Shown here piece by piece: positions 1 through 64,000 of a stretch of DNA of 64,000 nucleotides. The notes under the pieces were generated by a model. It searched no databases, was not told the origin of the DNA, and saw only the letters and a program-made list of their open reading frames with translations. The stretch's first letter is position 1, and each line of letters opens with the position of its first letter. A program made the position numbers and the translations under genes. This DNA is from Stegostoma tigrinum (lineage: Eukaryota). The stretch is taken from the NCBI RefSeq assembly GCF_030684315.1, contig NC_081386.1, forward strand, positions 3,295,914 through 3,359,913, written 5' to 3'.

Positions 1-1004
1 GTCACAGGGCGCACCACGTAATCACCTTGCAATGGTGCCAGACCTGGTGCTCTGGATGAATGTTTGCTGCTGCAAGGGCCACACTGATTTTGGTGGACCA
101 GGCTGAGAGGATCTTGCCATCATTCCACTATATTGGATCCCATCATTGGGCTCTTTCCTCTCTTCATTCCAGTTGATGCCACCTTCCCTAATGCAATGAA
201 ACAAAGTATAGCCCAGGCCTCTCAGATTAATTTCCTATAGGGTCCATGGTCAATCTCTTCATGTACCCAACTCTGAGTTATCCTGTAAGTTACCTTATCC
301 TTCAGTTGCCTCTCGGCCTTATCAGCCCTCTCCAGGTTTTGGCACTTTGTTCAAATCAAGGCTGGAACTCACTCTTACTCTCAAGAGCCAGACATTGTAA
401 ATACTGCACCCACTGTTTAACTTCTCCTCCTGTGCTTTCCTCTCCTGCCTTTCACTAGTTAATTCTGCCACCAGCGGATTCACCAGGATAGCTGGTGTAC
501 ACAAATGTCCTGTCTTCCAACTCTGTCATTTCTTTCTGAACCCACTTTAAGTTTCCCTGTCAGAATGCCTCTGAGTACAGAAATGTTCTGCTCATCCACT
601 GCCTTGTCCTCTGGATAGCTAATGCATATTAGGAGATGCATTTACCATACAGAAACCCTTAACTTGCTTCCCGTACACATGACCTTACACTGAGATTTGA
701 CCGGGTCAGGATTTTGTTGTCAACTTTAAAGTCCTACTATGATCACCAGATTCTGTAAACAGTTCATGTTCCACTCTAATGATGGTTTGTAGACTTAGAT
801 TTTTTATAACGAACAAAATCATAGACACAGGGCTTGGATCAACTATGAAATTCTTGTTTATACGAATAACCCCTAAAATGCCCTTACAGACAGCCTCTAC
901 GCTAGTCTAAATGACATACCTAGATGGCTTCTTCAGATTTAAATCCCTCCATGATTTAACCTCTGCATTCACCCAAAACACACAAAGCCACCACAACTTA
1001 TTAG

Positions 1005-1870
1005 AAAACAAAATGGAAAAAGCTGGAGAAACCTCAACAGGTTTGGCAGCATTTGTGGAGAGAAAGTGGAGTCAATGTTCCATGTCCAGTGACCCTTCTT
1101 AAGAACCGACTGTAGCTGGAATAAAGTTGGCATATGTGGTACAGAAGAGGTGGGGGAAGGGTGAAGGAATAAATGATAGGTGGAGATGCTGTCCAGAGAG
1201 TGAGGGGGAAGGGGAGAGAAAACAGCAGTTGAGCAGACAAAGGAATGAATAATGGTAGGCCTGGGAGAAAGAAAAGCTGGTAATGCAGACTGTGGGCGGA
1301 AATGTTGTGGTGAAAACAGCCCATGTGATGACAAGGCCTGATGTGTGGGAAGAAATTGCAGTGTGGGGCTGGGGGAACTAAGGCCTGAGGCGGTGGACGG
1401 AAGGCCACCAGAAGCGGAGAGGTCGTAGACAGCGTGGGAGACAGTAGCTTGATGGGCCACGTTGGGGTCATGGAACATGGTATTGGAGAGTTGACATTCA
1501 GCCTTTGCGACAGAGGTCTGTCCTCATGACTAATACCACCCCGCCTTTGTCAGCAGGTTTGATAGTTAGCAACAAAAAGGTCCAGGGTGGGGAAGAGGCT
1601 GGCAGGGGGTGTCGAGGAGGAGGAGGAGGAAGGCTGGAGGCAGGAGCAGGTGTCCTGGGTGGGTGGTTGGAAGTCTTTAATCGAAGAAGGAGGCACAGAG
1701 GCAGAAGCAGTGGAAGAAGAGTTCCATGTCATGGCAGACATAAAACTCGTTCAGGTGGGGGTGGAATAACACAAACATGAGCCCTTTACTGAGGACAGAA
1801 TGTTTGGCCTCAGAAGTTTCGAGGTCAGGGAAAATTAAAGCCCTTTCCATTTCCATCCATTCCTCCAAAC
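1005..1870 (-). mobile_element. Degraded Penelope-like element fragment
   Basis: Minus strand near 1500-1560 reads KPADKGGVVLVMRTDL (PLE RT N-terminal ADKG motif), followed by DPNVAHQATVSHAVYDL. A PLE-type terminus lies at ~1010-1105. Confidence 0.7.
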
Positions 1871-2459
1871 TATAACATATATCTGAAAAGTGCATGTTGC
1901 TGTAGCAGCAGGGACTCTGAGTGAACAGTAATTACCACATATTTTGTGTGGCCATGTGTAACAGATAATAGGCATCTAATGCATATCAAGATAGAACCAT
2001 ACTTTTGACAAATATTTTGTACGATTATCTTTGCCGATAGCTTGCAGACGGTCAGAAGTCACATGGCACTAAGTTATAGTCCAACAGGTTTATTTGAAAT
2101 CACAAGCTTTTGGAGTACTGTTCCTTCGTTTGGTGAAGTTATGGTAAAAGGGCAGGAGAATAGCACCAAATCAAGATCCTCTTCGACAATGGCCAGAACA
2201 GCTTTACTTGCAATATAACAATTCTGTAAGGCAACTTAATTTAATACCAGAGAAAACTTGAAGATAGCCAATCCTTTCATGACATCCCAGACGGTTTAGC
2301 CACGCCATAAGAGTGACAGCTGTGAGGCTCTAATAACACTACCAACAGTCGAAACTCACACACAAAAAGCGACATACAGTATTTCCTACAGCTGGCTTGC
2401 AGCAGCAGTCCTGCAAGTGACCTTACTCTCCCAGGGGCTTTGATTGACAGGAGCAAAGT

Positions 2460-3370
2460 TTCCCGTGCTGGTGATGACGCGGCGGCCCCACCCGGCAGCC
2501 AATGGGCGGCGCCGCGCCGTGTGTGACGTCAGGGGCAGGCTGAGCCGGCCGCTTTGTCCGTGTAAACAGGCCCAGGGAGGCCAGGCCAAGCCCAGCCGAG
2601 CTGGCGGACACAGGCCGCTCGCTCTTTGCCCTTTTTTTCCCGTTATTTTAATTTTGGAGGTAGGTCACCGCTGCCGCGAGATTTAAGAGGAATTCTACCT
2701 AATCAGTATTCCCCCCACTTGCGTTGAGATGTACTAGCCACCGCGGGCTTGCGGCCTCGTCAGGCAATTCCCCTCACCCCGCCCACAGCTAAAGGGATTG
2801 ATGTACCCTACCTGTACATGCTTTATTTTATAACTATTATTCTTGCTCCCCTTCACTCAGGCCTCGCACGCCCTCCACTTGAACCCCGTACCGACAGAGG
2901 AAGCGCCAAGAGGGGACGCGGCTAGCTAAAGGGGCGGGGCCCGTGTCGATCTGATTGACGTCGCCGTAAGCCAATGGGAAGTGGGCGTGTCCGGTTTGGC
3001 GGCCGTGATTGACAACTTCGCGGGGAGGCCGTGTCCAATCAGGTTGGGCATGGTGGGCGGGGCTTCCGGCTGTCTGTTTGAGCGGTGGGGCGGAGTTCGA
3101 TGATGGTGGGATCAGGTCTCTCTGGCCTGGGCAGTGTTTGCTGCCAGGGCACGGGAGAGGCTGGAGCGGAAAAAGGCCATGGGGGGGGGAGGAAAGGCCC
3201 GGTTTGATGTCGAAGGATATTCTGTTCATTCACCGAACTTCCAAAACATGAGTCGGGAGGGGGCCGGGTTTATCGGTGACTTCTGGGCGAGACAGTTGCC
3301 ATGGTGAGAAGGCGCGGGTGGGTGGGGCTAAATTGCCCTCTTCCCCCGGAACCTGCTACTGGGCGGTGGT
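2460..3370 (+). promoter_or_regulatory. ZFAND6: CpG-island promoter of ZFAND6 (two motif clusters)
   Basis: Strongest CpG-rich stretch in the window. CCAAT at 2499, 2971 and 3035; full CRE TGACGTCA at 2524-2531; GC boxes GGGGCGGGG at ~2931 and GGGCGGGG at ~3055; splice donors GAG|GTAGGT (2660) and ATG|GTGAGA (3304). Lies upstream of the first coding exon on the same strand. Confidence 0.8.
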
Positions 3371-3789
3371 ATCATGTACAGCACCAATCGTCCAACTCCT
3401 GAGCCTTGTCATTAGTATATTGTAAGTAAAGAGATTCAAATTTGTTTTTTTTTAAAAAAGCGTAAAGCCCGTGTAGTGAGTTTATTAGAAAAATCTCAAG
3501 GAGCCTGACTACATCGAAACGATGACATTTGTAAGAAAAAGATTTACTTTCTACATTTGTTACTGTACAATTTGTCAACAACGTTTAAGGATCTAATTCC
3601 TATACTCAGCTGCTGTAGCCTTTTTCTTTTAAAATAGCCAATAACTCTGACTAATTTAAATCCTATATTAGTTTTGCATTTCTCTTCCTCTTTAAATTAT
3701 ATTTTCTTCATTAATTTGTCTCCAAATCATGAAAGTTAGTTCCCATTTTCCCAGACTAAAAGGCTGGATGTGTGTGACAATCTGGTATA

Positions 3790-5000
3790 GAGCAATAAAG
3801 GCCCATTAAGACTGAAACCAGAGATTGCGAGGGCATCAGAAGCTGACATGACAACGGCCTACCAAGCTTAGTCAACCCTGCAATATCCTCCTTGCAAATT
3901 TGCTAGAACTGGGAGGGCTGTCCCTCAAACTGCTCGAACCACATCATTGTCATTTCTACAGATTGTCAGTAAGATAGCATTCAATTTGTAAGAGCAACCC
4001 ATTCCTGATTACATTCCTATCCATCAGAAATGTTGTGTAATCCAGACCAAGGCTCTGAGAATTCACAGCATTGATATATTACTGCAATAGCTTAAATTTG
4101 GGCAAGGAAACCTAAAAGAGAATGTCTGCTGACATCATGTAAACGCAAAACGCAGAGGCACAGTAACCCTGCCAGTGGTAACCAGTGATATCTGTAAATT
4201 GATGCTTCACCTCAATGCTGTGCCTGTGGCCTTTGGAGGGGTTGGACAGCTTGCAGGTGGAAGGGCCAATGTGTAGGTGCTGTGGGACAGGCAATTGGTA
4301 TTGAGGACTCAGAGTGGACCACGGTGCCACAGAGCGAATAATACTTTTGCACTTCTGAAAAAGGTACTATGCTGGAAGTGGATGTTTTATTTAGTGTGAC
4401 AACTGATGAGTTGGGAAGGGAGAAAGATGACATAAGGTTTGAGGGTTTCATCCTGGAGGAATGTCCTTGGTTGGGTGGAAAAAGATGATGTCAGAAACAC
4501 TGATGGAGTCAGACAAATATGACAGAAAATCTGGAAGAATGGACCATTGGATAAGTTGTGGATTTGCATCAGAAGCGAGAAGATTGCGGGAGGAAAAATG
4601 TTTGAGAAAGCAAGAAATACATACTATGGGGCAAGAACAAATTGGAATAGTTGGCTTATTCCAGAAGCAACGTGTGATCCTACAAGTAATGGTTCATCAA
4701 AGCTCTGTTGAATCCGAACACAGTGGCTAGTTAAGCAACTGTTGAGAGAAGGATGCTGTATGAGCAGCCTAGATGGAAGAGCCTGATGTGTGAATGCAAA
4801 ATACCAAGAGAACTGTTTGCAACTAACTTCAACCAGAAGTACCAAGAAATTTATCCATCTACTCATCCTGAGATCCTCAATATCACAAATGCTAGCCTTC
4901 AGCCAATTGAATACAATGTAAGTCATACCAAATAATAGCTGAGCGCACTAGATCCACTAGAGCTGTGGGACCTGGCAACAATCCAGGTGTAGCATTGTGT
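3790..5000 (+). mobile_element. Highly decayed LINE fragments
   Basis: Remnant endonuclease and RT-proximal motifs (e.g. gctgtgggacctggcaacaatcca, a GPD-like motif). No intact frame. Confidence 0.4.
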
Positions 5001-6332
5001 TAGGAAATTCACATTGCTCGTTTTATCAGTTCCCAGAACTAGAGAGTGATGGTCTAGTTATTCGTTCTTGGGACATAAATATGTACCTGATAATTCTGTA
5101 ATGGGAGATTTCCGGTGTTGTGTTTTTGTTTTTGAAAAAGTTAAATTTTCTTGTAGTAAAAGGGTTAAGCACTTACATTGTGCCTTTCCTTTAGGAATGT
5201 TATTAACATTAAAAATTAACACAAAAATACATGGAGCTGCAAAAGAGTTTGGGTAGGTGAATCGTAAAGAAATTTGGGGAGTAATTCCAGAGTATGGGGG
5301 CTGTGGAGCTGAGAGCACAGTCATCAATGCTGGTACAGTTCAAATCAGGGATATGCAAACGCCACATTGTGAGCATTGATCCAAAGCATTATATTTCATG
5401 CTTTTTGTATCGTTGCTGCTTGACCTACTGAGTATACTCAACATCAACAGTATTTTACTTCAGTCATTTGGGAAAATATAGTTATCCAGCTATCCATTTT
5501 GAAATGCATGGGTTGCCCCCAGTAGTAGCAATGCAGTGAGCCTCTCTTTGCTCTTAAAGGAAGCCCTGATAATGAATCCAGGCAAGGTTACAGATCGGTT
5601 ATGTTAAATAGCCACACTTGGAACTCTTGTTAATTCAGGAGATTGCATAATATATATGACATAGAAACATGCTGGCCTAATCAACAAGCCCATGCTGGTA
5701 TTATACTCCAAGTAAGCTTCCTCCCTTTCCTCATCTATATCTCTCATTGTACTCCTCTAATCCCTTCTCCCTCAGTTGCTTTTCTAAATTCACCTGAGAT
5801 GCTTCCAAACTATTCAATTCAGCCACTCCCCTGGCAATGAATCTCACAATGAAAAAAGTTTCTTTTGAATTCTCTTATGTGTTGGTGAAGAATTTCATTT
5901 TGGTAGCCCCAAGTTGCAGCATGCAGTTCTCTCTTTCCTCTTACAATGTCCCTGTATCCACTCTATCAAAACATTTCAGAGTTTAAAGTTAGTAGATCAT
6001 TTTCAGCCCTTTTTATGTCCTTCAAAATAACAAACTGGTTGTCGAATCTTCTCCTGATTTATGTATCAATGCATTTGTGGTATCATTTTTAATCTTTTTT
6101 GCATCTTCTCTGGTGTCTGTATGCCCTTTTCATAATACGTCAAGTAGAATGATAACGCAGTACCATTATAAATTTGATCTAACCAAGGCTCAGTACAGGT
6201 TGAGCGTAACTTCTTTCTTTGCAATGTTATTTCTCTAGAAATAAAACTGACTCTTCTTTAAACATCACCTAACTCCAGTTGCAGCTTTGTGATTGCTCAA
6301 TTTGTGCTTGCAGAGAAGTTCTTGTGCATCTA

Positions 6333-7787
6333 AGATAATAAAATGTGAGGCTGGATGAACACAGCAGGCCAAGCAGCATCTCAGGAGCACAAAAGCTGAC
6401 ATTTCGGGCCTAGACCCTTCATCAGAGAGGGGGATGGGGAGAGGGAACTGGAATAAATAGGGAGAGAGGGGGAGGTGGACCGAAGATGGAGAGTAAAGAA
6501 GATAGGTGGAGAGAGTGTAGGTGGGGAGGTAGGGAGGGGACAGGTCAGTCCAGGGAAGACGGACAGGTCAAGGAGGTGGGATGAGGTTAGTAGGTAGCTG
6601 GGGGTGCGGCTTGGGGTAGGAGGAAGGGATGGGTGAGAGGAAGAACAGGTTAGGGAGGCAGAGACAGGTTGGACTGGTTTTGGGATGCAGTGGGTGGGGG
6701 GGGAAGAGCTGGGCTGGTTGTGTGGTGCAGTGGGGCGAGGGGACGAACTGGGCTGGTTTAGGGATGCAGTCGGGGAAAGGGAGATTTTGAAACTCGTGAA
6801 GTCCACATTGATACCATATGGCTGTAGCGTTCCCAGGCGGAATATGAGATGCTGTTCCTGCAACCTTCGGGTGGCATCATTGTGGCATTGCAGGAGGCCC
6901 ATGACGGACATGTCATCTAGAGAATGGGAGGGGGAGTGGAAATGGTTTGCGACTGGGAGGTGCAGTTGTTTGTTGCGAACTGAGCGGAGGTGTTCTGCAA
7001 AGCGGTCCCCAAGCCTCTGCTTGGTTTCCCCAATGTAGAGGAAGCCGCACCGGGTACAGTGGATGCAGTATACCACATTGGCAGATGTGCAGGTGAACCT
7101 CTGCTTAATGTGGAATGTCATCTTGGGGCCTGGGATGGGGGTGAGGGAGGAGGTGTGGGGACAGGTGTAGCATTTCCTGCGGTTGCAGGGGAAGGTGCCG
7201 GGTGTGGTGGAGTTGGAGGGCAGTGTGGAGCGAACAAGGGAGTCACGGAGAGAGTGGTCTCTCCGGAAAGCTGACAGGGGAGGGGATGGAAAAATGTCTT
7301 GGGTGGTGGGGTCAGATTGTAAATGGCGGAAGTGTCGGAGGATAATGCGTTGTATCCGGAGGTTGGTAGGGTGGTGTGTGAGAACGAGGGGGATCCTCTT
7401 TGGGCGGTTGGGGCGGGGTGTGAGGGATGTGTTGCAGGAAATACGGGAGACGCGGTCAAGGGCGTTCTCGATCACTGTGGGGGGAAAGTTGTGGTCCTGA
7501 AAGAACTTGGACATCTGGGATGTGCGGGAGTGGAATGTCTTATCGTGGGAGCAGATGCGGCGGAGGCGGAGGAATTGGGAATAGGGGATGGAATTTTTGC
7601 AGGAGGGTGGGTGGGAGGAGGTGTATTCTAGGTAGCTGTGGGAGTCGGTGGGCTTGAAATGGACATCAGTTACAAGCTGGTTGCCTGAGATGGAGACTGA
7701 GAGGTCCAGGAAGGTGAGGGATGTGCTGGAGATTGCCCAGGTGAACTGAAGGTTGGGGTGGAAGGTGTTGGTGAAGTGGATGAACTC
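6333..7787 (-). mobile_element. Young 5'-truncated Penelope-like retroelement (RT thumb + GIY-YIG endonuclease)
   Basis: Open frame FIHFTNTFHPNLQFTW...KPTDSHSYL...CTSANVVYCIHCTRCGFLYIGETKQRLGDRFAEH...LGTLQPYGIN. Exact 14-bp TSD TTCTTGTGCATCTA at 6319-6332 and 7788-7801. Confidence 0.93.
6395..6429 (-). ncRNA. Minimal type I hammerhead ribozyme motif in PLE terminus
   Basis: Minus strand: ctct CTGATGA a gggt ctag gccc GAAA t GTC ag. Core intact except the C15.2 to U change. Confidence 0.6.
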
Positions 7788-8716
7788 TTCTTGTGCATCT
7801 ATTCTGTTTTACTTCATATTTCTCCCATTTTCTGTCTTCAGTACTTTAAGATCAAAATAATTTGTAGTTCTGTGTGAATATTTGGATGAAGTGAAACGAT
7901 TTGTAGGAAATTACCTGAAGTAGCTTAGTTAATTAACTATGGATCTGGTGTTTTCCCCACATTGGATAAGGTGTTGTAGTGGGTGTGGCTTGCTGATATG
8001 ACATCACATTGACTGACAGCTGATCTTGTGCTGACGAAACAATAAGTATTACGGTAAACCTGGGGGTGGGGGAAACCTGTATGCAGTCAGGGATACAAAT
8101 TATGCAAAAATCAAGAAATTGAGGTATATGCTGACTTTTAAACTCATTTTAATAAGCAAGTTGGTTGGTAGAAAAGTTTGTATGAGGGTGAATTTCTAGC
8201 CTAAAATCCTGCTACAGACTTCTAGAATTAATCTAGCATACCTGAAATCTTCAGTGAAAAGAGTAACTTATTTTCTTCTTTCCTTGAACATATTTAACAT
8301 TGAACTATTTGTGCAGTGATTTAGTAGGTGATGTCTGCTTAAACTGAGTTCAGATCTCCAGAATTGGTAAAATTGTCAGTTTCTTTTGATTTTCAGTAAT
8401 GATGACATGCTGTTTGTCAAGAATTGGTTATTCTTTACTTTGATTACTCCAATGGACTTAATTCTTGTTAAGATTCTTTCTTTTTCAGCTTGCATTTTCA
8501 CCCCTACTGGGAGAGAAATGTGTTCAGTTCACATGCTTTGGTTCCCTGTACATATTTGTAACAAACTCTAGTTGAGCTAATCTGAGGGCTGTTGTCAGGC
8601 AGTCTTTCCTTAACTCAATGACTCTTGGTGCCACTGTATCTCAAAGAAACAACCTCACTGTTCCAAAAATCAGTATTATCTTTCACTAGGTCAAATCTGC
8701 ACTACCTGATTATCAT

Positions 8717-8745
8717 CCCCCCCCCCCCCCCCCCCCCCCCCCCCC
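8717..8745 (+). repeat. Poly-C homopolymer (29 nt)
   Basis: Direct read. Confidence 0.95.
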
Positions 8746-9920
8746 GCCGCCAAGTTGCAAAACTCTCTTCGTATTTCAAGTACATAATGATCTACAACTT
8801 CCAGTTTATAGTCTAAAATGGAAAAAAAGTAGTCCCTTGCACGAGCATAGAAGATTACAAAATTGTCAAACTACAAATTTCAACTTTCTAAAATTTAAAA
8901 TTGTTCCACAATATAATGGTTCTGAAAAGGTTAATGTTGGAGACTGAACAAGGACTTGGGTCTTTAAGACTTGGATGAAGAAAAGGCAGTAGAGCTTAGA
9001 ATCTGTTGGAGTAAAACTATATTTTGGATCCTTTCGTATGTCTAACTTACTGATGTTCCTTTTGTACATGTTTTCTATGAGGCAGTAAACCACATGAGTG
9101 GGTTTTGTAGTGCAATGGTAATGCCCCTCTCTCTTAACCAGAAGAAGTTGGTTCAAGTCACAGCTACCCCAGAGATGTCAGGTGTCCAAACAGGTTGATT
9201 TTAAAATAACATGAAACAGTTTCACAATATTAAAGGATGTTATCTTTTAATGAAAACAAGCTGTTTTACAGTTAATTCATTTTTCTCTGCCACTGTAAGC
9301 CAAGTAGGCCCTTTAAACCACTGAAGGAAATGGGATGGTGGCAGGAAAATACCCTAGCTATAATCTGGTAATTGGCATCACAAAATATACAAGAAAAACA
9401 CAAATAAAATAAAGCGAACCAATTGACATCCCTACACTATCTTCGCATTGAAGCTGTGAGAAGATGGCCCATTTGAGGTGCTGATCCACATATGCTCACT
9501 GTGGTGTTTGTCACTGTATAACTGGTGTAATCAATTGAATGCTTTCCTTTACTCCTTTAGTGAAAGTTTCTAATTTTTTTTTCTAGAGATTGAATTCTCC
9601 CTCTTATTCTGTACTATCCCTTTTACAAATGTGTAGATTAATGTGTAAATTAGTAAATATACAAATTCCCTGACATGGTAATGGGAAGTTTTTTTTTTGG
9701 AAATATCTGTCCTCTCCCTGTTTCTCTTCGTTCCATTTCTCCCACTTCCAGAGCAAGACTTAAATGTAGAGATAGTGGCCTGAGATTCTGAAATTGGCTA
9801 CAGAGCAGCAAATGCTTTGCGATATTCTTTTATGAAGCACACCTTTCTTGCCAATTACAGATTCGATTTTAAAAGATTGGCGGAGAGCCGTCACAAATCA
9901 TGTTTTGAACATTTGTTTCA

Positions 9921-10142
9921 GAGATAGGAACTGCAGATGTTGGAGAATCTGAGATAACAGGGTGTAGAGCTGCATGAACACAGCAGGCCAAGCAGCATCA
10001 GAGGAGCAAGAAGGCTGATGTTTCGGGCTTAGACCCTTCAGAAAAACCCCAGAAGAAGGGCCTAGACCCGAAATGTCAGCCTTCCTCCTCCTCCGAAGCT
10101 GCTTGGCCTGCTGTGTTCACGCAGCTCTACACCTTCTTATCT
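9921..10142. mobile_element. Miniature fold-back PLE (two inverted termini plus tail)
   Basis: ~90-bp arms (agataacagggtgtagagc...gacccttc and gaaggg...gctctacaccttcttatct) are reverse complements. Preceded by the tail ggaactgcagatgttggagaatc. Confidence 0.85.
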
Positions 10143-10979
10143 AAGACTTAAACGTACCTGTTTTGTAATGTTAAGTACCTTGGTTACCTTAGTCACGTTT
10201 TTTAAAAATCCTTTACTGGTGTTGTACTCTCCCAGTTATTTTACAATAATGCTGATTTTTTTTTTGAAAGGAAAAAAGTTATGAATTTTAAGGCAACAAC
10301 CCAGTGTGATCCTATTTGTTCAGATCAGTAATACTCTGGACCACAATTGATGAAAGCTTGCTTCCTTCTAAGATGAATCAAGTTTAGTAGATATCACAGA
10401 CCTAGCCACAGGTGTGGAAATAAGCATTCTGGCTGCTGCAGCCTCATCTTAGAAAATATTTTTTCCATGGGCACACTATATAGCTAAACGTATTACACCT
10501 GTGTATATTAACAAACATCTACATGCAACTTCCGTGGAAGTAAAGCTCATGATAGAAGCAATAGCACAGTGCTGCAACCATTGCTCATTTATTTTACCAA
10601 AATATGTATGTATACCATCATGCAGTGATTTTTTTCAGTGTAAAAATCTATGTTCAGGTTTATTACTCTTGCCTAATTTGAAATGCTATTAGGCGTATCT
10701 GCCAACGAGCAAATCACCAGTGTCGTCTTATGCTTAATACTCAGAGTTAAGACCTCGACAAACAAGGAAGATTTTAATTGTATTGTGGCAACACATTGTT
10801 CTGCAAACACTAATTTGAAAGCCTTTTTTTTCCCTAATATTCTTCCCAAACTGTATTTTACATAGATGTCAGTACAACCTACAACACTATTGCATTTCTG
10901 GCTTTGCAACTGTCATATCTTGTGACTGTGTGACTCTTTTAAATTTCTAACTTTCTCTTGCAAGGTCTGTTGGAGGAAC

Positions 10980-11127
10980 ATGGCTCAAGAAACCAATCAG
11001 ACTCAAGTGCCTATGCTGTGTACCACTGGCTGTGGATTTTATGGGAACCCACGAACGAATGGCATGTGTTCAGTTTGCTATAAGGATTTTCTTCAAAGGC
11101 AAAACAATAATGGCAGAATAAGTCCTG
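10980..11127 (+). CDS. ZFAND6: ZFAND6 first coding exon (A20 zinc finger)
   Basis: Acceptor tttctcttgcaag|10965; ATG at 10980. Translates [49 protein letters not shown], near-identical to the ZFAND5/6 N-terminus. Donor G|gtaaat, phase 1. Confidence 0.97.
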
Positions 11128-14032
11128 GTAAATATCTAACTAAATAAACATGCAACCTATAATTGAAGTTGATCTTTCTTTGTTAACCTGCCATAAATTT
11201 GTTTGCCTGTGAAATGTGGCTTACGCTAGAATTACTTTCTGTTTAAAGCCACTCTGGGAGTGAAAGAGATTTTTGTTTGGATTTGAAAACTAATGCCACT
11301 TCGTAGAATTCAGTTTCCTCCTGAAGTGCTGGTTAGTGATTTTCAGTATTTTAAGATTTGTGATATCGCCTGGTACTAAGCAGTCATGCAAGTCTTGAGT
11401 CTCAAGGTAATACATGGTTTTATTTGATTATTGTCTGCATCCCCCTTTTAGGGTGTGTTCTGATTGGTCTTTACTTAATTAATTGTGCAAATAATCTATC
11501 TTGTATGCTTTCAAATTTAATTTTTAATTGCATTTAAAAATACTGGAATCCATCAGAACATGGTGCTGCTAATCTGTGAAAACAATTTTGCTGTATTATT
11601 TCATATTTTTTGCACTGTTGTAACTATGTAGTCTTTCAAACAAAGTATAACGTTCCCAGCAGGGAACAAAAGCCTTCAACCTATTTATCTGTGAAACTAG
11701 AATAATTTTAACTGTTTAATCTTTCATCAGCTGATAGCTTATAAATGAATTCCAGCTATTCAGTTAAAATGATATTTGCTGTATAAGATCACGAGATAGG
11801 TTGAACCTATGGAATTACTCGGGCAATTGCATTCAGGCAAGTGTTGGGAAGTGGGGAGTTTTGTGGAATGAGGGGTATCTGTTCCTTAAAACTCTTGTCT
11901 CTTTCAATGTCTGTTTTAAACTGCTTCTTTAAAAAGGTGCATATCCTTAAGTATTCTACATATCAAACAATTCATGTTTGTTTTTGCATGATTTCTTAAA
12001 GTCCTAATGATTTGTCTTATGAATGTGATAAAATGTTTGCTTTCTTTACTGTATTTTAAGACTTCCCGTATGTTCATGTTGCACCATCCTTGCAAGGTAC
12101 CAAATCATGGTGCATCATCTTTTCATCCATGAAGGACATGACTGTTACCAGGCTTTTCTCAACTGTCATGATTCTGGGCTCCTGCTTGTGCCTAATATCA
12201 GTAAGACCCCCACTGTTAAAGAGCAATTATGACGACATTTGTATGCTGGGTATGTCATGGCTCCTTCTATGTGCTAGTGGTTTGGTGGGAATTGCCCTGA
12301 TGGGCTTAGATTTGACTGGAAAAGAGAAGCTAATGTTGGTTGGATCGTTGAATTGTTTTTTTTATTTCCGATTTTGTTCCCTGCCTAAAGTGTTTTGGAA
12401 TTGAATCCATTGACTCAGTGTTGATTACTTTGTCTCCTCTAATTTGAGCCATATTTAAATTATTAATGTCACTAGTAAATTGTAAAGCCATACTTTGAGA
12501 TTGTGATCTATGTTCAATCCCAAAATGTGGGATGGAGTTCATCACAACTTGCAGTGTGTCTTCGGTACGTTGTAGGAAAACAGTTTGTGATACAGGAAAT
12601 CAATCCAATAGAAATAGCGACGACACCATATTACCTGCTACTTTTGTATTTGGTGAGCAGCTTTCCTAGTCACCATGTATGTCCCTGCAATATCCTCACA
12701 TATTTTATTTGTGCCCACTAACTGCTTCAAATGTTAAACTATTTTTGTATTTTAAATAGCTTGCTGTATAATTTTACTTCAGATATTTTATAGAAACAAA
12801 CCTTTTGGTCCTGTGCTGTCTATGCTGATCAGGTTTCCCAAACTAAACTAGTTTGCCTACATTTGGTCTGTATCCCCCTCTATCATTTCCTATTCAAAAT
12901 GCATCTACCACTTCCTCTGGCAGCCCATTCCACATATGAACCAAATTGTCCTGCTATTTTTTTTTTGGCCCCTCCATCAGTGTTAACTTTCTGATGTTTG
13001 TTGAAATAAAGATTAAAAAGATTTTCTATTTAGTATTAATAATGTTTTTTTTAAAAACTAAATTGCGTCCTCAGAATACTGCCCAGTTTGAGATTCGATT
13101 GCTATTTATTTTGCCTTATTCTGTGAGGGTGAGTGGCCTCTTGGGGCTTCAGCAGGATCATCCAATGGCTGAAGATTGGGCGGTGCATTAAAGATATCAA
13201 TTTTTGTATCCTTTCCTCCTACCTTCCTCACATTTCCTGTGGGAGAAAATCACAAGGTGTTTCCTGTGAACTAAATAAAGTTTTTAGCAAGATGGCGATT
13301 GTGCACCCACCATTTTGTATCCACTCGTATCAAATGCTCGTGGCTACACCAACTAATTTTAAATTACATTTTTGGAAAGTTGGTATTCCACAATTAATCT
13401 GACACAAGTTACCCTATTTTAACTGAGCTAGCAGTAGGTGCATACAATATATATGATACACTTGCTTAGTAGTAAGAATAAGAGTACACTTTTAAAAAGT
13501 TTGAATTTAGAACTTTTTTTGCAAATTCATGATGTCCCAGGTGTTTCATGACCAATGAAGCACTTCTGTTACAATGTTTAAAAGAGAAACTCTAATTTGC
13601 ACTCAAGAATGTCCTTTAAAAATCTAACAATGACCAGGCAATTAGTCTTTGTGATCTGGTTTCATGGATAAATGTTGACTGGGTGCTGGGAAGACTTCTG
13701 AGTATTCTTTTGAGTAGACCTGTGAGATCTTTGCATACACTTGTGAAGAAAACTGGAATCATGAGTTAGGGTTACATTGAAAGATAGGAAGTGCTGTGCT
13801 GTCTGAAGTGTCAGTCTGTATTATATGCTCAAACCTCAAGTAAATGTGTAGCCTTCTGTATCAGAAGTCAGTATGCATAACTGAACCACACTGATACCAA
13901 CCATGTAACCTTCCAATTGCCCTTCACAATTTGTGTGAAGACTAGAAACTCCCATAGCAATGCTAAATAAATAGCCTTCATAAAATGCATATTTTATTGT
14001 ACATTGTACAATTCATTTTTTTCCTCATGCAG

Positions 14033-14144
14033 TGTCTCCCAATTTGAACAATTTAACTGAAGTGTATCCTGTTCACTGTACAGAAGAGAATCTCCCAGAA
14101 ATACCATCATCATTCTCTTCTTCCTCCACTTCAGGCCAATCAAG
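14033..14144 (+). CDS. ZFAND6: ZFAND6 coding exon 2 (linker)
   Basis: ttttttcctcatgcag acceptor. Reads VSPNLNNLTEVYPVHCTEENLPEIPSSFSSSSTSGQS (compare human SLSESLPVQCTDGSVPE). Donor AG|gtatgt; phases 1 to 2 are consistent. Confidence 0.92.
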
Positions 14145-15222
14145 GTATGTAAACAATTTCTGGAAAATTGAAAAATTTAAAGCTCTGCTTCAGGCACCAT
14201 AAGAAATGTCAGAACTCAGCTGTTTTTGCATAAGTCAAAAACTAATTGAGTATACTTATTAGTGACCAATAATATACTTTCATAACTAGCAGGTCTACCT
14301 ACTAACAACTTTAAAATGTTAATTTATTCTTAAAAACTAGCAAAGGCTTGGTTACTTGAGTCAAAGACAACTGTGTGCAATTACTGGTTTCTATTGGTCC
14401 TATTCAGTTCTTTTCTAGTTGAATTGAGCACATATTGTAGTTGACTTTGTATTCGGCTACAGGCAACAAGTGGTGACAGAAGGATTGATGTAGCTTTGCA
14501 AGTAATAATTAATGTAACAATATAATCTGTTCAGCGGCATTGTCTCTGGAATTATTTTTTGGTATAACTGAAAATATCTTGCCTCTGAATTGAATGCTTT
14601 TGAAATGTTCCACTAACACAGTGCACAAATCACATTTCAGTAATATGATTTCAAATAAAATAAATCTACACAGTAATAGAAATTGTATGTCCTGAATAAT
14701 GTTACAAACATTTTTGCCATGTGTTTGAAGTCTTGATCAAAAATTGACGAATTGTTGATGAGAATTGATTTTAAAATTAGTCAGTTCAGCTACAGAAAAA
14801 CTAGTGAAGTTTATTCTCACCAAGACCTGTGCCACAGATTAGCAATGTAATTTAAAAAGAACAAAGAAACAGATCAAGCACAACTTTTATTTCTAGAAGG
14901 ATACAATTGAAGATTAACGAAACTTGCTAAACCTATCAAACCTTGGCCTGACCACACTTGGATTATTATGTGCAATTCTGGTTGCTCTATTAGATATAGG
15001 GTATAGAGCATGCAGAAACAGAATGCAAGTCAGAAATCTTCGAAGATTTACTGTGTGGATTTCTTAAATCTGTTACCAATAGAAGACACATGTCTTTGTT
15101 CCTGCTTTCACCCCTCCAGCTTGATCTATTTAGCCTTAAGAATGAATATTTTCAACAAGGAAATATGTGTTGGACCTTAACTGCTTTCTGGGTGAAGAAA
15201 TTCCTTCTCCTCTCAGTCCTAA

Positions 15223-15667
15223 ATAGAACATAGAACATAGAACAGTACAGCACAGAACAGGCCCTTCAGCCCACAATGTTGTGCCGACCACTGATCCTCA
15301 TGTATGCACCCTCAAATTTCTGTGACCATATACATGTCCAGCAGTCTCTCAAATGACCCCAATGACCTTGCTTCCACAACTGCTGCTGGCAACGCATTCC
15401 ATGCTCTCTCAACTCTCTGCGTAAAGAACCTGCCTCTGACATCCCCTCTATACTTTCCACCAACCAGCTTAAAACTATGACCCCTCGTGCTAGCCATTTC
15501 TACCCTGGGAAATAGTCTCTGGCTATCAACTCTATCTATGCCTCTCATTATCTTGTATACCTCAATTAGGTCCCCTCTCCTCCTCCTTTTCTCCAATGAA
15601 AAGAGACCGAGCTCAGTCAACCTGTCTTCATAAGATAAGCCCTCCAGTCCAGGCAGCATCCTGGTAA
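15223..15667 (-). mobile_element. CR1/HER1-like LINE 3' fragment
   Basis: FTRMLPGLEGLSYEDRL...LFSLEKRRRRGDLIEVYKIM...TRGHSFKL...FFTQRV. Microsatellite tail (TTCTATG)n. Confidence 0.92.
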
Positions 15668-18600
15668 AAAAATGACACATCCTGTATCTTTTAGTCTGTG
15701 ACTGCCTCCACTACACCCACTCTTACCCCACCCACCTACCTCCACTCCAGTTCTGGACTCATTGGTAGCGCACAAGGGAGCACTGCAGTGTGCGTGTGCG
15801 TGCGTAATCAGAAATACATCTGTGAGAGGAAGCAGTGTTACCGTTTCGGATCCGGTGACCTCTCTCGCGAACCAAGCATGTTACACATTGGAAAGACTAC
15901 AGTGGAGATTTTTAATTTACTGGATTACTAGACCACTGGGTTTTTTTAAAGTCTGATTGAGATCTAACACAATAAGATTAATCATTTCTCATTGCACAAT
16001 CTAGAATACTGTTCACTGGTCCCTTTTAATATATTGGGTTTAAAAAAAACTATCACCTGCGGTAGGGTTATCAGGCTATCAGAAATCATCCTCCAAAATA
16101 CTATTGCAAGTTTGGTTTGTCCAATTTATATATAAATTGTAGTCACTCGTGACTACAGTTGTACCTTTATTGCATGTATCTCTGATTTCTTGTTTAATCC
16201 CTTTCCTTATGTCTTCAGTACTGTTTGCGGGAGGATGGACTTAATGCTCCCAGTATTTCTTATCTCCTCCAGTAGATTCAATATCCTGATTTTCTGAGCC
16301 AGTATCTTTCCTTGGTGTGGCATTGAGAGCCTCCTTCGCTTGCAGTGCTACTTGACAACTTTCCTTTTTGTCTATCCTTTCCAAGTAGTTCCCATCGTTG
16401 ATCATCCTGCAACCATGTCTTTGAAATCACAACTGTCATAAATTAGTAACATAAGTAGATATAAATGGTTATGTACCTAATTGCAAGCACTCTGCGTTAG
16501 AGCACAAAGACTTCAGATCTATTTAGTTCTATCTATCTTGTTAGTCATCTTAGTATAATTTTGTACTATGACCCTATTTGTTTATCACTTGATTTTTCTG
16601 TCTTCAGTTTTGGCTCCTGACCATTCTGTCTCTTGGCCTTTTACTTTTATCCTTATTTCTGCTGCCTCTGTCTGCTCAGATTCCTGCAACTTTGCCATTC
16701 TAGTTTGAGCCCTTCCCCACAGCACTAGCCAACACTCCAACTCCCCAAAATCACTGATAGTGATTTTGTCTGGGTAAATTCTGATGAAACCAAAACATTA
16801 ACTGTTTCTCTAGACTCTGCCAAACCTGTGGGCACATTTAGGATTTTCTGTTTTTATTTCAAATTTCTAGTATCTGCATAAGCTTGTATTTGTGATATTA
16901 TAAAGTGCTTGGGTTTGATTGCAAGGGAGAGATATAGTCATCGTTCAATTCAGTATAGATTGTATAGATTAATTGTATACTGTTGGAAGAATGGACAAAT
17001 AGAAACCAGTAACACTTATGGTCAGTGGATGAGTGTCTGGGTCCCACGTCGTTGTGATTTTGTAATGGCAAATGCACACAGGTTTGGAACCTTTAAATTT
17101 GGTGTCCAAAAAAGTCTGGAAAAAAAATAGTAATTTACCATAAGTAGTCATAAACCTCTATGGTTAATTAAATCACTAAAATTAACCGGATGATTTCAGA
17201 ATTCTTTCTCTTCTATCTTCTGCCATTGAAATTTGTAGAACCTTCCACTTTGTTCTGTCCTGCAGCTGAATTGGTGTTTTAACAACCATACCTGTTGTGA
17301 TTTTTTAAAAAAATGCTGCTGGTTTAGAGCTTTATCTTGAGGACAGGTTCTTGTGTTCTACTTTCTAGTTATTGAACATTGCCATGTCAGTCAATTCTAC
17401 TGCAATTGCCCCTTATTCCTGATCTCTGTGGGAAGTTTAAAAATAAAATTTAGCCAATAGAATAACTGTACACTTTTTTTTGCTTTTGTGGAATCATTTC
17501 AAGAGCCAAACTATTTTGTTATCCAGTATTTTTCTCTTGTGAACAACTTGAGTTTTATAATCTGCATTGGTTTTGTGTCCTTAGCTGTGGTTCTCGTCCG
17601 TTTAAAGACCATAGTGTTCACAAACAGATGTCTGTTGGTTGAAATTCTTTACTCTAGGTTTTAGTGGAGGTGTTGGATCAATTTAAACATGTCATCTCTT
17701 CTAAAAGAAAAAGCAGAGTAAAGCATTTCTTGCTAACATGTTCATAGATCAGTGCCCCTGAGTGTTATGTTACGGCCACTTGTCAATCTGGCCATGTAGC
17801 AATCGCTAAAATAGACTTGGGAATTCTACATTCGACCATTATTTCTCAACTCTGATCAATTAATTTAAATAATGAGGAGAGGGTTTTAAAAGAATTGTGC
17901 TCCTGTGAAAATCCCAGTTATAGGACACTATATTTTTAAGCTTGTTATTAACTAAATAAAGTAAGAGCTATTGTAAATTGTTTGTTTTTGCTGTTGTTTT
18001 TATTAATCTGATTTTAAAATAAATTAGTTTAATATGGTAAGGTAATTAATGGCGAAAGATGTATGAACTGTTGTATGTTTACTCAACCTTCAGTCCACAA
18101 CCAATAATGGGAAGAGGGAAAAGGGGAAGAAAGCAAAGAGAGAAGAAGGGAAGATCTATTAAAAGAGAGGGAAGAAAGGGAAGGAAGAGGTAAGAAAAAG
18201 GATTAGGAGAGCACATAAATTTTAAAGGAAGAATAAGAAAAATATAGGAGGAAGTTAGAAACTCTTAAGATTTGGGAATATGATAAAATGACTTGTGCAT
18301 ACAGCAAAACCAGTTCATGATATTAAATTCTGTGAATGGTTCATCTTTTCTCTATTAAGCTCTATACTGATCTCTTCCACAGTAAGAAGTCAATTTCTGT
18401 GATTAATTAAATCTTTTAATTAGCAGAACTGTAATGGAGATAAGGCAATTTTTAAGGCAGATTTCCTGATATTATTTGGTGCCAGTTTCACACTTTTGGC
18501 TATTGTTTTTGCTGTATTTTCCCTGCACGGGATTTATCTAGTCTCAGTTGCTTTTCTTTAAAAGAACTCTTCAGGTGAAATGTGTAATTTAATTGAATCA

Positions 18601-20984
18601 ATTTTAATAATGCAAAATTTAATTGATAGATCTGAAACTAAATGTGTTAAACAACCAAAATTGAAGGTTACTTCGTATGACACACTTTTTAAAAAGACAC
18701 AAAAATATTTCCATAAAGATAGCCCTTTATGGCAGACCCTCACTACAAGTGAGAATAATTAAATGTATGTCTGTACAAAAGTGGCCTGAGAATTCAGTTT
18801 AGTCAATAGTTAAGATTTTGTTTGATTTGTGATTTTCAAAAAAGTTGAGGCCAATATAGACGTGGAGTCATATAGTACGTACATAAGTTTTAGGGTACGG
18901 AACTGAAGAGAACTCTGCAATTTGGGAAATATTTTTTGAGAATTGGTAAATGCCCACTTGGTCTGCTTGGTTAGGTTAGTAACAGGGTAATAGTTTATTG
19001 GGAAGAAGTCAAATCGGACACTTCCATAGAAATGGATTGGTAAGATTAAGAGGGTTTTATTCAGTCTTGGTTAAATGGGTGAGATTTACTGAGTGCATTC
19101 AGACTGCTTCCTCCTAGTAGTACATGAAAAGGAAAGAAGCAAATGAGACTTGGCTGTGAAGGAAAAAGTGGGACAGATGAACTTGAAAATGGCGGGGGGG
19201 GGGTGGTGGTGCGGGCGGCCGGGCAGGATATAGCGGGGTAGGTGAGACAACTGATCGGCATCCACTTAGATTTGCTATTAAAGTTGAGAGGGGGATAAAA
19301 GGTTTTGTTAAAGAGACACAGGAACCAGTTAAGGAATATTTAACCTGGATAAGCTAGGGATGCAAGTAACCTCACGTGTGAAATTGATGCAATATTGTTT
19401 AGTAGTATTTGAAGTTGAACAAAGATTATTTCCAATGTTGGGCTGAGGACATGAGACAGAATTGAAGAAAGATATGTGTAATGCCTTAATCTGAAAATTT
19501 TTAGTTGAAAGTGAAATTACAAAGTGATGACTTTTGTTATTTCCTCTAGAATTGGTATAATTGTGAAAAAGAAATATGAGCAGAATTCATAGTTTATAAG
19601 TCGCGCACTGCTTTCTTTTCCCAATGTCTCAGGTTGGGCAGGGTATATGTGTGCACTGTTTCCCAAGCTTGTGCAGTGATTTAACGGTATTGGCTATATG
19701 GAATTATGCTGTTCTATTTCACCTCCATTCCCTACCCCATCCCATCCATACACAGATACACACGCAACCATTTAGCATTTGTCTTAATTCTCCTTAGAAT
19801 CTTACATTGGATGAGACCAGGATTACTATGGTGTCCTTTCACTAACTTTTGACTAGGCAATCTTCATCTTTTCCTTTGCCAGCTTCATGATTGGATGCCT
19901 CAGCTCCCTGTTTGGGATGTCAGCAGATTTCCAACAGTCTTGTTACAGCTTCCCAGACCAGCTCCACTGATTTGTTTTCTGCTACGTGGTGTAGATGGCT
20001 TTTACTAACTGTAAATAAATGCAAACCATTCCCCCATGAAATTCAAAAGGTGAATGAGCCTCACTTGCATTCCGTTTGAATAGTAAAGTTAGGCATTTCA
20101 GGCAGAACAAATTCTATTTCTTCCTGCAGGTTCCTTCAATTAATGAAATACAGTCGTCACCATTGCAGAGCTACATTTGCCTTTGTTTGTCCCCAGATGA
20201 AGCTGCCCACTTCTGTCATGGAACATGTACAGCTAAATTAAATAAAATAGCCTTCAATTCACTCTGAATTACTACTTCCATGGTGGTGCAGCATGTTTTG
20301 GAATGATTGAATCAGAAATGCGATGAATTATTTTACCTTCAAGTTTGTCCTTGTATCAATAACCCATTTGAATAATCTGTTATGTAGCGTTATGACTTTC
20401 TTTCCCAGAATTGTCTGCTCTAACTCTTAGATCAACATGAGGATAGATTTTGGTTTGATTCCCAAGACCTTCTGTTCTTTGGTCTCCATTCTACAGATTC
20501 TTTTACATCTTTTTTCAGAGACCGCTGCAGAGCTTGCTGCATCAAATTACAGAACTTCATTACTGGCAACAACTTATAGCAACTGATGAGAGAAAATAAT
20601 TGGCTTTCTACTGATGCACAGTCTGTTCTTCTGGTACTCCAGAGGCATCTCACTTTCTCTCTACATTGTAAACAGCCAAGCTCTTCACTTTCCAAGAGCC
20701 AGTCAAAGCGCTGTTGTCAAGTTGATGACATCCACAACTGGTCACACATGTACAAGACCAAAGAACTGTAGATGCTGGAAATCAGAAAAGCTAACAGAAA
20801 TTGCTGGAAAATACCAGCAAGTTTGGCAGTGTCAGCGGGGAGAAAGCAGGCTATCACTCTGCTCACAAGCCCCAATGCTTTGTTTCTTTCCTCTCGCATT
20901 GCTTAACCAAAGCTCATAATACGGCTTATAATGAGTTCCTTGTATTTTCAAAGCGCAACAATTCCATTTGTGGTCTCTGGATTT

Positions 20985-21640
20985 AAAGTCAGAAATCACA
21001 CAACACCAGGTTACAGTTCAGCAGGTTTGTTTGAAAACATTGCTTTCGGAGCCTCAGCCGCCCTCCTGGTGTTAGTGAAAGAGGTAGTGTCAGACACAGA
21101 ATTTATAAGTGAAAGATCAAAGGTTCACCTCATTAATGAGGATGTGCTAATAACCTAAGATGCTGCTAAATTTTTAATCAGTTAGAAGGTTTTAATTGAT
21201 TTAATATGATTAGATTAGATTCCCTACAGTGCGGAAACAGGCCCTTTGGCCCCAGCAAGTCCACATTGCCACTTGAAGCATCCCACCCAGACCCATCCCC
21301 CTGAACCCACACACCCCTGAACACTGCGGGCAATTTAGCATGGCTGATCCACCTAACCTGCACATCTTTGGACTGTGGGAGGAAAACGGAGCACCCGGAG
21401 GAAACCCACGCAGACATGGGGAGAATGTGCAAACTCCACACAGACAGTCGTCCAAGGCTGGAATCGAACCCGGGTCCCTGGCACTGTGAGACTGCAGTGC
21501 TAATATGTATCTGTAAATCCCCAAATTCCTTTCAAGTCACAGACCGAAGAGAATTAAAGACTTTATTGGTATAAAGAAGAGATGATATTTTAGGTCTAGC
21601 AATGCATCTCAGGTGTGAGACCTTGTTTAGAATCTGTGTT
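20985..21640 (-). mobile_element. PLE family-2 terminal fragment, interrupted by a SINE
   Basis: agaaatcacacaacaccaggttacagttcagcaggttt...gctttcggagc is the reverse complement of the terminus at ~60050-60130. It continues after the SINE with sequence complementary to 59770-59910. Confidence 0.65.
21208..21503 (-). mobile_element. tRNA-derived HE1/V-SINE-type SINE
   Basis: B box ggttcgattcc; V-domain-like gtctgtgtggagtttgcacattctcc; CR1-type tail; TSD TAATATG. Confidence 0.88.
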
Positions 21641-21974
21641 TTAGTTTGGAGTAGACTAGTTTTAGTCCTAAAGGAGGTATTTATAAAAACAACCATGTTG
21701 ACGATCCATAAATTATGTGCTTTTTGAACAAAACAAAATAAAATTGTATCCAAAGTAGGAGGAATTTGAGTAGCTTGATGGAATAGCGAAATATGAACAA
21801 GGGGATGCAGTAGAGAGACTTCCAGAAAATGTTTGTGCCAAGTGTAGAGACTTGGTGTCTGCACAACAAGGAAGGCAGTAATACAGAAAAGAGTACAGGA
21901 AATATGCTGTGGCCGGATCTTTCTCATTTAGCTAGGAAATAATTCTCCAGGTAGAAGGGTGTCTAGGTATTGTG

Positions 21975-22205
21975 GATCGGGGTGACTGTCTGTGTTGTGT
22001 TTGCACATTCTCCCCGTGTCTCTGTGGATTTCCTCCCACTGTGCATAGATATGCAGGCCAGGTGGATTGGCCATGCTAAATTCCCCGTAGTGTTTTGGGG
22101 TGTGTAGATTATATGGATTACAGGGGGATGGGTCTGAATGGGATACTCAGAGTCAGTGTGGACTTCTTGGGCAGAAGGGCATGTTTTCACACTACGGATT
22201 CTATG
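21975..22205 (+). mobile_element. 5'-truncated HE1-type SINE
   Basis: Same body and tail as the other copies. Confidence 0.8.
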
Positions 22206-22595
22206 ATCAGCAATAATTACTCATACCAACCTGAGGGAGTGGCAGACCTAAGCAAAAGTAAAGTGAAAGCTGCATTGGCCAGAAGGTGGTGTAGCAGGTG
22301 AATGTGGTGCTCTATATCTTGAAGCTTTAAAAATAATCAGTGGCTAGTTTTGATTTGTGTTGGATGAGGTGACTAGTGTTGCAAAATGAGTGAAGAGTGA
22401 AAGTGGAAATTATTCATTTTGTGTAGGTACATAAATGAAGTGTGCTGAATTCATCATGAGATTTTGGAGTTTGAATTGAGAGTATTGGGCAGTTTATGAT
22501 TGCAAAATTACAGTTAGACCATATTTTGGAAGCTTTGGAGCTCGTCCTCTTTTTTTTTAAATAATCATAGCTGGCCTAGGCAATACAGTAGATTC

Positions 22596-23439
22596 TGTTA
22601 CATAGGGGAGGTCAACACCTCTCTGAAAATTAAAACTGAAACCCACAGAGGAAGTGCGAAGAGTGGTATAATCTGCCTGTTGTCTCCAATCTGTTATGAT
22701 GGAACAGTTAAATGAAAATATACTTGATATTCACTCTAAAAGCAACAATTGATTTATCTAAATCTAACAGTGAACAAGTTAACAGAACTAACAAACAGAA
22801 CAATTTCACCCCCTTCCCTTAACAACTAATTATTCCCAAATAAAACAATTCTAATGGTAAGCTGTTCCAATAGATACAAATCCCACTTATATAATGCAAA
22901 TTAATAAATTAATCTCTCAAAGTTACAGTCAAGATAAATCTTCCAGATATTCTTTGCCCTCTCAGTTGTTCATCAGACACGGATGCCTTCGTTGAATTCT
23001 TGTGTCGGAAATATTAGCTAAGAGTGCTGTAGTACATTCATTTAGATGGTGCTTACTCTGAGAGCTTAGAGATTCACCTAATATAGCAGTTTGCTCTCAC
23101 CCTGATTCTCAAATGGCCTCTTTTATACCTTTTGACCTACCAATTTCTTACAATAGGATTGTCTTAGGTACCCAAAACCATCAGATTTCAATTGGGTTTT
23201 GGTATCTAGGGCATATTTTAAATTTAACTGGCTAAATTGAAAAACATTTTGTCTTGGTAAAAATGCTGCTTTGCCTGCTGACAGTATGGCCTTTAATACC
23301 AAATTTCAATTTCAAGAGCTCTCTGTACATCTGTCGGCAGACAATTATTTTAAATCTCTAAACCTTTTTTAAAAAAAACTTCTAAAACAGCCGTGTACAC
23401 CCCCTTTTCCATCCCCCCCCCCCCATCGTTTTACAAACA
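22596..23439 (-). mobile_element. Possible solo LTR
   Basis: TGTTAC...AAACA ends, flanks gattc/aattc, and a TATAAAA on the minus strand at ~23121-23127. No coding content. Confidence 0.35.
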
Positions 23440-23477
23440 AATTCTAACCTCCTGTGTACCAACTTCACAATTCATAT

Positions 23478-24260
23478 CAGTGATAATGGGAACTGCAGAT
23501 GCTGGAGAATCCAAGATAGTGTGGAGCTGGATGAACACAGCAGGCCAAGCAGCATCTCCAGAGCACACAAGGTGACGTATTGGGCACCTGGTGTGGCGTC
23601 CTCTACATTGGGGAAACCAAGCGGAGGCTTGGGGACCGCTTTGCAGAACACTCCGCTCGGTTCGCAACAAACAACTGCACCTCCCAGTCGCGAACCATTT
23701 TAACTCCCCCCCACCCCCCCCCCCCCCCAATATTCCTCAGACGACATGTCCATCATGGGCCTCCTGCAGTGCCACAATGATGCCACCCGAAGGTTGCAGG
23801 AACAGCAACTCCTATTCCGCTTGGGAACCCTGCAGCCCAATGGTATCAATATGGACTTCTCAAGCTTCAAAATCTCCCCTTCCCCCACTGCATCCCAAAA
23901 CCAGCCCAGTTCTCCCCCTGCCACCCCCCCACTACATCCCAAAACCAGCCCAGCCTGTCTCTGCTTCCCTAACCTGTTCTTCCTCTCACCCATCCCTTCC
24001 TTCCACCTCAAGCCGCACCTCCATTTCCTACCTACCACCTCATCCCACCTCCTTGACCTGTCCATCTTCCCTGGACTGACCTATTCCCTACCTCCTCACC
24101 TATACTCTCCTCTCTACCCATTTTGTTTTCTCTCTATCTTCGGTCCGCCTTCCCCCTCTCCCCATCCCCCTCTCTGAAGGGTCTAGGTCCGAAACGTCAG
24201 CTTTTGTTCTCCTGAGATGCTGCTTGGCCTGCTGTGTTCATCCAGCTCCACACTTTGTTA
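23478..24260 (+). mobile_element. Fold-back PLE with GIY-YIG fragment
   Basis: CGVLYIGETKRRLGDRFAEH motif; short inverted terminus plus tail at the left; 13-bp TSD TCACAATTCATAT at 23465-23477 and 24261-24273. Confidence 0.9.
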
Positions 24261-25072
24261 TCACAATTCATATGATCACTTACTGGAACTTATTGAGTCT
24301 TGATCAACGTAGGTATAAATGTTGGTGTTTTCTATTATGGACACAAACTTGGCTGAGTGATAGCAAACAGTAATGTTCAATGGATAGTTTTCCTTCTGGT
24401 GGAAGGTTTCTAGTAGAGTTCCATTTGTCCATATTGAGAACCTTGCAATATCTTGAAGTGGACAATTTTAAGTAGAGGCAGAAATCTTGTAACATTTAAA
24501 TTCAGATTTAGATGTACACTCGTGATGCCAAGGTGTATAACGTTAGAGACCAAGTGCTGTAACATGTGATTAGAATTGTTGGGTCTGTGCCAGTCCTTTG
24601 ATCCATTTTTCTGAGCTGTAGAATCAAAAGCTCTAAGTGTGAGGTGATGCATTTTGATAGGAGAAAGTGGACTGATGATATAAAATAAAGGATGCAGTTC
24701 TAAAGGGGCACAGGAGCAGAGTACAGGATCTGGGTACATATGTGCACAGATTACTGAAGGTATCAGGACAGGCTGAGAAAGGAATTAATAATGCAAGAGC
24801 AAGGAGGTGATGTCAAACTTGCATAAGACACTTGTTAGACCTCAGCTTGAGTATTGTATACAGTTCTGAGTGCCACATTATAGAAAGGAATTCATTGGAG
24901 ACAGTTCAGAAGTGATTTACAGAATGATTCCATTGAGAAATTTTAGCTATGAGAACAGATTGAAGATGTTTGGACAGTTCCTCTGGGAGAGAATAAAAGT
25001 GGAGATCTGATAGAAATGTTTAAAATCACGAGAGTTATCCAGATAAAATAGATGGGAAGAAGCCATATGTTA

Positions 25073-25370
25073 GGGGTGGCACGGTGGCTCAGTGGTTAGC
25101 ACTGCAGCCTCACAGTCCCAGGGACCTAGGTTTGATTTCAGCCTCAGGTAACTGTCTGTGTGGAGTTTGCACATTCTCCCTATGTCTGTGTGGGTTTCCT
25201 CTGGTTTCCTCCCACAGTCCAAAGATGTGCAGGTGGTTCGGCCATGCTAAATTGCCCATAGTGTTCAGGGGTGTGGGTTATAGGGGGATGGGTCTGGGTG
25301 GGGTGCTCCAAGGGGCAGTATGGACTTGTTGGGCCGAAGGGCCTGTTTCCACACTCTAGGGAATCTAATC
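25073..25370 (+). mobile_element. HE1-type SINE
   Basis: A box tggctcagtggttagc; body; tail gggaatctaatc. Confidence 0.88.
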
Positions 25371-25784
25371 TCTTTAGGAAAAAAAAAAGTAAAAGTGAGA
25401 GAACGAAGATTTAAAATGATTTGCAAAAAACAAAACCTTTGCACACAACTTTGAGACTGGGATACCTGCTGAATTTTTGCTGTACTGCGATGTTAGTAGT
25501 ATATCTTCCTTTAAATACGTATTCCAGTGTGATCTCACCAAGACTGTTTACAGTTATAACAAAACTCATAGTCCCCCTGCAACAAAGGTCAACAAACCAT
25601 TTGCCTTTCCAATTGCTTGCTGTATCTGAACCCTGCAGTTGTTTGGGATACCAAGTCTCTGGATACTGATATCTATACATAGTATCAGAGATAATGGGAA
25701 CTGCAGATGCTGGAGAATTCCAAGATAATAAAATGTGAGGCTGGATGAACACAGCAGGCCAAGCAGCATCTCAGGAGCACAAAA

Positions 25785-25819
25785 GCTGACGTTTCGGGCC
25801 TGGACCCTTCATCAGAGAG
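25785..25819 (-). ncRNA. Minimal hammerhead ribozyme motif (intact core)
   Basis: Minus strand: ctct CTGATGA a gggt ccag gccc GAAAC GTC agc. Confidence 0.7.
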
Positions 25820-26370
25820 GGGGATGGGGAGAGGGAACTGGAATAAATAGGGAGAGAGGGGGAGGCGGACCGAAGATGGAGAGTAAAGAAGATAGGTGGA
25901 GAGAGTATAGGTAGGTAGAGGGGATAGGTCAGTCCAGGGAAGACTGACAGATCAAGGAGGTGGGATGAGGTTAGTAGGTAGATGGGGGTGTGGCTTGGGG
26001 TGGGAGGAAGGGATGGGTGAGAGGAAGAACCGGTTAGGGAGGCAGAGACAGGTTGGACTGGTATTGGGATGCAGTGGGTGGGGGGGAAGAGCTGGGCTGG
26101 TTGTGTGGTGCAGTGGGGGAAGGGGACGAACTGGGCTGGTTTAGGGATGCAGTAGGGGAAGGGGAGATTTTGAAACTAGTGAAGTCCACATTGATACCAT
26201 TAGGCTGCAGGGTTCCCAGGCGGAATATGAGTTGCTGTTCCTGCATAAGACAAGTTGCTGCCCCTCCCTTCCTCCCCACCTATACTCTCTCCACCTATCT
26301 TCTTTTCTCTCCGTCTTCGGTCCGCCTCCCCCTCTCTCCCTATTTATTCCAGTTCCCTCTCCCCATCCCC

Positions 26371-26405
26371 CTCTCTGATGAAGGGTCCAGGCCCGAAACG
26401 TCAGC
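26371..26405 (+). ncRNA. Minimal hammerhead ribozyme motif (intact core), sense to ZFAND6 pre-mRNA
   Basis: CTGATGA at 26375-26381; stem II gggt/gccc; GAAAC at 26395-26399; GTC triplet at 26400-26402; palindromic ACGT helix III. Confidence 0.7.
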
Positions 26406-27084
26406 TTTTGTGCTCCTGAGATGCTGCTTGGCCTGCTGTGTTCATCCAGCCTCACATTTTATTATCTTGATATCTATACATGTCTATTCTCAGATCAAAG
26501 TGAATACTTCACACTTTCCCACATGATAACTCAAAATGCCTACCTATATAACTTTTGTGTGTATATCTTCGCAGTCCCTCTGGGTCATCCCTAAAGCTTC
26601 CGGCTAGATCTGTTTATAAGCAACTTGATTACATTACTCTCTCTTCACCTTCATTAGTATACCTCATAAATAAGGGGCCCAAGTACAGATTCTTATGGCA
26701 CTCCACCGATCACAGCCTGCCAACTTGAAAATGTTCTGTTTATCCCTGCTGTTTACTTCCAGTGTCCTCTATCCATGCTAATATTATGCCTAACTCCATG
26801 AAGCATTACCTTACCTATTAAACTTGTGTTTTATCTTTCATTGATTTTGTTTTTCCTTTGAAATCTGGGCATACTACATCAGCTAGTTCCCTGTTTCAAC
26901 CCTGGTAATTCCATCAAAAAACTCTCTCAATTTGTCAAAACAAGGAAACTTTTTGCAAAACCACTTTGAATTGTTCTCACGATTAGAACTTGGTGCACGT
27001 CTAACTGCAAACTTTTGAACCCAGCTAATAATCATACCAGGCAAGTTGGAGCCCAGAGTGCAAACAGCCTCATTGACCATGACC

Positions 27085-27610
27085 ACAAACAAGTTGCTAG
27101 AAAAGCTCAGCAGATCTGGCAGTATCTGTGAAGAAAGATCAGAGTTAACATTTAGGGTCCAGTGACCCTTCCTCAGAACTGATGGTAGCTTGGAACATGT
27201 TGGTTTATATTGCAGAAGATAGGGTGAGGGAGGGGGTAAAGATTAAATCGTGGGTGAGGATAGAGCCCAAAGAGAGAGAACAGTTGGACAGACAAACTAG
27301 TTGATGATTTGGCTAGGAGGGTGAATAGTTGTTAACCACAGATTCCATTAACAATAGGTAGTGTGTAGTGACAGGCTATGCGATAACAAAGCCAGGTGTC
27401 TGAGGTAGAAGTCTAGGACATGAGTGTTCCGGCCCTAAAGTTATGGAACTCTATTGAGTCCAGAGGGCTACAGGGTCCCAAGTGGAAAATGAGGTGTTAT
27501 TCTAGCTTACATTGACCTTCACTGGAACACCTGCAGCAAGCTTGAGACAAATGTTGGCCAGGGAAACAGGGTGGTGTGTTGAAGTGCCAGGCAGCTGAAA
27601 GCTCGGTTTT
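27085..27610 (-). mobile_element. PLE family-3 3' fragment
   Basis: Terminus gctagaaaagctcagcagatctggcag...gacccttcctcagaactg, plus a degenerate GIY-YIG C-terminus (HLIFHLGTL..SGLN). Confidence 0.75.
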
Positions 27611-28305
27611 TTTTTAAATGGGCAGAACATAGATGTTTTAGATCTGGTGACTTTTCCTCAGAATTCAGCAAATTTCCTCCTCATCTTCTCTCTTTCTGGA
27701 ATACAACATTACTTCACTGTCTCTGCTATACCTTCACACTCCATAATGATTTCTCCTGTCCTGTTTCAAATGTTTCTTTTTATGTAATACTTTTTTAAAT
27801 AAAATTGAGTTTATGGTTGGTTTACTGTTTTCTCCCATTTTTAACCTTTTTAGTGATCCTTTGATTTTTTTTTTAAACACGCCTAATCCTCAGACCACTA
27901 TTTTCCTTTGTAATATTGCAATCAACATTGGTTCTGCATCTGCCACCATTGGTCTTGTGGTGCAGTGGTCCAGCTGCTCACTTTGCCTTTGAGCTATGCC
28001 AAAACAGAATTATAGGGAGTTCAACCTTATTTTCAGGCAGTGTCATGTGTGTTGATGAGTGCTGAACTCATCACAGCATTTGTGGAGGTACTGGATAAAT
28101 GGATGTGAGAAAACAATATGAATGAAAAAGCAAAAAAAAAAGGGGCCGTGTAAAAATATCCCCTGGGTTCTTGAAGAACGCGTAGAATGTTCTTTGCACT
28201 TGTAAACTGTGTGTAGGCTAAACGGAATGGTCATGTTTTTAAATACCTGCTTTCTAAACTTTAAATTTTACTTGTTTGGAATTTAAATTCTGCTTTCTTT
28301 TGCAG

Positions 28306-28415
28306 ATCAGTGTCCAATCAGCTGCTGCTACTATCCCGTGAATCGGTAACGAGTCCCCAAAGTGATGGGGACCACACAGAAGATAACCAAGCAATGACTA
28401 AAAAAGAGTTGCAGG
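28306..28415 (+). CDS. ZFAND6: ZFAND6 coding exon 3 (linker)
   Basis: tttcttttgcag acceptor. Reads RSVSNQLLLLSRESVTSPQSDGDHTEDNQAMTKKELQ (compare human PVSNQSLLSESVASSQ). Donor G|gtaac; phases 2 to 1. Confidence 0.92.
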
Positions 28416-28805
28416 GTAACTTTTTTATTTTCAGATATCGTTTTCAGTGCCATCTGATTGAAAATTTAACTTTAAATCTGCTTGAACACAAAACATTACA
28501 ACATGCAAATTAAGTACTTTAAAAGTAAACATGTACGATCAGCATTCCAGGAGAAATGATTTGATTGAAGATATCTCTAGATAGGGAGAATAAGTAGGTG
28601 GCTAATGTGTCTGAATTGTTCCTTTGCATCAAGTGCATGGAGCATTTGCGATGTGATTGAGATTTTATCCAATTTAAAACACAGTCTTCACCTCTAATTT
28701 GAAATTTGTTCTGAGCTCCTAATTTATTAAAAAAATCCGTGGTCTCTGTGACTTTGTTACCCTCCTTTTTCTTTCTCCTCTTGCCTTTTCTGCCCTTTTC
28801 TTCTC

Positions 28806-28872
28806 TCCCTCCCTCCCTCCCTCCCTCCCTCCCTCCCCCCCCCCCCCCGCCCCCCCCCCCCCCTCCCGCCCC
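28806..28872 (+). repeat. (CCCT)n plus poly-C tract
   Basis: Direct read. The opposite strand is G-quadruplex-prone. Confidence 0.9.
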
Positions 28873-29389
28873 ACTACTCCTTACTCAATCTCTATACCCT
28901 GTCCTGATGTCCATGTAGTATATGTATCAAGTGCTTCTGTTTTTGTTGGCTTGTTACAACCACTGCACTATTATAGTTGGCCTTGCCATCCCCATGTAGC
29001 AGAGGAAAATCAGTTCAGTTCTGGCATAATGTTGTTTTACACCTGTGGAAATAAGTCCCCTGTGGACATGTGATGAGACGGCTGGATGAATCCGGTATGG
29101 CTGTGATGCCCTTTATGGTTCCAATGCCTGCTGAACCAGCCTCGTGCAAAATAATGTTTGGGTAAGTTGAAGAGCTGGCATCTACAGGAGGGAAATAAAA
29201 TGGAACCAGAAGTATTTGGTAAGTTTTAAGTAAACTCTGAAATTTGACCAAATAGAATTAAGAGTTTACAGCCTTGTTTGGAAATGATAGCAAAGTACCA
29301 TATTTATAAAAAGAAAACTCCAGGTTAAAATAGTGGAATGGAGTTGGAGAAAAGGCTTGAAATTTCAACTGATCTGATTCTTGTGGCAG

Positions 29390-29617
29390 ATTTGGGTGGG
29401 AATCAACAGTTAGAGCGAACAACGCTGGACAGTTGTGACAGATCATTAGTGGGGAATAATGGCGAAGACTGTTCAGATTACTCCAGCTCATCCAAGAACA
29501 CAGACACAGGGTACAGCTATGATGCTAGCACAGAGAGTGAGGCAGATGACTGCATACCGCTGGAGGAGGTTTCACGGAGGACTAAGAGAAAAATAGAGGA
29601 GGCATACACAGACCTAG
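29390..29617 (+). CDS. ZFAND6: Candidate symmetric (phase 1-1) cassette exon of ZFAND6, 76 aa
   Basis: Acceptor ctgatctgattcttgtggcag| and donor CTAG|gtaaaa. 228 nt, stop-free in exactly the frame needed between the flanking exons: DLGGNQQLERTTLDSCDRSLVGNNGEDCSDYSSSSKNTDTGYSYDASTESEADDCIPLEEVSRRTKRKIEEAYTDL. Confidence 0.65.
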
Positions 29618-29739
29618 GTAAAACTTTCTTTTTAGGATATATACTATGCACAGATAATACTGTAGCAGTTCTCCCTTTCCCCTTTTTTAATACCCCATTT
29701 CACACATGTTGCATGTGATTCACGTACAGGTTTTTGGCA

Positions 29740-31560
29740 CATACAGCTTTTGGGAATAGGAGTAGGCCTTTTGGCCCTTGTGATGTACTCTGCCATTGAA
29801 TAAGATTGTGGCTGATTTGGCTGTGGTCTAAACCTCCATTCATCTGTCAGCACCCATGACCCTCAACTACTTGTCAAAAATCAACCTAACCTGGCTCCAA
29901 ATAAACTTAATGATCAACCTCCTATGCTCTGGAGAGGAGAATTTCACATTCGGAAGACTGAGTGGGGGTGGGGGGGGACCTCTAATCCCTTAAAGCAAGA
30001 CCTCTTATTCTTGAGTTATTACCTATGTTTAGTCTGCCCACAAGATTTCTTCCTGGTATCTACCAATAGAACCCCCTTAATCTTCTGTTTTGATTAAAAT
30101 CACCTCTCGTTCTCAAACTCCATTAGATATAGGTTTAAACTGTTCAATCTTTCTTCATAGGCTCTCCATCCTGAAAGTATTAACAGCCATGCCTTTAGAA
30201 GACTCTAGGATGCTGGCCATCTTGTTCTGGAGCTTGTCAGCCTTTTGCTTCAAGTTTTCCTCGTGTCTGTCCTTTGATTTATTTGGTTTTTAGTTCATGC
30301 TTCCCCATTTCCTCTTAATTTTCAATTATCCTTAGGAAATTTACCAAGTCTTCATGATAGAAAACAGAAAATTCCTGTTAAAAGCCTCTGCACTTCCATT
30401 ACCAATCACTTACTCTTTTCCTGTCTAAATACCTATTTTAAAAACTGACATTCCATTATATATTGCCAAGCAGCCTTCTCTAATACCATGCTTACTGCCT
30501 GTCTCTTTATTCTCTTTTAGTGATTCTTAAAGTATACCCAGTCCTGTGACCTACTAATGCTTTAATATTAAATTAAAAATTTGATCTACAGTTTTTGTTA
30601 ATTTATTTAGCTATGGATAATGCATGTTCTGAAAGACCATTACTTTCTCACTAGGATAATGCATTTGGATAGTAACTGCTTTCATACCCTAAAGGTCGTC
30701 ATTATTTGGTTTTAAAGCACCAGACATGGCCCTCCACTTTACTGTTCAAACTGAGCATTAAATTCTGTTGCATTGTGATTGTGTTACCAAGATGCTGCTT
30801 TAACATGAAGTAATTGATTGATCGTGTCTCATTGGCTATTTTAGAGATTTGGTAATATACAACCTGGAAACAGGCAATGTAACATGCTGTTCTGAGAAAC
30901 ACACTGAAAACTCATTCCACTTTTGCCAATCTAAATATAAGAATTACAGGTGACTGGCTGCATGATCTCTTTTACATGCCTCATTTACTTCCTGTATGCT
31001 CCTTCGTACAGTGGAAGTGTTTGGGATCTACAATTATACCCACAAATGGCATCTTAACTTTTACTATTTCCTGTCTGTAACCAGACTAAGGTCATCTGTT
31101 TAGTATTGAAGTAGTGCCATTCTTGATGTGTCAGAGTAGTTCTTTTAATTTTGTTTTAATCTTTCTGTCATTCCAATAGGTTATATATCCTTCAATATTT
31201 AAGGTTCCATTCTTGGTCACCTTTCAGCCATGCCTCTATAATGTCTGAGTCAATAATTCATCCCTTTTTGTTAAAAATGCTGCATGCGTTCAGATCCAGA
31301 GTCTTACTTTAAAAAAAACACTTTTGCAATATCTGGATTTGTCTGCTGATGCAGTCCAAATGACTGTACAATTTATCACTGGTAATCCTCACTCAGATTT
31401 CTGCTCTATTGTATTACTACTTTTTTTCCTTTTACTATATCCCCTCTCCTGTGATCTCCTCAGCCCCCACACATTTTTAATTTTAGTGACCTCTTTACCA
31501 CCCTGATTATACAATTTTGCCAAAATACTGCCCTAGCAATTGTACAACCCTCCCTTTTTG
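29740..31560 (-). mobile_element. Decayed CR1-like LINE fragments
   Basis: CR1 tail (ataggagtaggccttttggccc...) and scattered endonuclease-region remnants. Confidence 0.5.
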
Positions 31561-31669
31561 AGCCAGGTCTTCTCAGTCTTGTCTTATTTACTTTGACAAT
31601 TTGTTTGTCACTCTGGAAAAAATCCAGAAATTTGGTGTTTGATAATTAGTTCATTATTATCTGTTAAAG

Positions 31670-31786
31670 CTTCTACATCTGAAGAAATTGCAGAGACATC
31701 TTCTGACAGACAGGATAAATCTCCTGAAAAACCCAAGCAGAAGAAGAATCGTTGTTTTACCTGCCGGAAAAAAGTAGGACTTACAG
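31670..31786 (+). CDS. ZFAND6: ZFAND6 penultimate coding exon (start of AN1 finger)
   Basis: ctgttaaag acceptor. Reads ASTSEEIAETSSDRQDKSPEKPKQKKNRCFTCRKKVGLT. Donor G|gtcagt. Confidence 0.96.
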
Positions 31787-33309
31787 GTCAGTATTGCCTG
31801 CTGGACAGGATTCAGTGCATAGGACATGTATGTGTAGCTCAGTTATGAGTATCTGATTGGACATGTCTCTGTGTAGGAATGCAGAAGTGGTGGTGATTGT
31901 TCTCGTGCTGATTTTGAATTTTTCATCTGTCTAATTCACCACCTTATTAACTCACTGTTGTGCCTATTTTAACTTGGGATCAAGTCACTGCCTTGGCTAG
32001 AATTTTCATGTTTTTAAAAAGTTCTGCCATGGTGATTGTGTATTCCGTGTCTTAGCCAGTGAAGCAAGATGGGAATTTATTGCCTTGTTAATGCTACTGT
32101 TAGTGTTTGACCACGTAATGGAGTAGCCTGATGTTCTCACCCCACTAGCTGATCCTTGCATGAAACTGAGTTTCTTGAAGATTATATATTTGCTGTCAAT
32201 CCATAGCTCAGTTTATTGATGTGCTAACTCTATTGGGCACACTATATAATCTTGAAGCTATAGAATAATTTGACAAGCAAGGTGTTTGCATGGAAATAGT
32301 GCTGCACTGTATGAAATTTATTTAATTGTTATTTCTTGGCTGTTTTACTACTCTAGCATCAGAGAAGTAAGGATAACCCCAACCTGTTACCCAGCACAAG
32401 CTGAGAGAGGAGCTCATCAATTTCCTTCATAATATTGATATTGTTTATACAGCTATCCCTTCCTGCTTCCCTGTCTGTCCCCACCCTTAGACTTCTTATG
32501 AAGTTCTCTGTCTGCCCCCTCAACTCCTTTCTCCTTTCCACAATCTCCCCTTAGCACAGTGTTTCTGATGCCTGAATGTGTCTCCTTTTGTTTTCCCCTT
32601 TGTGCAGATTGTGTATCTCTCTTCCAGTCACTGGCCTACAAAACTGAGATTACCCTACAGCTGTGCACTGTCTCATCTTGCCCGTCATGGCTTCATAGTT
32701 ATCCATACAATAACTTTTTTTTTGTTCAATATTGTCTCCACCCTATCTTGATTTTTATTCTTGCATGTTCCAAGGTTCCAACAGAGCTTGGTGATTCTTG
32801 AGGAGAGATTTTACATTAATGTGGAGTGTGTACAATTCTGTATTTAACTTGTGTTGTAACTGCCCTGAGGACATTTGATTGGGAGGTTCTCTTTGAACTT
32901 CAAAGAAATTAGTAAGAGGGGAGAAAGTAAAGAAATACAAATGTGGTGTTGGATTGGGGTGGACAAGGTCAGAAATCAAATGACACCAGGTATTTGGAAA
33001 AACTGACAGTAAAGGCTGTACATGTGTTTAGACAAGGAGAATTTGCCAAAGCGAACATCCTTCCCTTAGGTGAGATATGGGGAAATAATAGTCTCATAGT
33101 TTGGAATATCAGAGGTTTTGAACAGAACGAACAGTAGAAAATGAGGAGGCAAATGAGAGAAAAACTTATACCAATCACTATTGCTGGATGGAATGTAAAG
33201 GGAGAACTAGAGGAACTGAAGGCTGTCAAACACCTCCTTCAAGAAAGGAAAACAGGAAATTTATGTAAATCACAAAGAACAGTGGTGAACGACAGCAAAT
33301 GACACTGAA

Positions 33310-35890
33310 ACTGGTGGTTTAGTGGACAGTGGAGAAGGTGACCACGAGACAAAATAAGAGATAGACAAGTAGTTAAGGAATCTCCTGTGGCCAATTCACT
33401 GGTATTTGGTAATAGGGGATGGCATTTTTACAGGAAGGTGGCTGCGAGGAGGAATATCCCAGGTAGTTGTGGGAGTTGGTAGGTTTAAAATGGATATCGG
33501 TTTCCACGTGAGATGAAGACAGAGGTCCAGGAAGGAGAGCGAGATGTCAGAGATGGTCCAGGTAAACTTAAGTTTGGGGTGGAAGGTGTTAGTGAAGTGG
33601 ATGAACTGTTCAAGCTCCTTGTGGGAACACGAGGCGGCGCCAAAACAGTCATCAGTGTAATGGAGGAAGAGATGGGGAATAGGGCCAGTGTAGCTTCGGA
33701 AGAGGGATTGTTCCACGTAACCTACGAAGAGACAGGCATAGCTTGGGCCCATGCGGGTACCCATGGCCACCCCCTTTGTCTGTAAGAAGTGGGAGAAATT
33801 AATGGAGAATTTGTTGAGGGTGAGGATGAGTTCGGCTAAGCAGATGAGGGTGTTAGTGGAGGCGGACTGGTCGGGTCTTTGGGAGAGGAAGAAGCAGAAA
33901 GTTTTTAAGCCATCGGCATGGGGAATGCAGGTGTCCAGTGTGAAAATGAGGTGTTGGGGACCAGGGGAATTGGAAGTTCTGGAGGAGGTGAAGAGCATGG
34001 GTGGTGTCACGGACATAGGTAGGGAGTCCCTGGACCAAGGAGGAGAAAATGGAATCCAGATAGGTGGAGATGAGTTTGGTGGGGCAGGAGCCACCATGAT
34101 GGTATGTTGCCTCCCTGGCGCCAAGGTCAAAGATGTCTGAATGGGTGCAGGACATTCTGGAGGGGGAAAGTGTGAGCAGCCAATGGTCGCGGTATACATT
34201 GGTACAAACGACATAGGTAAAAGATGAGATCCTGAAAGCAGAATACAGGGAGTTATGAAGAATACTAAGAAATTGGCCCTCAAAGGTAGCGATCTCAGGA
34301 TTTCTACTGGGGCCACATGCTAGTCAATAGAATTGACAGGATTTATCAGACGAATACGTGACTGAAAAGATGGTGTCAGGAGGAGGGTTTCAGATTCCTG
34401 GGAAGGTGGGGCCTGAACAAATTAGACGGGTCATACCTCAGCAGAATGCTCGCTAGAGCGTTTTGTGGACGGTTTAAACTAATATGCCAGGGGGATGGGA
34501 ACCTATGTAAGGAGGTCAGAGGGGGGAGTGAGGACAAAAACAAAAGTTAGAAAAGGGAGTAAGAAAAGAGGCAGAGGAACCAAGGACAAAATTCAAACAG
34601 GGCTACTGAGAAATGAGTGAGACAGAAGATCCTGAAAAGACAAGCTTAAAGGCTTTGTGCCTTAACGTGTGGGGCATCTGCAATAAAGTGGATGAATTAA
34701 TCATGCAGATTAATGTAAATGGGTACAACATTAATTGGGATTATAGAGACAAAGTTGCATGGTGACCAGGGATGAGAACTGAATGATCCAGGTTATTCAG
34801 TATTTAGGAAGGACAGGCAGAAAGGAAAAGATGGCAGAGTGGCTTTGCTGGTTAAAGGAAATTCTCACAATAGTGAAAAAGGATACTAGCTTTGACAATG
34901 TGGAGTCTATATGGTTGAAGTTGGTAAACACCCAGAGGCAATAAATGTTAGTAGGTGTCATTATATAGATCCCAAACTGCAGTGGTGATGTTGGGAATGG
35001 TATTAAACAGGAAATTAGAAAGCACATGGTAAGGGTATATCGGTGATCATGGGTGACTTTAATCTGCACATAGATTGGGCAAATCAAATTAGCCACAATG
35101 CAGTAGAGGAATTCCTGGAGTGTATACAAGATGGTTTTCTTGACTAATATGTGGAGAAATCAACTAGAGAACAGGCCATCTTATACTGGGTGCTGTGTAA
35201 TGAGAAGGGAACCATTAGCAGTCTAGCTATGCGAGATCCCTTGGGGTGAGAGACCATAACATTTATAGCATTTTTTTCTTTAGTCAAGATGGAGAATGAG
35301 AAATTTGACTAGGGTGCTGAATTCTAATAGAGGAAACTATGAAGATATGAGGCATGAGTTGGCCTTGATTGGGGAGAGTTACTTAAAGGGATAACAATGG
35401 GTAGGCAATTACAAATATTCAAGGAACGCATAGGGGAATTACAACAACTGTTTTATTTCTGTCTGGCACAAAAGCAAAATAGGTAAGAGGACCAGTCCAT
35501 GGCTTACCAAGGAAACTAGAGACTGTCCAATCCAAGGATTGGATTGGTGAGCCACACCTGGAATATTGTATCCAGTTTTGGTCTCCTTTCCTGGGGAAGG
35601 ATGCTCTTGCTCTTGTGGGAGTGCAGTGAAGGCTGATTCTGGGGATGGCAGGACTGACATATGAGGAGAAATTGACTGACTAGGTTAGAATTGTTTTCGC
35701 TGGAGTTCAGCCGAAATGAGGGGAGTCTCTCAGACTTATAAAATTCTAACAGGACTGGTCAGGGTAGATGCAGGAAGGATGTTCCTGATGCTGGGTGTTT
35801 CCAGAACGATGGGTCACCAGTCTGAGGATTCAGGGTAGATCATTTAGGATAGAGATAAGGAGACATTACTTCTCAAAGTAGTGAGCTTGT
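33310..35890 (+). mobile_element. Degraded CR1-type LINE with ORF1 esterase-like and APE endonuclease remnants
   Basis: VCCLPGAKVKDV...VYIGTNDIGKR (SGNH-like ORF1); LNV..I.NKVDEL; IMGDFNL; ILYWVLCN; 3' RT remnant. Interrupted by a PLE. Confidence 0.8.
33396..34100 (-). mobile_element. PLE reverse transcriptase core fragment
   Basis: QTKGVAMGTRMGPSYACLFVG...LHYTDDCFG...FIHFTNTFHPKLKFTW. Confidence 0.9.
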
Positions 35891-35904
35891 GGAATTCATT
35901 ACAT

Positions 35905-37950
35905 AGTTCACTACACGTAGTTCCTTGAAAGTAGTGTCACAGGTAGACAGGGTGGAAAAGAAGGCATTTGGCCCACTTGCCATCATTGCTCTGAGCATTG
36001 AGCACAAGAGTTGGGACTGCACATTATGGCTGTACGAAATCTTGGTAAGATCACATTTGGAGTATTGCATACAATTCCTGGTTGCCTTGATAGAAGAACA
36101 AATTTATTAAACTGAAAAGGGTTCAAAAGAGATTTTACAAGGATGTTGCTGAGGTTTACGTTATAACGAGAGGCTGGATAGGCTGGGAACTTCCTCCCTG
36201 AAACATAGGAGGCTGGGGTGGGGTGGGGTGACCTTCACTCATGATTTTATAAACCTCTAAGATGAATAGCCAAGGTCACTTCTTCCCCCCCTCCCCCAAC
36301 CTGGAGGGCATGAGAGGGAAAAGATGTACAAGGGCCCTGAAGGGCAAATTTTTCTTGGTGCATGTATGTGGAATGAAATGCCAGAAGAAGTGGTAGAGGG
36401 GAATAAAATTGCAACATTTTAAAATATATTTGTACAGGTATATTGATAGGAAAGATTTAGTGGGTTATGGACCAAATGCAGGCAGATGAAGCCAGTTCAG
36501 TTTAGGAAACCTGGTTGGCATGGCTGAGTTGGGCCAAAGAGTCTGACTGTGTTGTATAACTATAGGCAGGGCAGTATGATATGTCACTGGGAGATACTTG
36601 AATACCTTATTTATGAGGTCATAGCAAAGACATTTTGGTCAGGCAGTGTCTGTAGTTTTGGAACATAGTAACTTATGCTTGACAGACCTATTGGAGTTCT
36701 CTTTGAGGATATGAGAAGCTGAGCCTTTAAAATGGAGTCGTAGATGTCGCGTTCATTTGATATTCTGAAGAGTTACTACATAATGTAAATGTATATGTTG
36801 TTTTGGCTGATCTATTAGCATGTATTGAGGTCTGGCTAATAGGAAATAGTCAGGATAAATGGGCCATTTTCAATTTGGCAGACTTTAACTATTGGAATGT
36901 TAGAGAGACCTCCTACGAAGGCCTCCTCTAACTAGGGTCCATATAAAAATGACTTGGATGAACAGACTATCTTGCAGTCAGATCTCTGAAAGATACTTGA
37001 GTAAATAGGGAAGTAAGTTGCGAGGAGGCTACAAAGTGGCCAAAAGTGATATGAGTGACTTAGATGAAGGAGCTGAATGTGTCGTTGCTAAATTTGCCGA
37101 TGATATAAAGATATTGTTTTGAAGATATGAGTTAACAAAAGGATATCGACGGGTTAAATGGGACATAAGATGGGAAAATGTGAAGCTGTACATTTGTTGG
37201 AAAGAAGAGAAAGAAAAAACCCATTTAAATGGAGAGACCTTGCAGAACTCGGCAGTATATTTGAGTATCGTTGTATGAGAATCAAAGTGCCAATATGCAA
37301 ATTCCTCAATTAGGAAGGTAAATCAGTGCTGTGTTTATTGTTTTTTTTTAAAAAGTAGACTGTAAAAGTAGAAAAGTCATGTTATGGCTGTATAGGGCAT
37401 TGAGACCAATTGACCACTGTACATCTTGGTTAAAGAGGGATATGTTGGTGTTGGAAGCAGTTCAGAACACACTTAGTTAACTGGTTCCTGAAGTGAAGGA
37501 TTTGCCTTTATTATGAAATGTTGAGCAAGTTGGACTTTTACTTAGTTTAGAGAAAAGGGCGCTATCTGATTGAAAAGAATAATACACTGAAAAGACTTGA
37601 CTTTATAGATTCTAGGAGTATGCTTCCTCTCCTATAAAGGTATTTAGGACTAGGAGACAGATGTCCCATCTCACATGGAGCTTGGGAAGAATTTGTTATT
37701 CGTGGAATTCTCTCTTTTGAGAGAACAATGGAGACGAGAGCATTGAGCATATTCAGTGCTGAGTTAGATGGATGTTTGACAAAGGAGTGAAAGGTAATGG
37801 GGGGGTGGGGGGGGTGGGGGGGGTGCGGGTGGAGACAGGGAGGTGCTAAATGAAAATGGAATGAAGGCCACAACCAAATCAGCCATGATCTTGTTGAATT
37901 GCAGAGCAGGACCAAGGCACCCAAACTACCTACTACTACTCCTAATTCTT
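35905..37950 (+). mobile_element. Cluster of decayed CR1 RT 3' fragments
   Basis: QVDRVEKKAFG...LYEILVRSHLEYCIQF; KFADDIK; CR1 tails at ~36560 and ~37950. Confidence 0.7.
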
Positions 37951-38160
37951 AATTCTCGTGGAGCACTTAGCATGTCCCTGTGTACATTGTTAAATATTTG
38001 GTAAGAAACTTGAATAAAATGTAGGGAGGGAGAGAGGTGCTACAAACACAGTATAATCTTACAGTATCAGTGAAATAACAGTGAGTCACCTGTAAGTATT
38101 TGCTCTTTCAACTCCTAAATTTATAATGGATGCATGTTCTAACTCTGTTCTTGTTTCCAG

Positions 38161-38309
38161 GATTTGATTGCAGATGTGGAAATTTGTTCTGTGGATTACA
38201 TCGTTATTCTGATAAGCACAGTTGTCCTTATGATTACAAAGCTGACGCTGCTGAAAAAATAAGGAAAGAAAATCCTGTTGTAGTTGGAGAGAAGATCCAG
38301 AAAATTTGA
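38161..38309 (+). CDS. ZFAND6: ZFAND6 last coding exon (AN1 finger C-half to stop)
   Basis: ctgttcttgtttccag acceptor. Reads [49 protein letters not shown], then TGA at 38307-38309. The spliced CDS is 636 nt (211 aa). Confidence 0.97.
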
Positions 38310-38978
38310 ACTGCTACTTACATTAAATTTTTTCTTTTAAACCACGTGAACCTAATTAAACAGCGGAGAGGATAAGCTGAGCTTTGTAGTTCATTCTGGG
38401 AGTTTGAAGCATTGTACTTGCATAGAACTTTAAATCATGCATGCCACGAACAATAGAATTTGAGAACAGACTGAAGTTCTTTTTTTCTTTTAAATATTCT
38501 GTGTTTGAACAATTACTGCTTATTTAAGAACAAGTCCATTTGCAGCCATTTTAATCTTAGGTTAATTGTTGAGCTTTTTTTAAGTGTAGGTGTTCAAGGG
38601 CAGCAGTTTTTCATATTAAGCATGCATGTTTCAAATTCACCTTTTCTTCCTTTGTGTATGTGGCCTTTCTCAGTAGCACGATTTCTCTCAAGGCAGTGTC
38701 ACAAATGGGCCTATCAGTAACTGTACTCTAATCACTGCTTTGTTCCATTCATGAAAAGGCCCCATGTGTTACATCATAGCTTGTTTGCTGCTCCATCTCA
38801 TTGATAATTTATGTACATAAATATATATGGTTTATGAATTGTCCTGAATATGTCATCAATGCTGACTACAAGTTTGATAAGAAAATACAGTAAGGCTTAA
38901 CCCTAAGCATAAGTCAAACACAAGTTGGTAATAGTGCTGTATTTATGTTAGTTTATGCACTGTCTTAATCTTGATTTA

Positions 38979-38984
38979 AATAAA
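38979..38984 (+). terminator. Probable ZFAND6 polyadenylation signal
   Basis: AATAAA ~670 nt after the stop codon, at the end of an AU-rich, repeat-free 3' UTR. Confidence 0.55.
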
Positions 38985-39095
38985 GTTATAAAGGAAAACT
39001 ACTGATTGTTTGGAGAAACAAAAAAGAATATCTTTAGAGAGCTCCTATCTGTGCCTTGATATAAATATAAGACTTGTAATACAGAGTTTTTAAAT

Positions 39096-39551
39096 ATTGC
39101 TGAACGGAAGGACATATTGTTGAAGCTCTGCATTTTGTGCTCATCAGGGCAAACATAAATGAATGTCAATTTATGCTCCAGGTAAAAAGAATGTTGATTA
39201 GTTGGCAAGTCATTTCTGGTCACGTCATTGCCATAAAGAAAAACTGTAGGTTTCCCAAGCTAGTGTCCAATTCAAAAGCATATTCCCTTTCCCTGCATAC
39301 AAATGATTCTGATGCATAATGTATATTACTTACAGCAGGCATAAGTGAGTCATGTTACAAGCCTTGCCCAGTTTAAAATTACCTGGAAGCTTGGAGACCC
39401 TATTATTGGCTGAGAAAGCAATCAGAATCAACTTGTCAGTCAATCAACACACTTTTTTTTTCTCCTGCAGTATGAATTGCTGTGATTATTTGACATTCTT
39501 ACAATTGTCCTGATGAGACACAGCTTCGGCAGCATGTCCCTTCTCAGCAAT
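39096..39551. mobile_element. Old fold-back element with hammerhead-like (CTGATGAG) PLE-type termini, family 4
   Basis: 39096-39220 is an imperfect reverse complement of 39420-39551. Both arms contain cCTGATGAg...gcttc. Confidence 0.65.
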
Positions 39552-40867
39552 CTATGTATATGGAACTTTGGTTAAAGCATTCTCCTCTTGCACCCTGCCA
39601 TCCTCCATTTTGATGATGTTTTTAATTATTTTTGTGAGTAAGTTCATTGGTTATTAAACCCTACAGATTGGTTTCATATATGGAAACATATATATAGTTT
39701 CTTGACTTGTGTAACTAAGCTTTGCAAATGTGGACCAGTACATAATGCTACTGAACCAGCAATGAAATGTATTTCATGTGGATACATATTTAAAGAGGAT
39801 CGTATTTTGGAGTATTAATGTTAGTTACTCGAACAATAATCTTTTCCAATTCTCTTTTTGGTCTGGTGCTTATGTGGGGGATTTGGTTTAAGCTCTATGG
39901 TTTAACTCCTTAATTAATAACAGTGCATTTTATGGCTTGTTGATTCAAACAATTATGGGCAAAAATAGAGCCTCATGATGTTCCTCCTGGAAGTCTTGAC
40001 TTTGAGCCCTGGAGCACTTGGCTATGCCACATTCGTTTCCAGGGAACTAAATAAAAATATGAACTAAACATGTGCAATGTTAGAAAGAAGTAATGATGGT
40101 GGGAGTTTTTATTTCAGGTGATTGTGTTGATTTGAAGCTGCAACAGTGATTCAAAGTAAAACTATTTAAATAGCAAGTTGAAAGCAGCAGGTGCTTTTTT
40201 TTTACATTTTCCCACTGATACAATTCTAGGAATGCTGAGTAATGTTTAAACATGATCCTGTGGTCAGCAACCGCTGTCTGTCCTATAACACTGGAGCTTT
40301 AGATAAAGTGAGTTCACTGTATAACAGCTGAGCCCATTCTTGTTTGCTGCATCTGTGTACATTCTGCAGCTGGAGTAATAAGCAGGAAGCTCACCTCAAT
40401 TTTCCGTTCCTCCTTAAACTCTACTTCAGATTCTAGCATCTCCAGAAATAATGTTGAATGAGATGGGGACAAATAGCAGTTCTGCCAATGCCACCAGAAG
40501 CAAAATCTTTAGAACCAAATACTTTTTGAAGTACAGGTGTATTGTATCATGGTAGTAGCCTGTGAAACAACACAATGGCAACAAGGCTTTTGCTATTTTC
40601 TAGAAAAGTATCAAATTATTAGATTATTCTAAAATTTTACTTCAGCGTAGGGAATAGAGTCTCAAATCAGTAGAACAACATTGTGATTTATGATCTCTCG
40701 CCATTTATTTATAATACATGACTACAAATCCAGCTGTGAAAGCATTTTGTCTGCATGTTTGCTTTACTGGCAGCAAATTTAAATGCACTCTGAGTTCAGG
40801 TTCTCAAAACTTCCTTGAAACCGGTTCTGTTTTGATTGGCATTCCAGTCTGACAGGACCCTTTTATC

Positions 40868-41862
40868 CAATCACATCACATCTGATGTGACACTGAAGCA
40901 TTACGTCAAACTTGTGCTAATGTCATTGATGTGAAGCTGATATTAACATAATGTTTCCACAGTAATAGCATAACCCAACAACAAACAATTTCTCAAATTA
41001 TACTTTTTGTTTTAGATTTATTTTCAGACCTCCTAAATGGTGCTTCCACATAACAAGTACATTTCATGGGAATTAACATGTTTTGTTTCACTTTATCATT
41101 AATCAGAATATCTTAAGTCTTTCTTTTGTCTACATAACTATCTTTCATACTTAATCGAATGTATCTGATCACTCTGCAGTCAGTTTCAATTAGAAGGCAA
41201 GCATGTGTGATTATGTATTTTGTAAAATTTCACTTTCCAAAAATGTGACTATGATTTCTGTATTATATTTTTATATGACTGTAGATAGCCAAGGTTAATG
41301 TATTTTAGGAATTATTATTAAGGTCACAGTCTTCCTACTAAATTTGAAATTGCAGACCAGAGTCCAGCTGCTTATGTACAGAAGCTAGGTTTTAGCAGCT
41401 AATCAAAGTATTGCTCGTTTCAAAGAGCATTAAGTATCTGCCAACATTTGGAGTTGACATTTCAGTTAAGGAATTTTTTCAATTCCTGGCAAAATATAAA
41501 AATTTACTGACATAATTTCCTCAAAGTATCTTCCATCAGCATCCTTAAAGCAAATTTTAAGAGTATTAAACGTAAGTTGACCATCCAGTTTGGGATTGGT
41601 TGAGATTGACTGTCGACATGCTGTTTACAAGAACTTGCTAATGGTTGATATTGGTGGATCAATGAGAAAAATCAGTTATGTTGAACGTTGTCTTGAGCTG
41701 AGTTGGTGAATGATTGTCCATTTCCAATAACAGATACTCTGAAAGCTACTGGAGCAAACACAATCACATCACATCTGATGTGATACTGAAGCATTACATC
41801 AAACTTGTGCTAATGTCATTGATGTGAAGCTGATATTAACATAATGTTTCCACAGTAATAGC
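40868..41862 (+). repeat. 102-bp direct repeat pair flanking 791 bp
   Basis: 40868-40969 and 41761-41862 are identical except for 2 transitions. Confidence 0.95.
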
Positions 41863-42739
41863 TGGATTGCAGTAATAGCAAGGATTTGGGCTTTGCAAGC
41901 ATTTTTGCGTAAGACAAATATTGTACTAGTTTCTTGCTGTGTCTTTCTGCTTCTGTATAATACTTGTAAATAAATTTTGATTTTAGTTTTAGTCTTCCTT
42001 TTGGTCTGGTATGGTGGACTTACTGACATTGACATTGAAATTGACAGTAATGCATTCTGTCCCACATGGTCTCCAGTATCCAAAGTCAGTTGGGACTTAG
42101 GAGTAAGTTTTGTAGTGTGCCACTTCACTTCTACCGAAAACATGCAGATTTTCCTAAGATGACTTGTGGAATTTGCTATTTTACTGTAATGAAATTCAAA
42201 CCAATTTTTTTTTTCTGTAGCATGTAGATGTAGAGATTTTAAAAGCAGAGTACATCTTATCTCTGACCTGTCAAACGTACCCTCAACCAGCATTATTTGG
42301 TTTAGATATTGTTTCCAAACAGACTTAGTTGCTGTTTGTTACATCTTGTGCATAAATTGGCTGCTGCAGTGCCTACCATTACAGTGACTGCATTTCAAAT
42401 GTATTTATTTGTAAAGTGCTTTGGGGTATCTTTTTGAAAGATGCTAAATAAATGCAGAACTTACTTCACTGTTTGGTTTCTCAATTAACTTCACACTATT
42501 TGCAGCTTATGCTTCCAAAGTATAAATTACATAATATCACTGCCAGAAGGGCAGCAAAAGTACGAGTGTTTGGATCCCTGATTACTACTTTGTTCAGCAC
42601 TTGCTATCATACAAGACAATTCCACAGATTTGGCTGGTTTTATGACAAGCATAGATGCAAAGTGCAGGACTCTACTTCGAAGAACTGTCTGGCTGCCAGG
42701 AAAGAAATGTAAACTTAAAAAGGCAAATCTCTACCCATA

Positions 42740-43058
42740 GGGGCAGCATGGTGGCTCAGTGGTTAGCACTGCAGCCTCACAGCTCCAGGGACTCTGGTTC
42801 GATTCCAGCCCTGGGTAACTGTCTGTGTGGAGTTTGCACATTCTCTCCATGACTGTGTGGGTTTCCTCCAGGTGTGCCGGTTTCCTCCCACAGTCCAAAG
42901 ATGTGCAGGCTAGGTGGATTGGTCATGCTAAATTGCCCATAGTGTTCAGGGGTGTGTGGGTTATAGGGGGATGGGTCTGGGTTGTATGCTTCAAGGGGCG
43001 GTGTGGACTTCCTGGGGCCGAAGGGCCTGTTTCCACACTGTAGGGAATCTAATCTAAT
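42740..43058 (+). mobile_element. Full-length HE1-type SINE
   Basis: A box, B box ggttcgattcc, V-domain-like body, tail gaatctaatctaat. Confidence 0.9.
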
Positions 43059-44177
43059 ATCTTAATCTGCTGCAAGTCCTGTTAGCATGTAATATGCAGC
43101 ATTCCTGTGAAGTATCTTGGTGTTTTATGTTCAAGGCACTATGAACTCCAGTTGTAGGTTGAAGTTTTCAGTATGGCATGGATATAATGGACTGATTCTG
43201 GTATAAATGCTGTGTTACCATCCGTAATAATAGTGTTATAATCTTACTGGAATAGTTATTCAATAGCCTGATCAAGGGCTCTAGAAGTAGGAATTAAAAT
43301 GGTACAGGAGCAGGTGAATGAATTTAATAATTAGGAAAACCTGGATTGTTTGAATTAAAAAGTTTATTAATCCAGTTTGGCCCCCAGCAATGTGTCTGGC
43401 TTTGAAATGTCCTAGCAAGCAACTTGGTTATGTTTTTCTCCAGCTACACTGCATTATACATGACAAATGTCCATTACTTGCCATGATTTTTATTGAAAAT
43501 GTATGAATAAAATTCATGCAGTTGCCAATGACCTTTTTAAAAGGACAAAAAGTTTAAAAACCAAAGAACTGCAGATGTAAATCAGGAGCAAAAACAAACT
43601 TGCTGGAAAAGCTGAGCAGGTCTGGCAGCATCTATGATGGGGGAGAAAAAAAAACAATTAATGTTTCTGGTCCGGTGACCCTCAGAACTGATGGTGGCTG
43701 GGACGCCTTCCCATTTGAATCTTCCCTTGCAATAACCCCTCCCTTTTAAGTGCTTGTCTAGCTTGTTCTGAATGTTGCTACTACTCATTTCAACAACTCC
43801 CTGTGTGGTAGGTAGTTCCAAATTCTCACTATCTTTGTAGAAGTAATTTGGTATGAATAGAAATTCTGTCCTGAATACACAGGTGAGAGAGAGGACTACC
43901 AAAATGTATTGAGCACTTGCATGTGGAATCTCTGGAGTGGAAAAAGCATTCCAACATGTGACTAACTGGTAGAATGATGACTTTAATGATATATTGTACT
44001 GACATTTGTCATGCGTAATTGAACCTATAAAAGACACCATAAACTGAAGGCCTGGGGATCTCTAATCTTACTGATGCTGATGTAAGTAGTCAAAGATGAC
44101 ACTTGTGACCTGTGCTTGTTATAATTGATGTCAGTCTGTCATGCACACCATGTAGGGAACCATCTTATTATGAGCAA

Positions 44178-44434
44178 AAGAACTGTGAATGCTGGAAATC
44201 AAACAAAAATAGAAATTGCTGGAAAAGTTCACCAGGCCTGGTAGCATCTGTGTAAAGTGAAGATCAGTTTTGAAGAAGGGTCACTGAACCTGAAACATTC
44301 GGTGTTGAGAAATCATGGTTAGATTTCTCTTAAACAGAATGTATCTGGTTCAGTAACTCTCCTTCAGAACTCTGATTTCTTTACATAGATGCTGCCAGGC
44401 CTGCTGAGCTTTTCCAGCAATTTCCATTTTTTGT
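44178..44434. mobile_element. Miniature fold-back PLE family-3 termini
   Basis: gaaattgctggaaaagttcaccaggcctggtagcatctg is inverted relative to agatgctgccaggcctgctgagcttttccagcaatttc. Confidence 0.75.
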
Positions 44435-44611
44435 CTTATTTGATCAGTAAATCAAGATAATGAGTCCCTAGTCTTCAAGTTTTGAAGACAAAGAAAGTAT
44501 GGAAGTAAACCATACCTTTTTATGAAAGGTCAGAAGAGGTAAATAATAATGATATCTTGCATAGACAGGTTACAATGCAGTAGGAAGAGCTTTATTTTCT
44601 ATATTTGTTCA

Positions 44612-44943
44612 TAGGCAGCATTTATTGCCCATTCCTGATTGCCCAAAGAGCAGTTAAGAGTCAACCACATTGCTGTAGGTCTGGAGTCACATGTAGGCCA
44701 GACTAGATAAAGATGGCAGTTTCCTTCCCTAAAGGACATCAATGAACCAGGTGGGTGTTTTCCCAATCCAATTGGCAACAGATTCATGGTCACTGATTTT
44801 TTTTTTCTCTCGCGCTCTCTCTCCCTCTCCATTCAAATTCCTCCATCTGCTGTGGCAGGATTCAAACTGGAGTCACCAGAACATTACCTGGATCTCTGTA
44901 ATAACAGTCCAATAATAATAATACCAGTAAGCCATTGCCTCCC
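44612..44943 (-). mobile_element. Second tRNA-derived SINE family
   Basis: Reverse complement of 58876-59220; 3' tail gggcaataaatgctg. Confidence 0.8.
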
Positions 44944-45423
44944 TGAACTCTAAATCCTGCCACAGTAGCCACTTCCTCAGCTGACAGTCCAGTGTGGTAC
45001 TGCAGGCATGCTATGTTGTTGCCAATGTTTTCTTCTGCCTGCTCAAGTTAAAAATTCCATGGCACTATTTGAAAACAGTAGATTTTCTGGGTACAAATCA
45101 GTTGCCAGATTTGTGAAAATAATTATTAATGCATTTCAGAGGTACTTTGTTGACAGTAAACTACTTTTGAGAGTATCTGAGGATATGAAAGGCATTACGT
45201 AAATGGAACTTTCAAATACCCTTCCTGTACTTTTCCTCATGTTGTCTATCTTTTAATTTTCGCCCCACTTGTCCTTTTGCTTCCAGTTCTCTCTTTCCTA
45301 CCCTACTTTTTCCCTTTCCTTTTTATTTTACTTGTCACCCTCTGACGTAGTGGTAGTCTAGGTAAGGGAAGATAGGGGTGAAGAAGTGATGTTTGCTGGA
45401 AGTACTGAATTTTCTTGGTCAGT

Positions 45424-45688
45424 GAGGCAAGGTGATGACCTAGTGGTATTATTGCTAGACCATTAATCCAAAGACCCAGATAATGTTCTGGGCTCCTGGG
45501 TTTGAATCCTGCCATGGTAGCTAGTGGAATTTGAATTCAATAAATATCTGGAGTTGAGAGTCTGATGATGACCATGAATCTATTGCTGATTGTCAGGAAA
45601 AAACCCATCCAGTTCACTAAGTCTTATTAAGGGAAGGAAGCTGCTATACTTATTTTGTCTGGCCTACATGTGACTCCATACCCACAGA
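45424..45688 (+). mobile_element. Second SINE family, 3'-truncated
   Basis: tgacctagtggtattattgctagaccattaatcc...gggtttgaatcctgcc. Confidence 0.78.
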
Positions 45689-46219
45689 ACAAAATTGATG
45701 TAATAATATCGAGAGGATTTCGGACTCAGTGCTGTAGACATGGTTAAACATGATGCTCAAGGATGGAAGAAGCGTTGTGGGGGAAAAGAAACTTAAAGGC
45801 AAAATAATTTTCCAAGACTCTGGTTTATCTATGGATGTAATGTCATGTTTTTATCAGCTGTGAGGACCCTCAATTTTCACCCAGTGTATGTTTTTTGTAT
45901 TTTTTTTAATGCCTATAGCTAGTAAGGCCTTGGTAGCTACCATCAAAATCTTTGGACAGAGTGTACCAAGCAAAATAGGTTTTGCTATTGTTCTGTAATT
46001 TCCCATAGTTGTACTACGGTTAACTCACCTGACCAGCTGTTGAAAGTAAGGATACATTGGAAGTTTTAAAACTGAGTTCACTGGATATTTGTCAGCTATG
46101 GCAGGTAAGATACAGATCATTCATGAATTGAAAATCGGGACAGACTCGGCTGAATGGTTTGTACTAGCTTGAGATACTGCAGTGGTCTGTTTTCATATTC
46201 AATAAGACTTGGATAACAG

Positions 46220-46935
46220 GCAGACTTGGGCTGATAAGTGGCCTTTGCCAACACTGCTCATCTTTAATAGAAAATATAATCCTATCTTTCTTGCATTCAG
46301 TTGCATTTTCATCACTGAAACTTCCACCATTAACTACCTTGCTGTCATTTATTGACCAAAAGCTGGATCAGCTGTATAAATAATATGGCTGCACTTCACC
46401 GGATGATTGCTGTCTAATACTGGTCAAAAAGCTCAACCATCATTTAGTCAAAGCAACTCATTTGACTGCTGGTTGGTGGGTTGCCAATGAAGCGAACTGC
46501 TGTGCATGGTGAAGGAAAATTAGATGGAACATCATCGTATACCATCTATGTGCAAGATGCACTGTGACAAATTGCCAATGCTCCTTAGCACCTTCCAAGT
46601 GCTAGACAATTGTTGCTTTGAACAACGGCAGCATTTACATTGAAACACAATTAGCTGTAAATTCTCCAAGTCATATACCAAGTGAGTTAATGACAAAAGC
46701 GGCCAGAATGGCTAAACCAGTTCCTGCACTGCATCCATGATGTGGAAATATATTTTACTCCTTTACTGTCTGAGTCAAGATGCTGGAACTTGCAGACTAG
46801 GACCGTGAGCACATCTATGCCACATTTGCTGTAGCAGTTCAAGAAGGTAGCTCACAATGATCTCTTGGGCAATTTAGGAATGGGTAACAAATGCTTCCAT
46901 TTAAGTGATTCCTATAGCCCCTGAGTAAAATAAAG
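46220..46935 (+). mobile_element. Decayed CR1/L2-group LINE (second family) 3' end
   Basis: Degenerate match to the 63100-63790 and 52005-52685 copies. Confidence 0.6.
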
Positions 46936-47024
46936 CAGATCTTATTCTGTAATGTGTTTCGGTATCCCTGCTGGCTTTCCTTTCCCTAGGATGTCAACTG
47001 TACCTTTTTTTGATGGAAAATAAA

Positions 47025-47195
47025 AACCAAGAGTTGTGGTCCTTGTAAATGTAAATCAAAAACAGAAGTTGCTGGAAAAGCTCAGCAAGTCTGGGAGCAT
47101 CTGTGAAGAAGAGTCAGAATTGAAACATTTGACTCTGATTTCTCTTCACAGATGTTGCCAGAGCTGCTGAGCTTTTCCAGTAGCTTCTGTTTTTT
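47025..47195. mobile_element. Miniature fold-back PLE family-3 termini
   Basis: acagaagttgctggaaaagctcagcaagtctgggagcatctgtgaaga is inverted relative to tcttcacagatgttgccagagctgctgagcttttccagtagcttctgt. Confidence 0.8.
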
Positions 47196-47749
47196 TTTGT
47201 CACCTTTTTTGAAATCCTCTGAGAAAGGCTGACCAACTTAAGGAACAAGTGCACCTCTGTCAAAAACCCTTTAAATGACAACTTGGATTTAGCAGTTTGC
47301 CATAAGTGAGTCTGCTATGTGACAGAGCTTATGGGAATACACTTTTTGATAGGGCATGATGTGTGTCTAAGACAGCAGCAGAATGGTAACAACACACTCA
47401 GATGTGTGACTGATTGCAATATATGTGGAAAAAGCATGTCAAAATTAAACTCGTAACTAAGGTCAGAGATCTTCGATGATAAACGAACTACTTCCTGTCT
47501 TTTGGTTAACCCATGTTCTCTTTCGATTTTGTAATGTTCCACAGGGATTGATTAAAGATCATTGTTAGTTGCCATTGTTAGAATTGTAGTGAAATGGACT
47601 ATCGTTAGTCAAAGTTCATCATTTGACTTTCGTGGACTAAAAGGCTTTTAAAAAGGACATTGCTATGTCAAAGTGGCTGCTGTAACCATCAGATAAGCCC
47701 ATGTAACCCAGATGTAACATGCAAAACTAGCTACAGTAGAGTTACAATG

Positions 47750-48225
47750 GTAATTAAGAGGCAAATTTCAACTGCGCCTAGAGGACCATCAACTCCATGA
47801 AAGACGCACTTAGCACAAACTTGCTGGTCTTCCAGTGTAAAGAGTTGCCTTCAACTAAATGTTTCGGACTGGCACGTTCCAATATCCAGGCCTGTGTGCC
47901 AAGGGACATACTAAGGCTTTGGGCAGCTGCTGACAAAGTGCAGTGGGGAAAGACCATCCTCTAAGCCTTTCTGCCAAAGTACAAGGGTGATCAGCTCAGT
48001 TATCAGATACTATCTTCACCCCCCAATGCAAATGTTTAATTCCTGCATGAATTTAAAAATATCCTTGTTATTGTAACTGCAGGGTAGCTCTGTAGGATGT
48101 AAGATTCCAATGTATCATTTGTGTTTCTATTCCCTGATAGAAAAATTCTACAGAACAGCATGAGAAACGTCTTGTACTACTTATAGATGGTTCTTTTATG
48201 AACATTGTAAATTTTTGAAATAAAG
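47750..48225 (+). mobile_element. Tx1/L1-clade LINE 3' end
   Basis: Degenerate NCA.RTINSMKDAL..NLLVFQCKEL..C..LARS.IQ..V.RDILRLWAAADKVQWGKT* C-terminus, then a 3' UTR ending in aataaa. Confidence 0.7.
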
Positions 48226-48999
48226 AAGTCTCTTGTTCTTTCTCAAGCTCAAAAATTAGCTGCAGGACAGGATACTGCAGCTTTGCAATTACAGAGGAAA
48301 CAAGCACCCTTTTGTAAATGATGTGAAACCCACCCACAACCTCCCGGTCTTTACAGTCCTCTATCACTGAGGCCTTAGATAACAGTACATGGCAGAATCT
48401 GGACAAATTTCTCTCTCTGGGTGAGCTAGAGTCTGTTTCTGGCTAGTAGCATGTGTGAATCTATCTACAAATGGAAAGGGGACAGGGAGAAAATTAAGAA
48501 TTGGTGACCAATCTCACCGTTAAATATTGAATACAAGTATTTGTCCAAGGCCATCACTCACCCTGACCAGACTGTGTGTAAATCTGGGGATGTTCTATGC
48601 AGTTTTAGTCTCGTCGCCTTATGAAGGATGTGCTGGTCACAGAAACAGTGCAAATTAGGTTTACCGGACTGATTCCAGGGGTGGCAGAACTGACACATGA
48701 AATGGGATTGTATTGGTTTGGACAATATTCACTGAGGTTTTGAAGAATGTGGGGGATCACATATAGATCTATAAAGTTCTATTTAAGACTAAGATGAGGA
48801 GAAATGTCGTCTTCAGAGAGTGGAGAGTCTGTGGAATTGTCTGTCGTGATAAACGGTTGAGACCAAAACATTGAATGTTTTCAAGATGGAGATATCATTC
48901 TTGGGGCTTAAGGGATCAAAGGATTTGGAGGAAAATGGGAACAGGGTGCTGAGTTGAATGATCTGTGATTGTATTAAATGACTGAACAGGCTCAAAAGG

Positions 49000-50070
49000 C
49001 CTGCCTCATCAGCCTCAAGAAGAAGGCGGCCTTTGGCAGGATATTGGACACCTACATGAGGGATGTGCCCCCAAACTGGGTTTTGGGCAGGGAATGTACA
49101 AATAGATCCAACTGCTTAACGTCAACAGCAGTCAGGCAAAGTTAATCAATAGGTGGGAATCAGAAAGCTTCAAGATTAGATCTGGAGTGAGGCAGGGCTA
49201 GACACTCTTTCTCCTGCCTTGTTTGTGTGTTGTACAGAGCCTTTTGCAGAGTCCATCAGGAAGGAAGCGAGCCTGAGAGGGCTGACTATTCTAGGCAGTG
49301 GAGGCGTGCAGGTCAAAGCCTCCTTGTACGTGAATGATGACGTCATTTTCTGCTCAGATTCTCTGCCAATGCATCGACTCATGAGCATCTAAGACCAGTT
49401 TGAGCTGGCCTTGGGAGCCAAAAAAATTGAGGCAAGAGCGAGGCCCTGTTCTTTGAGAACTGGGGCCCATTGATCCTTTATCCCTTTAACCATGAGGTCA
49501 GATTACCTGTAGGTGCGTGGTAAAGGGTTCAGAGGGACTGGGTACATGTGCTATAATGTAGAAGGAGTGTATCACCAATGTAATTCAAAAACTGGGCATG
49601 TGAAAAATCTGTGCCATCTCCGTGGCGGGTATAAACCTGGTCACTACATGTGAGATTCTCTTGGTGTAGGTCTGGCCCATTCCCCTGTGCTACAGTGATC
49701 ACCCAAACCAGTTTCTATTTCACCTGAAAATCAAAGATGGATCATGTTCACTGGGAAGCTCTGTACAATTCTCTGGACGGAGGCAGGAAGAATATATCCG
49801 ATGTCACCCTCATCCTGATGGTTATCTTTGTGTGCAACTGCATCATGCTATGCATAGACTCGCAGTACACAAATACCAAGTGTCACTATGTGATGAGATT
49901 CTACCTGTCCCTGGTATTATGAAGCATATGTCTAGTCACATTGCTGCAAATGCTCCAAGTAGTTGAACTGTACTGTATCAAATGCAATACTTTTATTTTC
50001 AGTAATGATCATCTTGCATTGTTTTATTATGTACTTATAGATAATTTATGAATAAAGCATTTTCTTGCAA
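49000..50070 (+). mobile_element. Tx1/L1-clade LINE RT fragment
   Basis: K.AFGRI; INRWESESFKIRSGVRQG; LSPALFVCCTEPFAESIRKEASLRG; VKASLY..DDV. Confidence 0.8.
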
Positions 50071-50465
50071 ACTAGAAAAGATCAGAGAGGGTTCAAAGCA
50101 GCAACCAGTAGATGATGAAGCATCATCTAGACTTGAAGCGTTAGCTTGCTGTCTCTCCATGGATGCTACCTGACTGTGATCTCCAGCATTTTTGTTTTCA
50201 GTTCACTGAATAGTTGGATTTTGGTCTTTATAAATACTGCAACTAAAGGAACTCTTAAGAGCTAAAGCTGTGCTGGATTTTATTATTCCTTTCTGTACAA
50301 GTGACCCTTCTTCCCAACCATCTGTTTCAAAGTTTATTACCTGAGTTTGTGTTTGAGGTTGCATCTTCTTATTTTTCTCAAGTTTGATAGGTAATAAAAC
50401 TCCACTCTCTCTCTGTTATGCATATCTAGCAATCGTATGACCTTCATTTTTCATCCGGTCAACTA

Positions 50466-51522
50466 AGAATTAGAATTAGAATCCCTACAGCGTGGAAACA
50501 GGCCCTTCAGCCCTTTGAAGTACAAAGGGATCTTGGAGTGTTGGTCCAGGATTCTCTAAAGGTTAACTTGCAGGTAGAGTCCGTAATTAAGAAAGTGAAT
50601 GTAATGTTGTCGTTTATCTCAAGAGGGTTGGAATATAAAAGCAGCGATGTGCTTCTGAGGCTTTATAAAGCTCTAGTTAGGCCCCATTTAGAATACTGTG
50701 TCCAATTTTGGGCCCCACAGCTCAGGAAGGACATACTAGCCCTCGAGTGTGTCCAGCGGAGATTCACAGGGATGATCCCTGGAATGGTAGGTTTAACGTA
50801 TGATGAACGGCTAAGGATCCTGGGATTGTACTCATTAGAGTTTAGAAGGTTGAGGGGAGATCTAATAGAAACTTACAAGATAATGTATGGTTTAGAAGGG
50901 GTGGACGCTAGGAAGTTGTTTCTGTTAGGAGACTAGGACCCGTGGGCACAGCCTTAAAATTAGAGGGGGTGAATTTAAAACTGAAATAAGACGACATTTC
51001 TTCAGCCAGAGAGTGGTAGGCTTGTGGAATTAATTACCACGAAGTGCAGTGGAGGCCGGGACGTTGGATGCCTTCAAGGCAGAGATCGACAAATTCTTGA
51101 TCTCAGAAGGAATCAAGGGCTACGGGGAGAGTGCAGGGAAGTGGTGTTGAAATGCTCATCAGCCATGATTTAAATGGCGGAGTGGACTTGATGGGCTGAA
51201 TGGCCTTACTTCTACTTCTATGTCTTATGTTCTTATGGCCCAACAAGTCTACACCAAACCTCAGAACATCCCACCCAGACCCAGCCCCCATAACCCACCT
51301 AATCTGCACATGCCTGAACACTATGGGCAATTTAGCATGGCCAATCCACCTAGCCTGCGCATCTTTGGACTGTGGGAGGAAACCGGAGCACCTGGAGGAA
51401 ACCCACACAGACACAGGGAGAATATGCAAACTCTACGTAGGCAGTCGCCCGAGGCTGGAATCAAATCCAAGTCCCTGGTGCTGTGAGGCAGCATTGCTAA
51501 CCACTGAGCCACTGTGCTGCCC
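50466..51522 (-). mobile_element. HE1-type SINE split by a CR1 insertion
   Basis: SINE tail at 50466-50513 and body at 51238-51522; gccc is duplicated at the junctions. Confidence 0.85.
50514..51237 (+). mobile_element. CR1 LINE 3' fragment
   Basis: LYKALVRPHLEYCVQFWAP...RRLRGDLIETYKIM; tail ctatgtcttatgttcttatg. Confidence 0.92.
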
Positions 51523-52004
51523 TAATTTATTTCTATTGACCATGGAGGTAAAACAAGGAGAAATGAATCACCCCTCTTCACCTGACAACATCACCATTTA
51601 TCTCAACAATTCAGAGTCTGGAAAGAGGAGCGTTATCTTAAATTTAAAGAAGTTCAGCATCAAAAGACCAGAAGACATTCATAAACATGCAGAACTTGGG
51701 TGTAATTGACTTTGAGATTGGCAAATATAAGATGTTATATTTTGGTAGGAAGAATATTGAAGCCACATACTCCTTGTACAATAGAGGTCTAGATAGAGTA
51801 AGGAACAGTGAAATCTGGGGGTGCAAGTGCACAATTAGGTAAAAATAACAAAAATGATTTATAAAGTGTTCATTTCTAGAAGAAAAGAATAGAATTGATG
51901 ATGGGATTAAAGTTAAAATATTAATAGCTAGACTGCATTATCAGCGATGTCAGATGGTGTCATGTCATATGAAACTGGAAACTGATTGCAAACCTGATTT
52001 ATCC

Positions 52005-52685
52005 TCACTATCAACATCCTGGGGGTTACCATAGACCAGAAACTGAACTGGACTAGCCACATAAATACAATGGTTACAAGAAAAGGTCTGAGGCTAGGAA
52101 TCCTGCAGGAAATAACTCCCCCCACCCCACCCCCCCAACGAGTCTCCAAAGCCTGTCCACTGTTTACAAGGCACAAGTCAGAGTGCAATGGACTACTCCC
52201 CACTTGCCTGGACTGTTGTTCCAACAACACTCAAGAACAGAACACCACTCAGGACAAAGCAGCCTGCTGGACTGGCACCACATCCATAAGCTTTCTCCAT
52301 CACTGACACTATGTAGCAGTAGTGTGTACTATCAATAAGATGCACTGAAGAAATTCCCCAGAGCTCCTTACACAGCATCTTACACAGCATCTTCCAAACC
52401 CACACCACTGCCATCTAAAAGGACAAGGGCAGCAGATACATGGGAACATTCCCAGTAGCAAGCCACTTACCATCCTGACTTGGAAATGTATCGCCGTTCC
52501 TTCGGTGTCCCTGCATCAAAATCATGGAATTCCATCTCTCATGGCATTGTGGGTCTACTGACAGTACGTGGGCTGCAGCAGTTCAAGAAGGCAGTTCACC
52601 ATCACCTTCTCAAGGGGCAACTAGGGACGGGCAATAAATGCTGGCCTGGCCATTAGCACCTATATCCCATGTCTGAATAAAAACA
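52005..52685 (+). mobile_element. CR1/L2-group LINE (second family) 3' end
   Basis: INILGVTIDQKLNWTSHIN; tail gggcaataaatgctggcc...cccatgtctgaataaaa. Confidence 0.82.
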
Positions 52686-53189
52686 TAGTCCTGGCAAAGT
52701 CCTGCAGCATCATGTATCTGATTACAATGTAAGTTGTTGGTAAACGTTCCATGGTTTTCACTAGTATGGTGTTTAGTCTTTGTGTGTCTAAAGCTCCCAA
52801 AAGCTGCTCAACTATTTCTATGCTGGAAAGCAAACAGGTTGTACTAAAATTGTATGAAGACTTCGGTGGCAACGCATCGGAGTCTGCAAATATTTCTGGG
52901 GTCCATTTCATGAAAGTGACATAGATGCACAAGAAAGTTACCAGAATGATGCTGGAGCTGGGAGGCTATCTTCATCAGGGAAGTTTGAGGAGGATGGATG
53001 TTCTTCTCTAGACAGAACATCACGAGGTAATCTAATAAAGGTCTTTAAGGGCTTGATCTGAGTGAAAAGATGATGTTTCTATTTGAAGGGTGAAAATCTA
53101 GGGGCAATAGGGTTACTAATGAATCCAATGCGGAATTCGGGAAAAACCTCTTCGGCTGGAGCGGAGAGTATGTGAAACTAGCCAGAAGC

Positions 53190-53350
53190 TGGATAACACA
53201 GTGTGGAGGTGGAAGGAACACAGCAGGTCAGGCAGCAGCAGAGGAGCAGGAGAGTCGACGTTTCAGGACGGGACCCTTCATCAGGCCTGCTGTATTCTTC
53301 CAGCTCTGCACTGTGTTATCTCTGACTCCAGCATCGGCAGCTCTTACTCT
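53190..53350. mobile_element. Miniature fold-back PLE
   Basis: gataacacagtgtggag... is inverted relative to ...ctctgcactgtgttatc, followed by the tail tctgactccagcatcggcag. Confidence 0.75.
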
Positions 53351-53429
53351 CTCCGTGAAGCTTTCATCCCAAAGAAAAGAAAGATTATCTGGTTGGTGGG
53401 GGGGGTGAAATTAGACAGTCATGGCTGAT

Positions 53430-54455
53430 AGAGGAAGTCAGGAAATGTATCAAAGAAAACGAGACAGCCTATAAAATGGCCAAGAGTACGGGGAAATCAC
53501 AAGATTGGGAAGGCTACAAAAACAAACAAAGGATAACAAAGAGAGAAATAAGGAAGGACAGGATCAAATATGAAGGTAAGCTAGCTGGTAATATTAGAAA
53601 TGATAGTAAAAGTTTCTTTCAATACATAAGAAACAAACGAGAGGTAAAAGTAGACATTGGGCCAATCCAAGTTGATGCTGGGAGGCTAGTGATGGGAGAT
53701 AAAGAAATAGCTGAAGAACTTAATAATTACTTTACGTCAGTCTTCACAGTGGAAGACATGATAGTATCCCAACAATTAAGGAGAGTCAGGGGGCAGAGTT
53801 GAGTATGGTAGGCATTACAAAAGAGAAAGTGCTAGAAAAGCTAAAGGGTCTAAAAATTGATAAATTTCCTGGCCCCGATGGGCTACATCCTAGAATTCTG
53901 AGGGAGGTCGCTGAGGAAATAGCAGAGGCTTTTGTTGTGATCTTTCAAAAGTCACTGGAGTCAGGGAAAGTCCCAGATGATTGGAAAATTGCTGTTGTAA
54001 CCCCCTTGTTTAAGAAAGGATCAAGGCAAAGTTGGAAAATTATAGGCCAATTAGCCTAACCTCGGTTGTTGGTAAAATTCTAGAATCCGTTGTCAAGGAT
54101 GAGATTTCTAAATTCTTGGAAGTGCAGGGTCAGATTAGAACAAGTCAGCATGGATTCAGTAAGGGAGGTTGTGCCTGACAATCAGAGGGGGTAAATTTAA
54201 AACGGAAATGAGATATTTCTTCAGCCAGAGAGTGGTGGACCTGTGGAATTCATGGTCACAGAGCATAGTGGAGGCCGGGATGTTAAATGTCTCAAGGTGG
54301 AAATTGATAAATTCTTGATCTCACAAAGAATCAAGGGCTACGGGGAGAGTGCAGGGACGTGGAGTTGAAATGCCCAGCAGCCCTGATTAAATGGGGGAGT
54401 GGACTTGATGGGCCGAATGGCCTTACTTCCACTCCTATGTCTTACGGTCTTATGG
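53430..54455 (+). mobile_element. CR1 LINE ORF2 fragment with internal deletion
   Basis: KSFFQYIRNKR; PGPDGLHPRILRE; PDDWKIAVVTPLFKKG. Jumps at ~54181 to the same 3' end as 50514-51237. Confidence 0.9.
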
Positions 54456-54964
54456 AATAAAAGACGGGGTTCAGGGTGCGGGAGGGGAATGGGAGGATAT
54501 GATAACAGTCTAGAGAGGGTGAGGCTGGAACATGCGGGCTGTTTGGGCCAAGTAGCTTGTAATGTTTAGAATGCTGCATGGCACATGGGACTGTTACAAA
54601 ATAAATTCACCCCAAAAGTGCGATTATTCCAGTGTTACTTAAATATAGAATGAGTTAAAAATAGAATTTCGTGTTTACAGAATCGCGGAGACTTTCAATG
54701 CTTATAGATAGTAGGAACTGCCGATGCTAGAGTCTGAGATAACAAGCTCCATTAGCTTTCCTCCTCCTCTGATTCTGCCAGGCCTGCACTGTTCCTCTCG
54801 CTCCAGACCTTGTGTTCCAATGCTCAGTTGTACTTCGTATCTTGTCAAGATACAACACGATTGGCGGTGCAGCTACGAATTGACTCGTATTGATTCAGCT
54901 CTTTGTTGAACATTGAAAAGGAAGTGCCTTCCCTCTCACTGTGTCAGTCTGTCTCCTCAGAAAC

Positions 54965-55045
54965 ATGTCCTTCCTGAAAGTGGAAGAGGACTCGGATTTC
55001 CCAATCCAGAACCTTCCGTTCGGTGTATTTTCCACTCCGGATAAC
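54965..55045 (+). CDS. FAH: Fumarylacetoacetase exon 1
   Basis: MSFLKVEEDSDFPIQNLPFGVFSTPDN (compare human [27 protein letters not shown]). 81 nt; donor |gtaggt. Confidence 0.96.
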
Positions 55046-57386
55046 GTAGGTGACTCGAAAATATTTCACACCATGGTGGGGGCGGAGGCTTTTATCAGGA
55101 GCGGTGTGAGTTTCAGTTTGGGCAAAGTGTCTGAAATGGACTCAAAGCCTATGAAAACTTAACGATGTTGGGATAACTCGGCAGTTCCGGTGTCGCATTC
55201 GAAACGTTAAACTCTGTTACAGATTCAGCTAGCTTCCCAACACTTTTTTGTGTTTCATTTTTCCAGAACCCGCAACGTTTGCTTTAGCTTTGATGTCTGG
55301 TCTGTGAACCAGTGTACACCATTTTACCACACCTAGTGCAGCGAGAAACAGGAGCTTTACAATATTAACTCTTTCCCCGTGAAATTGAGCCGTGAAACCC
55401 CCACTTCAGGACAAAAGGAAATTTCTCTGTGCCTGGATAACTCCCCGATGTTTCTGTCACTTTTCAATCAATTTATTTAGCTTGGGAACGCGTTTGAAGT
55501 GTCTACCATTGCGTTATCCCTGAGTAGTGTTCATTTGTGCCCATCAAACGTTGAGCAGCAGGGCTGAACTTAGATAGCGCCTTTCACAGTATCAGCAATG
55601 TTCAGAATGAAATATTCCCGAAAGTTACTCACCGTTGCAATGTCCCATTGTATCAGTCAGAACAATTCCCCAGACACAGCAATGAGATAAATAATCATAA
55701 TGTTTGTAGTGATATTGCTGTCAGGACAAATATGGATCGGAAAATCAAGGAAAACTTAATTGAACTGGTCCTATGGAATCTTGGGTGTTTACTTGAGAGG
55801 ACAAGTAATTGATTTAACTTTTGACCCAAAAGGGGATCTGACTGACAGTGCCCTCAGTGCTGTGCTAGAGGTGCAAACCTAGGAGAGGGCATACAGCAAT
55901 GCTTGTCCAGCCTCGAACCTCTGGTTTACGGATTACAGCTAGTGCCATATGGTACAATAGACCTCCTTTGAAAGTGACACAGAGGCTGAGCAAGGGTAAG
56001 GCTAGGTGAATGGATTTGGTGAATATGCGCTCAGGTGAACGCTACATAACTGCAGATTGTCATTACCATGTTTATAGTGAAGAGACGTCTCAGAGTTTGT
56101 TTTCGAGAAGCTGCAAAACAGGGTCCACTGCAGGGACCTGATGTTCAGAATGCATTAGCAATTGGCCAGAGATTTCACAAGATTGTAAATAAACCATAAT
56201 CAGCATCAGAAACATCTGAAAAACAGTTTAGCAACCTGGTCAAAGGGGAGTGTTTAAAGAAATTCACATTTATTTAAAGAAAGATACAATTGCATGGATC
56301 AAGGGTATCCATTTGTAGGTTAAGCCAAGGGCCACAGTCAAACAGTGTCATGAAGCCAGCAGTAAAACTAGTTCCTGCCAACAGTACACTGATCTTCACA
56401 GGCTCTGGGTCAGAGACCTCTGCCGGCAGAGTTATGCAGTCCTTGGATTGCTATCAGGAGACAAACTTCATCATCAATCATTGTCAGAAAAGTCAACAAG
56501 GTCTTTAAAATTATTGAAAGTAAAAGTTACTGCTGAAAATATGTTAATGATTTACAACTTTTATGTGAAGTGTGGCTTAAGCAAAGCCAGAAAGAGCAGC
56601 TCTGCATTTGTCAGTGTCTTGCTTTTGGACAGGAGAAAGAAGCTGTAAAAACAAAGGGGGTTGGGGTCTCAGAACGTTGGCTAAAGAAACAGTCGTTGGC
56701 TGGAATGACAGTGGAGATGCCAGAAATAAGATCAAGTGTGTTCACACAGGTTGAACAAATGAATAAAAAACGGAGAAATCACACTGCCAGGAGTCTTCGT
56801 CAGATACCAAACAGGAAGAGAGAAAAGCAGCCGTGTAGGCAAATTACGGAGAAGTGATGACACAAGTGGACAGTAACAGTGGGGCGAATATTCCACCTGA
56901 ATATTAACTTGGATAAATTCAGTGTAGTAGGCGCAGAATACCAGAATGCATGCAGTCAGAAAATATGTCAGAAGGTAGCAAGGGCAAAAAGAAAAAGATT
57001 CAGTTTAAGGATATGAAGCTGAGTAGATAGAAGAGAAATTAGTAGGGGAATATAATGATGGTTACTATCATAATTCAGATAGATTTGACATTGTTACAGA
57101 AAAGTGCACAGTAGACCAAAAACAATGTTACTAAACTGAGATGTGATTGACAAAAGTAGCCCGGAAACAGCTGTAGGTGTTGAAGGTAATTTAAAAAAAA
57201 ATGTTTACTCTTGGGATGTGGGCACCATTGGCTGGTAAGCGTTTATAATCTGTCCCTGGCTGCCCTTGAGAAGGTGGTGGTGAGCTGCCTTCTTGAACCG
57301 CTGCAGTCCACATGCTGTAGGTCGACCCACAATGCCCTTAGGGAGGGAATTCCAGAATTTTGAACATTGAAGGAATGGCAGTATAT

Positions 57387-58836
57387 CATAGAACATAGAA
57401 CATTACAGCACAGTACAGGCCCTTCGGCCCTCGATGTTGTGCCGACCTGTCATACCGATCTCAAGCCCATCTAACCTACACTATTCCATGTACGTCCATA
57501 TGCTTGTCCAATGATGACTTAAATGTACCTAAAGTTGGCAAATCTACTACCGTTGCAGGCAAAGCATTCCATTCCCTTACTACTCTCTGAGTAAAGAAAC
57601 TACCTCTGACATCTGTCCTATACCTTTCACCCCTCAATTTAAAGCTATGCCCCCTCGTGCTCGCCGTCACCATCCTAGGAAAAAGGCTCTCCCTATCCAC
57701 CCTATCTAACCCTCTGATTATTTTATATGTTTCAATTAAGTCACCTCTCAACCTTCTTCTCTCTAATGAAAACAGCCTCAAGTCCCTCAGCCTTTCCTCG
57801 TAAGACCTTCCCTCCATACCAGGCAACATCCTAGTAAATCTTCTCTGCACCCTTTCCAAAGCTTCCACATCCTTCTTATAATGTGGTGACCAGAACTGTA
57901 CGTAATATTCCAAGTGCGGCAGCACCAGAGTTTTGTACAGCTTCACCATAACCTCTTTGTTCCGGAACTCGATCCCCCTATTAATAAAAGCTAAAACACT
58001 GTATGCCTTCTTAACAGCCCTGTCAACCTGGGTGGTAACTTTCAAGGATCTGTGTACATGGACACCGAGATCTCTCTGCTCATCTACACTGCTATGAATC
58101 TTACCATTATCCCTGTACTTTGCCTTCCGGTTACTCCTACCAAAGTGCATCACCTCACACTTGTCCGCATTAAACACCATTTGCCACCTCTCAGCCCAGC
58201 TCTGCAGCTTATCTATGTCTCTCTGCAACCTACAGCATCCTTCGTCACTATCCACAACTCCACCGACCTTAGTGTCATCTGCAAATTTACTAACTCATCC
58301 TTCTACGCCCTCATCCAGGTCATTTATAAAAATGACAAACAGCAGTGGACCCAACACCGACCCTTGCAGTACACCACTAGTAACTGCTCTCCAGGATGAA
58401 CATTTCCCATCAACTATCACCCTCTGTCTTCTTTCAGCAAGCCAATTTCCGATCCAAACTGCTATAACTCCCACAATTCCATTCCTCCGCATTTTGTACA
58501 ATAGCCTATTGTGGGGAACCTTATCGAACGCCTTGCTGAAATCCATATACACCACATCAACCGGTTTACTCTCATCTACCTGTTTGGTCACCTTCTCAAA
58601 GAACTCAATAAAGTTTGTGAGGCACAACCTACCCTTCACAAAACTGTGCTGACTATCCCTAATCAATTTATTCTTTTCTAGATGATTATAAATCCTATCC
58701 CTTATAACCTTTTCCAATAGTTTACCAACAACTGAGGTAAGGCTCACTGGTCTATAATTACCAGGGTTGTCTCTACTCCCCTTCTTGAACAGGGGAACCA
58801 CATTTGCTATCCTCCAGTCATCTGGCACTATTCCTG
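57387..58836 (-). mobile_element. Young 1.45-kb CR1/HER1-like LINE (RT domain, one in-frame stop)
   Basis: [16 protein letters not shown]...[12 protein letters not shown]...[11 protein letters not shown]...GSVLGPLLF...KFADD...RRLRGDLIETYKI. (TTCTATG)n tail; TSD ATGGCARTATAT at 57375-57386 and 58858-58869. Confidence 0.95.
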
Positions 58837-58875
58837 TAAATATATCACGCCATATATATGGCAATATATATTACG

Positions 58876-59220
58876 GGGAGGCGATGGCCTAATGGTATTC
58901 TCTCTGGACTATTAATCCAGAGACCCAGACAACATTGTGGGGACCTGGGTTCGAATCCCGCAACAAGAGATGGTGGAATTGAATTTAATAAATATCTGGA
59001 ATTAAGAGGGCAATGATGACCATGAATCCATTGCCAATTGTTGGGAAAAAAACCACCTGGTTTATTAGGGAAGGGAACTGCCATCCTTACCTGGTCGGCC
59101 TACATGTTACTCCAGACTCACATCAATGCAGTTGAGTCTTAACTGCCCTCTGGGCAATTAGGGGTGTGCAATAAATGCAGCCTGGTCAGCGATGCCCTCA
59201 TCCCATAAATGAGTAAAGAA
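58876..59220 (+). mobile_element. Second SINE family, full length
   Basis: A box tggcctaatggt; B box ggttcgaatcc; 3' tail shared with the second LINE family. Confidence 0.85.
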
Positions 59221-59579
59221 GAAAAAACGCATTCCAAGTCAGGATGGTGAGTGACTTGGAGGGGAACTTGCAAGTGGTAGTGTTTCCATGTATCTGTGCT
59301 CTGTTCCTTGGAAGTGGTTACGGGTTTGGAAGGGTCTCGACCTGAAACACCAACTTTCCTGCTCTGATGCTGCCTGGCCAGCTGTGTTCCTCCAGCCCCA
59401 CACTGTGTTATCTCTGACTCCGGCATCTGCAGTTCTTGTTATTCCCAGCTTCTGTTCTGCTCTTGTAGCCACTGTGTTTGTGTAGTGAGTACAGTTGAGT
59501 TTCTGGTCAATAGTAATCTCCTGAATGCAGATAGTGTGGGATTCAGAGGCAGTGGTTAGATCATCTCTTATTGGAGATC

Positions 59580-60165
59580 TATGAATTCTCTCTCTCTCCC
59601 TCTCACTCTTTCCCTCAACCACATACATATGCGCACATATATGTATATCTATGGGGTGAATCTGTATTTGCAGATACATTCTATTTTGTTTAGAAAGCAT
59701 GCAATTTATAGATAGCCAGTCAATGCGGTATTTTATAAATTCCTACTTTGGAAATATAACCAGTCTGACTCCAAACCAAAACACTAACAGATTCTAAACA
59801 AGGTTTCACACCTAACATGCATTGTCTGACCTAAAATCTCACCTCTTCTTTACACTGATAAATCCTTTAATTCTCTCAGGTCAGTGACTTGAAATGAATT
59901 CAGGGATTTAGATGTACAATCAATTAAAACCTTCTAACTGATTAAAGATTTAACAGCATCTTAGGTTTGTTTAATACATTCTCATCCATGGTGTGACCCT
60001 TTGATCTTTTACGTATAAATTCTGCATCTGGTACCATCTCACTAATACCTGAAGGAGGACCGAGGCTCCGAAAGCTTGTGTTTTCAAATAAACCCTGTTG
60101 GACTATAACCTGGTGCTGTATGTTTTCTGACCTTGTCCACCCCAGTCCAACACCAGCACCTCCAT
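59580..60165 (+). mobile_element. PLE family-2 terminal region
   Basis: Degenerate hammerhead cctgaaggagg...gctccGAAAgctt, then ataaaccctgttggactataacctggtg and the tail ttgtccaccccagtccaacacc. Confidence 0.7.
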
Positions 60166-60789
60166 ATTATGAATAATGAAATCAGTGAGCAGTGGGAAGT
60201 ATTCAAGAAGGAGAAAGAGAGTGCTCAAAACAAGTGTGATCACAGAAAGAATAAGAGCAGTTATCCCAACTCTTTAGCCCCAGATGTCAAAGACCATGTA
60301 GGACAGGACAAGGCACACAAAAGGGAAGCTTGTCCCAATACTGTAGAAAACCTAGAGCATTACAAACATGCATGGTAAAATTTCTAATCACATTAGGAAA
60401 GCAAAGAGTATGCATGAAAAGATATTGGCAAGTAAGTTAAAAAGATCCCTAAATCCATAAACAACAAAAGGATAACTAAGGAAAAGATCAAAAAGTTCAA
60501 AGGTAGAAGATGTAGACATGTTTATTTCAACACGTGCAGAATCTCTGAGGTTGTCAGTCATCAACTGGAGTGTATTCATTGGGAGAACAGGCCAGATATT
60601 GTCTTTTACTAAGAGACTTTCTAGGCTACATGAGAACAATAAATCAGGAAAAAGAAATAAATATTTGCAGAAAGATTAAAACCAGAGGCAGGATGTAAAT
60701 GTCGTGGGCAGACATCACAGAACATAAAGGAAGTATTTCCAGTGTAAGGAAGCAATACTATAGCTGCAAGAAACTGTATCTAAGAACCA

Positions 60790-60915
60790 AAAGCGGATGC
60801 TGTAAATCAGGAACAAAAAGAAAGTTGCTGGAAAAGCTCAGCAGGTCTGTCAGTATCTGTGGAGGAGAAAAAAAGAGTTAACGTTTTGGGTCCGGTGACC
60901 CTTCCTCAGAACTGT
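60790..60915 (-). mobile_element. PLE family-3 terminus with hammerhead motif (G12 mutated)
   Basis: Minus strand: cagtt CTGAGGA a gggtc accg gaccc aAAA cgtt aact. Confidence 0.75.
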
Positions 60916-61407
60916 ATGTGTTTAGTTGGAAAGAAGCAAAGGAAGCTTAGAGGGAGAGACAGGTGATAAAGCGATGTCAGACAATGATTCTGGTGCATCG
61001 TTCAGCAGGTTGGTGATGTCAGGTCTAAAGATACTTATGGTTTGTGTTTGTTAGAATGATGACTGCAGAAGAAGAACATCGAATGAATATGAAGTATCAG
61101 ATAGACACTGATACTTCATGTAACATCAAGAGTTTTGAAGAACTGTGTGAAGTGGCTCAAGATGGTACTTAACAAGCAAGATTATTGGACAGTGAGCAGA
61201 AGTTTCTGAGTTCTAGCATCTGTTTATTTCTAATTTATTGTGGAGTATGTTTGTTGCTACTGACCAGCTCAGCACAGACTGTGGATGGGGAATCTCTTGA
61301 GTCTGGCCTTTACACGGCCATGTGAAATTTCATCTGCAGACATTTGTACGATTGAGACTAGTAGAAAGGATATTTTAATTATCTCTGCTTTCCTTTTGTG
61401 CTTTCAG

Positions 61408-61518
61408 CCAAACCATAGAATCGGTGTTGCCATTGGAGACCAGATCTTAGACCTCAGTGTCGTCAAACATCTCTTCACTGGCTCAGCTCTCTCTAAACAT
61501 CAACATGTCTTCGCCCAG
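61408..61518 (+). CDS. FAH: Fumarylacetoacetase exon 2
   Basis: ttttgtgctttcag acceptor. Reads [37 protein letters not shown]. 111 nt; donor CAG|gtaagg. Confidence 0.97.
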
Positions 61519-62573
61519 GTAAGGTGCACCACAAGCTGGAATAAGTGGCCAGTCTTCTGTGAAGTAATTTCTAGTCCCTTCGAGCCCATGTAAAGCCGGG
61601 GTAATTATCAAGCTGTACTTCACAGGAAGAAATCACTTACAGTTTAATAGTGCCGGACACCCCAATGTCCTTTACTGCCACTGAAATGTTTTTCCAAGGT
61701 GTGGTCAATAGAAATATGCAGAACAGCGAGCAGCAAGGGGATTCTGACCAGCCCAATCCCCTACAGATATTGAATGTTAAATATTGGTCAGGATTGCAGG
61801 GGGATCTTTAAACTGTGCTGTAGACTCATTCACCACCTGACAGATAACTCCATCACCTGGAATTTGTGTTCAGTTCTCTAGGAAGAGTCTTGAGCTGACA
61901 GTTCTGAGAGATAGGAATACTAACATTAAGCCAGGCTAACATCTTAGAAGAATGCACGTATTGATTTAGATTATTACCTAGTATAGGGACTAATGTGGAG
62001 TTTCAGTAAATTAAGATTTAATTCAAATTAACATTAGAATAGATTGGTGAGAAATAAGCTTTGACCACATCCCTCCAGATTGGATTTATTAGCAATACAG
62101 AGAGTTAGTTGGTCAACATCAAACATTTTCAAATGCTTTAAATAAATTTCACCTATTCAGGGGTATCAAACTACACCCGCTCGGTGATATACCTGTTGCT
62201 GTATCATGCCACATTATATTTGGATCCTTGATCAACCTACAATTTTCAGACACACCCAGTCAGATGAAACTAAACACACACTTGATAAGACCCTCAAGAT
62301 GCTTCAAAGCTTTGGATGAAAATGCACACAACAGGGACTCTCGTCAGAATGTGCCATCCCTCCCTGTCTTTGCTAGAGTTTATTGCAGCACTGTGTTGCC
62401 GTGCAGTCTCGTGACTCAGCACTGTGGCCCATCAATTCTCTACGCTCTTTCCTCTTTAAGTATCATTGTGATTCTTGTTATTCACAAACATGTTTCGGAA
62501 AACACACTTAGGCCCAACATCTGACACTGTGTAATGCCAGGAAGCAGTTTGGAACCTCACACGCAGAGTCTGA

Positions 62574-62574
<1 letters not shown>

Positions 62575-62654
<80 letters not shown>
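62575..62654 (+). repeat. (CA)40 microsatellite in FAH intron 2
   Basis: Perfect CA run. Confidence 0.97.
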
Positions 62655-62656
<2 letters not shown>

Positions 62657-62893
62657 AACAAGCGCATGCAGCAGGATACAGCGTAAAGGTCTGCCAAATG
62701 ATTATAAATGTGAGATTTCTTCTGTGTATCAGAACAGTCCCATTGAATTAGTTACTAGCAATACTACTACTGAGTTAGAATCATGGAATGATCTACCACA
62801 GAAGAAGACCACTCTGCCCACCATGCCTGTGCTATATTCTTGCATTTGTAGGATACTAATGACTGTGAAACATTGTCTGTGTCTTTCTTGCAG

Positions 62894-63015
62894 CCAACCC
62901 TTAACCCTTTCATGGCTCTTGGCCGTGAAGCCTGGAAGGAAGCTCGAGGCTTTCTGCAGCAGCTGTTGTCAGCTGGTGAAGCGACACTGCGGGATAACAA
63001 GGAACTGAGGCAGAA
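62894..63015 (+). CDS. FAH: Fumarylacetoacetase exon 3 (gene continues beyond window)
   Basis: tctttcttgcag acceptor. Reads [40 protein letters not shown]. 122 nt; donor AA|gtaagg. Missed by the ORF track in this frame. Confidence 0.96.
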
Positions 63016-63099
63016 GTAAGGAACCAATATGTGGACCTGGCCACAATAAGCCTTTAATGAATGCTGTTAAAATTAATCTTTTAAATGTAGTGATGATTA

Positions 63100-63790
63100 G
63101 CTTGGATGAAACCCCCCATCAACATCCTGGAAGTTACCATTGACCAGAAACTCAACTGGACTGACCACATTAACAGAGTGGCTACAAGAGCAGCTCAGAA
63201 GTTCGGAGTACTGCAGCGAGTAGCACACCTCCTGACTCCTCAAAGCCTGTCTACCATCTACAAGGCACAAGTCAGGAGTGTGATGGAATACTCCCCACTT
63301 GCCTGGATCAGTGCAGCCCCAACAACACTCAAGAAGCTTGACACCATCCAGGACAAAGCAGCCGCTTGATTGGCACTACATCCACAAGCATCCACTCCCT
63401 CCACCACTGACACTCAATAGTAGCAGTGTGTGCCATCTACAAGATGCACTGCAGAAATTCACCAAAGATCCTCAGACAGCACCTTCCAAACCCACAACTA
63501 CTTCTATCTAGAAGGACAAGGGCAGCAGATACATGGGAACACCACCACCTCCAATTTCCTCTCCAAGTCACTCACCACCCTGACTTGGAAATATATTGCC
63601 CTTGCTTCACTGTTGCTGGGTCAAAGTCCTGGACTTCCCTCCCTGATAGCATTGTGGGTCAACGCAAAGCACGAGGAATGCAGCAGTTCAAGAAGGCAGC
63701 TCGCCTCCACCTTCTGAAGGGCACCTAGGGATGGGCAAGAAATGCTGGCTCGTCAGCAATGCCCACATCCCACAAAATGAATAGAAAAAA
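63100..63790 (+). mobile_element. CR1/L2-group LINE (second family) 3' end
   Basis: PINILEVTIDQKLNWTDHINRVATRAAQK...YKAQVRSVMEYSPLAW; tail gcccacatcccacaaaatgaatagaaaaa. Confidence 0.88.
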
Positions 63791-63791
63791 A

Positions 63792-63952
63792 AATCTGCAC
63801 ATCTTTAGGCTGTGGGAAGAAACCAGTGCACCTGTCAGAAATGTGTGCAGACACAGGGAGAATGTTAAAACTCCATACGGACAGTCACCTGAGGCTGGAA
63901 TCAAACCTGGTTCTCTGGAGCTCTGAGGCAGCAGTGCTACCCACTGAGCCGC
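63792..63952 (-). mobile_element. HE1-type SINE 5' half
   Basis: Reverse complement of the tRNA-like head and body. Confidence 0.75.
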
Positions 63953-64000
63953 TTGATTGGCACTACCCTTCCTGCTGGAAGGGACTCTGTTGTCCTCACC

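Follow-up and report, generated by a model that had tools for sequence, protein, structure and literature searches.

The Stegostoma tigrinum DNA analysed here, a 64-kb stretch referred to as the window, carries the gene for the zinc-finger protein ZFAND6 on its + strand. Between coding exons 3 and 4 of this gene lies a 228-nt open interval (29390..29617, + strand), here called exon A, which would add 76 aa to the linker between the A20 and AN1 fingers. The locus therefore raises two questions, namely whether exon A is a genuine cassette exon and, if so, what its peptide might contribute.

Gene structure and coding capacity

ZFAND6 is made up in the window of five constitutive coding exons and two cassettes (A and B), all on the + strand. 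Coding exon 1 (10980..11127) holds the start codon and the A20 zinc finger, exons 2 (14033..14144) and 3 (28306..28415) encode linker, exon 4 (31670..31786) encodes the end of the linker and the start of the AN1 finger, and the coding part of the last exon (38161..38309) supplies AN1 finger, C-terminal region and stop codon. Exon 3 ends in phase 1 and is the upstream neighbour of exon A. Residues encoded by the other exons of the window are identical to S. tigrinum isoform X2 (238/238), and in protein P0069, whose exons equal those of the window (238/238), the Pfam domains zf-A20 (PF01754) and zf-AN1 (PF01428) both score above cut-off. A PDB search with ZFAND6 gave a strong match to ZFAND5 chains, which at 213 aa have no room for the exon A insert, unlike the shark long form. 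The human ZFAND6 protein is 208 aa long. Mammalian ZFAND6/AWP1 and ZFAND5/ZNF216 share with shark ZFAND6 the A20 and AN1 fingers and an inter-finger region that is described as flexible (PMC11799193). In mammals the A20 finger is reported to bind ubiquitin chains (PMC11731517), while the AN1 finger and C-terminal region are reported to bind and activate the proteasome and to form a ubiquitin-independent degron (bioRxiv 10.64898/2026.06.05.730379).

An earlier note, made from this DNA, had described exon A as bounded by AG and GT, 228 nt long, stop-free and in phase 1-1 like its host intron, all of which checks out. The reading frame is free of stops, as against 4 and 7 in the two alternative frames. 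Spliced models give 287 aa with exon A and 211 aa without it, as had been stated, with the zinc fingers and C-terminus unchanged by inclusion; in an include/skip pair from Heptranchias the linker grows from 118 to 198 residues. The peptide, described as D/E/S-rich, has 17 D/E, 18 S/T and 8 K/R in 75 whole codons (net charge -9). The peptide had also been said to end in SRRTKRK, which is wrong, as eight more whole codons follow this patch.

Among intronic 75-codon stretches, 717 of 26,145 (2.7%) are stop-free, and the host intron contains 204 stop-free AG..GT candidates, of which 68 are frame-preserving; exon A ranks first on a crude splice-site score. The open frame and splice ends of exon A are not decisive by themselves. 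A blastn comparison of exon A plus 200 nt of flanking sequence with the rest of the 64-kb window gave no match, and it revealed no repeat or duplicated exon from which exon A could derive. With regard to repeats, the window has an inverted pair of about 80 nt (29750-29829 and 37865-37945, 74% identical), probably pieces of a dispersed repeat, one copy being 130 nt below exon A. Two short tandem arrays (6670-6770 and 26054-26165) have nearly the same 39-nt unit and probably belong to one repeat family.

Exon A in other sharks and rays

A word-based peptide search with the 75 exon A residues returned 55 candidates, of which the ten that passed are all shark or ray ZFAND6 isoforms. The clusters of these matches yielded 21 named RefSeq/UniRef ZFAND6 records from six species, along with two assembly proteins, that carry exon A. 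The named records are Scyliorhinus canicula X1-X5 (five records, e.g., XP_038669174.1), S. torazame X1-X5 (five), Heptranchias perlo X1-X4 (four, XP_067827732.1), Heterodontus francisci X1, X3 and X4 (three), Pristiophorus japonicus X1-X2 (two) and Narcine bancroftii X1-X2 (two, XP_069767395.1). All 21 are automatic predictions. The exon is the same in these isoforms as in the window, in the same position and frame, and is spliced to exon 4 in 18 of the 21 records, the remaining three (Heterodontus) reading through its donor. Exon A is almost certainly a real cassette exon because it is conserved, with 62-73 of the 75 residues identical in seven other elasmobranch sequences.

As all first matches contained exon A, it could have been taken as constitutive. 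A further search that started from exons 2-3 instead of exon A ruled this out; 28 of its 61 candidates passed, and their clusters were then expanded. Skip isoforms exist in four of the six species with exon A (S. canicula X6-X7, S. torazame X6-X7, Heptranchias X5-X6 and Heterodontus X2), and this coexistence of include and skip models bears out the proposal of an alternatively spliced isoform. Of 22 elasmobranch species, 16 gave only skip models and six have exon A in their models. The five RefSeq models retrieved for S. tigrinum (X1-X5) all lack the exon, which along with the 16 skip-only species suggests that inclusion may be rare. However, absence from the models does not equate to absence of use, as is evident with Leucoraja erinacea. 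The three RefSeq models retrieved for this species skip exon A, but assembly protein P0025 (from a 1374-nt contig, and one of a skate-type pair, P0025/P0079) is letter for letter Leucoraja X2 with exon A added. This identity once exon A is removed points to a spliced transcript. For the lineage of S. tigrinum, the intact exon in the window fills a gap in the models retrieved, as five orectolobiform species are skip-only.

The records compared show exon A to be a conserved exon of elasmobranchs that is alternatively spliced and that automatic annotation has already captured. The earlier note held that an exon annotated as a long isoform would be real but not novel, and this applies to exon A, which is included in long isoforms in public gene models of other species. 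No paper on exon A was found in the literature covered, from which subscription journals are largely absent. In mammals, an alternative promoter variant of ZFAND6 concerns the 5′-UTR (PMC6143958), and a human testis cassette exon appears as a table entry, its position not being found in the text or two supplements of that source (PMC2941758). A mouse testis Zfand6 exon was considered as a counterpart of exon A and ruled out, being described as a 5′-UTR exon (PMC4111849).

Across eight sequences, 55 of the 75 exon A residues are invariant, compared with 19/36 for exon 2 and 23/36 for exon 3, both of which are constitutive and belong to the linker. Two invariant runs stand out in exon A, these being residues 26-51 and 57-71. 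Pairwise comparison shows a borderline excess of conservation with the skate-type sequence (67/75 against 70/91, Fisher p=0.04) and no excess with Narcine (62/75 against 70/91, p=0.44). The excess is stronger for the 3′ core of the exon (p=0.001 for the skate-type sequence and 0.04 for Narcine), a split that was chosen after seeing the data. The sole indel, of four residues and frame-preserving, separates the window, Heterodontus and Scyliorhinus (galeomorphs) from Heptranchias, Pristiophorus and the batoids. On the elasmobranch species tree, this division between galeomorphs and squalomorphs plus batoids fits descent from an elasmobranch ancestor.

No bony-vertebrate match to exon A was found in the word-based search (ten matches from 55 candidates, all elasmobranch), a method by which a diverged or unannotated exon could be missed. 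Against 1.84 billion representatives clustered at 50% identity, the exon matched just one shark ZFAND6 and one bacterial protein, a result of little weight as a negative since a cluster representative need not carry exon A and a diverged or unannotated exon could escape here too. The bacterial protein, a 637-aa repeat protein, was rejected as a chance match. Pfam has no family for exon A, the ESM Atlas gave no usable match and the best PDB hit had an E-value of only 1.2; a coiled-coil Pfam match to the skate-type fragment was sub-threshold (E=0.068) and was rejected. Two models from Callorhinchus are without exon A, but these decide nothing, as most shark models are also without it. These matches are most simply read as a gain on the lineage of cartilaginous fishes or of elasmobranchs. 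The earlier wording, loss in mammals or gain in fishes, is too broad, as all matches apart from the unrelated bacterial protein are elasmobranch.

Acidic tract, predicted basic helix and candidate localisation signals

The peptide of exon A appears to be built in two parts. The first contains an invariant acidic block rich in S, T and Y (29467..29544, +; exon A residues 26-51), a run of 26 consecutive invariant residues in the eight sequences. The second is a predicted amphipathic basic helix (29560..29616, +; residues 57-75), which includes the RRTKRK patch (29575-29592) and of which residues 57-71 are invariant. Its hydrophobic moment of 0.61 is reached by 0.5% of shuffles. The stretch is amphipathic in all five sequences tested, with 0.04-0.7% of shuffles reaching the moment. 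When the long form from Heptranchias is modelled with AlphaFold, the most confident element (block pLDDT 57-68) is a helix at 217-243 over the 3′ end of exon A; the model is poor overall (mean pLDDT 41.8, pTM 0.15), low in the zinc fingers too and unfit for a fold search. The modelled helix and the amphipathic stretch in all five sequences lead us to read exon A as an acidic, probably disordered tract followed by a putative docking helix.

Our preferred reading, held tentatively and at slightly under an even chance, is that exon A is a tissue-regulated, add-on docking module in the A20-AN1 linker. Its inclusion would place an acidic, probably disordered and phosphorylatable tract, then an amphipathic basic helix, between the zinc fingers. 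The long form would keep its shuttle function and gain a partner or a localisation by means of the helix, with phosphorylation of the acidic tract possibly tuning this gain. Acidophilic kinase sites had been proposed for exon A and consensus matches are indeed present, but 99% of shuffles also match the CK2-type pattern. TRAF2 words were also looked for and are not significant, occurring in 25% of shuffles.

In a rival explanation, RRTKRK would serve as an importin-alpha nuclear localisation signal (NLS) that shifts ZFAND6 to the nucleus. It could do so as a degenerate minor-site signal, or as the first half of a bipartite signal whose long linker leads to the KKNR patch in exon 4. The patch is invariant in the eight sequences, only 0.1% of shuffles have five basic residues out of six, and CK2-type sites are located about 15 residues upstream. 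A paralog, ZFAND3, is also reported to accumulate in the nucleus when overexpressed (PMC11799193). The NLS proposed previously is weak, however, as RRTKRK fails both the classical K(K/R)x(K/R) pattern and the strict class 3 pattern KRx(W/F/Y)xxAF. It also fails Kosugi classes 1 and 2, and it lies inside the predicted helix. What exon A does have is KR-x-I-x-x-A-(Y/F), with F in two batoid sequences, which matches only a relaxed class 3 pattern written after seeing the sequence. Compared with class 3 minor-site signals as described in PMC3946659, exon A has the KR anchor, A at P7′ and an aromatic residue at P8′, but differs with I in place of an aromatic residue at P4′ and, in sharks, with Y in place of F at P8′. 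In the same source, V in place of the P4′ aromatic significantly lowered import. With the bipartite form, the gap from the exon A patch to that of exon 4 is 28 residues, against a typical 10-14 (PMC3946659). Bipartite signals with longer linkers are known. At 287 aa, the long form is smaller than the usual cut-off for passive diffusion, and so an NLS would bias its location but would not gate it. We regard this explanation as rather unlikely.

A better candidate for a localisation signal is cassette exon B (18094..18189, +), which was overlooked in the earlier note. It is 96 nt in length and of phase 2-2, with 15 K/R in 31 codons (net charge +13). Its better standing comes from its two matches to the K(K/R)x(K/R) core and from the invariance of 28 of its 31 residues in seven sequences. 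Exon B is present in records of 20 of the 22 elasmobranch species as well as Callorhinchus, commonly with paired include and skip models. Its peptide search gave 17 candidates, of which the 12 passing are all from cartilaginous fishes, none being a bony-vertebrate match. Exons A and B together would give a protein of 319 aa.

Candidate splicing signals, possible read-through and linker variants

Exon A has a candidate RBFOX site, the word TGCATG (29710..29715, +), 93 nt downstream. A word scan of the + strand located further copies downstream at 30621, 30959 and 31281, and one upstream of the exon at 28634. The 2052-nt downstream intron thus has four, compared with 0.6 expected and with 3 of 1000 shuffles reaching four. 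TGCATG was, however, tested along with two other motifs, a single copy lies within 300 nt (p=0.10) and one copy is upstream. YCAY words within 300 nt downstream were not enriched (7 versus 4.5, p=0.16). The last intron (31787-38160) has six TGCATG words in 6.4 kb, compared with two in the first three introns, which span about 17 kb. The exon A acceptor has 13 pyrimidines in 22 positions, the fewest of the six acceptors, those of the internal exons and the last exon taken together. RBFOX sites downstream of an exon are reported to enhance its inclusion (PMC3575530), and RBFOX1 is reported at high levels in brain, heart and muscle (PMC11874969). Exon A resembles the RBFOX-enhanced cassette exons described in these sources in its apparently UGCAUG-enriched downstream intron, its preserved frame and its weak acceptor. 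RBFOX may accordingly promote exon A inclusion in brain, heart or muscle, and such a tissue pattern would explain the patchy annotation of the exon if tissue sampling differs between species.

These signals also bear on a reading in which the constraint lies in the RNA, exon A being weak and rarely included, conserved for splicing-regulatory sequence, and its peptide a tolerated and inert extension of the linker. The pyrimidine-poor acceptor and the presence of the exon in models of only 6/22 species agree with this. So does the translation beyond the donor, which is similar to that of Heterodontus for about eight codons into the intron, meaning that nucleotide conservation passes the exon edge. 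Yet the frame is open in all eight sequences, the single indel has a length divisible by three, conservative substitutions are numerous and the amphipathicity of the helix is kept. A purely RNA-level cause is, in our judgement, unlikely, and the constraint on exon A probably acts on the protein.

Read-through of the donor suggests another role. In the window, a predicted extension of exon A (29618..29718, +) adds 33 codons before a stop at 29716-29718, with an AATAAA at 29900, and three of the four Heterodontus records retrieved (P0003, P0017 and P0021) read through in the same manner to a stop, without AN1. Exon A could on this basis be a switchable last exon that, with its donor skipped, yields an A20-only, ubiquitin-binding and stable competitor of the full-length protein. 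Stability would follow from the loss of the proteasome-binding degron, and AN1 mutants are reported to be completely stable (bioRxiv 10.64898/2026.06.05.730379). On the other hand, read-through is seen in one of the six species, with 18 of the 21 records splicing to exon 4, the tails vary in length and sequence between species, AATAAA occurs 0.9 times per kb in these introns and retained-intron models can be annotation artefacts, making this role very improbable. Equally doubtful is a phosphodegron, or kinase platform, giving the long isoform signal-dependent turnover: its loose beta-TrCP-like D-T-G word (29503-29523, +), with a three-residue spacer, does lie in the 26-residue invariant run rich in S, T and Y, where CK2-type sites are also found, but the strict pattern, D[ST]Gxx[ST], is absent from exon A, the loose form is in 6% of shuffles and so not significant, and ZFAND5/6 are described as already rapidly degraded without ubiquitin via AN1 and the C-terminus (bioRxiv 10.64898/2026.06.05.730379).

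The two cassettes might also act together as a charge switch. The basic exon B (net +13, also in the chimaera) and the acidic exon A with its basic helix (net -9, putatively RBFOX-driven, elasmobranch) would be combined by tissue so that ZFAND6, as a ubiquitin shuttle that activates the proteasome, is directed to the nucleus or nucleolus, read-through of exon A supplying the stable A20-only competitor; we consider this scheme decidedly improbable as a whole. In mammals the linker of ZFAND6 is regarded as simply a flexible spacer; that of sharks and rays contains two optional modules that are strongly conserved. Should these modules relocate or regulate a protein that activates the proteasome and also restrains NF-κB signalling, nature would have provided a test of the way in which splicing of the linker can retune A20/AN1 proteins.

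Other variation in the gene may be mentioned. The last intron (31787-38160, +) holds a stop-free AG..GT candidate of 183 nt (32608-32790) with a good splice score, which matches no retrieved protein. Exon 2 is shorter by 17 residues in the models of several species (P0007, P0040 and P0042 being among the variant records), and a matching internal acceptor is present in the window at 14084. Models of the two lamniforms Cetorhinus and Carcharodon (P0027, P0028, P0033) have a 23-residue insert after exon 1, while catshark (Scyliorhinus) models P0005 and P0014 have a 7-residue insert before exon 3.
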